Below, one piece after another: positions 1 through 64,000 of a stretch of DNA of 64,000 nucleotides. The stretch is from Lytechinus pictus (lineage: Eukaryota): NCBI RefSeq assembly GCF_037042905.1, contig NC_087245.1, positions 30,382,001 to 30,446,000 on the forward strand, in the 5' to 3' direction. Within the stretch, counting starts at the first letter, position 1. Each line of letters opens with the position of its first letter. Made by a program: the position numbers and the translations under genes. Under the pieces are notes generated by a model, which saw nothing but the letters and a program-made list of their open reading frames with translations, made no database searches and was not told the DNA's origin.

Positions 1-979
1 TACAAAAACAAGTTTTTATTTGGGTTGGATTCCCCTTTAACCTTGATTATGTGTATCAGTATATACTATTGTTGAAAATATAGTATAATACTGTGAGGTG
101 AAATGAATGTAAAAAGTGAGAGTATATATAAAATAAATCTTATCAAATCAATAGTTGGCTGTTGAATCGTTATGTGCACGATTGGATTCAATACCTGGTA
201 CATGGAATCACACCAGCCATTTCACTCCGATGTTAAGTTTACACCAATAAATAACACCGAAATAGATAAATAAGTAAATGAATAAATTAATAAAAATATG
301 AACTAATAAATTAATAAATAAAATCAGAGAGGTCCGTTCGGCTTACCGTATTGCAGTCCGTCGATCATAAAATCACGCGCAAATTACGATCAGCTGTAAA
401 GGGCTTTGGAAAGTGTGATTGGAAATATTCATTGCTCCCTCGCTGCCAAATGAAGAGACAATCAATTACACTGGGTATATCAGGTCAACCGACTGTGAAT
501 AATCAAGTCTCTGCAATGAGTACCCCAAGCATGATAAATTGGAGAAGGGAGAATCAAGCCAGTGGCAAATATTACTGATTTTTTACAGTCCACGTGTTGG
601 ATCAATATTAATAAAAACATAGTAGAAAGTCTTCTGCTCATTCCAACATATACTGATCTGATCATGCTGATGTCCGCAAATTTTCGAAGATCCCATATAT
701 ACCGTCTTTATCAAGTGAGTGAGTCACTTGATAAAGACGGTATGGGATCGTGGAAAATGTGTGGACATCAAATCGAATAAAGTATGTTAGAATAGGTATG
801 AAAGTTTCTACCTTGTTTAAATAAAGAATCTTTTCTGTGTCGGTTCTGGTTGAAAATAATTATGAAAGACAAATGTGAATATAGATTAGTAAAAATTAAT
901 TTCGATTTTTCGGGTTTGGCCCTTTTATGTACACGGACGGATATAGTTATGTAACGGTATAGTTAACAAACTTATTTAA

Positions 980-1372
980 AGAGAAATGCCAGTAGTTGCA
1001 GTAAACACTGATTTCATGTGAAAGTCTGTAAACCAGGCTTAATTGTCAGTATATCATCGAGGATCTAGATCTGGTACAGTTACATAAACTGAACTTTGTG
1101 AAATCATAAAATCTAAGCTGAAATACGATCACACTGAAGATCGCCAACACAGATAGGCACACGTGGGACAGTGTATTATTATTGCTGGAATAAAGACCCG
1201 ACGGAAGTGACCGAATCCGCGCTTATTTTGCTTATTTCTCAGCAATTACACAATTTCTTCCAGAATCCTTTGGCACATATTTTTTATTCATACAAACAGA
1301 CACTTGGGTGGTCATTATATTAGATTCTGTAAAAATTCATTTTGAGATCGTTACCAGAACTGGAATTTACCT
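980..1372. mobile_element. TTAA-flanked MITE (Kolobok/piggyBac-like)
   Basis: ttaa|agagaaatgccagt ... actggaatttacct|ttaa; imperfect TIRs. Confidence 0.7.
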
Positions 1373-3159
1373 TTAAATAACATACACATTTAAATCGTGA
1401 AAAATCGTTAATACAATATATTATAGACCTACATTGTAGATTAAGTATCACATGATATGGAATTATGAAGGACGAAATGAATTGCGTTTCCGAACTTGAA
1501 AATGTAATTCATTGATTCAGTGAAAGGAAAAAGTAATAGAACTAAAGGATAAACCATCTCCCTCCTTGAAACATGTCGCATACCCCAGCTAGCCTCCATC
1601 TCCCCGCCTCCATCTTTCCTCTATAGCCTCCCACCATCTTAGAGGAAAAAAAATGAACGTTTAAGTTCTTGCCCATATACTGCATTGTGAAAACCGGGGT
1701 GTTAAAACTCTTAACAGTGGGTTCCCTAGAGGACCACTCCCTCAGGTGTTAGAGTCACCCCCACAAGGAATGGAGCGTTGCAAGAACATGCAAGCTATTA
1801 CAAGTCAAATTTGAGGTCCAAAAATCATGTTTTGAGGATAGTGGTCTGCTTTTTGAAACAAGAAGTTCAAATTGATTTTTTTTCCAGTTAATATTAATAT
1901 ATCAATTATTTGCAACAGAGATTTTCGATTGGTTGCAAATGATTATTGCAACACCCTATTAGTCTATTTTGCAAAGTCCAAACTGGAGATGGATATCGAA
2001 AAGGCCATCTGGAAAAGGAAGAGCAAGCTTCAGGGGGTTATCCTGGGCCAAGAAAAACCAATGAATCACCATCAACACTGAATTCATCCGGAAAATTAGG
2101 TAAGACAAGGGTCACATTTGCCCCTTCCCTCATTCTTTTTTTCCGTCTATTAGGTCTTTCATTCTTTGATAAACACAGCACAATCTGTGGTGTTGATTGG
2201 TGCACATGGTGCACTCCGGTCTTAAATTTACAGTGTTTGTTCAACACACATGGGTGCTATTGAAATAACCTTTGGTTGGTACTTCTACACTCTTTGGACT
2301 CTCTCGGGTGTAATTTAACACCTCGGGGTGTAGTCCTCTAGCGACATCAACTGATGTCAGTTTTAACACCCAGTTATTTTTTACGCCTAGCCCTTCAAAA
2401 ATAATTAGATTTTGAGCTAGAACCCCCACCTTCAAAAAACAAATAGTAATAAAATAAATACATGTAAATAAAAATCGACCCCACAGTGCATTAGTACCCA
2501 GCTACGCCACGCTTCTCCACTCTCGCTGTTTACATACTTGTTTGTCCGACTGACTGCATCATTCATCACCGACACAAAAATAGAAACGGTCAAATATAAC
2601 TGGACAGAGAAATTATGTCAGTTGATCCGTATGGATTACGCCATTCCTCACGTGGCCCCAATGGCCAAAGCCAGGTTCTTTTTGGTTTTAGAAACCAGTT
2701 GGAAAAGAAATATTCTTTTAGTTTGCTCCCATGCAAGGGAGGGGGGGGGGGCAGTCGTCAGAAGCCCTAAGATACTACTTTACATTTAGTTGTAAGGATA
2801 AATGCATATATAGATCAGGGTATAATAACTATGAGGAAAGGGTTTTCACTTTTATTTCGTTAATTTTAGGGGTTTTACACAATACACTTTCAGATTCCAT
2901 GCGTACATATAATGTAATCCATGTATTATTTTCATATTTTCTTTCGTCTTTTTCTGTAAATGGACGAACCAAATGTGTTTTTTTAGAATTCGAACCCCCT
3001 ATTGATCATAATTCCTTTTTCGTCTGGTACATCTTTTTACCAATATTGACTAAAATTACATGTACTCTTAGATCTGATTGTCCCAATTCGAACATGAAAT
3101 ACATAATAATCATAATAAAACATAATAAACATAATAATCCATTGTCCATAGCACAACTC

Positions 3160-3405
3160 ACAGTAAAAACTGTGGTGATAACCGGTGTACGTAGACCACC
3201 ACACCAGTCATTTTACTCCAGTGTTAAATTTGTGGTGTTAGTTTAACACACATGGGTGTTGGAGTGCTATTATAGGTGTTGTTACTTTAACACTCTTTGG
3301 TGTTATATTCAATCTCTAGGGTGTAATTATAACACCTCAGGGTGTGGTCCTCTATATACAGGGACATCAACTGGTGTCGGTTTTAACACCCCAGTTTTTA
3401 AAGTG
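3160..3405. mobile_element. CAC..GTG MITE with AACACC/GGTGTT subrepeats
   Basis: TIR cacagtaaaaactg / cagtttttaaagtg; related copies at ~1683-2385 and ~12018-12240 (reverse orientation). Confidence 0.65.
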
Positions 3406-6400
3406 CTTAAGCTCTGTCGTTATGTTATTTCATCATCATACTTCTAATCGTTTGGGTGCAGGTGTATCTACTTGAGTCGAAGAACATTTCCTAAATGCCA
3501 TGTTTAATTGAGAGCACGTCTTTTGTTGATTGATTACAAAACGCCTTTGCCCCACATCCTTCATGGAGTGACGAAAAATTTATGCAACAAACTAGGTCGC
3601 TCATAATTCGATTGTGCCAAATTAAAGTTCTGACATCGCTTTTTTTTAGCAGTGTATACTTTACAAACAGCTAATCATCAGCAATTTGTAGTTTTTAATT
3701 GGCTCGTCATTGTATGAGGTTCCCCATGTGGGAATTCACGGACGTGCTTACCGACCAATTTACTTATTGTTATATTATTAGTATAACTATACTACCATTA
3801 GTTATTTTGGTATTAAATGTATCTGAGTTAGGTAGTTATGTTAGCTACGTTTAGTAGGTTGCTTATTTAAGCTAGTCAAGTAATTATGGAAAGCGCTTAG
3901 AGATTTTTAGTAGACTCAATATTATTATCATTATTATTGTTGATGTTCTCATCATCATCGTCGTCGTCATAACCATCATTATCATTATTATTATTATTGA
4001 TATAGATTTATTAGGTAGAATTTTATGGACACATCATATTATTTTAATAAAAAAAAAGAAAATGTGAACAAAAAATATACACGAGAGTTTTCATTCCAAA
4101 ATAGTCAAGTGGCTCTAGATCTAGTAGAGTTATAGTGAGTCCGTAAAACGTATCATTCATTTTCTATACTGCATCTCTAAACAAAGACAATCACTAATTT
4201 CATGTTTTGATAAAAGACGAAAAATCCTAATTAACTTTGCATTTTCATTTATATCTATTAAAAGGACCACTCTCATGAATAATGCATTAATAGTCAATTT
4301 GTTATTCGTCTTAGTCAAGATATTTCAACCCTGGTAAATTCAGACCGGATATTCTCTTTCAGGAGTCTTTAATGAAATAATTTCCCAAGAAGTAATTCAC
4401 ACCTCCCTTGTTCCCCTTCAACATATTCCTCTTCATGTTCCCCTTATTATTACCCTTGTCTGTCTCTCAGCCCGTTTCCTCCAATGTTCTTGACATGATT
4501 TCACTATGAATGATGTGACATGACATTACTACTATGAGGCATCCCTATCCAAACGATATTTCAAATATATTTACCAGAACAGGAGCTATTAAAAAAAAAA
4601 TCCTTTATGAAAGGAAGTTGAAGGAAATTATACTTTCATTACTTTGTTCATTAAAGACACTGACTTTTTATGATATCGAGCGTGTAGGTGTCAAAGCATG
4701 TTCGAAATCCGTTGTGTGCATATATCATAAAACTTAAGAGCATAAGGGATGTTATATTCTATTAGAATTTTATAAAAGGCTTGAATCCAAGCTCATCTGC
4801 AAAATAATACAAATATCTTAAACTTTTTTAATGGATAAACACTGGGTTCCCCTCCTCTTGTGCGTTTCTGGAAAAAAAATGTTAGCGTCACTAGAGCTTT
4901 TTTGTTACATCCAATGTAGAAATAAATAATTTTCATCAGCTGGGGAAAAAAATCGGGTTGCACAATGAAGAGAATTATTCGAAAGTCAGGTTACTTTAGA
5001 CGTATGTGTAAGATTAGAGAGAATATTTCACGCTTTACATGAAATCAAATAGGCCTATAGTTCATGAAGTTAAATCTACCGAAAGTATGCGTACAATTCC
5101 CTTTAATTTCGAAATACGTTCTACAAGTCACTATTGTGTTTTTTTTTTATTTAATTGACACATGTTGTTAAGATTGTGCAAGATTATCTAATATGACAAA
5201 AAAACTATTTGACACTAAAAGCATGAAAGGTCACGTTTCTTTCATATCTTTTTCTCTCCCTCCTCTCCAGTTTTCCAAGGCTCTCATAAGAAGGGAGATT
5301 TCAGCCAAAAACAGCCCGGTGTGTCGACAATCATGAATATGATACCTTGTGTGAGGTTAATGAAAATTACATCTGCGACGCAGCAACGTATTATAACGTT
5401 TATTTATTTTTTTTTTATGTTTTTCTAATATGTGAAGAAAAGGAAAGTGAAGGCTACCACTGATGCTAGCCAAATTATCCAGGTGTAAGCTTTTAAAAAC
5501 ATGACGGAAGGGACAGGGGTAGGAAGATGCAGATAAGAATTGATTTACACATGCGCAGTCGGACTGAGCATGCGCAGACAGAATCTGCAGTCTTCTTTAC
5601 CTTCCCTCTTGTGAGTTCCTTATTCTCAGAAGATGGACAACTCATCACCACCCTCTCACCTGAAGGCGCTTGCTGACCATAATCATTTAATCGGCTCTTT
5701 TGTTTAGACCACTGTCCCTCCATTTCCAACAATTTCCGTGATAATTATCACACAGGATAACCAGAGGCAATCAAATTGCCCTCATAATTGAAAGAGGCTA
5801 TATCGTTTTCGGTACATGCTGTAATAAACTCCTGAAATGGCGAGTAATTGATTCTACCCCGGTGACAGAACAGAATTATGTCAGTGCTTTCTTCATGAAG
5901 GCAGTGATCTAATATTTCCAATTTCCCGTTTAAATGAAAGATGTGTATTGATGGTTTAGGGGCAAGGTGTTTAGAAAATATTTAATTTCGCGATGACGGT
6001 ACAGCGAATAAACTTTAAGACATGTGACTACGAGGTCATCGTATTTCGACGAAAACACATTGACTCATTATCATTGGTAGGCCTATAAATAATGCTTACA
6101 TTGAAGAGAGAAGCAGGGATGGTATGGTTGTGATAATATTTGGCTTTTTACGTCTCTGTTCCCCTTGAGTTTATTTTACACTATACACTATTTGCAAACA
6201 AAATGAACTTTATGGCTACAAAATATATGAAGACATTTAAATCATTATCCCTATAAATGACATAGGAATGAAACGGAGAAAGTATTTATGCTTACGATTA
6301 TCATATTTTTTTTTTATGTGTGTCACTCAATCGCTATATTTTGTAAAGTGCATTTTCATTTTTATTTCATCATTACAACATGTAGAAAATTACTAATTCT

Positions 6401-9400
6401 GAGAAAGATACTTATTACTTTGAATCATTACCAAGACCGTAGACGTCGAAATCCACTCACTGACATTTGCAGAGCCCTCTGAGTCTATACCTAGTCATTA
6501 TATTCTCGTTTGTACATCACGCCAGACGGCAAATGAGCCGACCTTAATAATACCTGTCTGGAAATATATATACAGCTTGCTCGCTGTCAATATTGATCTT
6601 CAGAATATATTTCTCATTTAGTCTACCTGCATCCATTAGTATTAAATGTATCACGGAGTTACAGTTTTCTTTGTTGGCCAGTATTGAAACCAAGCATACG
6701 GTATATTTTATACCTCTAATATGAATGACATTAAGTTATCATGCCGACCATTGGCGTAACCGGATTTTCAACAGGAGTGGGGGAGCAAGTCGAGTGAGCG
6801 AATCAACCGACCCGCTAGAGAGTGTGTAAGGGGGTAGCTGTACCGTAAAGAGTTAAATAAAATATTGGAAAATGAGTATTGAAGTTCAACATTCTATATA
6901 CAGTTTGGGTCGATGTGAGGATCATGAAAATATGAACCATGTTGAAATAACAACTCCAAAGAACATGCGAGGTAGCGTAGCGATCGGATGAAATAACTCA
7001 ATAGTTGTTAATTGATATCGCATGTGAAACTTGAAATTTTAATGTCGAACATAATACACTAAGATTTTCCAATGAAGGGACGCCCATGAGAGCCTCAAAT
7101 CAAAACAATACAATAGATAAGGCCGTGAATGAATAACGTGCTCGCAGTTTGATTAATATTCACACTTATTGATTTTTTTCACAATATGAGATGACTTATT
7201 TCCGGTGTGAACAATACTGCGAAGGTGTTGATAATCATGCCAATCTCCACGTATTAAAATTGATCATTGTAATATTTCTTAACCAAATCTTTATTTTGAA
7301 TGAGAGAAAGTTCACCTTGTGAGATGCACTGTGGGGATATTGACAAAATAAAGTAACTTCACACTGTTAAGTTTGAGCGTTGAATTATTTCAAATCACAT
7401 ATTTACAGATCTGACGATGTGAACACACTAACAAGAATAATGTGAACATGTTACAAGAAATCGTACTATTTCTCATTGGGATATTGCGCATGTGTAACAG
7501 TTAACTCCATGTGTATTTGTAGTACACTCTTTGATTTTTGACAATGATCCAGTCATTGTCTCAGTACATTTCACTTCATTGAGCACCCTGGCATACCGCC
7601 AACCATTATTTTGCTTTATTGGTACATTCCCCGTAGCCCCTAGCTCACTTGTGTAATAACATTTTACCTTGAGGAATTCTGTTTCGTGCCTCACTGCCTT
7701 TTGTAATAACGCTACGACAATCATACACTGTATTGATCATATTCAAACCCTTGTATCTTTTTACCGGGGCAGGTAGATGCTATTAAGAATTACGACTTAG
7801 TACTTTTTTTAATCGTCTTTCTTTTTATGTTTTTATTTCAACATTGTTATCAGCATGCCAATCTACAGTAAACATTGCAATTCTGGATTTATAATAAAAC
7901 ATAGATATAAAAATAGCAAAACCGTAAGGGATAAACCCCTAAATTGATAACTCAAAATGTATATTATAATTAACACATTAGCAATTGTGATTTTCCTCAA
8001 ATGTAATATATACTTATATAAGCTGTATAAATAGCAGAATAATAACTTCTCCAGTGTACGAAATTTAAATAAAAATAAATGATAATGAATTGTGATAAAT
8101 TTATTGCGCACTGTCTGATTATCATACATTAGTCACAATTTCCAATCCTTTTAAATACCACTTTCTTATTGTGAGAAGGAAACTAGGCCACATTCGGTCA
8201 CTGTGCTCTATCCTACCCATGCCTACAGCTGCTGATATTCTTGCTAACACATGTGAATTATACGTTATATAAGTACATGTAAAACAGTTATAGAAGTACT
8301 TATATGGACATCAAAGTCGAAAGAAAAATATTCTTGAAACAATCACAATCCGCACTATTTGTTGTCAGAGCTTAATCCCAAATTGTCGATCGAATTCATA
8401 ATCTCAATTGCCAAAATGAATGTAACAGTTAAACATTTACAATCATGGTAAGTGCTGACATGGTGAATGGCTTTCAAATGTCTTCTTGAATGATATGTGG
8501 TTTACCGCCCTTTCACACGGTAAACAAATCGTAATTTGAAAGATCATTCCAGTGAAAAATAAGGCTAATGACGAATTTTTATCATGGAGGTACTGACAAT
8601 TAGTTCTAAATTATAGAAAAGTGTTCATGCATGTTAGCATACTTGGTAAGATGATACCAAATACTTTGTAAATTTTACGCAATGTTCTGCTGAAATTCAT
8701 CTTTTAAACTATAGCATTTTACCCAATAGGAGGGGGGGAATACGCAGAAAACATGCTTGTTACCTCTTTACCCAATATTGGGCAAATTTTGACTCAATCT
8801 TTTTTAGAGTGTAATTTCTTAAGATTTTCATGAATAAAAATATAAGCAGAATCAAATTCTGATTACTTATGTTCCTTCTGTGCAATTTCTTACCCCAAAA
8901 TGGAACGCCTTAATACTCTAATTATGGGTAGATTAATGTAACTTGAAAATGGTAAACGAATATAACGGGAAAACGGGGTCTAATAAAGGGGCCTTCAAGG
9001 AGGGGTGTTGGTAGGGTCTAAAATGATCGATGGTAATCGAAATGGATGCACACCAGGTGCAAACGAGATCTAAAATGGTGTTTCAGACCTGTATAGATCG
9101 GATGAGAAGGGATTTTGTTCTAAAAACGTTACTGGAGGGGTCCAGAAGGAGTAGAGAGGAATCCACAAGGCTGCAGACTGGATCTAAAGGGGTATGTGGG
9201 GATCAACAGGGGGTACAGACGAGAACATGAAGCGGAAAGACGGGAGCATATCCGTGCTCATACCATGCCTGTAAATAGGGGAACCGTTGAAAGCCAATAC
9301 ATGTCCTCAGTTCTACAGAAAATGAGCCTTGCGACTGAAAAACTCACCCCACCCCCATTTTAGAATGGATGTATGTCACTTCTCAACCCGCCATTACTCT

Positions 9401-11599
9401 ATAGTCCATAGAATAGAATATTGACATTAAAGGTACGGGTAAACATTGATTTGACTTACTGTACACTAAATTTGTCACAGCAATCTCCCCTAAGATTTAA
9501 TAAATTATGTTTTTTAAGCCACAGATATGTTGAAAGTGTCCGTACGAATTTGATTTTTTTTGGTTTCTCATCAGTTTTTTCGTAATATGATCAATATCAA
9601 ATACAACATGAATCAAATTTCAATATTTCTCATTATAAGACGTATAAGATGTTAGCTTATGCTTTAAGTAGCGAGTAAAAGAAACTTGTAGCCCAGGCAG
9701 GTGATAGACAAGGCTAGAAACAAGTCATTGACCACCTACCAATGTCTTTATATACCGTCCATGCAATCAACGGATTCAGACAATACATCCAATTAACTCG
9801 ATTAAGGTCATATTAATTACCAGAGCGTGATAATTATTCCAATCTTTAACCTCCCTCCATCATGCCCCATTCTGCTATCGAGTCTTCATTAACAGTAGCC
9901 TTAAAGGGGACATTTTCACTGACGACAAGTTTAGGGGAAGGTTTACCCTGATGATAAGTTGGTTTTCGTGAAAGCAGAAAGAAAAAAATGTTGGTGAAAA
10001 TCTTTTAAAGAATAGGCCTAACGAGGTCATAACGAAGTCATCATCTTAAGGTTTCGGTTTTGTGACGTCATTATGTGAGTAGTTCCCCATATATCATGAA
10101 ATTTTAATTCCATATATTCCATTTTTTAATGGAACGTGATGAATAAAAATATCATAATTATAGAAGGGGTCTGATGGTGTATTCATCGCGCAATAACTGA
10201 TTCACTGTCATTTCCCAATTATTGTTTTATTTTGTTACACGGATTGTATTTTCTGCATTATGTCCGCCATTAATTAATCATCGTGATCCATAAAATGGAT
10301 TAATGATTCTCAATCATGGGCTATGGGTCGCTTTAAGGTTCTTCCAAGGACAAATTAATGTTGCAGTTTTGAATTATGTAACATCTTTATTGATTTCCGA
10401 TCAGGACGTGGTTGCGTGTGTGTGCATGGCAATGAGGGTATGTAATACGGAGATGGGGTGGTTGTGTTCAGGGGAGATAGTGTGGGTGTGTGTATCTGTG
10501 TGTGAAGGTTTGTAGATGAGGGTATGTGCATGGAGCTGTATGTGTGTTGGGATTACCATGTTCAGTATACGTTTCATAGGGATATATAGGCTCTTGGGGG
10601 GTGCTTCAGCACTCCCAGCACCGTCCCTGCTTCCCAGGGCCATGCCTCATGCATCGTATAAATGACATGATGATGAAACTGGGTTGTCCTGGCTACAAGT
10701 TGACCACTAAAATAATGTCTCCTCTTCTCAGTCATATTATAATGGTACAGAAATCATATATAATCTATATAAAACTGAAATAGGCTGATTTAATTGTGAT
10801 TAGTGTAGAAGTTTCATTTGTTGTAAACTTTTTTTTTAGAAAGCGCATTTGCAAATATAAAAATCAGAATCAATTTTAGTTCTCGCCTTATGAAGCGCAC
10901 ATTGTTTCTTTAAGAAGACTACGCGGATGTTTGTCATGATTGTTCTATTTATCTTTAGGGGAAACCTCACAAGATTCATCCCATGGGTGAAAGCACGCAT
11001 GGCTGTAGTTATTTTTGCACTTTTGTTTCTCTAAAATAGAGAGAAAGTGTATCTTGGCCATTTAAAGGGGGGGGGGGGGAGGTAGCGAGCTGACCAACAC
11101 AGTATGTTGTCTTAAAATATAACTTTTGAGATAAAAAGTATGAGTAATACAGAAGATAAATTGACTTATAGTTTTATTTGTGTAGAAAAATATTTTGTTT
11201 GTAAGGAAAGGTACTTGTTTTGCTATTTGGCAACATAATTATTGCCATATGAATATATTGAGTATTAAATTATAGCGTGCTATCATTCATATGGGCCTAT
11301 ATTACAAGACTACATTGCTAAGAATGTTGCATTATGGGTAACAAACCTGGTCAGATATGATGAATTGAGGATTTGAGGTGGGGCTATTAAGGTTGCTGGT
11401 TCGTATGCCCTTTATGATATCTCATTAACAAAAAATAGTCAAAGAACTTTGTACACGACTCTAATTAAAAAGTATTTTGATAGTTTTTCTTTTGCAGTGC
11501 TATCAAAACAACAACGACAACAACTTAGATAATAACTTATAAAAAGCCACTCCCTGCTGTAATCCCAACCCGCAGCGGCGAGCCGCCCTCTCCGATAGT

Positions 11600-11862
11600 G
11601 CTGCCCCTCGCTACGCCATTGTGTAAGCGTTACGCCTACTATAGTATCATGACCCTATATCAGCCGACTTGAGAGGCCAAAATCTGTGGAAACAAACATG
11701 TCCCACAAAGCATTCCCTGCTACACCCCGCACCCCTGTTCACAGTGTTGCCCATCGCTACCCCAGTGTATGTCTGTTACGCCTACGGACACTATCATGTC
11801 ACCCTATATCAGCCGACTTGAGAGGCTAAACAAGGCCAAAACCTGGAGAAACAAACATGTGT
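11600..11862. repeat. Imperfect direct repeat, period ~150 bp
   Basis: gttacgcctac..accctatatcagccgacttgagagg..gaaacaaacatgt occurs twice. Confidence 0.7.
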
Positions 11863-14800
11863 CATTGTAGGATCTCACTCAACCAATAATCCTTCACCAT
11901 CTTTGTCATAAAAAGGCCATGCCTGATGGCATGAAGATGATAGGCCTTAGAATTTAATCAGACCATCCCTGCTGATTGCTGAAGAGAAAGGAGTCCCATG
12001 GTACACCACACTGTTCACCAGCTTAAAAAACATGGGTTTTTAAAACCGACACCAGTTGGTGAAAGAAGAAGACCACGCCCTGAGGTGTTAAAATTACACC
12101 TTTGTGTTTGAACATAACACCAGAAAGTTTTAGTGTAAACAACTAAAGGGGTTATAATAACACGTATGGGTGTTTATACCTAACACTGTAAATTTAACAA
12201 CGAACTAAAGTGACTGGTGTGGTCTTTTATCTACACTGTTGACACAAGTTGACACAGATTTCGCTGAGGCACAGTGTGAAACCATCCATACACTAATGAA
12301 TTCAAACCTTTTAACATTGTCTCGTATTTATAAATTGTGGGACAATAATAGTCCACACTGTGTGGAATCGAAGATAGATGCACACACTGTGGAAATTAAA
12401 CTACACTGTCGAGTTGCCCACAGTGTAAAATGGTCTCCGCATTGCCCAATGCAAGTATTCTGATATTGCGAGACACAATTTTGATAAGTATACAATTCAA
12501 GGATCATGCTAAAGATAGTTTATCTGAACTTATTATTCTGCTCAAAGATAATCTGCTACATAAGAGCAGATAAGTGATGTAGAAAGGCATACATTTGAGA
12601 TGCCGACAGTGTGAAAAAAATTATCCTTTTCGCACGGCCAACTATTTGAACACTCTTTGAAAACACACTGTGGGTTATTTTTCTTTACAACGTGTATAAT
12701 CATGATAACAGTGAGTTTTTTCATATGTATCGAATCTATACGCTCTACTGAGACAGGCTTTAATTAAGTGATTCGATTTATTTTACTCCATCTTCCATAA
12801 ACACTTGGTGGTGAAAGTGTTATTTTGTAAGTACGGTAGGAACCTCGTTTATTTCTTATCATTTGAACTTGGTATACGTGTAATAATAGCACGGCGCCAT
12901 GTCAGGGCTGCACTTACACTGTCGCAGTCACAATCATGATTTTTTTTCTACGACTGAAGCCTGGAAGATGACTATATCGCATGAGAGATACAGATATGGA
13001 ATTCGACAGTAATTCCATATCAATATTCTATTTATGTTATTTTGACGAGCAGTGACGGATTGACCCGAATCGCAATGCAGACGTGTCTTAATTAAGTCTG
13101 TGCACGCGTAACTGTATGACAACTTTAAGGATGCTAGTGGCGTCTCTCTTGTGGAAGATAGATGACTGTTTTAACACGAATTTAGAATCATTAATTGATA
13201 TAAAGTATTATAAGGAAAGAAAGAAAGAGATCGTTTTCCGTTCGTCAGTTGAGTTTTCATGGATTGCACATTTCAAGTTTTTTTGTTGAAGATCGCGGGG
13301 TTTCAACCAGCCGAAGAAAAGTAAACCATAAGAAAAAATATAATGAAAATGAAATAATAGCAGCACAATAATTAATAAATCCAATGACTTTTCCATTTTA
13401 AAACATCTCATTTTCCTGCATGTGAAATATCATGTCGCTAGGCAATTGCTTCATATCCTAATTCATGAAAAGGTTCCCTCGTAGCAAAAGGTATGATATT
13501 GGATCAATCAAAATGTTGTCAATCATGCCATCTCATTCAATCACAAGTCAGAATAAAGATATATATTTATATCATTAACTATTACGAAAGCTTACTTTTC
13601 TACGGTCATTATTGATCATATTTTCGCTTGCTTATCTCAATTCAACGAAATGAACTCACCAACATTATTTTTCTCTTTTCTGAAGCTATTACTACTATAA
13701 TTTTTAATGTTATTCTATTATAATTATTATTGTTATTATCATGCTGTGTTGATTATATTTAGAGGTTATTATTGAATTTACATATCACTAAAGTAGCCCC
13801 AAACTCAATCTTCCCTTGATGGCCTGTCTACCTGTTGTGTGTAAACCGTCCACATATGCAGACACTATCATGTTTGTCTGTCATGCTGTATCTGATAACA
13901 GGAGAGTACGAGAATTCGGTACCGCTCATAGGCCTATTCATAAGACCCTAGGGGCTAGGGTGATATCATGTGATATATAGCTGACAATATACCTTCGCAA
14001 CGCCGTCTCGAAACGAGTCTGTCAAGCTTCTGGATTTCAGAGTGATTCCCAAAGGCATGTCGATTGATTTCCTGATTCCTGTGTCCTATAAATTAATTCT
14101 TATGTCCCGCAAAGTCGACCTGAACAGATTGTCTTTATTTCGATCTCTTTTGATATCGCGATGTCTTAAGATAGAAAAAACAACTTAACATCTTCTGAAG
14201 AAGAGAGTTCAACAGTTATTGCATGAGGAAGAAAATAAATTGCGTTTTCTTATTGCTTTCCTCAGGATATCAGAATCGCCATCATGGCAGCAGGGGCGGG
14301 GGGGGGGGGGGACAGTTACTCCCCAGAAATTTTTGAAACTGACATTTTAAATGAAAACTTTCACTAAAATCACCAAAGATGTGCACGGAATCCTTCAATT
14401 TCACTTTGGAAAAATCAAGCCTCCCCCATGACATGCTCATACCTTCAAGACTATCCCTGATAAGTCCTTAAATGCATTTATAAAAGATTACCCGACTGCT
14501 GACAGAATCGCATCATTGCTCTCCTGGCCTCCCATTTTTAACGCCTTTTACTGACCAGACCTTGTGTGGTCTTAATATGGGCATGTTAGTTAAATGACTT
14601 GGCAGAAAATGAAACACGCTTACACCTTAATATCACATCACTTTTTTCAAAACCCACCTAAAAAAATTTCCGGCGGCCAGGGCCAACTAAATTGACACTT
14701 CGGAAATTGCTATTCGTGTAAAGAGCATCTGTGATCGGCGTTAGATGAAAGAATCGCGATACGTCGCCATGGCAACAAAGATTGGGGAATCCTGTCTGGT

Positions 14801-15004
14801 CATAATATGAAGGAGAAGAGCTGAAGAGTGATAATTATAGCGTTATCTTTTCTGAATTATTCTTGTCATTACTCAACATGAGGTCATGAAAGCCACTGTT
14901 TGTTATGACGTGCATGACTCGTAATCATAACTTGTAATCATAATTGGTACAATGTAGATAATATTCTTGGACCATTGGAAGATTGCCATCATATTCCATT
15001 ATAC

Positions 15005-15274
15005 CCCTGCTGGAAAGAATAGTGTGTCACACAGTTTGAGCACAGTGTGGTCACATAGCGGACTATGTGAAAATACCATTCACACTGTTTTCAAATTGTA
15101 GACACCTCGACAGTGTTGACTGTTCACAGCTTGTTCACATGGTCGACTATGTGAATATAATTATGAGTCACACTGCTAAAATGCTCAACAATGTGTAGGT
15201 GATATCATATTGTGTGCCACACTGTGAACACATACAGGCATACAGTGTCTGACACTGTGTTCCTTCCAGTAGGG
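15005..15274. mobile_element. CCC..GGG MITE with 2-bp TSD (CACTA/EnSpm-like)
   Basis: ac|ccctgctggaaagaa ... ttccttccagtaggg|ac; internal cacactgt/acagtgtg repeats. Confidence 0.7.
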
Positions 15275-16683
15275 ACAGTTGTGCGACATGATGGTGTATT
15301 TTACATAGTAAAGAAATCATCACACCTCTTAATGTTTTAAGGTTTGAACTTGCTAAATCAATGTAAATGAAATAGAAGGAAATGCAAAAATTATACCTTT
15401 ATAAAGAGACAGTTGAGATTAGATTTGGAAATATTCTGGTAGCACAGCATTAAACTAATATTTAACATTCACTGAATATTAAAAGAAAGAATAAAAAAAA
15501 AAAAAAGAATAAATTATTGAGGGCATTTATGAAAATGAAAAATGTTGTTAAGAAAATCTGAAAAAATAAAAGCTATATCATTCAATGAAAAATCCTTAGT
15601 CACCCAAAGATACTTAAAAAATGGAATGCACATCTTGCCGACATTTGTCATAATTTAGCCCTATTTGTTATTCAGTTGTCTAATATGTATCAGAAAACAA
15701 TACAAATAGGTCATATCAACTGGAACAATATTCGCCTTCGATAATCAGAAGCCTGATCAATAGAGAACAGTTAATAATATACTAAAAAAGCGATAAATGG
15801 ATCAAAATATGACAAATCGCAGATACCCTTCAGAAATTAATCATCATTGTTGCTTTATCATTGTTTTTTTCACAAAGCATAACAATAAATGTTATAAGAT
15901 TTACCCATAACTCCATGAGGATGTGATAACCAAGATCCTTGAAAACAGACAATAACAACTTTTATTTTCATTGTTTAACAAGCAAAACAATAAAATGTAT
16001 ATATATTCGATGGGATGGATGTATAGCATTACTCCGATGAAAATGGATCGAGCGAATGAGGTATTTCCGCTCCTAACAAATCCCGATTAATTATGGGGGA
16101 GGAAATAGAGACTACATCGATTTTCAAAACAATATGAATGGCCTCTCGTATTTTGATGTATGATTTGTTATTTTGATCCAGTGTTCCATTTTCTCTCCGG
16201 CGGTGAATCCAAGCCAGCAGATCTGACTATAATTGGGTAACATGGGATCCACAATTTGCACCTGTATACATAAAAGTTTCAAGTGTTAACTGCATTTTTT
16301 TAATAACATTCATGGTCGTTTAGATTTTTGCGGTTAATAGTCATGGTAATTGCAAACATTTTCATGACATGCAATAATTTCCGCTTTTGCCTTAATGCCA
16401 TCGGTTTCCTTATTTGGAACTATATAGCCTACATGTAGATCACTCAATCATATATAATAACGCTCAAATACCAATATTGTAAAAACCAGTTCACCCGAAT
16501 GATTTTAGAACTCCATCTCCCTTGTGAATTATGTTTAGCCTAATGAAATTTCACTGCCCAATTTTGTAATTCTGCTCGTCCCGTTTGGGAATGCCCTGAC
16601 TAAATTCATGCAACCATCGAATTTGACATTTGTCATTCCATAAAGTTTAAAGTAGTATAACTGCAATAATCAATAAATTCAGG

Positions 16684-18283
16684 AAACTTAGTACCTGTAA
16701 TCAAAGCTTAATTCAGATGGTGAATTTGACTAAGCTTTAGACGGTCTATAATACTTTCAAGATATATTGAGAAAAAAAAACACCATTGCCATATATTTGA
16801 TTAGTACTGTCTGACACAATCAGAGGTCGCTAGTATTTTACACACTCTAATGAAGAAGTTATTGAAAACTGTTAATTATAGGGTCTGCAATCTTAGCAGA
16901 CCTTGACGTGACTCTATACCGGGGTGGAATGAGGAGGTATTTGCCCCTCCCATCCCAGTTGCAGTGCCCCCAGATATTTCGACAAATGAAAAAAAAAATG
17001 GTAGAGTATTCGATTTTGCGGTAAACATATGTTTTTCTCGCCCCAAAAATGTTTTTCGCCCTCCATCCCCCCCCCCCCCCCAGTTTATGAAAATCCTGGT
17101 TTCGCCACTATGATGCGAACATGCGAATCCCAAGGGGGGGGGGCAATAAGCTGAATGATATTAATGAACCAAGCTTTACTTCATGAAAGCATGGACCTAC
17201 TAGCAAACTTAGTACCTGTAATCAAAGCTTAATTCAGATGGTGAATTTGACTAAGCTTTGGACGGTCTATGATACTTTCAAGATATATTGAAAAAAATAC
17301 CCAAACACCATTGCCATATATTTGATTAGTACTGTCTGACACAATCGGTGGTCGCTAGTATTTTACACACTCTAATGAAGAAGTTATTGAAAACTGTTAA
17401 TTATAGGGTCTGCAATCTTAGCAGACCTTGACGTGACTCTATCGACGTAGTGGCCACACCGGGGTGGAATGGGGAGATATTTGCCCCTCCCATCCCAGTT
17501 GCAGTGCCCCCAGATATTTTGACAAATGATAAAAAAATGGTAGAGTATTCGATTTTGCGGTAAACATATGTTTTTCTCGCCCCCAAAATGTTTTTCGCCC
17601 TCCATCCCCCCCCCCCCCCCCCAGTTTATGAAAATCCTGGTTTCGCCACTATGATGCGAACATGCGAATCCCAAGGGGGGGGCATTAAGCTGAATGATAT
17701 TAATGAACCAAGCTTTACTTCATGAAAGCATGGACCTACTAGCAAACTTAGTACCTGTAATCAAAGCTTAATTCAGATGGTGAATTTGACTAAGCTTTGG
17801 ACGGTCTATGATACTTTCAAGATATATTGAAAAAAATACCCAAACACCATTGCCATATATTTGATTAGTACTGTCTGACACAATCGGAGGTCGCCAGTAT
17901 TTTACACACTCTAATGAAGAAGTTATTGAAAACTGTTAATTACAGGGTCTGCAATCTTATCAGACCTTGACGTGACTCTATAGACGTAGTGGCCACACCG
18001 GGGTGGAATGGGGAGGTATTTGCCCCTCCCATCCCAGTTGCAGTGCCCCCAGATATTTTGACAAATGAAAAAAAAAATGGTAGAGTAATCGATTTTGCGG
18101 TAAACATATGTTTTTCTCGCCCCCAAAATGTTTTTCGCCCTCCACCCCCCCCCCCCCCCCCAGTTTATGAAAATCCTGGTTTCGCCACTATGATGCGAAC
18201 ATGCGAATCCCAAGGGGGGGGCCATTAAGCTGAATGATATTAATGAATCAAGCTTTACTTCATGAAAGCATGGACCTACTAGT
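16684..18283. repeat. Tandem triplication, units of ~521-540 bp
   Basis: Units begin aaacttagtacctgtaatc at 16684, 17205 and 17744; nearly identical; each contains a poly-C MITE remnant. Confidence 0.95.
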
Positions 18284-18292
18284 AGGTCCATG
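18269..18292. mobile_element. Palindromic transposon footprint with 7-bp TSD
   Basis: CATGGACCTACTAGTAGGTCCATG flanked by ATGAAAG (18262-18268, 18293-18299). Confidence 0.65.
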
Positions 18293-19206
18293 ATGAAAGA
18301 CAGGAATAATATGAATCGTGCCTCAACAATGGTATTTCAGTCTCGTTTTCTAAACTTTGAAATATGCAGATGTCGATTAAATCATTGATTGTATTTTGTT
18401 TGATTTGTTTCAATTTAGACTTAGCATAATCGCACACACAATAAACTGCTAAACTGACTGAGGACATAATTAGTCCAAAGTTTACTTTTTCCCTACATTT
18501 CAAAGGGATTATTAGGCCCTGTATAGGAACACAGTCAGACTTTGTAAAAGTTAGTTAAGATATATTTCAGTGCAAGTATAGGCCTTTCTTTTTTGCCATA
18601 AATTCCAATGAGATTCAACCAGACTTTGTAATAAAAAAACTACCTCCACACGTCCATTTCGGATTTCGGTAAAATAATACAAACATAATGTGGTACATGA
18701 AATCCTGCACTTGGAATTCTCTATGTTCTTGTATTTGTGATCGGTTACAAATTTTATGAAACATGACCTCTAACATAAAAAGCACAAATAAATGTGCCTT
18801 ATCATTGATCTCATTCATAGAGACTAAGCAAAGTTTCATGATTTTATCTCAAAGCTTATCACGAATATAGAATGGGCTTATCTAAATATTTTCGTTGCGT
18901 TCTTACTCCTTATTCTCACATTATCATCTGAACGTTATGAAAATGTCAATAATTTCCAATGATTTGATGTCAGATGCAATTATTCAGATAAGTCATCAGC
19001 GACGAAGATTAACATGCACAGTCATCTATACAAACCGCAAATGTCAAATTATGTCAATCATGTTTTTAATAGTTTGCAATATAATTTGTAGTATTATAGG
19101 ACGCAGCGTGATATTAGTCTACAGTAGAAATCAGATTTTGAGTAGGATACTTTCATATTTTCATTCGCCCCTCATCATGTTAAAAAGAGCCTGCAAATTT
19201 AACAAT

Positions 19207-19626
19207 TATTCGCAGATGTGGTTTACGGTACACCATGTGGAGTGTTATAGAAACAGTGGATAGAAGAAGAAAAGAATTGGATAGGCGAGAAAGTGGAAAT
19301 TTGAGAGTAGAGTCATCTTTCTTGAATGTAGTCCTGAAAAGGACTGTAAACCAGAAGAGATATATGAGTTGAAAACAGCTTGAGTAGTAGGATGAATGAG
19401 GAGATGCTGGCTTGAGGGGGCTTGAGTCGGCGAGTAGAGATGATGAGTAGAAGTAGTAGAGAGACTCGACGTTTCGGGCAGGTTGACTGTCCGTCTTCAG
19501 ATTTCCACTTTCTCGCCTATCCAATTCTTTTCTTCTTCTATCCACTGTTTCTATAACACTCCACATGGTGTACCGTAAACCACATCTGCGATTGTACATG
19601 CCACCATGCAAACCTTCAAACAACAT
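19207..19626 (-). mobile_element. Penelope-like retroelement fragment with inverted pLTR
   Basis: Inverted arms 19210-19300 and 19501-19591; ~35-nt one-sided tail 19592-19626; TSD-like ATTTAACAAT (19197-19206, 19625-19634); hammerhead core on the minus strand; same family as 50801-51256. Confidence 0.8.
19460..19500 (-). ncRNA. Minimal hammerhead ribozyme core (stem I 5' arm lost)
   Basis: Minus strand reads CUGAAGA-C-GGACAG-UCAAC-CUGCCC-GAAAC-GUC/GAGUCUC: catalytic core, stem II and palindromic ACGU stem III typical of Penelope-like elements. Confidence 0.7.
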
Positions 19627-20576
19627 TTAACAATACTTGTTCTATCAAAGGGCGTAATAACCAGCAGTTTTAATAGCCGACACTCTAGTCCTCAAATACT
19701 CATGTCTGGCCAGGTTCATTACTCATATATAATGCATCATTCTGAGCGCTGCAGTCGTGTAATCAGGGGCGGATCCAGGACTTTTCGAAAGGGGGGCACA
19801 TTTTCCCGGGGAAATATTTGACAAGCAAAAAAAAAAAGGTTTTAACCAAAAATTAAAGGGATTTCGTCGACGAAAAAAATGGACAAGCAAAAAAAAAAGA
19901 GAGAAAAAGTTCTTCACTTTCAAAAGGGAGGGCACATTTCTGTTTTAACGGCATTTTTACATTACAAATTTTAATTGTGCCTCTCAAAGGGGGGGCAGAT
20001 GTTGCCCCCCCCCCCCCCCCAAGTAACGGAAACAGGTACTTCTCCTCTAAAAAAGCATTTTAGTTTTAGTTTCTCCACTCAAATAAAATTTCAGGCTACT
20101 TTATTCTCTTCAGTACTGATAGCTATCTCAAAAGGTACATTTTAACAATAGTTATTTATAACACACATTCAATGAGAGACCACAAAGTATTGGTCAGTTG
20201 CCCCTACACCCTTTTTAAAGGTTCCTTCACTCATATTCCACTTCCATCTGTAAAGATTATGATGTTTACATGATGATTACATTTTCGTGTAAATGTGTGT
20301 CACATCGATTTTAGATTAAAAATTTCGATAAATCCGCTTTGTTCATTGATTGATTTTGGTCGAAACCATCATAAATACGTTTTTCTGCTTTTTTTTAACA
20401 CCTTCTTGATGTCTCGGATAGAGTGGACTTTCCCTTTAAAGACATTCGTGTGTGTGGTTGTAATGTGAGGGAGTGTGTGTGTGTGTGTGTGTGCGCGCGT
20501 GGGGGATATTCCATTTGGGTATTCCTTGGGGTATACTCTAATGGCTAACCGGTCTCCACCATGCTTTCCATTGAGG

Positions 20577-20961
20577 GGTAAGTTGCCAATTCGTCCACTG
20601 TCAACTCGTCCACTTACCACATGGTCTACCTTCATTTAATCGAATGCCATTCCGTCCATCAACATTTCGTCTAACTACCATTTGGTCCAATCATCACTTC
20701 GTCTAATCACCAGTCGGTCTATGACCATTTCGTCTCATAACCAGTTGGTCTAATATTCGTTTTATTTTCATTCATTTACCCAATCAACACTTAGTTTAAT
20801 TAGACCAAATGGTATATGGACTAAATGGCTGTTGGACAAACTGGTTATTAGACGAAATGGTGAATGGACGAGATGGCAATTAGACCATGTGGATATTGGA
20901 CGAACTGATGGTAGACCAAATGATAGTAGACGAGTTGGCAATTGGCAAATGAAAATAAACT
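20577..20961. mobile_element. Foldback-type MITE with tandem subrepeats (MULE-like)
   Basis: Left arm of tcgtcc/ggtcta repeats, right arm of the inverted tagac/ggacga repeats; TSD CATTGAGG (20569-20576, 20962-20969). Confidence 0.65.
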
Positions 20962-21464
20962 CATTGAGGTACATCCATCCATTATGTAAAAACGCTGTTT
21001 GAAATTTTAAGCGCGTTGTTTAAGCCCGTCACTCTAACAACTACTGTTTAAACTTTTTAAACAAATGTTTTGACTTTTTAAACAACTGTTTAAACTTTTT
21101 AAACAAGTTGTTTAAAAAGTTTAAACAAGTACAAAACAGTTTAAACAACCTGTTGTTAGAGTGACAAGCTTAAACAACATGCAATTTTTTTTTACTGTGT
21201 CCATCTATCTATACACCACAAGTGATCACCAAAGTGCCTCTTCTTTGGCCGAACCTATCCCCAGCGTCTCCCAATCTCATTTTGAGGTCAGCCAACTGGA
21301 TAATCAAATCGGCAACACAAGTGGTCACTGATGAATTCCCTTCAAATGCCGCACAGCTGATTTACCTTGCACCGGGGATTGAATAACAGATTTGGATCAC
21401 TCTTATATTGGATCCTGCACGTCTGCCAATATTAACCTGTCCGTGTAGCCTGTTCATTCATTTA

Positions 21465-21640
21465 TTATGAGCTTTGCTTTTTAGTGGACCCCCTCATTTC
21501 CATTTATGCTCAATATTATACTGTTTTTTGTTTTACGAAGTAAGAATGCTCGTCTGTAAAATTGTATTTGATTTGTATTACTTTATATTACTTTGTATTA
21601 TGTTTTGAATGGAAATGGAATAAAGAATTGAATTGAATTA
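21465..21640 (+). mobile_element. LINE (CR1/L2-type) 3' tail remnant
   Basis: gagctttgctttttagtggacccc ... gaatggaaatggaataaagaattgaattgaatt: AATAAA followed by a (TTGAA)n tail. Confidence 0.45.
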
Positions 21641-24600
21641 TTCATTTATTCGTTTATTTATTTATCTATTAATCTATTCTTACATTTATCTATTTATTCT
21701 TTTATCTATTCAATATTCATTTATCTATTCATTTATTTTATTTGTTCATGTATTTATTTATCAACATAAATATTTATTTTGATTTTCATATAACTTTCAA
21801 CCTTTGGGTTGGTAAAAAAAAATCGGAGAGCGTATAATAGCATGGCTAATGCTAGTGCATCCTAGACTTAAATCCACGACCTCATCGCTATGTTTCTTTG
21901 AAGGTGCCCCTTTCTGTGTCAAAAGTGATTCATTTAAGATAATATAACCTCTACTATAGTCACCCACTTGTATATCCCCTAAGGGTTTTGTAAGCTCTCT
22001 TTTAGTGTGATTTAATTTTACATCTAGGGATTCCATATCACTATCCATCAGCATCAAAACGTAACAAAAAATGTTTATCGTTTATTATAAGAGAATTGCC
22101 GATTGTGTACACGTATAAACATTCTCCGACAAGACTTAAATCGGATAACAAAAAGGAGGATAACGGTTTATGACTCCCTTAAACGGCCCTGTAAGAAAGC
22201 AAATAAAGTGAAGAAAAAAATTATATCCAAACCCAACTCCCTGGTATTACGAAGACAAGAAAATTGTGTCCAGCCGACGACTAATATTTTATCAATGATT
22301 ATAACATGTTACGTTTGTTTCATTTTATCTTATTCAAATCGATTTTCTGTCGGGGGAACCGGTAGATTGGCCTTTCAAAAATTGACCATCATTTCGAGAG
22401 AAAAAAAATGAAAATAATGTAATACCAATTGACTCTCTTTGTTGAGGACATGCAATGAACAGGTGATCTAGGTCACAGAGTCGGGTTCTTCCGGTGAATT
22501 TGATATGACCCAGTTCACCTGTTATCAACTTGAACTTGCCTTGAAACCAATTTAAGGACCCCCTTTGATCTAGGCCTCTGTTTATTGAGGTCTGACTGGA
22601 TGCCTTTTCATGGAAGACATATGATTGAACCTCAAACTGATGGTATTTGACAGCCTGATATCGTGTCCCTGCAACATTCAATCTAACGCTTCTGTGGCTT
22701 GATTACCATTATTATTATTATTATAATAATTATTATTATTATCATCATTGTAATTATTATTATAATTGTTGTTAATATTGATCATTATGATTATTATTAT
22801 AATTGTTGTTATTATTGTTGTTATTATTGTTATTATTAGTATCAGCATCATGATGATCATCATTATACTTACCATTATCATTACTGGTAGTAGCATTCTT
22901 ATTAATTGTTAATATTTTTACAGTCTGTTGTTTCTTTCATTTGCTATGTTTGTTATGGAAACTGAAAAATATTGTTTTTTATATCTTTGTATATACTTGT
23001 GCATTTGTTCCTTATGCGAATACATACGATATTGAATTGAATTCGAAACATTATTATTGTTAATAGCAAAATTTGCTTTGTAAATTGAGGATTATATTTA
23101 GGGTTTTAATTTGAAAATATATAACAATTCGAACGATGCAAATTATAAATAAAAAATGAAAAATAATTTAAACATATATTATACAAAGACATAATATATA
23201 CTGTCAATTTTTAAGAAGGTATTTGGGAATGTAACTTTGGTTAAACCGTAATCAAAGAGGGTTTCACCTCAGTCAACGATTTAACAGCACAAGGAAATAC
23301 CAATTTATTACTTCCTAATTTTAATCGGGAGGTTTTCCTCGATCTCATAACAGTCGTGATTTTCGCGGTCACCTTCGAATCAACCTGCTCAATAAAAGAG
23401 TGAAAAGGGGCCTGTTCCCTTTTGTCATGTTGTGGTTAATTAAATATGCACCAAAAAGATGGGATTGTGATATTTTTAGCATGAATGAAAACGCGTAAAC
23501 TGCAGAATGGAGAGCTGTTTAGAGGTTGGTTGATATTAAGAGTAAAACAATAATAACTTTTAAATCAATATTAACCACTTTTAAATTAATTTTGGTCACT
23601 ATTCGTGTTATCATAATAGTTATTATTACTACTAAGTTTAGGAAGTACCTCAGTGGGTGTAAAGATACCCGATATAGAAATACAAAGGAAATCCAATCGT
23701 TTGAATGAGAACAATTTACATGAACAAATTGATAATAATTCTCGTTTTCTAACATTTTGCCCGCCCATTTTCTTCGATTTTAGACATCAATTCTTCTCAG
23801 GATATTTTAAGGCACATAAATGCATTGTGTGATTTTTTTATATATCTGTCCCTCTACTATGTACTCCGTAAACACCCAAAAAGGATTTTGCATGATTGGC
23901 ATATTTGGTTCTGAGTCCCTCCCCCCCCCCTTTCGCTTCGTATCCTGAAGTACCTCGAAGGTTCAATAACTTACACATCTTGCAAAGAACCGCATGTCAT
24001 TTGGATTATAGGATAGTTTTTTTTTCAGAAATCCCCCAAAGCAATCATATGACACTGACATGGTCAGAAGAAGGGACGGAGTTATTTTCAGATATCCGAC
24101 CATTTTATATTTTCAACTGTCAGGCAGTATACAGGAAGATTTTGTACAGTTACGGCTGAATCTGTCATTTTTCATAAAATCATGCACACTTGTGCATGTG
24201 TTATCATTAATAAGGGGCAAATAGAGACGTCTTATAACCAACCGGTGTATTGCATACAGTATAACCAATGTCTACAATGCTGAATGGTGGTTGTGTGGGG
24301 GTGGGATCGGGGGAGGGGGGGTATATGGCCTATGCCATTATCCCACTAGATCTCCTTTATACGTTTTTTTTTCCAGTTTACAACAATCATTGCAAAACCG
24401 CAAAGTCAATTTAAACCATTTGCTACAATTTTGTCTTGATTGTATCATAATGGTGAGTAGAAATTTGCAATTAGTTGAGTTACTCAGGTTAATGAGATCT
24501 AAAATTTATTGCTTTATGCCGTATGAATTATTAACATTTTGTCAGAGTAATTACTTTTCGAGAGAAACCTGAAATATACGGTGGCAACCCTCTGCATATG

Positions 24601-26229
24601 ATATTTAATTGATGATACATGTACACTATCAAAGTTCGGTTGGAGCATTATGTAGAGACAGTAGTGGTTCTGACTGTTGTCTTAATTTTAATAAGATCGT
24701 GGGTTCGAATCTAGCATCATCGTCCCTTGACAATACATCAATCTGAACTTTGCCTATCTCCTCTAGTTGAAATTACATACATGGGGAGGGCAGGTCAAAC
24801 TCTGATGGCAGTGATGAGTAAAAATGTTGATATCTGTATAAAAGCGGAAAATCATTATATGGCTTTTGAGAAATATATGCCTTTATATCATATGACAGAT
24901 GAACATGGGGTTTTAGTACTTATCAAGGAAATAAAATCATTCTGTAAAATATGCCAACAAAAACAAAATGTTCTTAAAATAGGGTCGCATTCTTATGTCT
25001 TTCCCCTTTTTGACAGAATACACCCCTCTTGTGCCCTTTCCCTGCACCTTCACCACCGATTACGCCCACTTTATAACAAAACACAATTACTGCTATGTAT
25101 TTTTTTTTTATAAGAAACACATTACGGGCCTCATTTTGGCAAATATATTCTCTCATGTCTTTTTGTGCTCAGGATCTGTGTCAATAATCATTACAGGCAG
25201 ACGCATCAAAGCCGCCAATCTGGTGGACTGTTAGATTTGTGAATAGGCGATCGAAAAGAGAAATTGAGAAGAATGTGTTTGTCGAACATAATGATCTCAT
25301 AACCATGATAACAGAGTATGACGTTTGAATGGACATGATATGTGATGAGGAGTAGAAATGTGGTGTTGAAATTAGAGAGGGTGAGGTGATATGCTCCTTA
25401 AAGTGCAAAAGCAATGAAAAACTTAAGAAAAGAGAGGAAACTCTGACATAGTTATTTTCATTAATGTTAATTTTTTATTCTTTCATGTGACCTTTCTTGT
25501 GTTATTTCCACATCAGCTGCATCAAACAGAAATTATATATATAGTAATAATGCACACGCATACATACTTATAGTTATGAGACATTGAGACTCAAATTCAG
25601 AAAATATGAATATAAATTATCTTTAATAAATAGATACAATCAAAACACTGAAATATATAATTTCATGAGCGTAGAAAATGTAAAACTTATGCTATCCTTG
25701 GAAGTATTCTATCACATCTATGAAAATAAAATATGTGATATTTCATTGCCCTTGTATATGAAATCACCTGTAATGATTGAACGGATAGGCTATTGTGTCC
25801 CCCTTGTTTAGACCCCCATCGGCTGCACCCCTTGTTTTTAGGGGAAATCCCACTCATCACACCTCACCCACGTAATGTCATGGTTATTCACTCTCTTCCT
25901 TTCCCCGCTTATATCGGTCCGTTTCGATCCCCAAGAGCACCAAGAACTCTTCCGTGTGTAACACCGATAAATGCTGGACAGGTACACCATCAACAGAGGA
26001 GTAATGAGCTAATTTAGAGGAAGCCAGACATGGGGTATGAAGCAAAAAAATGACCTTTTTGATATAGGGCCTAACATCAAGAAAATGAGGATTGTTAGGA
26101 TTATTATATATTTCGCCCTTTTCCATTTTTTTTTTGGTCGTGAAACTTAATTCATCCTTACTTTTATTTTGTTTAATTCTTATTTTGTTTTTATTTTTAT
26201 TCATTTACTTATATATATAAATATATATG

Positions 26230-26260
<31 letters not shown>

Positions 26261-27039
26261 TAAATTGGAGTGGTTATTACGGGTGGGATACATGTACGTC
26301 CTCTAGATAAGGAGTGAAGTCGTTTTTTAATGGAATTTGGCATTCTCCCCTTGAAACAATTTCGTAGGTTCAAACAATTTTGATGCGGTATTATCCGTTA
26401 ATAAAAGTAAGTATTGAAAATGAATCGCGATCTTAAAGTATTTCATTCGAAATGTATCAAAAATGGTAGCGGTCATTAGTAGGCGCGCGCAGTGGCTGGG
26501 TCAAGGGCTGGGTATACCACGAATTTGCTCGCTAGTGGCGCGGCGCCTCTGTGTGTGTATTGTCTTTCACAGTGGTAGAATCAAAATAGCTTCAAATAAA
26601 TTCTTGATCAATCACAAATCGGCATCCATTACATCGCATCACTCATTTCAAATAAGAATCTATCCGCCCTTTCGCACGGTAAAAAAGTAATTTGAATGAT
26701 GATTCCAGTGAAAAATAAGGCTAATTACGAATATTTAGCACGTGTGAAACCAAACTAGAACATGATTAGAATCACGAACAATCATTAAAGTCACGATTAC
26801 AACAGGAATTTTTATTACAATACTGATTCAAGATTTACGTGTGAAAAGGCCCTAAATCACTTCTTTGCTTTGCATTGCATAAAGACGGTCTTGTAGACAG
26901 TAGACCTCAGATGTCCAGTTTACTAAGGTGCATACATTTTTGTAACCTTAATTAAGCAGTTTTGTGGGCGAACGACTTACTATTATACGCAATTATGATC
27001 AGCGAGATTTTAGTCCGAGTCTTTTTTACATCAAAATGA

Positions 27040-27245
27040 AAAAAAAGATAAAAGGAGAAGAAGAAAAAAAAGAAGGAGAGGGAGTATAGTAGTAGAAGAA
27101 GGAGGGGGAGTAGAAGGAGGAGAAGAAGAAGAGGATGAGGAAGAGAAGAAGAAAAAGAAGGTGAAGGAGGAGGGGGAGAAGAAAAAGAAGGAAGAGACTG
27201 AGGACAGACAGAGAGGAAGAAGGTGAAGAAGGGGAAGGAGAATCA
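27040..27245. repeat. Purine-rich (GAA/GGA)n low-complexity tract
   Basis: Almost exclusively G and A on the + strand. Confidence 0.85.
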
Positions 27246-28777
27246 TCATATAAAAAAAAATAATAAAAAAAACTTGTTTAATAATCCCACAAAGCGAAAT
27301 ATAATATCGTCTGTCCCCATTATTTATTTTTCATTGCTTGACTCGTCATTCTACCTTATGAGTGGAAGTGTTGATTTTGTAATCGTAATGTTTTATGATT
27401 ACAAAGCATTTTTGAAAGTGTCAAACAAATAAATATAGAAGTACATGTAAATCAGAAGAAAAAAGTTATTTAGGAAAGAAAGAGAAAATAAAGTATATAG
27501 AATGAAAAGGCGGATAAGGAAAGGAAGAAGAATGCAAGAATGCGATCGGCATTCTAACCACATGACTTGTGTATAGGTCAAATAGCAAGACAGTTATCGA
27601 TGATTTAAGCAATATAGAGTGGCTTAATTTTTTAACGCATTACTGCAGTAGTATCCGGAGATTACGACTTATCTTTTCTTTTTAAACGTTTCTCTATGAT
27701 TATGCTCAATTAATTTATGTACTCCAGATAATGCAAATGAAAGTATAGTACAGTATAAGATAAGATGCAAATATTATACATGAAATAACGTTGCAATAGG
27801 GCTGTTCGTACAGAAATACAGACCATACTCTATGCAAGAAATGGTTTACTACAGAATGAAAATCAAACAGCTGTATCTTAAGTGTGAAGCTTTACATGAA
27901 TTTAACCTTGCTATGATGAAAGATTTGAGTGCCTCATCAAGTGTTTTATCGCCTTCAAGAAGGGGCTCCATTCTCGCAGATGTTTGATTGAAAACGAAAT
28001 TATGCAAGAAATTACGTTTCCATCAACATTAGTCACTCGTACGTCCCATTTCTTCAACTTTTTAGTGAATGATTTAAAATTATATCTGAATGTCAATTCT
28101 TCCCAAACAATATCTTGCAGACTTCAACTGTTCAAACTTCACCCCCGATAAGCTCTATTATGCGAGGCGGATTAATGAATATTAAGGAGTTGAAAATAAT
28201 TATCGGCAGGTTGCAGCTGCAATAAAGAGCTATAAAATTCACATTGGCATAAAATGAATTTACACAAAATTTATATTCATCACAGTATTATTTAAGTATG
28301 ATGATATGATTTGTATATATAGGATATGATATAATATGTTACCAAGTATCAAGCGCAGTAGAGTATATGCAATTATAGTAGCTGCGCTATATAAATGGAA
28401 CATATTATTATTATATCATTACCTTTATCATTATTGACTGTCATTAGGGTCTATCATTGTTGTATATATCAATATACCATTATTATTGATATCATCATCG
28501 TCATAATCATCATCACCATCATCAATCATCACAGAAGGTCCCTTAAGTTGAAGGCGAAATTGTTTTTTTTTCTTCTCCTTTTAACATATTTTCTATCATA
28601 TTTTCATTTAAATAATATGGCAGTGTGCTCCTTTCCGAGGTGTCATCATTATGAAACTAGCCTTCATTACTTGATTTTTTTTCAAGTTTCGTTGAAATCT
28701 TAGCATTATTAAAATAAAAATACAGAAGAAACCAGGCAACAACAAAAAATGCATAATCAGTGAATATAGCTACTTAC

Positions 28778-28850
28778 TAGAACCAAATTCCCCATTTGCT
28801 TCAACAGCAACCGTATAAGCCACAAGAAAGATAAAGACCACTCTCCCCAT
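28778..28850 (-). CDS. First coding exon of an unidentified secreted or membrane protein gene (signal peptide)
   Basis: Minus strand GAC-ATG-G context; MGRVVFIFLVAYTVAVEANGEFGS (basic residue, hydrophobic core, VEA cleavage motif), then A|gtaagt perfect donor (phase 1). A promoter-like CpG-rich block lies upstream at 29300-29480. Confidence 0.68.
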
Positions 28851-29299
28851 GTCGACAATCCTCCTCAAACTAGATGTTAATCACAGAAAATATTTAAAAC
28901 ACAAGATGTTTCCTCGCGTAGCTCGTCAAAATTCAATCAGCATTCTTTTGATCTCATGTGATATTTCTTTACTTGATATTTTCCTTGGCATGTTTGCATT
29001 CAGCTCTGATGTCTGTTGTTATATCCTTGTCTGTTTCTTTTGATTGTAGCAAAAATTTGGCTTGCAAACAGGCCTTAACTATGGATTTCCAAAATTGTAG
29101 AAAATCGAGCTCGTGTTCGATTTTTTTTTATATTTGTGGCAGCGGACGAAGCTCTTATTTAACCCCAACCATTCAGAAGCACCCCATTCGAATTCCCTGT
29201 GGATGTGTAGGTTTGTTATGCAGAAACACGAACTCTTCACTAGCAGACGATACAGTAATATTCTCAGACTCCCCTCGATGACTTAGTCACGGTTTGGCA

Positions 29300-29500
29300 A
29301 GGGAGGGCAAATCTTCTTCGCTGTCCCTCACTTCATGTGAACTTCCTGTCTGATAGAATCGCAGCGCCCGCCTGGCTCGCAAGCCCACGGCGCTGACATG
29401 AATACTGTGGCACGCGCACATTGCTGTACTGTATTCGGTTGTCACGTGATCAATTAGATACGACCAATCAGAAACGCGAGCTGAGAAAAGTCAATGTACT
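29300..29500 (-). promoter_or_regulatory. Probable promoter of the minus-strand gene
   Basis: Local CpG enrichment; E-box GTCACGTGAT 29441-29450; CCAAT box (gaccaatcag) ~29462-29471; Ets-like ACTTCCTGT 29341. Confidence 0.55.
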
Positions 29501-30110
29501 CGCGCTATTCATACAATAAAGCGCTTACGATTATCAAAGATGCATCGCTGAAATGAATCGTTTTATCCATTAGTTATTCCTGAAGCGTGTCGAAGGAAAA
29601 TTCTGATTGAAGCATGATATCATGATGATCTATTTTCCTGGTTTTGTTGGAAATTGACTATCAAAACCAATCACTATCTCTTTTTTTCTGAATAAAACTT
29701 TTTTAATGACACAAAGGGGATGCATCGTTTGTTATTTTAAATTTCTCTTTTAAAATTGATATTTTCTTCTTTTCCGTTTTTTATTTGCTCGTTATCCATT
29801 CTAAAAATTTAATGGATACTGGAAGGCCGAGATTCTAGACAAAGAGCAATTTAAGGAAACCATGACAATAGGCCTATTTATTATTTATCTAACCCCCTCC
29901 TTATTCATCTCCTAACTCTTTTAATCTCCTTTTTTTTCCTTTCTTATTCAGTATCCATCTTTTCCTCTTCTTTTTAATTATTTTTCGAAAATTCCAAATA
30001 CGAATTTCTGGCACCACCCGTATTTTGGTGTTTTAAAGAAATCGTTTGACAGTTATGTACAATTGTTTGGACGGGGATGGAGGTGGATTTTTTCGTGGAA
30101 GCCTATTATA

Positions 30111-30864
30111 CAGTGCGTCCCACAAAAAACGAAACCGAGATTTATCGATGATTTACCATGGCCTACCATCGTAAAGCTTAGAATCTCCTCTTTCATCTGA
30201 AATTACTTAGATTATTTCTGATCCACGCATGAGTGAGCAAAAACAATTTGAAGAGGGGATACCAAAAAGTCATTTGGCGGGCTGTATCTGGGTTTCAAAA
30301 AGAAAACCACATTTTCAAAAAGTTCAATATCTGCTCTTTAATTTGATACCTCAATTACAGAAAATGGTCAAGAAATAACAAAGTTCTGGTTATTTGAAAT
30401 AAGGCTTGAATTTCAATAACTTCATAAAATGAAGAGGTTCTACAGGCTAGCGTTCAAACTCACTTAACACTCCGTTTTTAACCATGCGATAGCTTCTGTG
30501 GGAAACCGGTGAAAACGCGTTTATTTAATGAAATTATGGAAATATTGTTTCGAGGGAACATAACTTTTTTACTTCTAGACCATTTTTTGTGATTAAGGTA
30601 TCAAATAAAAGAGCAGATTTTGAACTTTTTAAGCATGTGATATTCTCTTTGAAATTCAGATACCCCCGCCAAATGAGTTTTTGGTATCCTTTCTTCAAAA
30701 TGTTTTTGCTCACTTATGCGTGAATGAGGAATAATCTAAGTAATATCAGATGAAAGAGGAGATTCTAAGCTTTACATTGGTAGGTCATTTTGTCTATTGT
30801 ATTTGTGAATAAGTTTTGATAAATTATCGCTTAATATCGGTTTCGTTTTTTCTGGGACGCACTG
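30111..30864. mobile_element. Tc1/mariner-type MITE with long TIRs and TA TSD
   Basis: ta|cagtgcgtcccacaaaaaacgaaaccga ... tcggtttcgttttttctgggacgcactg|ta; arms imperfectly complementary over ~300 bp. Confidence 0.85.
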
Positions 30865-33431
30865 TACATGTATCTTCTAATGTAAAATGAATATCAAAGT
30901 GCCGTGCGCATTGTCCATCATTTACATTGGATTGCTGTTTTCTCAATAAAATTTTGATGATTCATCGTGGTTGAAGTGAATTTTCATCGAATTGATAGAT
31001 GAGTCACATCATGTTTCCACGAAGTAAACTTCCATTATTGCATCTTCATGCATAAAATTTGGGTAAGTGTGATGAAACTATTTAGGGACGAAGAACTGCG
31101 TATTATGTGGGATACATTACAAGTTTCAATTGATAGTACAAACCAAGGACAGTTGAAGGACCGGAGCGACCGAGCAGATATTTTTCATTATCTAAGGACA
31201 TTTATTTTGTATATTTTGGGTCATTGTACTCTAACTGATTTGCTTAAAAAAGGTACTAATGATGAAATTGGTCTTAAAAAGACACACTCCTGTTTTTAGC
31301 ATTCCTAGTTCCTTATTCCTAAATATATCCCACTCCAATGTTTACAACTTGGTACACTTTTACTGATTTACTGAGTAAAAGAATAATAACTATATGGCCG
31401 GGTGATCCATAGGAGTTATAAAAATAAGTCTTTTTTTAATATGAAGTATCCAAGCTCATGAAAAAGAAATCACCTTTTTGATCGCGTATAAAACTTGTTT
31501 GCAAACATGCTTTTTAAGCGAAATTGAAAGGATCCACATGGTCACATGTGCACCTTGTAGGGTGCATCATAACACTTGGGGCTTTTTAACCCAAGAGGGG
31601 AGGTAGAGTAGACTTTTAAAAAGTAAACTCGGGTTCAGGAGAAAGATCTCCTGCCGGATGCAATCAGTTTCTCAAGATAATGGAAGTTCCCCATGACTGC
31701 ACAAGACACCCGCCCTCTGTACCTTTCTCTGAATGATGCAATCTCTAGCTGGAATTTAATTTCTTGAGAATCGTTCCTTTTTATCAGAGGATGAGCCAGC
31801 CATTCCAAATGCGAGCTCGGCTCATTTTGTAAAAAAATAAATCCATCAGGGGAAAGGGCAAAGCGAGGAAGGGGTGGGAAGGGATTTTATTGTATTGTTT
31901 GCATGCATTCTATTATAACATCCAGTAATGAATCCAAGATATTACCTTGAAAACGGGAAAGGAATCACAATTATGTGGCTTACTTTTCTTCATGTTTATT
32001 AAATTCACTCGGTTTATCGACTCGACTTATTAATACGAATAGACGAATCCTTGGTATGATGAAAACTCGGTTCAATTATGCGCATCCAGCTAAAAATCTG
32101 AAGATAATGCTGAAGATGATTACAATACCAGATGCTCATTTCTAATAGTATGCAATATGGCCTGTGATTCACCAATTTCTCCCGGTTACACTTCGTAATT
32201 CCGAAGGTTCTTTATTCCGAAGGTTCGTAATTCCGAAACACGTAAATTGCCTATACATCGATGTTCGTTAATCCGAAAACGAAAAAGGGTTCGTTAATCA
32301 GAACATTTGTGGCGTTATTACGAAGGTTCGCTATTCCGAAGGTTCGCTATTTCGAAGGTTCGATAATCCGAAAACGAAATAATGTTTTTTATTCCGAAGG
32401 TTCGTTAATCCGAAAACGGAATAAGGTTCGTTGTTCCGATGGTTCGTTAATTCGAAAACGAAATAAGGTTCGTTGTTCCGAAGGTTCGTTAATCCGAAAA
32501 CGAAATAAGGTTTGTTGTTCCGAAGGTTCGTTAATCCGAAAACGAAAAAGGGTTCGTTAATCAGAAAGATTTGTGGCGTTATTACAAAGGTTCGCTATTC
32601 CGAAGGTTCGCTATTTCGAAGGTTCGATAATCCGAAAACGAAATAAGGTTTTTTATTCCGAAGGTTCGTTAATCCGAAAACGAAATAAGGTTCGTTGTTC
32701 CGATGGTTCGTTAATTCGAAAACGAAATAAGGTTCGTTGTTCCGAAGGTTCGATAATCCGAAAACGAAATAAGGTACGTTCGTTGTTCCGAAGGTTCGTT
32801 AATCCGAAAACGAAATAAGGTTCGTTGTTCCGAAGGTTCGATAATTCGAAAACGAAATAAGGTTCGTTGTTCCGAAGGTTCGTTAATCCGAAAACGAAAT
32901 AAGGTTCGTTATTCTGAAGGTTCGTTAATCCGAAAAATGTAAACCGGGAAAGCAGAGGAAGGGAAAGTGTGGTGGGGGGCCCCGTTGCTGTTCAATTGTT
33001 ATGAGGATGGGAAGGCAAGAGCGGCCGAACGAATTTTCATTTGGGGGGCAAAGCCAAAAATGACACTCGTACGTCAAAATGGGCACTTTGGTGAAATTTT
33101 CACCATGAAATTATCATCTGCGTGAAGTCATTGTGTGTTTTATAGTAATTAAGTAGAGAAAACCCTCTTTGAAGTGACTTCTGATTATGGAAAGATGTAT
33201 ATTTAGGCTTTATTTTTCGCGAGAGAGTATGATGAGCGAGCGGTTTGGAAAAAAATTCAAAGCTGAAGTTGTAAAACTCGTTTTTGCGGTCAATTACTGT
33301 TAAAATGGCATTATTGCGAGGTGTTGCGAGCGTGAATCACAAGCTCAAACTTTCGGGCATTTCAATAAGAAATGAAAATAAACAATTCCGAGCAGGTTTC
33401 TGCTATACCATTAAAAGAATGTGCATCTAAC

Positions 33432-33451
33432 CATGGACCCTAGGGTCCATG
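33432..33451. mobile_element. Palindromic transposon footprint with 7-bp TSD
   Basis: CATGGACCCTAGGGTCCATG flanked by ATCTAAC (33425-33431, 33452-33458). Confidence 0.65.
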
Positions 33452-34416
33452 ATCTAACTACAGAATTAACACGAGCGCAAAGCGCGAGGTTAAATATATA
33501 CTGACCAGAAAAGGAACCTGTTAAGGACTGCATTAAGTGACCTCCTTAGAATACATATTTCACCACCAATCGAATAATGCCAGTGCGAAGCGCGAGATGA
33601 AAAATTGTAATATTCTAGCCTGAAAATTAATCTAAAATGTATACTTTAAAAAGAGTATTCATTTTGAAAAAAAGGAATTTTCATTATGGAAAAAATAGCA
33701 CTTCCCTGTTATTTATTTTGGGGGTGCAAGTGCCCCCTGCACCACCCCCCCCCCCCCCAGTCAATAATTAGCTTTATTCTTATAAAATAAAGTAAATATG
33801 TAATAATATCATAAGCCCTTTTTTAATTAATGCAAGCGCTAAGCGCGGGCTATAATTTTTTTTTGAAATATGATGGGCAATATGCTTGTGATCTTCAAAA
33901 CAAGATGCCTATGTAACTAGAACATGCGAGAAAGAAGCGCGAGCAGAAATTTTAAATATAAGCTCTGACATGTCTGACCTGATCTAAAAGGGCCATGTTA
34001 AGTAATTTTTGCAGTTAGCCATGAAGACGATACATTTTTCAATGGCGGCGGAGCGTATTTTCCTTGGGGGGGGGGCAAAGCCAAAAAAGGTGCACTTATA
34101 TGCCAAAACGGGCATTTTGGTGAAAACGGATATTTTCACCATGAGATTATCATCTGTGTAAAGAAGTTGTGTGTTTTGTAGTAATTAAGTTGAGCTAAGT
34201 TATTTGAATTGATTTCTGATTGATAAGATAAATATTTAGGTTTTATTTTTCGCGAGCAAGCGAAGCGAGCAAGCGGTTTGGAACTTTTTTTTCAAATCTG
34301 AAGTTGTAAAACTCGCTTTTCGGTCAATTATGGACCCAATTACTGTTAAAAGGGCATCCTTGTGAGATGTTGCGGGCGAATCACGAGCTCAAACTTTTGG
34401 AAATTTCATGTAGGCC

Positions 34417-34780
34417 TAATAATAATAATAATGATAATAATAATAATGATAATAATAATAATGATAATAATAATAATGATAATAATAATAATGATATTGG
34501 TATTATTTATCAAGGGAAGCCATTTTAGTTCTGAAAACTGTTCTCCCAGCGGGCCCTGCTATTATTATTACCCGGCTTTGGCTGGGCTGCCTATATAGGC
34601 GCCCAAAGGAAGGCATTTAATGAATTTCTTCCTACCGGGTACCCATTCACCTCACCTGGGTTGAGTGCAGCACAGTGTGCCTACATTTCTTGCTGAATGA
34701 AATTACTCCATGGCTGGGATTCGAACATACGATCCTCTGTTTCATAGTCAGAAGACTAATCCACTGGGCCACAACGCCCC
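34417..34780 (-). mobile_element. tRNA-derived SINE
   Basis: Minus strand: A box TGGCCCAGTGG, B box GTTCGAATCC, central tgtgctgcactcaacccaggtgagg domain, (ATT/ATC)n tail. Confidence 0.85.
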
Positions 34781-35418
34781 ACATAAAAAGTAAACATGCC
34801 GAACATTTTTTGTAATCATGAAAAAAAGATTAACATTGTTAACTCTAGGCGTAACGATCAGTAAAATTTTATTAAAACATTTATATTCTTTATTACCATG
34901 TTTATTATGATCATCATTAGTATTATTTTTATTTTTATTACCAGCGGAAGCTCTTATTAAAATGACATCCCCTCCAATACAAATCCTATTATCTGGAGGT
35001 TACTCGCGGGCGACCAACACACTTAATCCCCTGCATCCTTAAACCATTTTCTTAAACAGCAATTGCTCAGATAAAATAGAAATTAAGCCTATATATGCTT
35101 GATTCGGGCGCCTATTCTTAATGCAATACATGCTTTGGTCACATGACACACATGTATCATCGTTCGTTATTACTATTAAATATTGCATAATATCATGTTA
35201 TCTTGTAAGGACAACACCGTTCTTGTTACCAAAATGAATTAATTTCATTTTCGGAAATACGAACCTTCGGATTGGAACCTTATTTCGTTTTCGGAATTAC
35301 GAATGTATGCGATTTCTCCCTGTCCATGAATAAGCTTTTCACACTGCACTTTTTTTAACCCCGGGAAATTTGTGGGGGTATAAGGGGGGGGGGGTCTTAG
35401 CCCCACCAAATTCCCGGG

Positions 35419-36736
35419 CCCAGAAGGAAGGGTTAGACCAGTAAAAAAAATTACTGCATGGTTTCCAGTAGAATTTTACTGGTTTCCAGTATATTTTTAC
35501 TGGGCCAGTTGATTTTTAACTGGACGAGTAATAATCAACTTGAGACCAGTTCCAACAATTGCATTCCAGTTGAAGCAATTAGTAGCACCAGTTAAATTGT
35601 TTTTCATCAAACTGGTGTTTCTGGTCCAATAAATGGTTTCCAGTAGATTTTTACTGGTTTCCAGTATATGTTTACTCGACCAGTTGATTTTTAACTGGAC
35701 CGGCAGTAAAAATCAACTGGAGACCAGTTCAAACAATTACATTCCAGTTGAAGCAAAGTAGTAATACCAGTTAAATTGTTTATCATCAAACTGGTGTTAC
35801 TGGTCCAATAAATAATGACTTTATTTCAAGTCAGATCATTTGACGAATTATGGAAAATGAATCTTGCAATTCAGAGAAAGTTATTATCGTTATCATTGTT
35901 ATCATCATTCTTCTTATAATTATCATAATTATTATTATGATTATTATGATCATTGTTGTTATCATTCTTATTACTGTTATCATTGTTATTGATACTGTAA
36001 TTATTATTGTTAATATAATCATAATTATCAAGTATTAACATTATCATTAAAATAATTATTTCCTTTAATTATGATTAAGATCAAAGCAAGATATATTCCT
36101 CTGATATAGTCAACTGGTCTAAAGTAATTCATTGTTTGAAATTGAACTGGTCAAGACCAGTAATACCAGTAATTCTGATGATGCTGATCACGTGGTTTAC
36201 CTCATTTGCATATTTCCTATTTTAAAAAGAAAAATCAGGATTTAGAATGGAATATCCTTGCAATGGCATTCATTGTTGTTTAAAAACTTTCCAAATAAGT
36301 GTGTGAACTAATTCACAATGAAAATGTGTAATTTCGTATATCACATTTTAAATAACAGCAGAAAGATTAATTTACTAACCATCTTTTCCATCACATTTCA
36401 CTGACCATGCATGGTATATAACAAACCAAATGCATGAAATAAATTGATCCCGTAAGACCAGTACGAGGACCAGATCGACCAGTTCGAGGACCAGTCAGAC
36501 CAGTCGAAAATACCAGTAAAGCCCAGCTTGAATTGGATACCAGTATGAAGACCAGAAACAAGACCAGTATAAAATTCCAGGAATTCAAGACCAGTTTAAT
36601 TTTTAACTGGACCAGTAAAATTTTAACTGGACCAGTATGACCAGTTAGACCAGTAAACCGATGTTCCAATTGCAGAGTTACCAGTTAAAATTCTACTGGT
36701 CTAACAGGTCCAGTGGAACTGTTTTTTCCTTCTGGG
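35419..36736. mobile_element. CCC..GGG element with ACTGG/CCAGT subrepeats and 2-bp TSD
   Basis: gg|cccagaaggaa ... ttccttctggg|gg; the left half is rich in actgg, the right half in accagt. Confidence 0.7.
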
Positions 36737-36821
36737 GGGTTAAGCTTAGCCCACTTCGTTTTCACACTACGTTTTAGCAAAGTGGGCTAGCACGGTATAC
36801 GGTACTATCTGGCCCTGCAAT

Positions 36822-38872
36822 ATGCTTTTCACACTGCATTCCCTTAACCCCATAATAATAATGAATAATAATACATTGTATTTATATAGCGCTTAATACA
36901 TAGTGTTTCTAAGCGCTTTACAAAACGATTAAGTAGCTTACATCAATAACATTGAACAGTATAACACACAAGAAAGGAAATGTACAGTGTAAAGTATTTT
37001 CATATCACAAATTACAAATTAGCTAAGAAAACTGCCTGCTCAAGTTGGGAAGTACATGTACAAAATAATGATAATGATAAAAACAATGACGTTTATTAAT
37101 TAAATAGTTCGCATTCAAAAAGTTTAAACAAAATGAATTATCAGAAATACAATTACATATAGATTATGTTTGATTATACTATCCTTAACCCCGGACTATC
37201 CGTAACCCGGCCATGCTATCCCTTTTTCGATTCACACTGTCTTTCTTATTCCCATACCATATGCTTAGCCAGGGATAAATAGTATGGGATAAGAAAGACA
37301 GTTGTGAATAAAAAAAAGATTGTATGGGGTTCCGCGGGGTTAAGGATATATATTAAGCACTGGCGTAAATCCGTGTTGATGGGTGGGGGGGGGGGTGACT
37401 GAAATATTTGGCATTTTTTGCAATCATTTTTTAGATATGCAAGGAATTGTCATTGATATGTCCACAGTGGCGTACCGTGGGTCACGGCATTGGGGAGGGG
37501 GGGGGGCACCAGCAAAATTTTTGAATCACTAAGTGAGTGCGCTAAGTTGCCAGTTATACTGACCTAATAGAGACATTTTAAAGACAATGTCATTAAACGG
37601 ATATGTAGCTCACTGATCAAATAATGCGAGCGCGAAGCGCGAGCTGAAATTTTTTTATATTCACACCTAAAAAGGGACAATATAATCAAATTTGTGTAAT
37701 CATGATAGGTACCTGTCTCGCTAAACAATGCGAGCGCGAAGCGCGAGCTGAACACTTAGATAATTCAGACCTGAAGTGGGGCATTCTAAGGTTTCTTTGT
37801 AGGAATTAACTAGGACCATACGTATTTCATTAACCAAATGATGCGAGCGCGAAGCGCGAGCTGAAAATTTTTGATATTCAGATCAGAAGAAGGGACATTT
37901 TAAGGACTGATTTTAGGAATTCATGAAGAGTAGACATATCTCACCAATCCACTAATGCAAACGTAATCACGGACAGGAAATGTTTCATATATACGAAGAC
38001 CTTAACATGGGGCAATCACTTTTGAGTCATGAAAAAGAAGCATATGTCACTACATAAAACAATGATAACTCAAGTGCTAGGAAATATATTTGGTTTATAT
38101 TGACTTGAAAACGGTATGTTACAGGATTATATATCTCGTTAAACAGACAATGCGAGCACCAGGAACAATAAAAATAGACGTAGGCCCTGGGCAAATTATG
38201 TTTCATAAAGTTGTAATGTAACATAACATAATTATAATATAATATAACATTATAATGAATAATATAACATTATAATGAATAATATTTTCTTCTTTCCCAC
38301 TACGTTTCTCTTCCTTTCTCCCTCTTTTCTCCTTTTCCCCCTTTCCTCGTTTTTGTTTTTGGTCAGCCGATGGGGGGGGGGATGTGCCCCCCCATGTCCC
38401 CCGTAGTTACGCCACTGTATGTCCATATAAATACCCCTCCAATATTATTATCTTTTTTTACCCCATGATGGTATAATGGTTTTATTAGAGATTACATTAA
38501 ACAAAAATTGACATTCCATCTTCATCCCTTCCCAAAGACCCCAACATTGATGAATTGGAAGAAACAGGGGTTTCTCTTCAATGTTATAATAAGGACATAA
38601 GTATTTCGTTTGGAAATGGTGAAATGGCTCTTTATTTGTATTTTATGATTTAATAATATTGTTTTATTTGTTAAGCGGTATTTTAGGAAGAATTTTCACC
38701 AATAAAACAATTATCTTTTGTGATTTTTTTTCATTTCTTTCGTAAAAAGTGGGGGATGTTTGTACAGGCCATCCCCCCCCCTCCTCGAAAAGTGGGGGGA
38801 TATATCCCCCCCATCCCCCCGGGATTTACGCCAGTGATATTAAGGGTTAAGGAAATGCAGTGTGAAAAGCAT
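36822..38872. mobile_element. TIR element hosting two nested hAT-like MITEs
   Basis: Outer TIR atgcttttcacactgcattcccttaaccc / gggttaaggaaatgcagtgtgaaaagcat; inner 37358-38836 (TSD ATATTAAG); innermost 37465-38417 (TSD TATGTCCA). Confidence 0.8.
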
Positions 38873-39929
38873 AGAAGTCGCTCTCAAACGACCCAGGAGC
38901 ACTATACACTGGATTCGACAATAAAAGGACTACCATTGAACCACGAAACCATTAAAAATGGCAATTCCAAACGTTCTGGGAGGAATGAAATTTGTTTTAC
39001 ATGACAATGAGGAGAAAATGTTCTTAAAAAATAATATACAATGACTGACTGATAGACGCTGAAGACTGAAATGTCATCATGGAAAGGATTATAATACAGG
39101 AAGGATGCCTTGTAAATGCTTTGAGAATCAACATGAGCAGTGGCATGCTTAGTGAAATCATATGTGTTGATCTCCAATCATTGAAATATACTCCGCTTAC
39201 CTGTATGTAAACTTAGGCCCTAAGACTATATACGGCTATAAATAGGCACTATATTAGACTGGAATGTGATTTTTCAAATTTCATAAGGATTATTATTTTT
39301 TTTTCTTTTAATTTCATAGAATAAAATTATGATGGTGATCCCATGGTGATTATGAGTGTGTGTGATTGATTTTTTTCTCGTTTATCTATCTGGCCACCAA
39401 TCCCGAGAATTCAGTAAACAAATATAATATCAAAATGTTTATTCAGGATTGGATGTTAAGAAATCGGATTAGATCCAATTAGTGGAAGATGAAGAAAAAG
39501 CAGAATTAGAAGATGAAATAATATACTGGGGGCGGGGTGCCCGGCATCGGAAGGGTGTACCATCGACACCCGTACGTGCATCGACACTAAACCACTGCCT
39601 CACATGGCCATCAATGAAGTTGTAAAATGATTGCGACATAAATTTTTTGGAATGAGTCAACGTAGTTCGCTGATCCTCATCTCTCATTCATATCCCCGTC
39701 CATACAATGTACGAAGAACCACGAGAATTGATACAGCAAATAGTCACGTCACACGCCCTTGAACCGCATTACTCAGAACATGAGATTGAAATTGAGAAAT
39801 GCCTTCTAAATTTACCATATCAATGAAAAATAATATTAAGTTCATTGTTTGTGATAATCTAAAAGACTTTGACGGTAAGAGCTCTTTGTAAACATTTGCC
39901 AAAAGGAATGTAAAACAGAACTATATTTT

Positions 39930-40535
<606 letters not shown>

Positions 40536-41034
40536 TAAAGAATAAGTTACACTTACAGACACAATTAACGTCAGATCGATCTTTAAGCCCAGAAATCGAT
40601 GGGTGCACACATTTGAAAAATTATGTCTGGGGTGTCTGGAGAAAAAAAATATTTTTCTCATTTCAAAAAAATTTCATATTTTCTTTGTGAATTTGAATAG
40701 AAATAACCTTCAGACTGACAGAAATATAAAATTTTATGAAAAAATCCAATTATTTGCTGCAAAAAAGAAGAATGAAATCAGGTCAATTTTCAGCATTTTC
40801 CTGCCATAGTCAAGACTGTGTAGGCCTACCTGGTATTAAACTAATGGTATAGGCCTAGTCTTGAGGACTCCGTGAGCATATTTTTTATGATTTTGATATT
40901 GTCATAACTCGCGGAGTCTTCAACTTTCAAGGCATCCTATCTCAGTTAGCCAGGCGGCTTCTAGAGAGTAAAAATCATTTACTAATGTAAGGTCACTCTC
41001 ATACGAAGCCAGGCCTTCTATCCCATCAGTAGAC

Positions 41035-41497
41035 TGGTAGAGGCGCACGGCCAATGGGAGACTCTCTCCAATAGGGGAGACAATCTCCCACATTGGAGAC
41101 TTGCTTTGCAAAAGGACAAAAGAAACAACACCAACATAGTCATAAGTATGATTTTTTCCACCCAAAATTTTGTCTCACTGAGGTCAGAAGCCCATTTGTT
41201 TTGTGTGTGATTGACAACAAAATTCCTTATCAAAATAAAAGTAGAAGGTGAATTTTTAAAGTAGACGGTGAAAAGGGGTAATTTTTCATGAGGAATCTGC
41301 TTATCACATTTTTATTTGCCGCCAAGGTACGGTAATCCTTTTGCAGCAAATGTAAAGAAAGGAAATTGGACTCCAAAACTGGAGACTGTCTCTGAAATTG
41401 GATAGGGCCTACCCAAATTCTTTACAAAAGTCTCTGATATTGGAGATAATCTCCCACAGTGGAGACAGTCTCCAATATTGGCCGTGCGCCTCTACTG
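41035..41497. mobile_element. hAT-like MITE with ggagac/gtctcc subrepeats
   Basis: TIR gtagaggcgcacggccaat / attggccgtgcgcctctactg; TSD not clean. Confidence 0.65.
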
Positions 41498-43251
41498 CCC
41501 ATAGACCCACACAATGGAAGCCAAAACCTGAAACTTTCACCCCCGAGATTTCTTCTTTCCTTCTAAAAGATCTAGCTCTAAGTCATGTACATGGGATAAA
41601 ACTTCATTTCCGACATTTCTACGCTCTCGTTATTTTTAAAACAAGAATTCATCAAAAAAAAGAAAAAATATTGTGAAAAGACGGAAGAGACTTGCACGAT
41701 GTTTACGCCGCCATCTTGTTTCTTATTGTACTTCCCCAACGTTACGCTACGCTCGCGTCCGTAAACCCAGGGGCTTACCGTGTATTTGACCATACTCACG
41801 GGACTAGGGTGATTTATGGTCTAAATATTTCTCCAAATGAATTGTGAAAACAGAAAGTATACAATTACCACGATTATATGGATGAAGGTCTAACGAGTGG
41901 CAGTTTCCTGACATCTGGGCACAGACTGGAACCTCAAAAAATGAAAAGTTCTCTCCTTCTACCCCCGTCTCGATCGGCCATTTTTGTTAAAAATCGTAAC
42001 AAAATGGCCGATCGAGACTGGGGTAGAAGGAGAGAACTTTTCGTTTTTTGAGGTTCCACTAAAAATTAAATCTGACATAGAAATATCAAACACAAAATTG
42101 TATTTTTTTCTATATTATAATTTGATGCGTAGAGTGATCAGCCATGCAAAAAAAAAAACACTTTTGACCGCCCCCTCCCCCCCCCCCCCATCCGAAGCAT
42201 ATAGATTGACAGGCGTGATAGATAAATTGAGAATAACCTAGAAGCATTGAGAGTTTAAAAAAATTATTGGAGCTATATAATCATTGAAAAAGGGTTTTTA
42301 AAAATGTGAATATTATAGAAGTTTCCTCAATTGCTAATTCCATTCTTTTTAATTTTTGTTTGTGCTTTTCTTTTAGACGTTTGTAATTTTCTTCCTCTTT
42401 TTGTCTTTTTTATATTATGGCAAAAAGTAGCCAAATAAATAACTCATGATCATATATGATAATGATTTTAATTAATCCAAATCAAAGATGCATTTAAATT
42501 GTATTTTCATAGGAAATTCCAAAGAAATTGTTGTTTAATCATTGTTAGTAGAGACTAAAGGTAAATGGAAATATGAAAGAAAATTACAGTAAATCCTGCC
42601 AAACGATAGTTATTTGCCCGTTTATGTTCTTCTTGACGTTTGCGTCTGCTAGAAAAAGTGCAGCCATCGTCATCCCCAACTTAACCTCTCCTTAACGCAG
42701 TGTTAAATTTTCGTGTTATCTTTGAACAAAATTTTAGCTAACACCATTTTCAGAATACCAAATTTCGTGTTATCTTCCTCCCTAACACCGCGTATGGGGG
42801 TTGCGCGTTGTGCACTGCGTATTTCATGACCTGCGCGGTGTTACCATTTGGGCCACGTGTTTTTCATGCTAACACGATTTTCAGAATACCAATCGTGTTA
42901 GCTAACACCGTTTTTGTGCTAACACGGTTTTCAGAATACCGCCCCTGGGCTCCCTGGGTTAGGGGAAATGACAATCTCAACACACACACAAATAAGGGTT
43001 TGCAATTTATCTCTAAATCCTTATTTAAAATGATCATATAAACTTGTCCTTACTGTCAAAAGAAGTCCCTGAATTTTCCCTTTCCATACATCCCACACAT
43101 TAGATAGAAATCAATTCAGATCACATTTTTTTAGCAGCCTGAATTTCCCGAAAAAATGTGCCATATTTTCCCCTAAATTAGCCTGTATTATGCTGACACT
43201 TTTCAGTGTGGCTTCAGACACCCTATTATGTCAGTCGAATCTTGTCAGACT

Positions 43252-43381
43252 TAGCCAGGCGGCTTCGAGAGAGTAAAAATCATTTACTAACGCAAGGTTA
43301 CTCTCATACGAAGCCAGGGCTTCGTATGAGAGTAACCTTACGTAAGTAAATGATTTTTCCTCTCTAGAAGCTGCCTGGCTA
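43252..43381. mobile_element. 130-bp hairpin MITE with 8-bp TSD
   Basis: GTCAGACT|tagccaggcggc ... gctgcctggcta|GTCAGACT; near-perfect palindrome; half copy at ~40946-41013. Confidence 0.85.
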
Positions 43382-44505
43382 GTCAGACTCAGAAACTTTT
43401 ATTCACTCAATTTCAAATCTCTTTCTCACTCTCAGTTCACATATTATAATCTAAATCATAAAATACCGAATGGAAGGCAAGACCAAGTTAAGTAAGAAAA
43501 AAAAATGAGTAGATTCTAGGCCTACAACTTTACAGTTCATTGTCATATTCGATAATCATAATTTGAGATTGACATGATTGAGAGCATGGATACTAATTAT
43601 TTATTGTAGCATTACGAGGCGCTAGACAGCTGGCAGCCGTCTGTTTTGAGGAGTTTTTTAATATTTTCAATTTGTTTTCTCCTCGTACACAGACCTTGAC
43701 AGACGGTTCGCGATCGTGCAGCCGCCATAAGAGGGTTAACAATGCAAAATCCGTCCCAACGGGGCTCATCAAATTTTGTCTTTCTGCTGATTTGACTCAC
43801 TTCGCAGTGACGTATGAGGCGCTGTTTCTAGTTATAATAATTAGTCTATTTGCATACAATTCACATTTTTGTTGAAAATAATTTAAAAGTAACAAAAAAT
43901 GTTATTTAATAGCTTACTATTACTAAGCAAGGTATATTCAATTGATTTGCAAGTAACTTGAAGGAAAATGCTGACTTGAATAAATAGAGAAAAATCAAAG
44001 TAGCATAGTGCTGAAAATGTTATCAAAATCGGATGTAAGATAAGAAAGTTATGACATTTTTAATAAAGTTTCGCTTATTTTTCACAAAACAGTGATATTA
44101 ACAGTAGGCCTGGGACGAATACCCTTTTTGCCATTCGATTGTTTGCCAGAGTAAACAATCGATTAGTTGGATTAATCGAGATTCCTGGAATATCAGAAAT
44201 CACACACACAAAAGTTGACCTACTTCCATGACCTACGGGTAGCTGCGCTAACTGGTATGATGGGAGTGGAACTTGGAATAAATGCATTGTATGTACATAC
44301 AAGGAACATGTACTTGCTCATTTATCCCGCCCTCACTGCACACAATGAACGAATAGCAAAGGAGATTGAGAACTGTGCGTGACCGCTATATGGTGCATGG
44401 ATGTGTTGTATGTATTTATAGCTATGCTTGCACTTGCTCTGGTATGTCATAAATCCTGCCCATGAGTGCACACAATGGACGAATAACAAGGAGTTTGAGA
44501 ACTAT

Positions 44506-45527
44506 CAGAGATGCCAACCCTCCCGATTTCATCGGGAGGCTCCCGAAAATTCATCCCAACTCCCGCCCTTACGATTACCATCCTTATCCTCCCGAAATTA
44601 CGATTTTTTTTGCATTGATCAAATTGGATTGGAAGTACATGTATCGTCTGCTGACTTAAGCATGTAGTAACTCCATTACGTTTCGCTGCTACTAAATTCT
44701 GTGTGAAAGGCAGACAAATAAGGAGCAGCGAAAAGCTGGTGCATGTGATATGCCCAACGGGAATCCACTGTGCACCAGGCCGGTAGGCCCGGCTAGCTTC
44801 GCGAGGCGTGTGCGCTCGCGGCCGCTGGATTTGTCGAGTCGTGCGATGGAATATCGGTGTGTGATTTCGGCGTATTGATGGGTTGATATTGACACGAAAT
44901 GGCGGAAAATCAACAAAAAAAGACCAAGAAATGGTCTCAGAAGTATAAGACTGAATACAGTCTCCAGTACCCGTGTATTCGGAAGTCGGAAAGAGGAATC
45001 TACCATGCATTTTGCACAATTTGCAGCGTGGACATTAAAGTTGAGCACGGAGGTCGTGATGATATTCGGAAGCGCAAACGGCATACTGACATTGCGAAGA
45101 CGAGATCTTCGAGCTCCACTAGTACCCTGTTGACTTATTTCACCAAGCAAGGGACCAGCGAGGAGGAAGACGTTACCCGCGCTTTAATAATAAAGAGGAT
45201 AATTCCTCATTATTATAGTTGAACAGGTACTTTTCTTCTATTGTCCCCTCATTTTTTTACATGTAAAATGCATATTTGATATTTTTATTTTTATGTCAAA
45301 AAAGTGGGAACAATGTTTTTTTAAAAACATGTGAAATGCTCCAAAATAAGGGTCAGATTGCACCAGAGAGCATCTAGAAACCCAGAGCTTCCAGGGCCCT
45401 AAGGCGGGCCCTCGACCCCGGCCGCAAGGGTCGAGCGCTCCGCGCTCGAGATGTGCGCTACGCGCACATAATTTGGTGTCGGTTGCAAATCCTCCCTAAT
45501 TCTGATTTCAAAAAGTTGGCATCTCTG
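44506..45527 (+). mobile_element. Nested hAT deletion derivative
   Basis: TIR cagagatgccaac / gttggcatctctg; flanking duplication GAACTAT; carries a transposase N-terminal remnant. Confidence 0.82.
44899..45222 (+). pseudogene. Truncated hAT transposase N-terminus (zinc-finger remnant)
   Basis: QKYKTEYSLQYPCIRKS..HAFCTICSVDIKVEHGGRDDIRK.KRH resembles the BED/TTF-type zinc finger at hAT transposase N-termini; no catalytic domain; lies inside TIRs. Confidence 0.7.
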
Positions 45528-47006
45528 GAACTATGTGCGTGACCTCTAGAATGCATGGATGTGTTGTATGTATGTATTCCGTATGTTAGTATATGAACAT
45601 ACATGTAGGTCCCGCCCATGAGTCCATTCCAAGAACGAATAGCAAAGGAGATTGAGAACTGTGCGTGACTGTGAATGGACGTGTTGTATGTATTGCACTG
45701 ATGCGAACGTAGATCCCGCCCACAAGCCCATTTAAAGAACGAATAGCGAAGGAGATTGAGAACTGCGCGTGACTTGGAATGGATCCTATTCGTTCAGTCA
45801 TTGGGGGAAAAGTTAGGAAAGCGCATCCGGCGGAAGGAAATGTGTCAATCAAACCCACCACGTACACGTACCCAAAGATAGAACTACTTGTGTTACGCAG
45901 AGAAGGGAATTTTGCGGGGGCCTATTTCGTGGGCGGTTCCAGTTGGTTTAATAGGCTCTGCCTCAAAACTACCTTGTACAGTGACAATGCTTTCGCGCAC
46001 GTGGTAAGTCACTGATATTGTTTGAGTGGGCGGGTATAACATAATATAGCAAGTTTGATACTGAGGTGTGGCTTCTCATGACTGATTCAGAGGATTCGCG
46101 TACAAGTTAACTATTATGACAATATGGGCGTATTTGTTAGCGCTTTTGGAATGATTATTGGGCGTGGCTGTAATCACATACAATGTATAATGAGCAAACT
46201 GAGCTCACCCGACTCAGTGTGTCCAGCACAGCGCCTATAGAGACGTACGTGCACATCAGCCCAACACATCTGAATTGTGCGTGGTCGCCGCGGCTTAGTC
46301 GTCATTGTGTGTCATGAAAGAGATACAATCTTTGGAATTCGTTAATTTTAGCAGAATTTTCATTTGATATCTTGCACTTTGTTTTCAAAAATCTAAGTTT
46401 ACAGTTATGTACTTATGATAATCGAATGTTTCAAATCAGTAATCATCATCTGGCGAACATTCGATAAGTGTAAACAGTAACATTCGAGTGCCGATTGTTG
46501 GCAAACTGATCGAATGCTTCGATGGATCGAATTTTACTCCCAGGCCTAATTAACAGCTAGTTGAGTCAATCGATGATGTCCATCACTCACTATTTCTTTT
46601 GTTTTTTATTGTTTGAATTATACAATATTTCATCTTTTATAGATTTGACAATAAGGACCAACTTGACTGAACCATATAGTATTAGACAATGCTAATTCCA
46701 CATGTTCAGGGAGGAATTAATTGCTGTATCACTTGACAATGAGAAAATTCGAATATTTCATATAATCAAATACAAAAGAAATAGTGAGTGATGTCATCAC
46801 TTCCCTCATTTGCATACCAACCAGGATGTGCATATAACTGTTTTGTGAAATTAAGCGAAAATTTAAAATGTCATAACTTTCTTATTTTACATCCGATTTT
46901 GATGACATTTTCAGTGTTATGCTTGTTGGATTTTTCTCTTTTTATTCAAATCAACTTTTTGTTGGGGTGGACTTGTCCTTTAAATTTTCAGGAATAAACT
47001 GTTTAA

Positions 47007-47267
<261 letters not shown>

Positions 47268-47481
47268 TAACAACACCGAGTCATGAAGATATTTAATGTT
47301 CTTGTCTTCTTTTCTCATTTTAGCATTGATTGTAAGGAATAAATTTGTTTTTCATTTATGTAGGTCTAATAACTTTATTTATACAGCATGCTTAAATGGA
47401 CATGTTGGTTTAAAGTCGAGATTCATGACCAGTCAAATTTCTCGTATGACTAGCCGTTGCATTTTTCCCCATTTTATACAG

Positions 47482-47600
47482 GTTGTCACAGACGAAAACG
47501 GTGTCAACAAAGGTTATGGATTTGTTCACTTTGAAACCCAAGAAGCAGCCAATAAAGCCATTGAAAAGGTTAATGGCATGTTGCTGAATGGAAAGAAAGT
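47482..47600 (+). CDS. PABPC1: PABPC coding exon 3 (RRM2)
   Basis: Acceptor ttttatacag|; [39 protein letters not shown](V), with RNP1 KGYGFVHF; donor GT|gtaagt (phase 2). Confidence 0.96.
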
Positions 47601-47912
47601 GTAAGTAGAAGGAAATATCATCGTCCGATCAGGGACTTTTGTAGAGAGCTAATCTTTTGGTGGTATATTTCAGATTATCTAGTCTTTTGCTTCACATGAA
47701 GATAACATAAAATCATTAGGTATCATAATTGTATGTATTTTCTCTTCCCCCCCCCTTTTTTTTTGGTCTCATCTCACAATTGTCTATCAGAATATTCATG
47801 GATCCTTTGCCTCAGTTCTTGACCTACATGTAATGCTAAATCTTTGTGAAATATTTGTTAATTTTTCCCTTGATACACTTACATATTTTTTTGTCTTGTT
47901 TTTGGTGTGTAG

Positions 47913-48144
47913 GTACGTAGGTTATTTCATCCCTCGAAAAGAACGTTTGATGCAGATGGGTGACCATCAGAAGAAATTTACCAATGTTTTCATAAAGAAC
48001 TTGGCCGAGGACATTGATGATGTCAAACTTGCTGACTTTGGTGGCCAGTATGGACCTATCCTTTCTGCCAAGATAATGTATGACGATTCCAAGAGCAAAG
48101 GTTTTGGATTCATCAGCTTTGAGAATCACGAGTCTGCAAATGAT
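47913..48144 (+). CDS. PABPC1: PABPC coding exon 4 (RRM2 end, RRM3)
   Basis: Acceptor gtgtgtag|; YVGYFIPRKERL...KFTNVFIKNL...SKSKGFGFISFENHESAND; donor GAT|gtgagt. Confidence 0.95.
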
Positions 48145-48231
48145 GTGAGTTAGGACATTAGTTGTCTATTTTTGTCCTTTTTCTTAAACCTATACATTTT
48201 TCCCATTCTGCCCACCATCCTCTATCCCCAC

Positions 48232-48393
48232 CTGGGGCCCATGGCATATAACTTTTGCCAAAAAAGATCTCTGGCAAATGAAAACAAAAACTCTGGCAAA
48301 CAAAATTATGCCATTGAAAATTACTCGTTAAAAAAGTCTGGCAAAAAATTTGCCAGAGTTTTTTATGGCAACAATTTTATGCAACGGGTCCCA
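48232..48393. mobile_element. Small MITE (Harbinger-like)
   Basis: ctggggcccatggcata / tatgcaacgggtcccag; internal tggcaaa/ttgcca repeats. Confidence 0.55.
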
Positions 48394-48849
48394 GGAGCCT
48401 TCTCTTCTTTTTTTCCCCCCATTTACTTCAGTAGCTCCATTTACTTGTACATGTAGTTTAGTAAATTAGTACTTTGTATTTAATGTTGGTGTTAATACCG
48501 TATATTGTCAACTGAACTGAGCATCACAGTTAGTGTTCTATTAGTTTATTTTCCCAATTAACCAATTTTATGTCAGAGAAATTTGGGAGGTGCGAGTTTA
48601 ATGTTGGTGATGGTGTTTGCCTTCTCAAGCCACTGATGTTTAGTGTAAAAATCATTGGCTCTAACTTAATGAAAGAATGAAAACGTTCGGGCATTATCAG
48701 CTTTTACAGTAGAGAAAGGCGCTAATCATAAAATGCATTTTAATGAGTAATGATTTAAAAACAATGTCAAATTCAAGCATCCATCATTTTCTCCTTTTCA
48801 ATGTTCAAGAAATCTATTTACGTCATCTCTCTTTTTTTCTGGTATGTAG

Positions 48850-48966
48850 TTTGTCAACACTATAAATGGCTCAGAGGTGAACGGCAGGACCTTGTATGCT
48901 GGCCGTGCTCAGAAGAAGGCAGAAAGGGCTGCAGAACTCAAAGCCAGATTTGAGGCATTGAAACAG
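48850..48966 (+). CDS. PABPC1: PABPC coding exon 5 (RRM3 end)
   Basis: Acceptor ggtatgtag|; FVNTINGSEVNGRTLYAGRAQKKAERAAELKARFEALKQ; donor CAG|gtatgt; 117 nt, in frame. Confidence 0.92.
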
Positions 48967-49261
48967 GTATGTAAATGTAAAGATAGCCAATCCCTCCTTT
49001 CCAGTTTCTTTCTTTATGAACTCTACAAAAAAAAATGGGCAAAGATGACAATTTTGAAGAAATGTATTTATGCTTCCTTTTAAAAAGGAAACAAAACTCT
49101 GTAGTGGGGGCAGTGATACTAAGTTATGACCTGATTTCACAAATTAGAATGTGTATGATACTGATATATTCAATTCCAACTTACAGGGATTTATGGAATG
49201 AGAATTGCTAGTATGTACATGTATCAAATTAGTGCAATGTTTCGCTGAAATGCCTCGTACA

Positions 49262-49600
49262 CACTAGCGTACCTACGGGGGGGGGGGGGCAGGGGGGGCA
49301 CTCTGCCCCCCCTGACGAGTCAAAACCCATGCAAAAACGTATCTTTGCTCCCCCCTGACGGGCTTGAAAAACCTTTTTTGCCCCCCCTGACAAGCTTTAA
49401 GACCTTCAATGCACCCCTGACGAACTTGAAGAAGACCTTTTTTTTTTTTTTTGCTTGTCAATTTTTTTCTGGTACGAAATCCTTTATTTGTGATCGAAGA
49501 CCTTTTTTTTTTTTTTTTTTTTTGCTTGTCATTTTTTGCTTGTCAAATTTTTTGGCGGACGGTTTTGCCCCCCCTGTGGAAAATCCTAGGTACACCACTG
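49262..49600. mobile_element. hAT-like poly-G/poly-C MITE
   Basis: CTCGTACA|cactagcgtaccta ... taggtacaccactg|CTCGTACA (8-bp TSD); related to the partial element at 19764-20020. Confidence 0.85.
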
Positions 49601-50101
49601 CTCGTACACAAAGGTTAATCACTAAATGAGACCATTGTTGCATGTGCATTTTGCTCCGCAGACTGACTTTGAACCAATCAAAATTATTCATTCAGAATTA
49701 GTGATTGATTGCTAACCCTCGTGTTACAGGGCCCTGGTAGGGAAATTATAAGACAATAGTGAACTTGGATTCAACATTGTCTTCAATATGATTTCAATTT
49801 ATCTTGTCTCTCTGTGGCAGGACTATTGTTTTAGAAATCACATTTCTGGCTTCATTCTGAAATGATGCCTAAAGATTTCCCCATCATATGATCAGGCGAT
49901 AGATTGTATTTGCAGGGAAATTTGAATAGCACTTTCTTATATTACAGCAAAAGTGAGACTAATTACAAAGGGCAGAACAAAAATCATCAAGGGAAATCAA
50001 AAGGCCCGCCATGGTCCTGGCTTTTGACTAATTTAACCCCTGTATATTCATATTGTATTTTGATGATTGAAGTTACTTTCTTTTATTGCCTTGGTGTATA
50101 G

Positions 50102-50251
<150 letters not shown>

Positions 50252-50367
50252 TGATAATCTATTATAATGCTTGACACAATGGTCATTTAGCGAGAAGTAC
50301 AGAAGTCTGTATAAGTCGACCTGCCATGAGTGGAATAATCTCTGACTCAAGGGCATTATTTCAGACC

Positions 50368-51499
50368 TGGGGGTGTTTCACAAAGATTTCAGTATGACCC
50401 AGAGTCGCACTTAAGTGTCTAGTTGCGTACGGTATAAAAGGCATGTCTGCATTGGTCAGATCATGCCTAGGGACAGTGATTTTCCGCGATCGCGGAAAAC
50501 GGACGGAATCCACGGAAATGGCCTTTTGAAACGGAAAGGGGCATTTCAAACGGAAAATCACAGAAAACATATTTTTCCTCAGAATACACAGAACAGCAAC
50601 ATAAATTACTCCAAAATCTCAACAAAATACTAATATTGAATGGCCACAAAACCTCACAAAACACGATCTCACTTCACTACAATCCACACATCGTGACTGC
50701 TCTTCATTCCATCACACTCGATTGTACCCCTCGCCCTGGTCCTTCCTGGCCGCGCTGGCAGGGTACGATCGATGGACGTATCGAAAACATTCACATGCAG
50801 ATGTTGTTTGAAGGTTTGCATGGTGGCAAGTACAATCGCTGATGTGGTTTACGGTACACCATGTGGAGTGAAGAAGAGAAGAAATGGATAGGCGAGAAAG
50901 TGGAGATTTGAGAGTAGAGTATTCTTTCTTGAAAGTAGTCCTGAAAAGGACTGTAAACCAGGAAAGATTGATGAGTTGAGAACAGCTTGAGTAGTAGAGC
51001 TAATGAGGAGATGCTGGCTTGAGTCGGCGAGTAGAGATGATGAGTAGTAGAGACTCGCCGACTCAAGCCAGCATCTCCTCATTAGCTCTACTCAAGCTGT
51101 TCTCAACTCATCAATCTTTCCTGGTTTACAGTCCTTTTCAGGACTACTTTCAAGAAAGAATACTCTACTCTCAAATCTCCACTCTCTCGCCTATCCATTT
51201 CTTCTATCCACTGTTTCTATAACACTCCACATGGTGTACCGTAAACCACATCAGCGATTCACATGCAGGTCGTGTGTTGCTGCCCTCTACGTTTGAAGAT
51301 GTAACAGCACGATCTTGAAATGGAATTTCCGTTTTCTGACATGCTGAAACGGAATTTAAGATTTTATTAAACGGAAAATCACTGTCCCTACATGCCAAGA
51401 GGACGCGTATTACTGTGTACTGATCAATAAGATTGCACATTGCATTTCATGTACGCGTCGGCATTTAAGTGCGACTTAAATCTTTGTGAAATGCCCCCC
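50368..51499. mobile_element. Three-level nest: Harbinger-like MITE > 6-bp-TSD TIR element (50468-51390) > Penelope-like fragment
   Basis: Outer ggggtgtttcacaaagattt / aaatctttgtgaaatgcccc; middle tagggacagtgattttccg / cggaaaatcactgtcccta with CATGCC duplication. Confidence 0.78.
50801..51256. mobile_element. Penelope-like retroelement fold-back insertion (PABPC intron 6)
   Basis: 12-bp TSD ATTCACATGCAG (50789-50800, 51257-51268); 34-nt tail 50801-50834; ~200-bp inverted arms 50835-51032 and 51053-51257; homologous to 19207-19626. Confidence 0.82.
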
Positions 51500-51916
51500 A
51501 GAATATGCAAACGGGTTAAAAGCTTCACAGTCAAGTTTTGGCTATGTCAAATAGATTTCTGTGGTCCCAAGAGTTAAGATAGAGGCAGTCACCTGTACCT
51601 CCTCTGCCGTCATAGCACATCATAATGTATTTAAAGTTCCACTTTGCTATTACTAAAGTTTATGGAATTAAAACTTGTAGAATTCTTGGTTAATTTGATG
51701 TAGGTAAGTTTAGTTATGAAATCAAAAGTTTACCTCATTTTCATTCAGATATGAGACCATGATTGATGTTATTCTAGTACTGAAAATTGCTTGAATCTGT
51801 CAACTATTCCAAAGTTATCATCTATTAGTTTTGTACTTATGAGGCCCTTGGCTTAGGGTTGACAATATTCACATTCACTATACTTTATTAGATTTTAACC
51901 AGCCACTGTCTGATAA

Positions 51917-52496
<580 letters not shown>

Positions 52497-55061
52497 CAGG
52501 GTGCGACATAAGCGCTTGCCCGATTGCCCGGGGCAAGTAAAAGTTAGAGTCGGGCAAGTGTTTTGAAGCAAAGACAAAAACTGCTTGCCCGAATCGGGAA
52601 AGCAAAATTCTCCTATAGATTCCCCATATTTCACCATCAAAATATAGAAAAGAAAAAGAGACAAAAAAAAGCAATATCATTAATTTCTTCTTTCAAAGAA
52701 GTTTATAATTCAAATTGCAAAATTTGCGCCATTTTCTGCAATAAACACACAGCTCAGAGACGTACACACACACACACAGAATCAATGGCAGTCTAGCACA
52801 CCTAGCTAGCTAGCGCCTAGTCCACGCAGCCGATGCATGCAGTTAAGTTTCTACGGAGTACAGTGCTGCACGAACGAAGTTTGCTCTGGAAGAAATCTCT
52901 CACAGAACTGTCAAAATTCACATTTCTTACCAAAGAAAATTCTTGTAATGTCCATATTTCCTAAAGATTGGGGTAGCTCTGTCATTTGTAAGCAGTAAAA
53001 GGAGAAATTTTCACTTCTGTTATGCTTAAAAAAGATCGGGTTTCGAATGATCGCCTGTATCGCACACACTGAAATACATTGTTTGACAGTCCCACATATG
53101 CATTTGTGTGTATGTTGATAAACGTGGTTTCTTTCGTAACTATTTTTTTTTGCCAAGGAAATTGATAAATTTTCTTCTTTATTTATGACTGGATAGTTTG
53201 AGCTTTCTTCCTCTCTATTTTCTTTCTTTCTGCCTATCTTTCCTTCTTTTGAATCTCTTTATTTCTTTAAATTTCCTTCCTTCTTTTGTTCATTTTTTCT
53301 GTTACTATAGCTGTCTTTCTTTTTGTCATTCTTTTCTTTCTACCTTTTTTTCTTTCTTCCTTCCATCCAACCTTTGTTTACCTCCTTCTTTAATCCTTCA
53401 TTCTTTTTCCCCTTCCTTTCATTCTTTCTTACTGTCTTTCTTCCGTCCATCCATTCTTTACCTTTTCTTCCTGTCTTTTTTTTCTTCCTTACTTTCTTCA
53501 TCCCTTTCATTATTTTCTTTCTTTATTTCTTTCCTTCCTTTCTTTTTGTCTTTCATTCTTTCTTTCTCCTTTCTTTCTTTCCTTCTTTCTTTCTTTATTT
53601 CTGTCTTTCGTTCTTTTGATCTTTCCTTTTTCCATCCATCCTTTTCTTCCTAATTTCCTTCAGCAAGAAACTTATCCACAGTGTGCTGCACTCAACCCAG
53701 GTGAGGTAAATGGGTACCGGTAGGAAGTAATTCCTTAAAAAGCTGTGTGCGCTATGAACGCCTAGCTTAGCCGGGTAATATAGGAGCGCCTTGAGCACCT
53801 AACAAGGTGGATATGTGCGCAATATAAATACCCTATATTATTATTATTATTATTCCTTATTTTTTCTTTCTGCCTTCCTTCGTCCCTTTCCTTCATTTCT
53901 TTCTGTCTTTCGTTGTATCTTTCTTTTCTTTTTTCCCTTCCTTCCATCTATCCTTGTACCTTTTCTTTCTACCTATCTTCCTTCTTTCCTTTCTCTCATT
54001 TTTTTTTCTTTCTCTTTTCCTTCCTTCCATCAATCCTTTACCTTTTTTCCTTTCTTTCTTCCTTTCTTTCTTTTTACCTTTTTTCTTTCATTTTCTTTTT
54101 TATTCGTTCCTTTCTTTCCTTCCTTTCTCTTCCCCTCAGTTTTTTTCTTTGTTTCCTTCCTTCTTTCTTTCTTTCTTTCTTTCTTTCCTTCTTTCTTTCT
54201 GATTTTCTTTTTTTTTGTCTTTTGTTCTTTTGATCTTTTTTTTTTTCCATCCATCCTTTCTTTTCTTCCTTATTTTTTCTTTCTGTCTTTCGTTGTATCT
54301 TTCTTTTTTTTTTCCCTTCCTTCCATCTATCCTTATACCTTTTCTTTCTTCCTTCTTTCCTTTCTCTCATTTTCTTTCTTTCCCTTTTCCTTCCTTTCTG
54401 TTTACCTTTTTTCTTTCTTGTTTTTCTTTTATTCTTTCCTTCCTTTCTCTTCCTCTCATTTTTTTTCTGTCTTTCTTTTTTCTTTCCATCCTCCTTTCCC
54501 TTCTTTCTTCCTTTCTTTCTTTCTTTCCATCTTTCCCTTCCCCGCAGCCATTCTCTCTCTCTCCTTCTTTCTTTATTTCTTTTTTTCTTCTTTTTTTCTT
54601 CCTTCCTTCCTTTATTTCTTCGTCCTTTCTGTCTTTCTTCTTACTTTTTTTCTTTCATTCTCTCCCCCTCTCTTAATATTTTTTTTTCTCTGGTTATTTC
54701 GAGTGATTTCCCCTTTTTTTATTGTGTGTCCTAGTCCCCTCCAAAATATATGAGATTAGGAAATTAATTAAAGAGCATATTTACCATTTATTTTGTCATG
54801 ATATTCAAGATAAAAATCATTAAAAAAAATAAATACAACTACAAGGTACATCAGTAGTCATGTTGAAAAATGTATTTTTAAACCGTCAATGGAATGGTAT
54901 GTAAAACTATAAGGCTATGACTTGTTTTGAAGCAATAAAACTTTGTTTTGAAGGATTTTTTCGGGCAAGTGAAATCTATATTCGGGCAAGTATTTTCAAA
55001 CTATTTGAAAATTTACTTGCCTGACTGGGCAAGTGCTTCAAAAAAGTTATGTAGCACCCTG
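52497..55061. mobile_element. hAT-like element carrying a ~1.5-kb CT-rich tract
   Basis: TCTGGAAG|cagggtgcgacataa ... ttatgtagcaccctg|TCTGGAAG (8-bp TSD); subterminal gggcaagt/cttgccc repeats; polypyrimidine tract 53200-54700. Confidence 0.85.
53651..53853 (+). mobile_element. 5'-truncated SINE sharing the central domain of the 34417-34780 SINE
   Basis: cagcaagaaa...tgtgctgcactcaacccaggtgaggtaaatgggtaccggtaggaag; different 3' tail ending (TAT)n. Confidence 0.75.
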
Positions 55062-55162
55062 TCTGGAAGCATTCAATCTTTCAGATAATAAAGCAGTGAT
55101 CAAGACATACAGGATCTATCTAGGTTCATTTGTCTTTGCCTTGTATTTTAACTCGATCTTAA

Positions 55163-55755
55163 AGAGGTACTCCAGGCTGAAAATATTCATATCTCAATAA
55201 ATAGAGTAAAATTCACAGAGCAAAATAATTTGATCAACATCGGACATAAATTTATAACAAATTTATCGAATTTTAAAGACTTGCATTATTCCGGTGAAAC
55301 AGCTCATGACATGCCTTCATGAAAATTCAAAGAGAGAGCTGAGGATTTCATATCCCCACCTGTTCTTCTGTATCTTATTATATGAAATTAGGTTTATTCA
55401 AAACTTTTTTACCAATAACTAAAACAATTTGACAACGGATTAAGTGCATTAGTTATTCATTACTGCAACTTATTTCATTTTAATGCAGACACATCACTTT
55501 ATACACGTGCATGAAAAATGAAACAAATTATGAGTTCATGTTACAACACAAGAAAAAGGAAAGTGGGGATGTGACATCATCAGCCCACCTAATGAATATT
55601 CATGATGACGTGCATATAACATGTTTCACAAGATATTTCTAATCTTTAAATTTCAATAACTTCGTTATCTGATTTTGATTAAATTTTCAGCATTTTACTC
55701 TGTGAATTTTACTCTATTTCTTTAGATATAAATATTTTCAGCTAGGAGTATCCCT
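55163..55755. mobile_element. TTAA-flanked MITE
   Basis: ttaa|agaggtactccaggctgaaaatatt ... aatattttcagctaggagtatccct|ttaa. Confidence 0.8.
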
Positions 55756-55955
55756 TTAAAGGAGATAAAAACGCAATTTGAAAACAATAATTTGTGCAAC
55801 CTCCTGTACCTGACTACAAGGTTGGGTCTTTTTAGGTCTTAGGTTTTGTGCTATGTATTAATTAGTGCAAATATGTGTATGAAAAGATTTTGTGAACTTT
55901 AATAAATGTGGCAATGCCATTCACCCCAATATTTTGTATTGAATTCTGCTAACAG

Positions 55956-56106
55956 CAAGCGAGCCAGCCGGTGAACCCAGTTTATCCAATGGCCGCCTAC
56001 CACTATGCAGCTATGCCCCAAACTCAGAGGAACATCTTCCCTGCAGGCCAGTTAGCTCAAGTCAGACATCCAAGATGGGGGCAACAGCCTCAGCAGGCTA
56101 GGACAG
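55956..56106 (+). CDS. PABPC1: PABPC coding exon 8 (linker)
   Basis: Acceptor gctaacag|; QASQPVNPVYPMAAYHYAAMPQTQRNIFPAGQLAQVRHPRWGQQPQQART, containing PABPC linker-like PQTQ and QLAQ.R.PRW motifs; donor G|gtatgg (phase 1). Confidence 0.9.
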
Positions 56107-56400
56107 GTATGGAGAATCATCAACCAAACATGTTAAAGAAATGATATTAGCTGAATTATGATGATAGTACAATGATAATAATGACCATCTACAGGGCAAC
56201 CTGTATAAGAAAATTTTTGACTGACATTCTGTTTTCAGTTAAGGGTTGAACCTGTAGTTGAAAATTTGTTTGTCCCATTTGCTCTGAAATGCCTTGAGCA
56301 AATACTTGAGCGGGAAAGTGTGCTGTATCAATCTCATGCACTATTACTGTATTACAACATTTATTTGAATGATCATTATGATAGTAGTATTAAAGATCAT

Positions 56401-59400
56401 TTTTGTCTCGCTTTCATAGCAGAGCGAGACTATAGGCGCCGCTTTTGACGGTGACGTCGTCAACATTGAAATGTCATCATAACAAGGACCTAGTTCATGA
56501 AACTTGGACATAAGGGTAATTAAGTATTACTGAACATCCTGCGTGAGTTTCAGGTCACATGACCAAGGTCAAAGGTCGTTTAGCATCAATGAACTTTGGC
56601 CATATTGGGGGTATTTGAGGAATTGTCATAACTTTGAAATTTTATGGATCTAGTTCATGACACTTATATATCCTGTGCTAGTTTCAGGTCACATGACTAA
56701 GTCAAAGGTCATTTAGTTTCAACAAACTTTGGTAATGTTTGGGGAATTTGTGAAATGTCATCATAACTTTAAAAGTCTATGGATTTAGTTCATGAAACTT
56801 GGACTTAAGAGCAGCAATGTATCCCTGAATACCTTGTGTGTGTTTCAGGAACATGGCCAAGATCAAAGGTCATTTTAAAGGTATTGTTTGACTTTGTGAG
56901 CAGCCGATTAAAAAAATTCTCAAACCAAGATGAAACATGTGTACAAGTGCATGTATTCAGGGATGCCACTTTTCCGTATTTATACGGAATTCCGGCTTTT
57001 TTCCTGCTATCTGTCTTATTTCCGTATTTACGACTTTTCCTGTTTTCTGTGTATTAAAAAAAACCGGAAAGTCCTCCTTTTTTCCCCCTATCTCTCCCGA
57101 TTGCGATGCATGTCGATCGACCGAGTGAGAGATATTTCCCCGAGATATTTGCTTTTATACAGTACATAATTTATAAACGCGCGCACTGCCTACTACGTTC
57201 ATTGAGTTATGCTTTTATCAAGGCTTTCTGATTAGAATCATCGATATCCTGGCCAATCAATGCGAGCGACAAGTTCCGAACGCACGCACATAGACAAGCG
57301 CAAAGCAGCGGCACGAATCGCGGTATAATAGCGACTGGTAAATACGTCTGTAAAGATGATGACGTCATCCAAGATGGCAACTTACGATGACCAACGAAGG
57401 AATCGAGGATGACTAAGTTTTGATCATCATTTGAAAGGAATTAGCGGTAACTGCGGTCTAAGGTACGATGTTTCTGAATTTTATATATTTTCTCGTAAGT
57501 TTGGATGTAATTATTTTTTTATAATGTGACATTTTATGTACCAAAAACGATCCGAAAATCGGGTTTCCGCCGAATGTTAGATCTAACGTTACTGCTGCAT
57601 GCTGATACGGAACCCAGGGAGCTCCGGCCCGGAAAGCGGGCCGGAGCTCCTTGGGTTACGTATCAGCTAGCCCAGGGAGCTAGCGGGCCCTGGGTTAGCT
57701 GATACGTTGTCTTTATGTACGGGCCAACAACTCTTCAGTCTATGTATTGGTGAGTGGAGCTGAACAACCAAAATACAGAGACTGAAGCTTTTGGTCTAGC
57801 GTTCTATGAGAAACACACAACTAACTACCGTCAGTTTTTCAAACCTAATTGACTTCAAAGTCATCGATCACAACAAGGTAAGAAGCCACTTGGTCCTCCC
57901 CTCTCCCCTGAATTTGAGGTGGGGGCGGACCCCCCCCTCCTAATTTTTTTTTTTTTTTTTTTTGCTTGTCCATTTTTTTTGTCTCACCTGCATAGCAGAG
58001 TGAGACTATAGGCGCCGCTTTTCCGACGGCGGCGGCGACGGCGGCGTCAACACCAAATCTTAACCTGAGGTTAAGTTTTTGAAATGACAGCATAACTTAG
58101 AAAGTATATGGACCTAGTTCATGAAACTTGGCCATAAGGTTAATCAAGTATTACTGAACATCCTGCCTGAGTTTCATGTCACATGACCAAGGTCAAAGGT
58201 CATTTAGGGTCAATGAACTTAGACCATGTTGGGGGAATCAACATCAAAATCTTAACCTAAGGTTAAGTTTTTGAAATGTCATCATAACTTAGAAAATATA
58301 TGGACCTAGTTCATGAAACTTATACATAAGGTTAATCAAGTATCACTGAACATCCTGCATGAGTTTCACGTCACATGACCAAGGTCAAAGGTCATTTAGG
58401 GTCAATGAACTTTGGCCGAATTGGGGGTATCTGTTGAATTACCATCATAACTTTGAAAGTTTATGGATCTGATTCATGAAACTTGGACATAATAGTAATC
58501 AAGTATTACTGAACATCCTGTGCAAGTTTCAGGTCACATGATCAAGGTCAAAGGTCATTTAGGGTCAATGAACTTTGGCCAAATTGGGGTATTTGTAGAA
58601 TTACAGCCATAAATTTGAAAGTGTGTTGGTCTAGTTCATAAAACTTGGACATAATAGTAATCAAGTATCACTGAACATCCTGTGCGAGTTTCAGGTCACA
58701 TGATCAAGGTCAAAGGTCATGTAAGGTCAAAGAACTTTGGCCACGTTGGGGGTATTTGTTGAATTGCCATCATATCTCTATAAGTGTATTGGTCTAGTTC
58801 ATAAAATTTGGAAATAAGAGTAACCAAGTATCACTGAACATCTTGTGCGAGTTATAGTAGTTTTCAAAATCTGCACTGCTGCTATATTGAATCGCGTGAT
58901 GCAGGTGAGACGGCCAGAGGCATTCCACTTGTTTTTTTTGCTTGTCCAATTTTTTACCTGTGACATGTGTCCATCCCAAAATTTAAGGTGGACCCCCCTA
59001 AATTTGTTTTTCTTGGACACTGTCCCGGCCCGCGATAAGTTTCAGTATTTTTGGAGGACACCTAGTGGCATCCCTGTGTATTAGAACTAATAAACCCTGA
59101 AAACAACCATTATTGAGAATGAAAAGCTAAAACTACAAGGCAAACCCCGATTTTGTAAATAGGAGTCTTATAGACGCCTAAATAGTACACATAAGTGTAT
59201 GGGATGAAATTAAGATGGTGTTTTCGGTCACTTTATATTTCAATTTTTGAAGCACTAAATAATTATTTTTAAACGCAATTTTTTCTGGGCTTCATTTTTG
59301 TAACATATCACAGACACAGGTGACAAGTGTGACCTTCTAGCTCAGATTTTTTAAAAGTCAAACCAATGTTAACCAATCACTTTAAAGGTCAATGTTGGGA

Positions 59401-59657
59401 GTACATCTTGAATTGGCATCATAACTTAGGAATTATGGTACTTGCTCATGAAACATTGACTTAAGGGTAATCAAGTATGAATGATTGTTTTGCACATGTC
59501 TTAGGTCACATCATCATGGTCAATGGACAAAATATTTTATTATCATATTGGTGTTTTCTTCTGTGAATGATTATTCATTAGCTGTTTTTCAAAGGAAGCA
59601 CTGCTGCTATATCGAATTGCGTAATGCAGGCGAGACTGCCAGAGCCATTCCACTTGT
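56401..59657 (+). mobile_element. DINE-1/Helentron-like element hosting a four-level nest
   Basis: 5' T-run plus gtctcgc..gcgagac hairpin; 3' gcaggcgagac..cattccacttg. Nested inside: TTAA MITE 56879-59381, TIR element 56958-59076 (TGTATT duplication) and a second DINE-like copy 57973-58931. Confidence 0.75.
57973..58931 (+). mobile_element. DINE-1/Helentron-like element with 162-192-bp internal tandem repeats
   Basis: Subterminal inverted repeat gtctcacctgca (57981) / tgcaggtgagac (58900); internal IR gtgagac; inserted in a T run with no TSD. Confidence 0.78.
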
Positions 59658-59691
59658 TTTAATGTTTATATCGAATGGTGTTTCTTTACAG

Positions 59692-59841
59692 CTACTCAAC
59701 CCAACTACCAGACCATGCAAGGAGCTGCAGGACGTCAGTTCGGTGCCCCCAGGACTGGTGCAGCCACTGGACAAGTCCGTCAACCCTTGCCAGCAACACG
59801 TGTGCCAGTCCAGGCTGCACCAGCTGGTCAGCGTGTCGCAG
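59692..59841 (+). CDS. PABPC1: PABPC coding exon 9 (linker); probable GC donor
   Basis: Acceptor tttctttacag|; (A)TQPNYQTMQGAAGRQFGAPRTGAATGQVRQPLPATRVPVQAAPAGQRVA; best donor CAG|gcaaga at 59842 (phase 1). An alternative GT donor lies at 59827. Confidence 0.82.
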
Positions 59842-60318
59842 GCAAGACATAATCTTTGTGTACCCCCCCCCCCCCCATTTCTCCACATACTGACTGCCCC
59901 ATCAAACTGATGTGTCTCTGTTTTACAGGATATTTAGTTTCAAGGGATTTTATGTCATTAATGATGGGTACCTGTCCTTCCCCAAATTGCACTTATAATT
60001 ATACAAATTTCATGTTGATTCATGTAATTCCTGAGTTGTCTGAAGAAGTCTATATGCAAGTCTTTCCTTAGTCGACCTTCCTGAGTCGAGTATTTGCCAA
60101 AAGGTAGCATTAAAATTTATTTTTTTTAGACCAGGGGGCATTTCACAGAGATTTTTGTATGACTTAGGGTCACACTTAAATGCCTGGATAATACAGAACA
60201 TGTTATTTACCTAAAGTCGATTTTTCTCACAAGTCTATCAGATCTCATAGGTACTAGAAGACTTGACTTAGGCAGAGATACCTACATTTAACAAGTTTTG
60301 CCATCCCCATTTCTTCAG

Positions 60319-60434
60319 GTATGGGAGCCCCTGCTCAGCAGCAGATGCGTCTTGGTGCCGGAGCCCAACTTGCAGCCAAGCAGTATCAGAAGTTTGCTGT
60401 TCCAAGACAGGGCTTGCAAGGACAAATGCCAGCG
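60319..60434 (+). CDS. PABPC1: PABPC coding exon 10 (linker)
   Basis: Acceptor tttcttcag|; (G)MGAPAQQQMRLGAGAQLAAKQYQKFAVPRQGLQGQMPA; donor GCG|gtaaat; phases fit both neighbours. Confidence 0.87.
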
Positions 60435-60863
60435 GTAAATTTGATATTTTTTTTCTTTTCTGACTCAACTAACTTTTAGCAAAAAGATTATTGTGGTATC
60501 GGTGATGTGTTCTCATCGTATTATTGTACAAATTCTACAAGGTTTTATTCAGTTAATAGACATGGCTTTATATCTTTAAATCTGTTTGTGATAAGAACAC
60601 GGTTCCCACATAACTTGGAGTGGCAATCACTGATGATGCTCTGGAGAAAAATGGGGTCAATATGGCACCCATATAATGCCTAGAACCACTGTTATACTTC
60701 CCAAGCATTTGTACATTGATTATGAAACATCTGAAAAATATATTTTTCAGAGAAGAGTGTCGTAGAACATGTATGTATGTATGTATAAGCTATACCCAGG
60801 ATCAAACGGACTAGATATTCATGCATCATTTAAACAATGTTTTTGCTAATTATGCTTTGATAG

Positions 60864-61097
60864 CAGGAATCACAACCAGTGCAGGCTCTCCTTGTGCCGG
60901 GTCAGGAGCCCCTGACTGCCCAGATGTTGGCCGCCGCCCCTGCCCAGGAGCAGAAGCAGATGTTGGGTGAGCGTCTCTTTGCCCTCATCGCAGAGACCCA
61001 CAAGGAACTTGCTGGAAAGATCACTGGCATGCTGTTGGAGATTGACAACTCTGAGCTGCTTCACATGTTGGAAATCCGGGAAGCCCTGAACAAGAAG
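60864..61097 (+). CDS. PABPC1: PABPC coding exon 11 (MLLE/PABC domain)
   Basis: Tandem acceptor tag|cag| (start 60864 or 60867); (Q)[77 protein letters not shown]; donor AAG|gtaggc. Confidence 0.96.
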
Positions 61098-61735
61098 GTA
61101 GGCAACGTTTTTTCACATCACATTTCGCCATGTAACAGTGTGATGGCAGAAAGGAATGTTAAAAACCGAAAACTTAATACCTAATCACCTAATGTATTTC
61201 GTATTTCTCTATCCTGGGTACTGGATAGTGTCAGTAATAACTTGCTCCTGAATTATCACGTTGGAAGATGACTGCGGATGATGTGGATCTTCATTTCTGT
61301 GTTTATTTTTAAAGGTTTAAAGGTTTCCAAAAATTTGCAAATGGTTTTTACCAAGTTCAAAGCATGCAATCCACAATTAATTTCCTCATGTGTGCCAGTG
61401 TTAAAGTCATCAAGAGTGAGAGATAGGAAAAAACGGTATCATTAAGTTACAAAACTAAAGTGATGAGAAGCTGAATCAAAGATGTGAATAGTGAAAGACA
61501 AAGTTAAGTGTCCTGATAATGGTTTTGATATATTGTATAACTTGCTCTAATGAACTTATAAAATAAGAATGAAAACCACTCACAAACAAGGCTACTGTCA
61601 ACAGATGGGCTTTCAATAAAATCTTTAATTTTTAGTATATATATATTTATTCTTCATTTATTCTCACACTTATTTGATCATGTTCTTTTTTCTCACCACC
61701 CCCCCCCCCCCTCCTTCCCACTCTTTCAAACTCAG

Positions 61736-61819
61736 GTTGAGGAGGCTGTTCAGGTACTGATGAACCACCAGAAAGAAGGAACCAAGGCTGCTGTACAGAA
61801 CACAGTCCCTGCCCAGTAG
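61736..61819 (+). CDS. PABPC1: PABPC last coding exon
   Basis: Acceptor aaactcag| after a long pyrimidine tract; VEEAVQVLMNHQKEGTKAAVQNTVPAQ* (TAG 61817-61819). The spliced CDS totals 1914 or 1917 nt. Confidence 0.95.
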   Translation, partial: VEEAVQVLMNHQKEGTKAAVQNTVPAQ

Positions 61820-63200
61820 AACATCACCCCCTATCTGCAGAATTTCCCACTCCCCAAAACCTGTAAATGGTCAATATTTTGCCCCTATTTGAATTACCAA
61901 CCCTAGCTTGTACAAAATACTCAGCAAAAAAAATGCTGTTAATTTGTACTCTTACGCTCGGTTAGCATGATCTGTGTTTACCTCATGGTTAACACGATTA
62001 TTGATATATCCAGACGAAATACTGCAAAGGATTTATTGCTTGTTTCAAATACTATCCATCTTTGAAATAGTCTAGAATTAAAATTCACCAAATCCTGTGA
62101 CCCTTCAACTTCACAATTACCACATGGCATTACACTTGTAGGACCTTTCTCTCCAATATTTGGAGATTACCGATGCAATGATCATCATTCTTGTAATAAA
62201 AAATAGAAGAAAAAAAATGAAAAAAAAGTATGTGCTTTTCAAAGTACAAAAATACATAAAAATGGAAAACGGGTCTACTTAATATTCACTTTTAAACAAA
62301 AAAAAAACCTAAAAAGCTAATAGTACTTGTCAAATTTTGAATGAAACTTATGAACGCAAAAAATCACTCCAAAAAATGAGAAAAAAAAAAAAAAATGCAA
62401 AACTTGAAAATACAAATGTGGAAGGGGAGTTTAGGAATGTAACCTTGTAACACAAGATTGTTTTTCTGGTTCACATTCAATTGTGAACTTAAAAACAAAT
62501 AAAAATGAAAAAAGAAAAAAAAAAGAGCAAAAGAAAAAAAAATATAGTCAACTTTAAATCTGGTTGATGTGCATTTATCATATTTTTAGGAATGTATTGC
62601 ATTTCTTCTTTTTTTTACTTTATTTGATTTATTCAGGGTAAAAAAAAGAGCAATCTTACCTAGTGACACTTGTTATGCTTCACCTTCATGCACTTTGTGT
62701 TGCGGTAATTTCACTGAAAAAATTGTCGTTTGATTTAAATACATTCAGGTTTGATGTAGTGTGTTTGAGAATTTAGACTATTAAGATTTCAAATCAATTT
62801 TCTTCCTTCACTGTCAGTGATATGTTCTAACATTATAGTTTGGATGAAGTGCCTTTCTCTATGATGTAGTGTTTTTTTTTTCATTCATGTAAATAAGTTA
62901 CTTTCTAGATCCCACTCTTTTCTGCTCTTGTTTTTCTTTATTGCTTGTGGTTATTTCTGTGTTATTGTTATTTTGCATGCTGTAGAAATGTTGCCCAAAG
63001 TTAATAGAGTAAATACATTTAACTTTAATGTGTGGCTCAATAGTACAAAATATTGCAATTAAATATCCTCTTTGGCATTCAAAAGGTCATTTTAATAGAT
63101 ATCACCAGAAAAAAAAAGTTGACTGAAACATAAAAATCTACAAAATGCTGGAGAAAAAAAAACGTAAATGGACACTAAAGCTGGGCAAACTTTGGTATTA
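61820..63200 (+). other. PABPC 3'UTR with A-rich tracts and AATAAA signals (3' end uncertain)
   Basis: Follows the stop codon; AATAAA at ~62195 and ~62498; several oligo-A runs 62190-62545, then U/GU-rich sequence. Confidence 0.55.
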
Positions 63201-63249
63201 ACAAGATATCAACCACAGGAGATTTATCCAGTCATGTGTTTCATTAAAA

Positions 63250-63960
63250 ACTACAAAATAAACTTTGGTTCTTACTCTAAAACAGGTTGTTTGCGTCTTT
63301 ATTTATTGTTAGTCAAAAAGGGGCCTAAGCTTTCGATCCTAGCAGAATCTTCGTCGGAGGCAAAATGACAAACATATAAAGTGGAACAACCATAATATAG
63401 ACCACAAACAAGCTACAGCAACACTATAGAAACAAGGAGACAAAAGGGGCATTAGTGAGTAGAGAAGACCAATCAGGTTAGTGAAGGGGATGAAAGAAAA
63501 GGAGTAGGCAGACACAAAGGGAAGTTAGTGTGAGTAAGGCCAGTAAAAGACCTCAAGCCAAGAGGGATTAAAATAATGAGGCAGGCAACATCAAACAGGA
63601 TCTGGAACAAAACAGTGATAATGGGATGAAAAACAAGAGAATTAGTGAGAGGTGGGTCAAAACAGGTTACAAAGAAAGGCTTAATAAACTGGTGCATAAG
63701 AGTGGGGGAAAAAAAGAAGAAGAATGGGGAACAACTGATAATGTGCAAAAGACATATAAGTATATATGATAAAGCATTAAACAAACTAAGAGAAGAAGGT
63801 AAGTGTAAATATGTATCTATAAGTGATATGTATATAAATATATCCAAAAAAGAAAAAAAAAATGTATATGAAAAAATAAATAAATACACATATGGTGTAA
63901 CTGATATTGTAATCCGCTAGGTGTGACGGGAAAAAAACATAAGACTATATAGTAGGGGAA
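63250..63960 (-). mobile_element. Second Penelope-like family: 3' end/pLTR remnant with minimal hammerhead
   Basis: Minus strand GCCU-CCGACGA-A-GAUUCU-GCU-AGGAUC-GAAAGCUU/AGGC at ~63322-63361; preceded by pyrimidine-rich sequence and followed by AATAAA. Boundaries approximate. Confidence 0.6.
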
Positions 63961-64000
63961 AAAAAAAAAAAAAAAAACCCTGTATATGTGAAAAAGAGGA

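Follow-up and report, generated by a model that had tools for sequence, protein, structure and literature searches.

As described in published reports, insertions of EN+ Penelope-like elements (PLEs) comprise a 5'-truncated unit, an adjoining inverted copy and a one-sided tail of 30-40 bp (PMC8557442), and Penelope of D. virilis carries a 34-bp repeat at the start of its open reading frame (ORF) (PMC2377424). An inverted truncated copy with a 30-40-bp tail is an already described PLE pattern. Minimal hammerheads of metazoan PLEs also occur as opposite-strand pairs 100-700 bp apart, with inverted copies that keep the whole motif (PMC4209133). For PAc (Poseidon of Anolis carolinensis), both target strands were nicked and extended in vitro and two start sites bounded the tail; ribozyme mutants inserted normally, uncleaved RNA was used, and no RNA-seq reads were reported to end at the cut (PMC11167929). 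The role of the hammerhead in PLEs and the origin of the inverted ends are treated there as open questions (PMC8557442, PMC11167929).

Within the 64,000-nt stretch of DNA that we analyzed (the window), 50789-51268 is a real insertion in which truncated units of a terminal repeat stand head-to-head; the repeat belongs to a very abundant Penelope-like family (the insertion is called the focal copy). A second copy lies at 19197 to about 19634 (the sister copy), for a window total of two. Their features, by coordinates and strand, are these:

50789-50800, + strand: focal left target-site duplication (TSD), ATTCACATGCAG, 12 bp, beginning ATT
50801 to 50833-50836, - strand: focal one-sided tail, 33-36 nt
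50834-51032, - strand: focal left, tail-bearing arm, 199 nt
51033-51052, no strand assigned: focal loop, 20 nt, a continuation of the left arm
51053-51057, no strand assigned: junction microhomology ACTCG, 5 nt, the complement of 51028-51032; predicted cut at 51056/51057
51053-51259, + strand: focal right, tailless arm, 207 nt, with its sense on the + strand
51257-51268, + strand: focal right TSD, ATTCACATGCAG, its first 3 nt common to the arm
19197-19206, + strand: sister left TSD, ATTTAACAAT, 10 bp, beginning ATT; the right TSD follows the tail at about 19625-19634
19211-19500, - strand: sister tailless long arm, 290 nt, crossing the predicted cut and stopping at C3 of the hammerhead core
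19501-19626, + strand: sister tail-bearing short arm, about 125 nt
50801-50826, - strand, and 19601-19626, + strand: segment with the tail ATG
19462-19500, - strand: minimal hammerhead motif, with core at 19500-19494 and an extra C at 19493
19492-19487/19481-19476, - strand: hammerhead stem II of 6 bp; one of its pairs is an A-C mismatch in the sister copy
19475-19468, - strand: GAAAC-GUC, followed by the stem I 3' strand at 19467-19462

The anatomy of the focal copy (TSD, one-sided tail, arms and loop) is confirmed. The 12-bp TSD of the first-pass annotation was recovered at both flanks, a match expected by chance with a probability of about 6e-5 when a boundary slack of 30 x 30 nt is allowed, and its inverted repeat of about 200 bp with a 20-nt loop was recovered as well. 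The tail, given there as 34 nt, is indeed one-sided, but because AAT is common to arm and TSD its length can be stated only as 33-36 nt. Compared with each other, the arms show a single substitution and three indels: 19 nt found in both the right arm and the sister copy are missing from the left arm, and the right arm carries an 8-nt deletion, a 3-nt deletion and the substitution relative to the left. The left arm had been taken to end at 51056, with its terminal ACTC paired to GAGT at 51029-51032. That pairing exists, but the left arm matches the sister copy as far as 51057, and the overlap is 5 nt long (ACTCG against CGAGT at 51028-51032) and extends one base past the predicted cut. Because of this overlap the junction can be placed at any of six positions, 51052-51057, and the predicted cut (51056/51057, corresponding to 19467/19468 in the sister copy) falls inside this junction window.

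The sister copy has a different geometry. About 200 nt of its tailless arm are missing from its tail-bearing arm, part of which could have been lost after insertion, and neither of its junction ends lies at the predicted cut. The tailless arms of the two copies begin within about 3 nt of one position. Frames of 98-148 aa that cross the sister copy were rejected as coding, since frames shift between the copies.

Judged by structure and motif, both copies are Penelope-like, and the architecture proposed earlier holds for tail, inverted arms and TSDs alike. An inverted, 5'-truncated copy lies beside the terminal unit in each; the focal tail of 33-36 nt has the same boundary within about 3 nt in the sister copy; the TSDs of 12 and 10 bp lie at AT-rich sites; and the terminal repeat contains a hammerhead (19462-19500, - strand). 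Like EN+ Penelope-like insertions, the copies have an inverted truncated arm, a one-sided tail with an ATG, a TSD and no poly(A); unlike them, they consist of only about 300 nt of terminal repeat, with no ORF linked to it here. No recognizable RT or GIY-YIG frame was found among the 20 frames of at least 120 aa in the window (by eye; 3 of the 20 by Pfam), and a search with the 41-aa frame that crosses the tail matched nothing among longer proteins, a weak negative. The tail ATG stands in a CCACC context 21 nt before the end of the tail on the sense (-) strand of the focal copy and opens seven codons that run to the element end; it is possibly the start of a parental ORF, by analogy with the 34-bp repeat of D. 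virilis Penelope. As in PAc (PMC11167929), ATT opens both TSDs and no RNA reads end at the cut, and the focal tail would represent the span between two reverse-transcription start sites (PMC11167929, PMC2377424). The PAc ORF starts inside the hammerhead (PMC11167929), unlike the shifting frames of the copies described here.

Two other classifications were considered and rejected. Animal non-LTR retrozymes are non-coding, derived from PLE repeats, hammerhead-bearing and about 300 nt long (bioRxiv 10.64898/2026.07.22.740005), as are the units here, but neither of the two window copies is a head-to-tail tandem; both are inverted pairs. A MITE reading was set aside on account of the one-sided tail, the variable internal junction and the unequal sister arms, and inverted repeats do not reach both termini in the window copies.

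To survey the family we mapped 19150-19520, at 80% likeness, on two DNA contig sets from one organism (organism B) and two raw total-RNA runs from another (organism A), neither of which need be the window's own, given that at most 22% of the words of 47500-52500 occur in any listed run. Summed word depth reached up to 1.4 million on the element as compared with 36-97 on unique flank, indicating a very abundant family of roughly ten thousand copies, although summed contig depth is not equivalent to copy number. Near the start of the tailless arm, each of the two DNA runs has loose ends at 19210 and at 19215. Exact-pattern scans gave no match in metagenome contigs, viral contigs or prokaryote genomes. 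For RNA, 6% of each run was read, with about two thirds to three quarters of the reads in one direction; these reads are mostly host read-through and not the template inside the transposition complex. RNA differed from the reference in the 19262-19309 region by A>G at 50 and 53 places and by T>C at 29 and 35 places (X22, X23), as against 15 places for A>G and 3-4 for T>C in DNA; several of the differences (19283, 19291, 19292 and 19309) came mainly from reads of one direction and hardly occurred in DNA. They may reflect A-to-I editing of the hairpin RNA that inverted copies would give, although RNA and DNA come from different organisms. Loose ends past 19497 (36 and 54 reads in X22 and X23) come from an expressed copy whose antisense arm switches, at the core, to 11 nt of sense stem I/core and continues directly with the tail.

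The hammerhead core that had been noted in the sister copy was verified as a motif on the sense strand of 19500-19462, CUGAAGA-C-GGACAG-UCAAC-CUGCCC-GAAAC-GUC-GAGUCU. It contains the CUGAnGA and GAAA core, an extra base after A9, the G10.1-C11.1 pair and a palindromic AC/GU stem III (19500-19468, - strand). The minimal hammerheads of metazoan PLEs share this core, with the extra base between positions 9 and 10.1 and G10.1-C11.1, as well as a long stem II, a short stem I and a palindromic 15.2-16.2 (PMC4209133); unlike those metazoan PLE copies, the focal copy has lost the motif, and cleavage in this family is predicted only. With the variant letter found at 19478, stem II is fully paired; this variant accounts for about 94% and 91% of DNA depth (X10, X9) and is a minority in the RNA of organism A (15/81 and 30/150 reads; X22). 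No Rfam hammerhead was found at the gathering score across the window, nor at E 10 in 19400-19560, where stem I of the sister copy is cut off. Folding of the hammerhead core and of the tail region gave no excess over shuffles (z 0.48 and -0.33).

Stem I, whose absence had been named as a count against the earlier proposal, was found. Its 5' strand is missing from the window copies, having been lost at the junction in the sister copy, but loose ends past 19500 begin with GAGT to GAGTCT in all four runs (47 and 45 contigs in DNA, 106 and 143 reads in RNA) and are complementary to the strand after the cut. On this sequence evidence the family has a stem I of 5-6 bp, and its hammerhead is complete as a motif, with predicted self-cleavage after GUC. 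Agreement among the loose ends past 19500 is only 0.40-0.53, which suggests that many members of the family may stop just a few bases further upstream than the core, although distinct upstream subfamilies would look alike and a reference ending at 19500 itself makes loose ends gather there. The sister copy and 2 of the 5 listed opposite-strand joints (2 of their 10 ends) end at 19499-19500. Many copies may begin at the stem I 5' strand, about 38 nt upstream of the cut, hinting that the hammerhead start is the common 5' boundary of the copies; in D. virilis an intron ends at the same hammerhead point (PMC4209133). Three joints of unspecified type run from 19498-19500 back to 19452-19482, and if these were same-strand they would represent short tandem hammerheads able to dimerise.

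We lean, with modest confidence, towards an origin of the focal copy from two target-primed cDNAs that began at two start sites a tail apart and were joined head-to-head by microhomology. A GIY-YIG/RT protein supplied in trans would make staggered nicks at the target, and both nicked ends would prime separate cDNAs, one at the end of the tail and the other a tail's length inside. The two cDNAs would derive from the same or sibling RNAs, because the arms are far more alike than the copies are, and we infer that they met and joined through the 5-nt ACTCG/CGAGT microhomology. The junction would sit at the cut chiefly because the cDNA end is rich in G and A except for one patch of pyrimidines, the stem I 3' strand, which can pair with the GAGT repeats close behind it. 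This account draws on the observed TSD, tail, arms and overlap, on the common start of the tailless arms and on the abundance of the family. Taken alone, the focal structure fits three origins equally well: a single cDNA snapping back, a pair of cDNAs, or loss of the center at a later time. The right arm contains 19 nt that are missing from the left and so cannot simply have been copied from it, unless these were deleted afterwards. L1-type twin priming yields non-overlapping arms, and its simple form on one RNA was rejected, as the arms of the focal and sister copies overlap by 95-200 nt.

Long palindromes are prone to deletion, and the arms may initially have been longer, perhaps extending through the hammerhead, with the tip of the palindrome lost between the two ACTCG direct repeats that this sequence would have as a perfect palindrome. 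One ACTCG ends the left arm and the other lies in the right arm, opposite CGAGT; slippage between them would give exactly the junction observed, and the focal arms already carry 3 indels; only 1 substitution separates them, however, which implies that little time has elapsed, and we regard such a deletion as quite unlikely to be the origin of the junction.

The proximity of the junction to the predicted cut most likely reflects chiefly local base-pairing, for which cleavage of the RNA is not needed. Weighing against this, coincidence with the cut is expected under a uniform null in only 2% of cases for one end and 8% for four. When we considered the 221 candidate cDNA ends in 19280-19500, a fold-back of at least 5 nt within 60 nt was possible for 8, of which the ends at 19467 and 19468 were two, and these were the only 2 of the 101 ends in 19400-19500. 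Leading up to the cut, the cDNA strand consists largely of G and A (47 of the 68 bases in 19400-19467), with several GAGT among them. Nothing but the stem I strand offers a match to these, so that small-loop microhomology junctions near the 5' end would be drawn to this position whether or not the RNA was cleaved. A further point against local pairing is that, if pairing in trans is allowed at any partner site, the cut accounts for 2 of the 49 ends with 5-nt pairing (among 261), and a small loop therefore requires both cDNAs to have ended almost together.

Such near-symmetry, seen in the 20-nt loop, suggests a common end point, and is one reason to consider that both cDNAs ran to or near the 5' end of a cleaved template, one then pairing in trans 20 nt inside the other. 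Also in favor of this are the position of the cut within the junction window and the retention by the family of a complete motif, with stem II paired in most DNA depth and the stem I 5' strand present. The computed pairing energies point the other way. An end at 51057, which lies one base beyond the cut and thus implies uncut RNA, gives the register used -1.9 kcal/mol; an end at the cut gives it +0.5 kcal/mol, the poorest value among the 3 registers computed there, so that two better registers (-0.9 and -1.0) would have been open to a cut-ended cDNA; these energies are tiny, and a single non-templated base would equalise them. The fifth matching base lies beyond the cut and would have to be a chance match (1 in 4) or a non-templated addition. 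PAc, moreover, uses uncleaved RNA in vitro (PMC11167929). We consider this two-cDNA, cleaved-template route quite unlikely.

The read data speak against it as well. DNA depth showed no step at the cut in the two contig sets of organism B (507,734 and 540,382 at 19462-19474 versus 456,420 and 552,865 at 19475-19487; ratios 0.90 and 1.02). No pile-up of starts or ends was seen among 597 and 723 (1,320) RNA reads, which are mostly read-through, and presumed-sense reads cover 19468 (73 and 89) as they do 19454 (59 and 61) and 19476 (80 and 99). For the tabulation of fold-back junctions relative to GUC that the first-pass annotation had proposed, the listing covers 15 of the 42 joints and 24 of the 399 loose-end rows. 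It includes 5 opposite-strand joints, and none of their 10 ends lay in 19463-19468; the joints listed go no further than a from position of 19361, so that joints of the focal type may lie beyond. All 10 same-strand skip joints listed resume at 19458-19471, and one resumes exactly at 19468, which could record a cleaved end and counts in favor of a cleaved template; 6 of the 10 fit a subfamily with a replaced middle, homology resuming at the conserved hammerhead.

The first-pass annotation had interpreted the locus as a fossil of one cDNA that ran off a self-cleaved RNA and whose end, by pairing with the GAGT 20 nt upstream, served as primer for the second strand. As this would require, the left arm contains nearly all of the focal right arm, the loop is small and the overlap falls at the predicted end. 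Snap-back must, however, yield a tailless arm copied from the tail-bearing arm, and both window copies therefore need later deletions: the sister copy, with a tailless arm of 290 nt against a tail-bearing arm of about 125 nt, is otherwise impossible, and the focal copy requires that 19 nt were deleted from the left arm after insertion. It also leaves unexplained that in each of the two copies the second arm ends a tail short, a feature that follows from two start sites, and every point against cleavage (register fit, depth, RNA ends and PAc) applies to it. We judge it quite unlikely.

Taken over all routes, origin of the focal copy from a cleaved template appears doubtful, and the evidence points away from cleavage as a general cause of fold points. 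The locus had been put forward as direct genomic evidence for a link between ribozyme and inversion; this is not supported, since the cut is a microhomology hot spot set by the sequence and neither a depth step nor an RNA pile-up accompanies it. A narrower version, which we rate as unlikely, is that a minority of inverted Penelope-like insertions arise from ribozyme-cut RNA, the stem I strand and the downstream ACUC repeats serving as a hairpin-closing device, and that the focal copy is one product. If true, it would be the first genomic trace of hammerhead cleavage in a retrotransposition cycle. We found no paper linking PLE fold-back or inversion points to the ribozyme cut in a search covering main texts and few of the subscription papers by the Penelope groups; the link is apparently unpublished in the literature searched, and the focal locus does not establish it. 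With its very many short copies the family is a good test set, in which arm ends can be counted against the cut; as stem I itself creates microhomology, junctions need to be scored against a microhomology-matched null.

Between the hammerhead and the tail, on the sense strand, the element contains a look-alike of the histone 3' stem-loop, AGTCCT-TTTC-AGGACT, followed after 5 nt by CAAGAAAGA, a purine-rich 9-mer that is presumably the sea-urchin downstream element. It is present in all 3 of the arms that cover the region:

51130-51159, + strand: stem-loop look-alike with CAAGAAAGA, focal right arm
50923-50952, - strand: stem-loop look-alike, focal left arm
19316-19345, - strand: stem-loop look-alike, sister copy

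Rfam Histone3 (RF00032) was the top hit on a 101-nt stretch, at 15.9 bits (E 0.044) against a gathering score of 34, and we rejected a true histone 3' stem-loop because of this subthreshold score and the noncanonical spacing. The look-alike has 9 nt from the stem to AAAGA, shorter than the 16 nt from the stem to AAAGAG in a mouse H2a substrate (PMC7026596). In each of the four runs, depth has its peak over this block, and divergent subfamilies therefore seem to keep it. A literature search found no paper joining "Penelope", "histone stem-loop" and "retrotransposon".

The focal copy is enclosed by two nested elements with terminal inverted repeats (TIRs), at 50369-51498 and 50468-51390, that are likely MITEs; one has 25-nt TIRs (88%) together with an inner pair of 15 nt, the other 19-nt TIRs (100%). 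An RNA-recognition motif exon (Pfam RRM_1, E 3e-14) lies at 47683-48153 on the + strand, presumably resembling that of a poly(A)-binding protein, and the focal copy, 2.6 kb downstream, is possibly intronic. A long pyrimidine-rich (TTTC-type) simple-sequence tract at 53189-54753 is the source of several spurious open frames.
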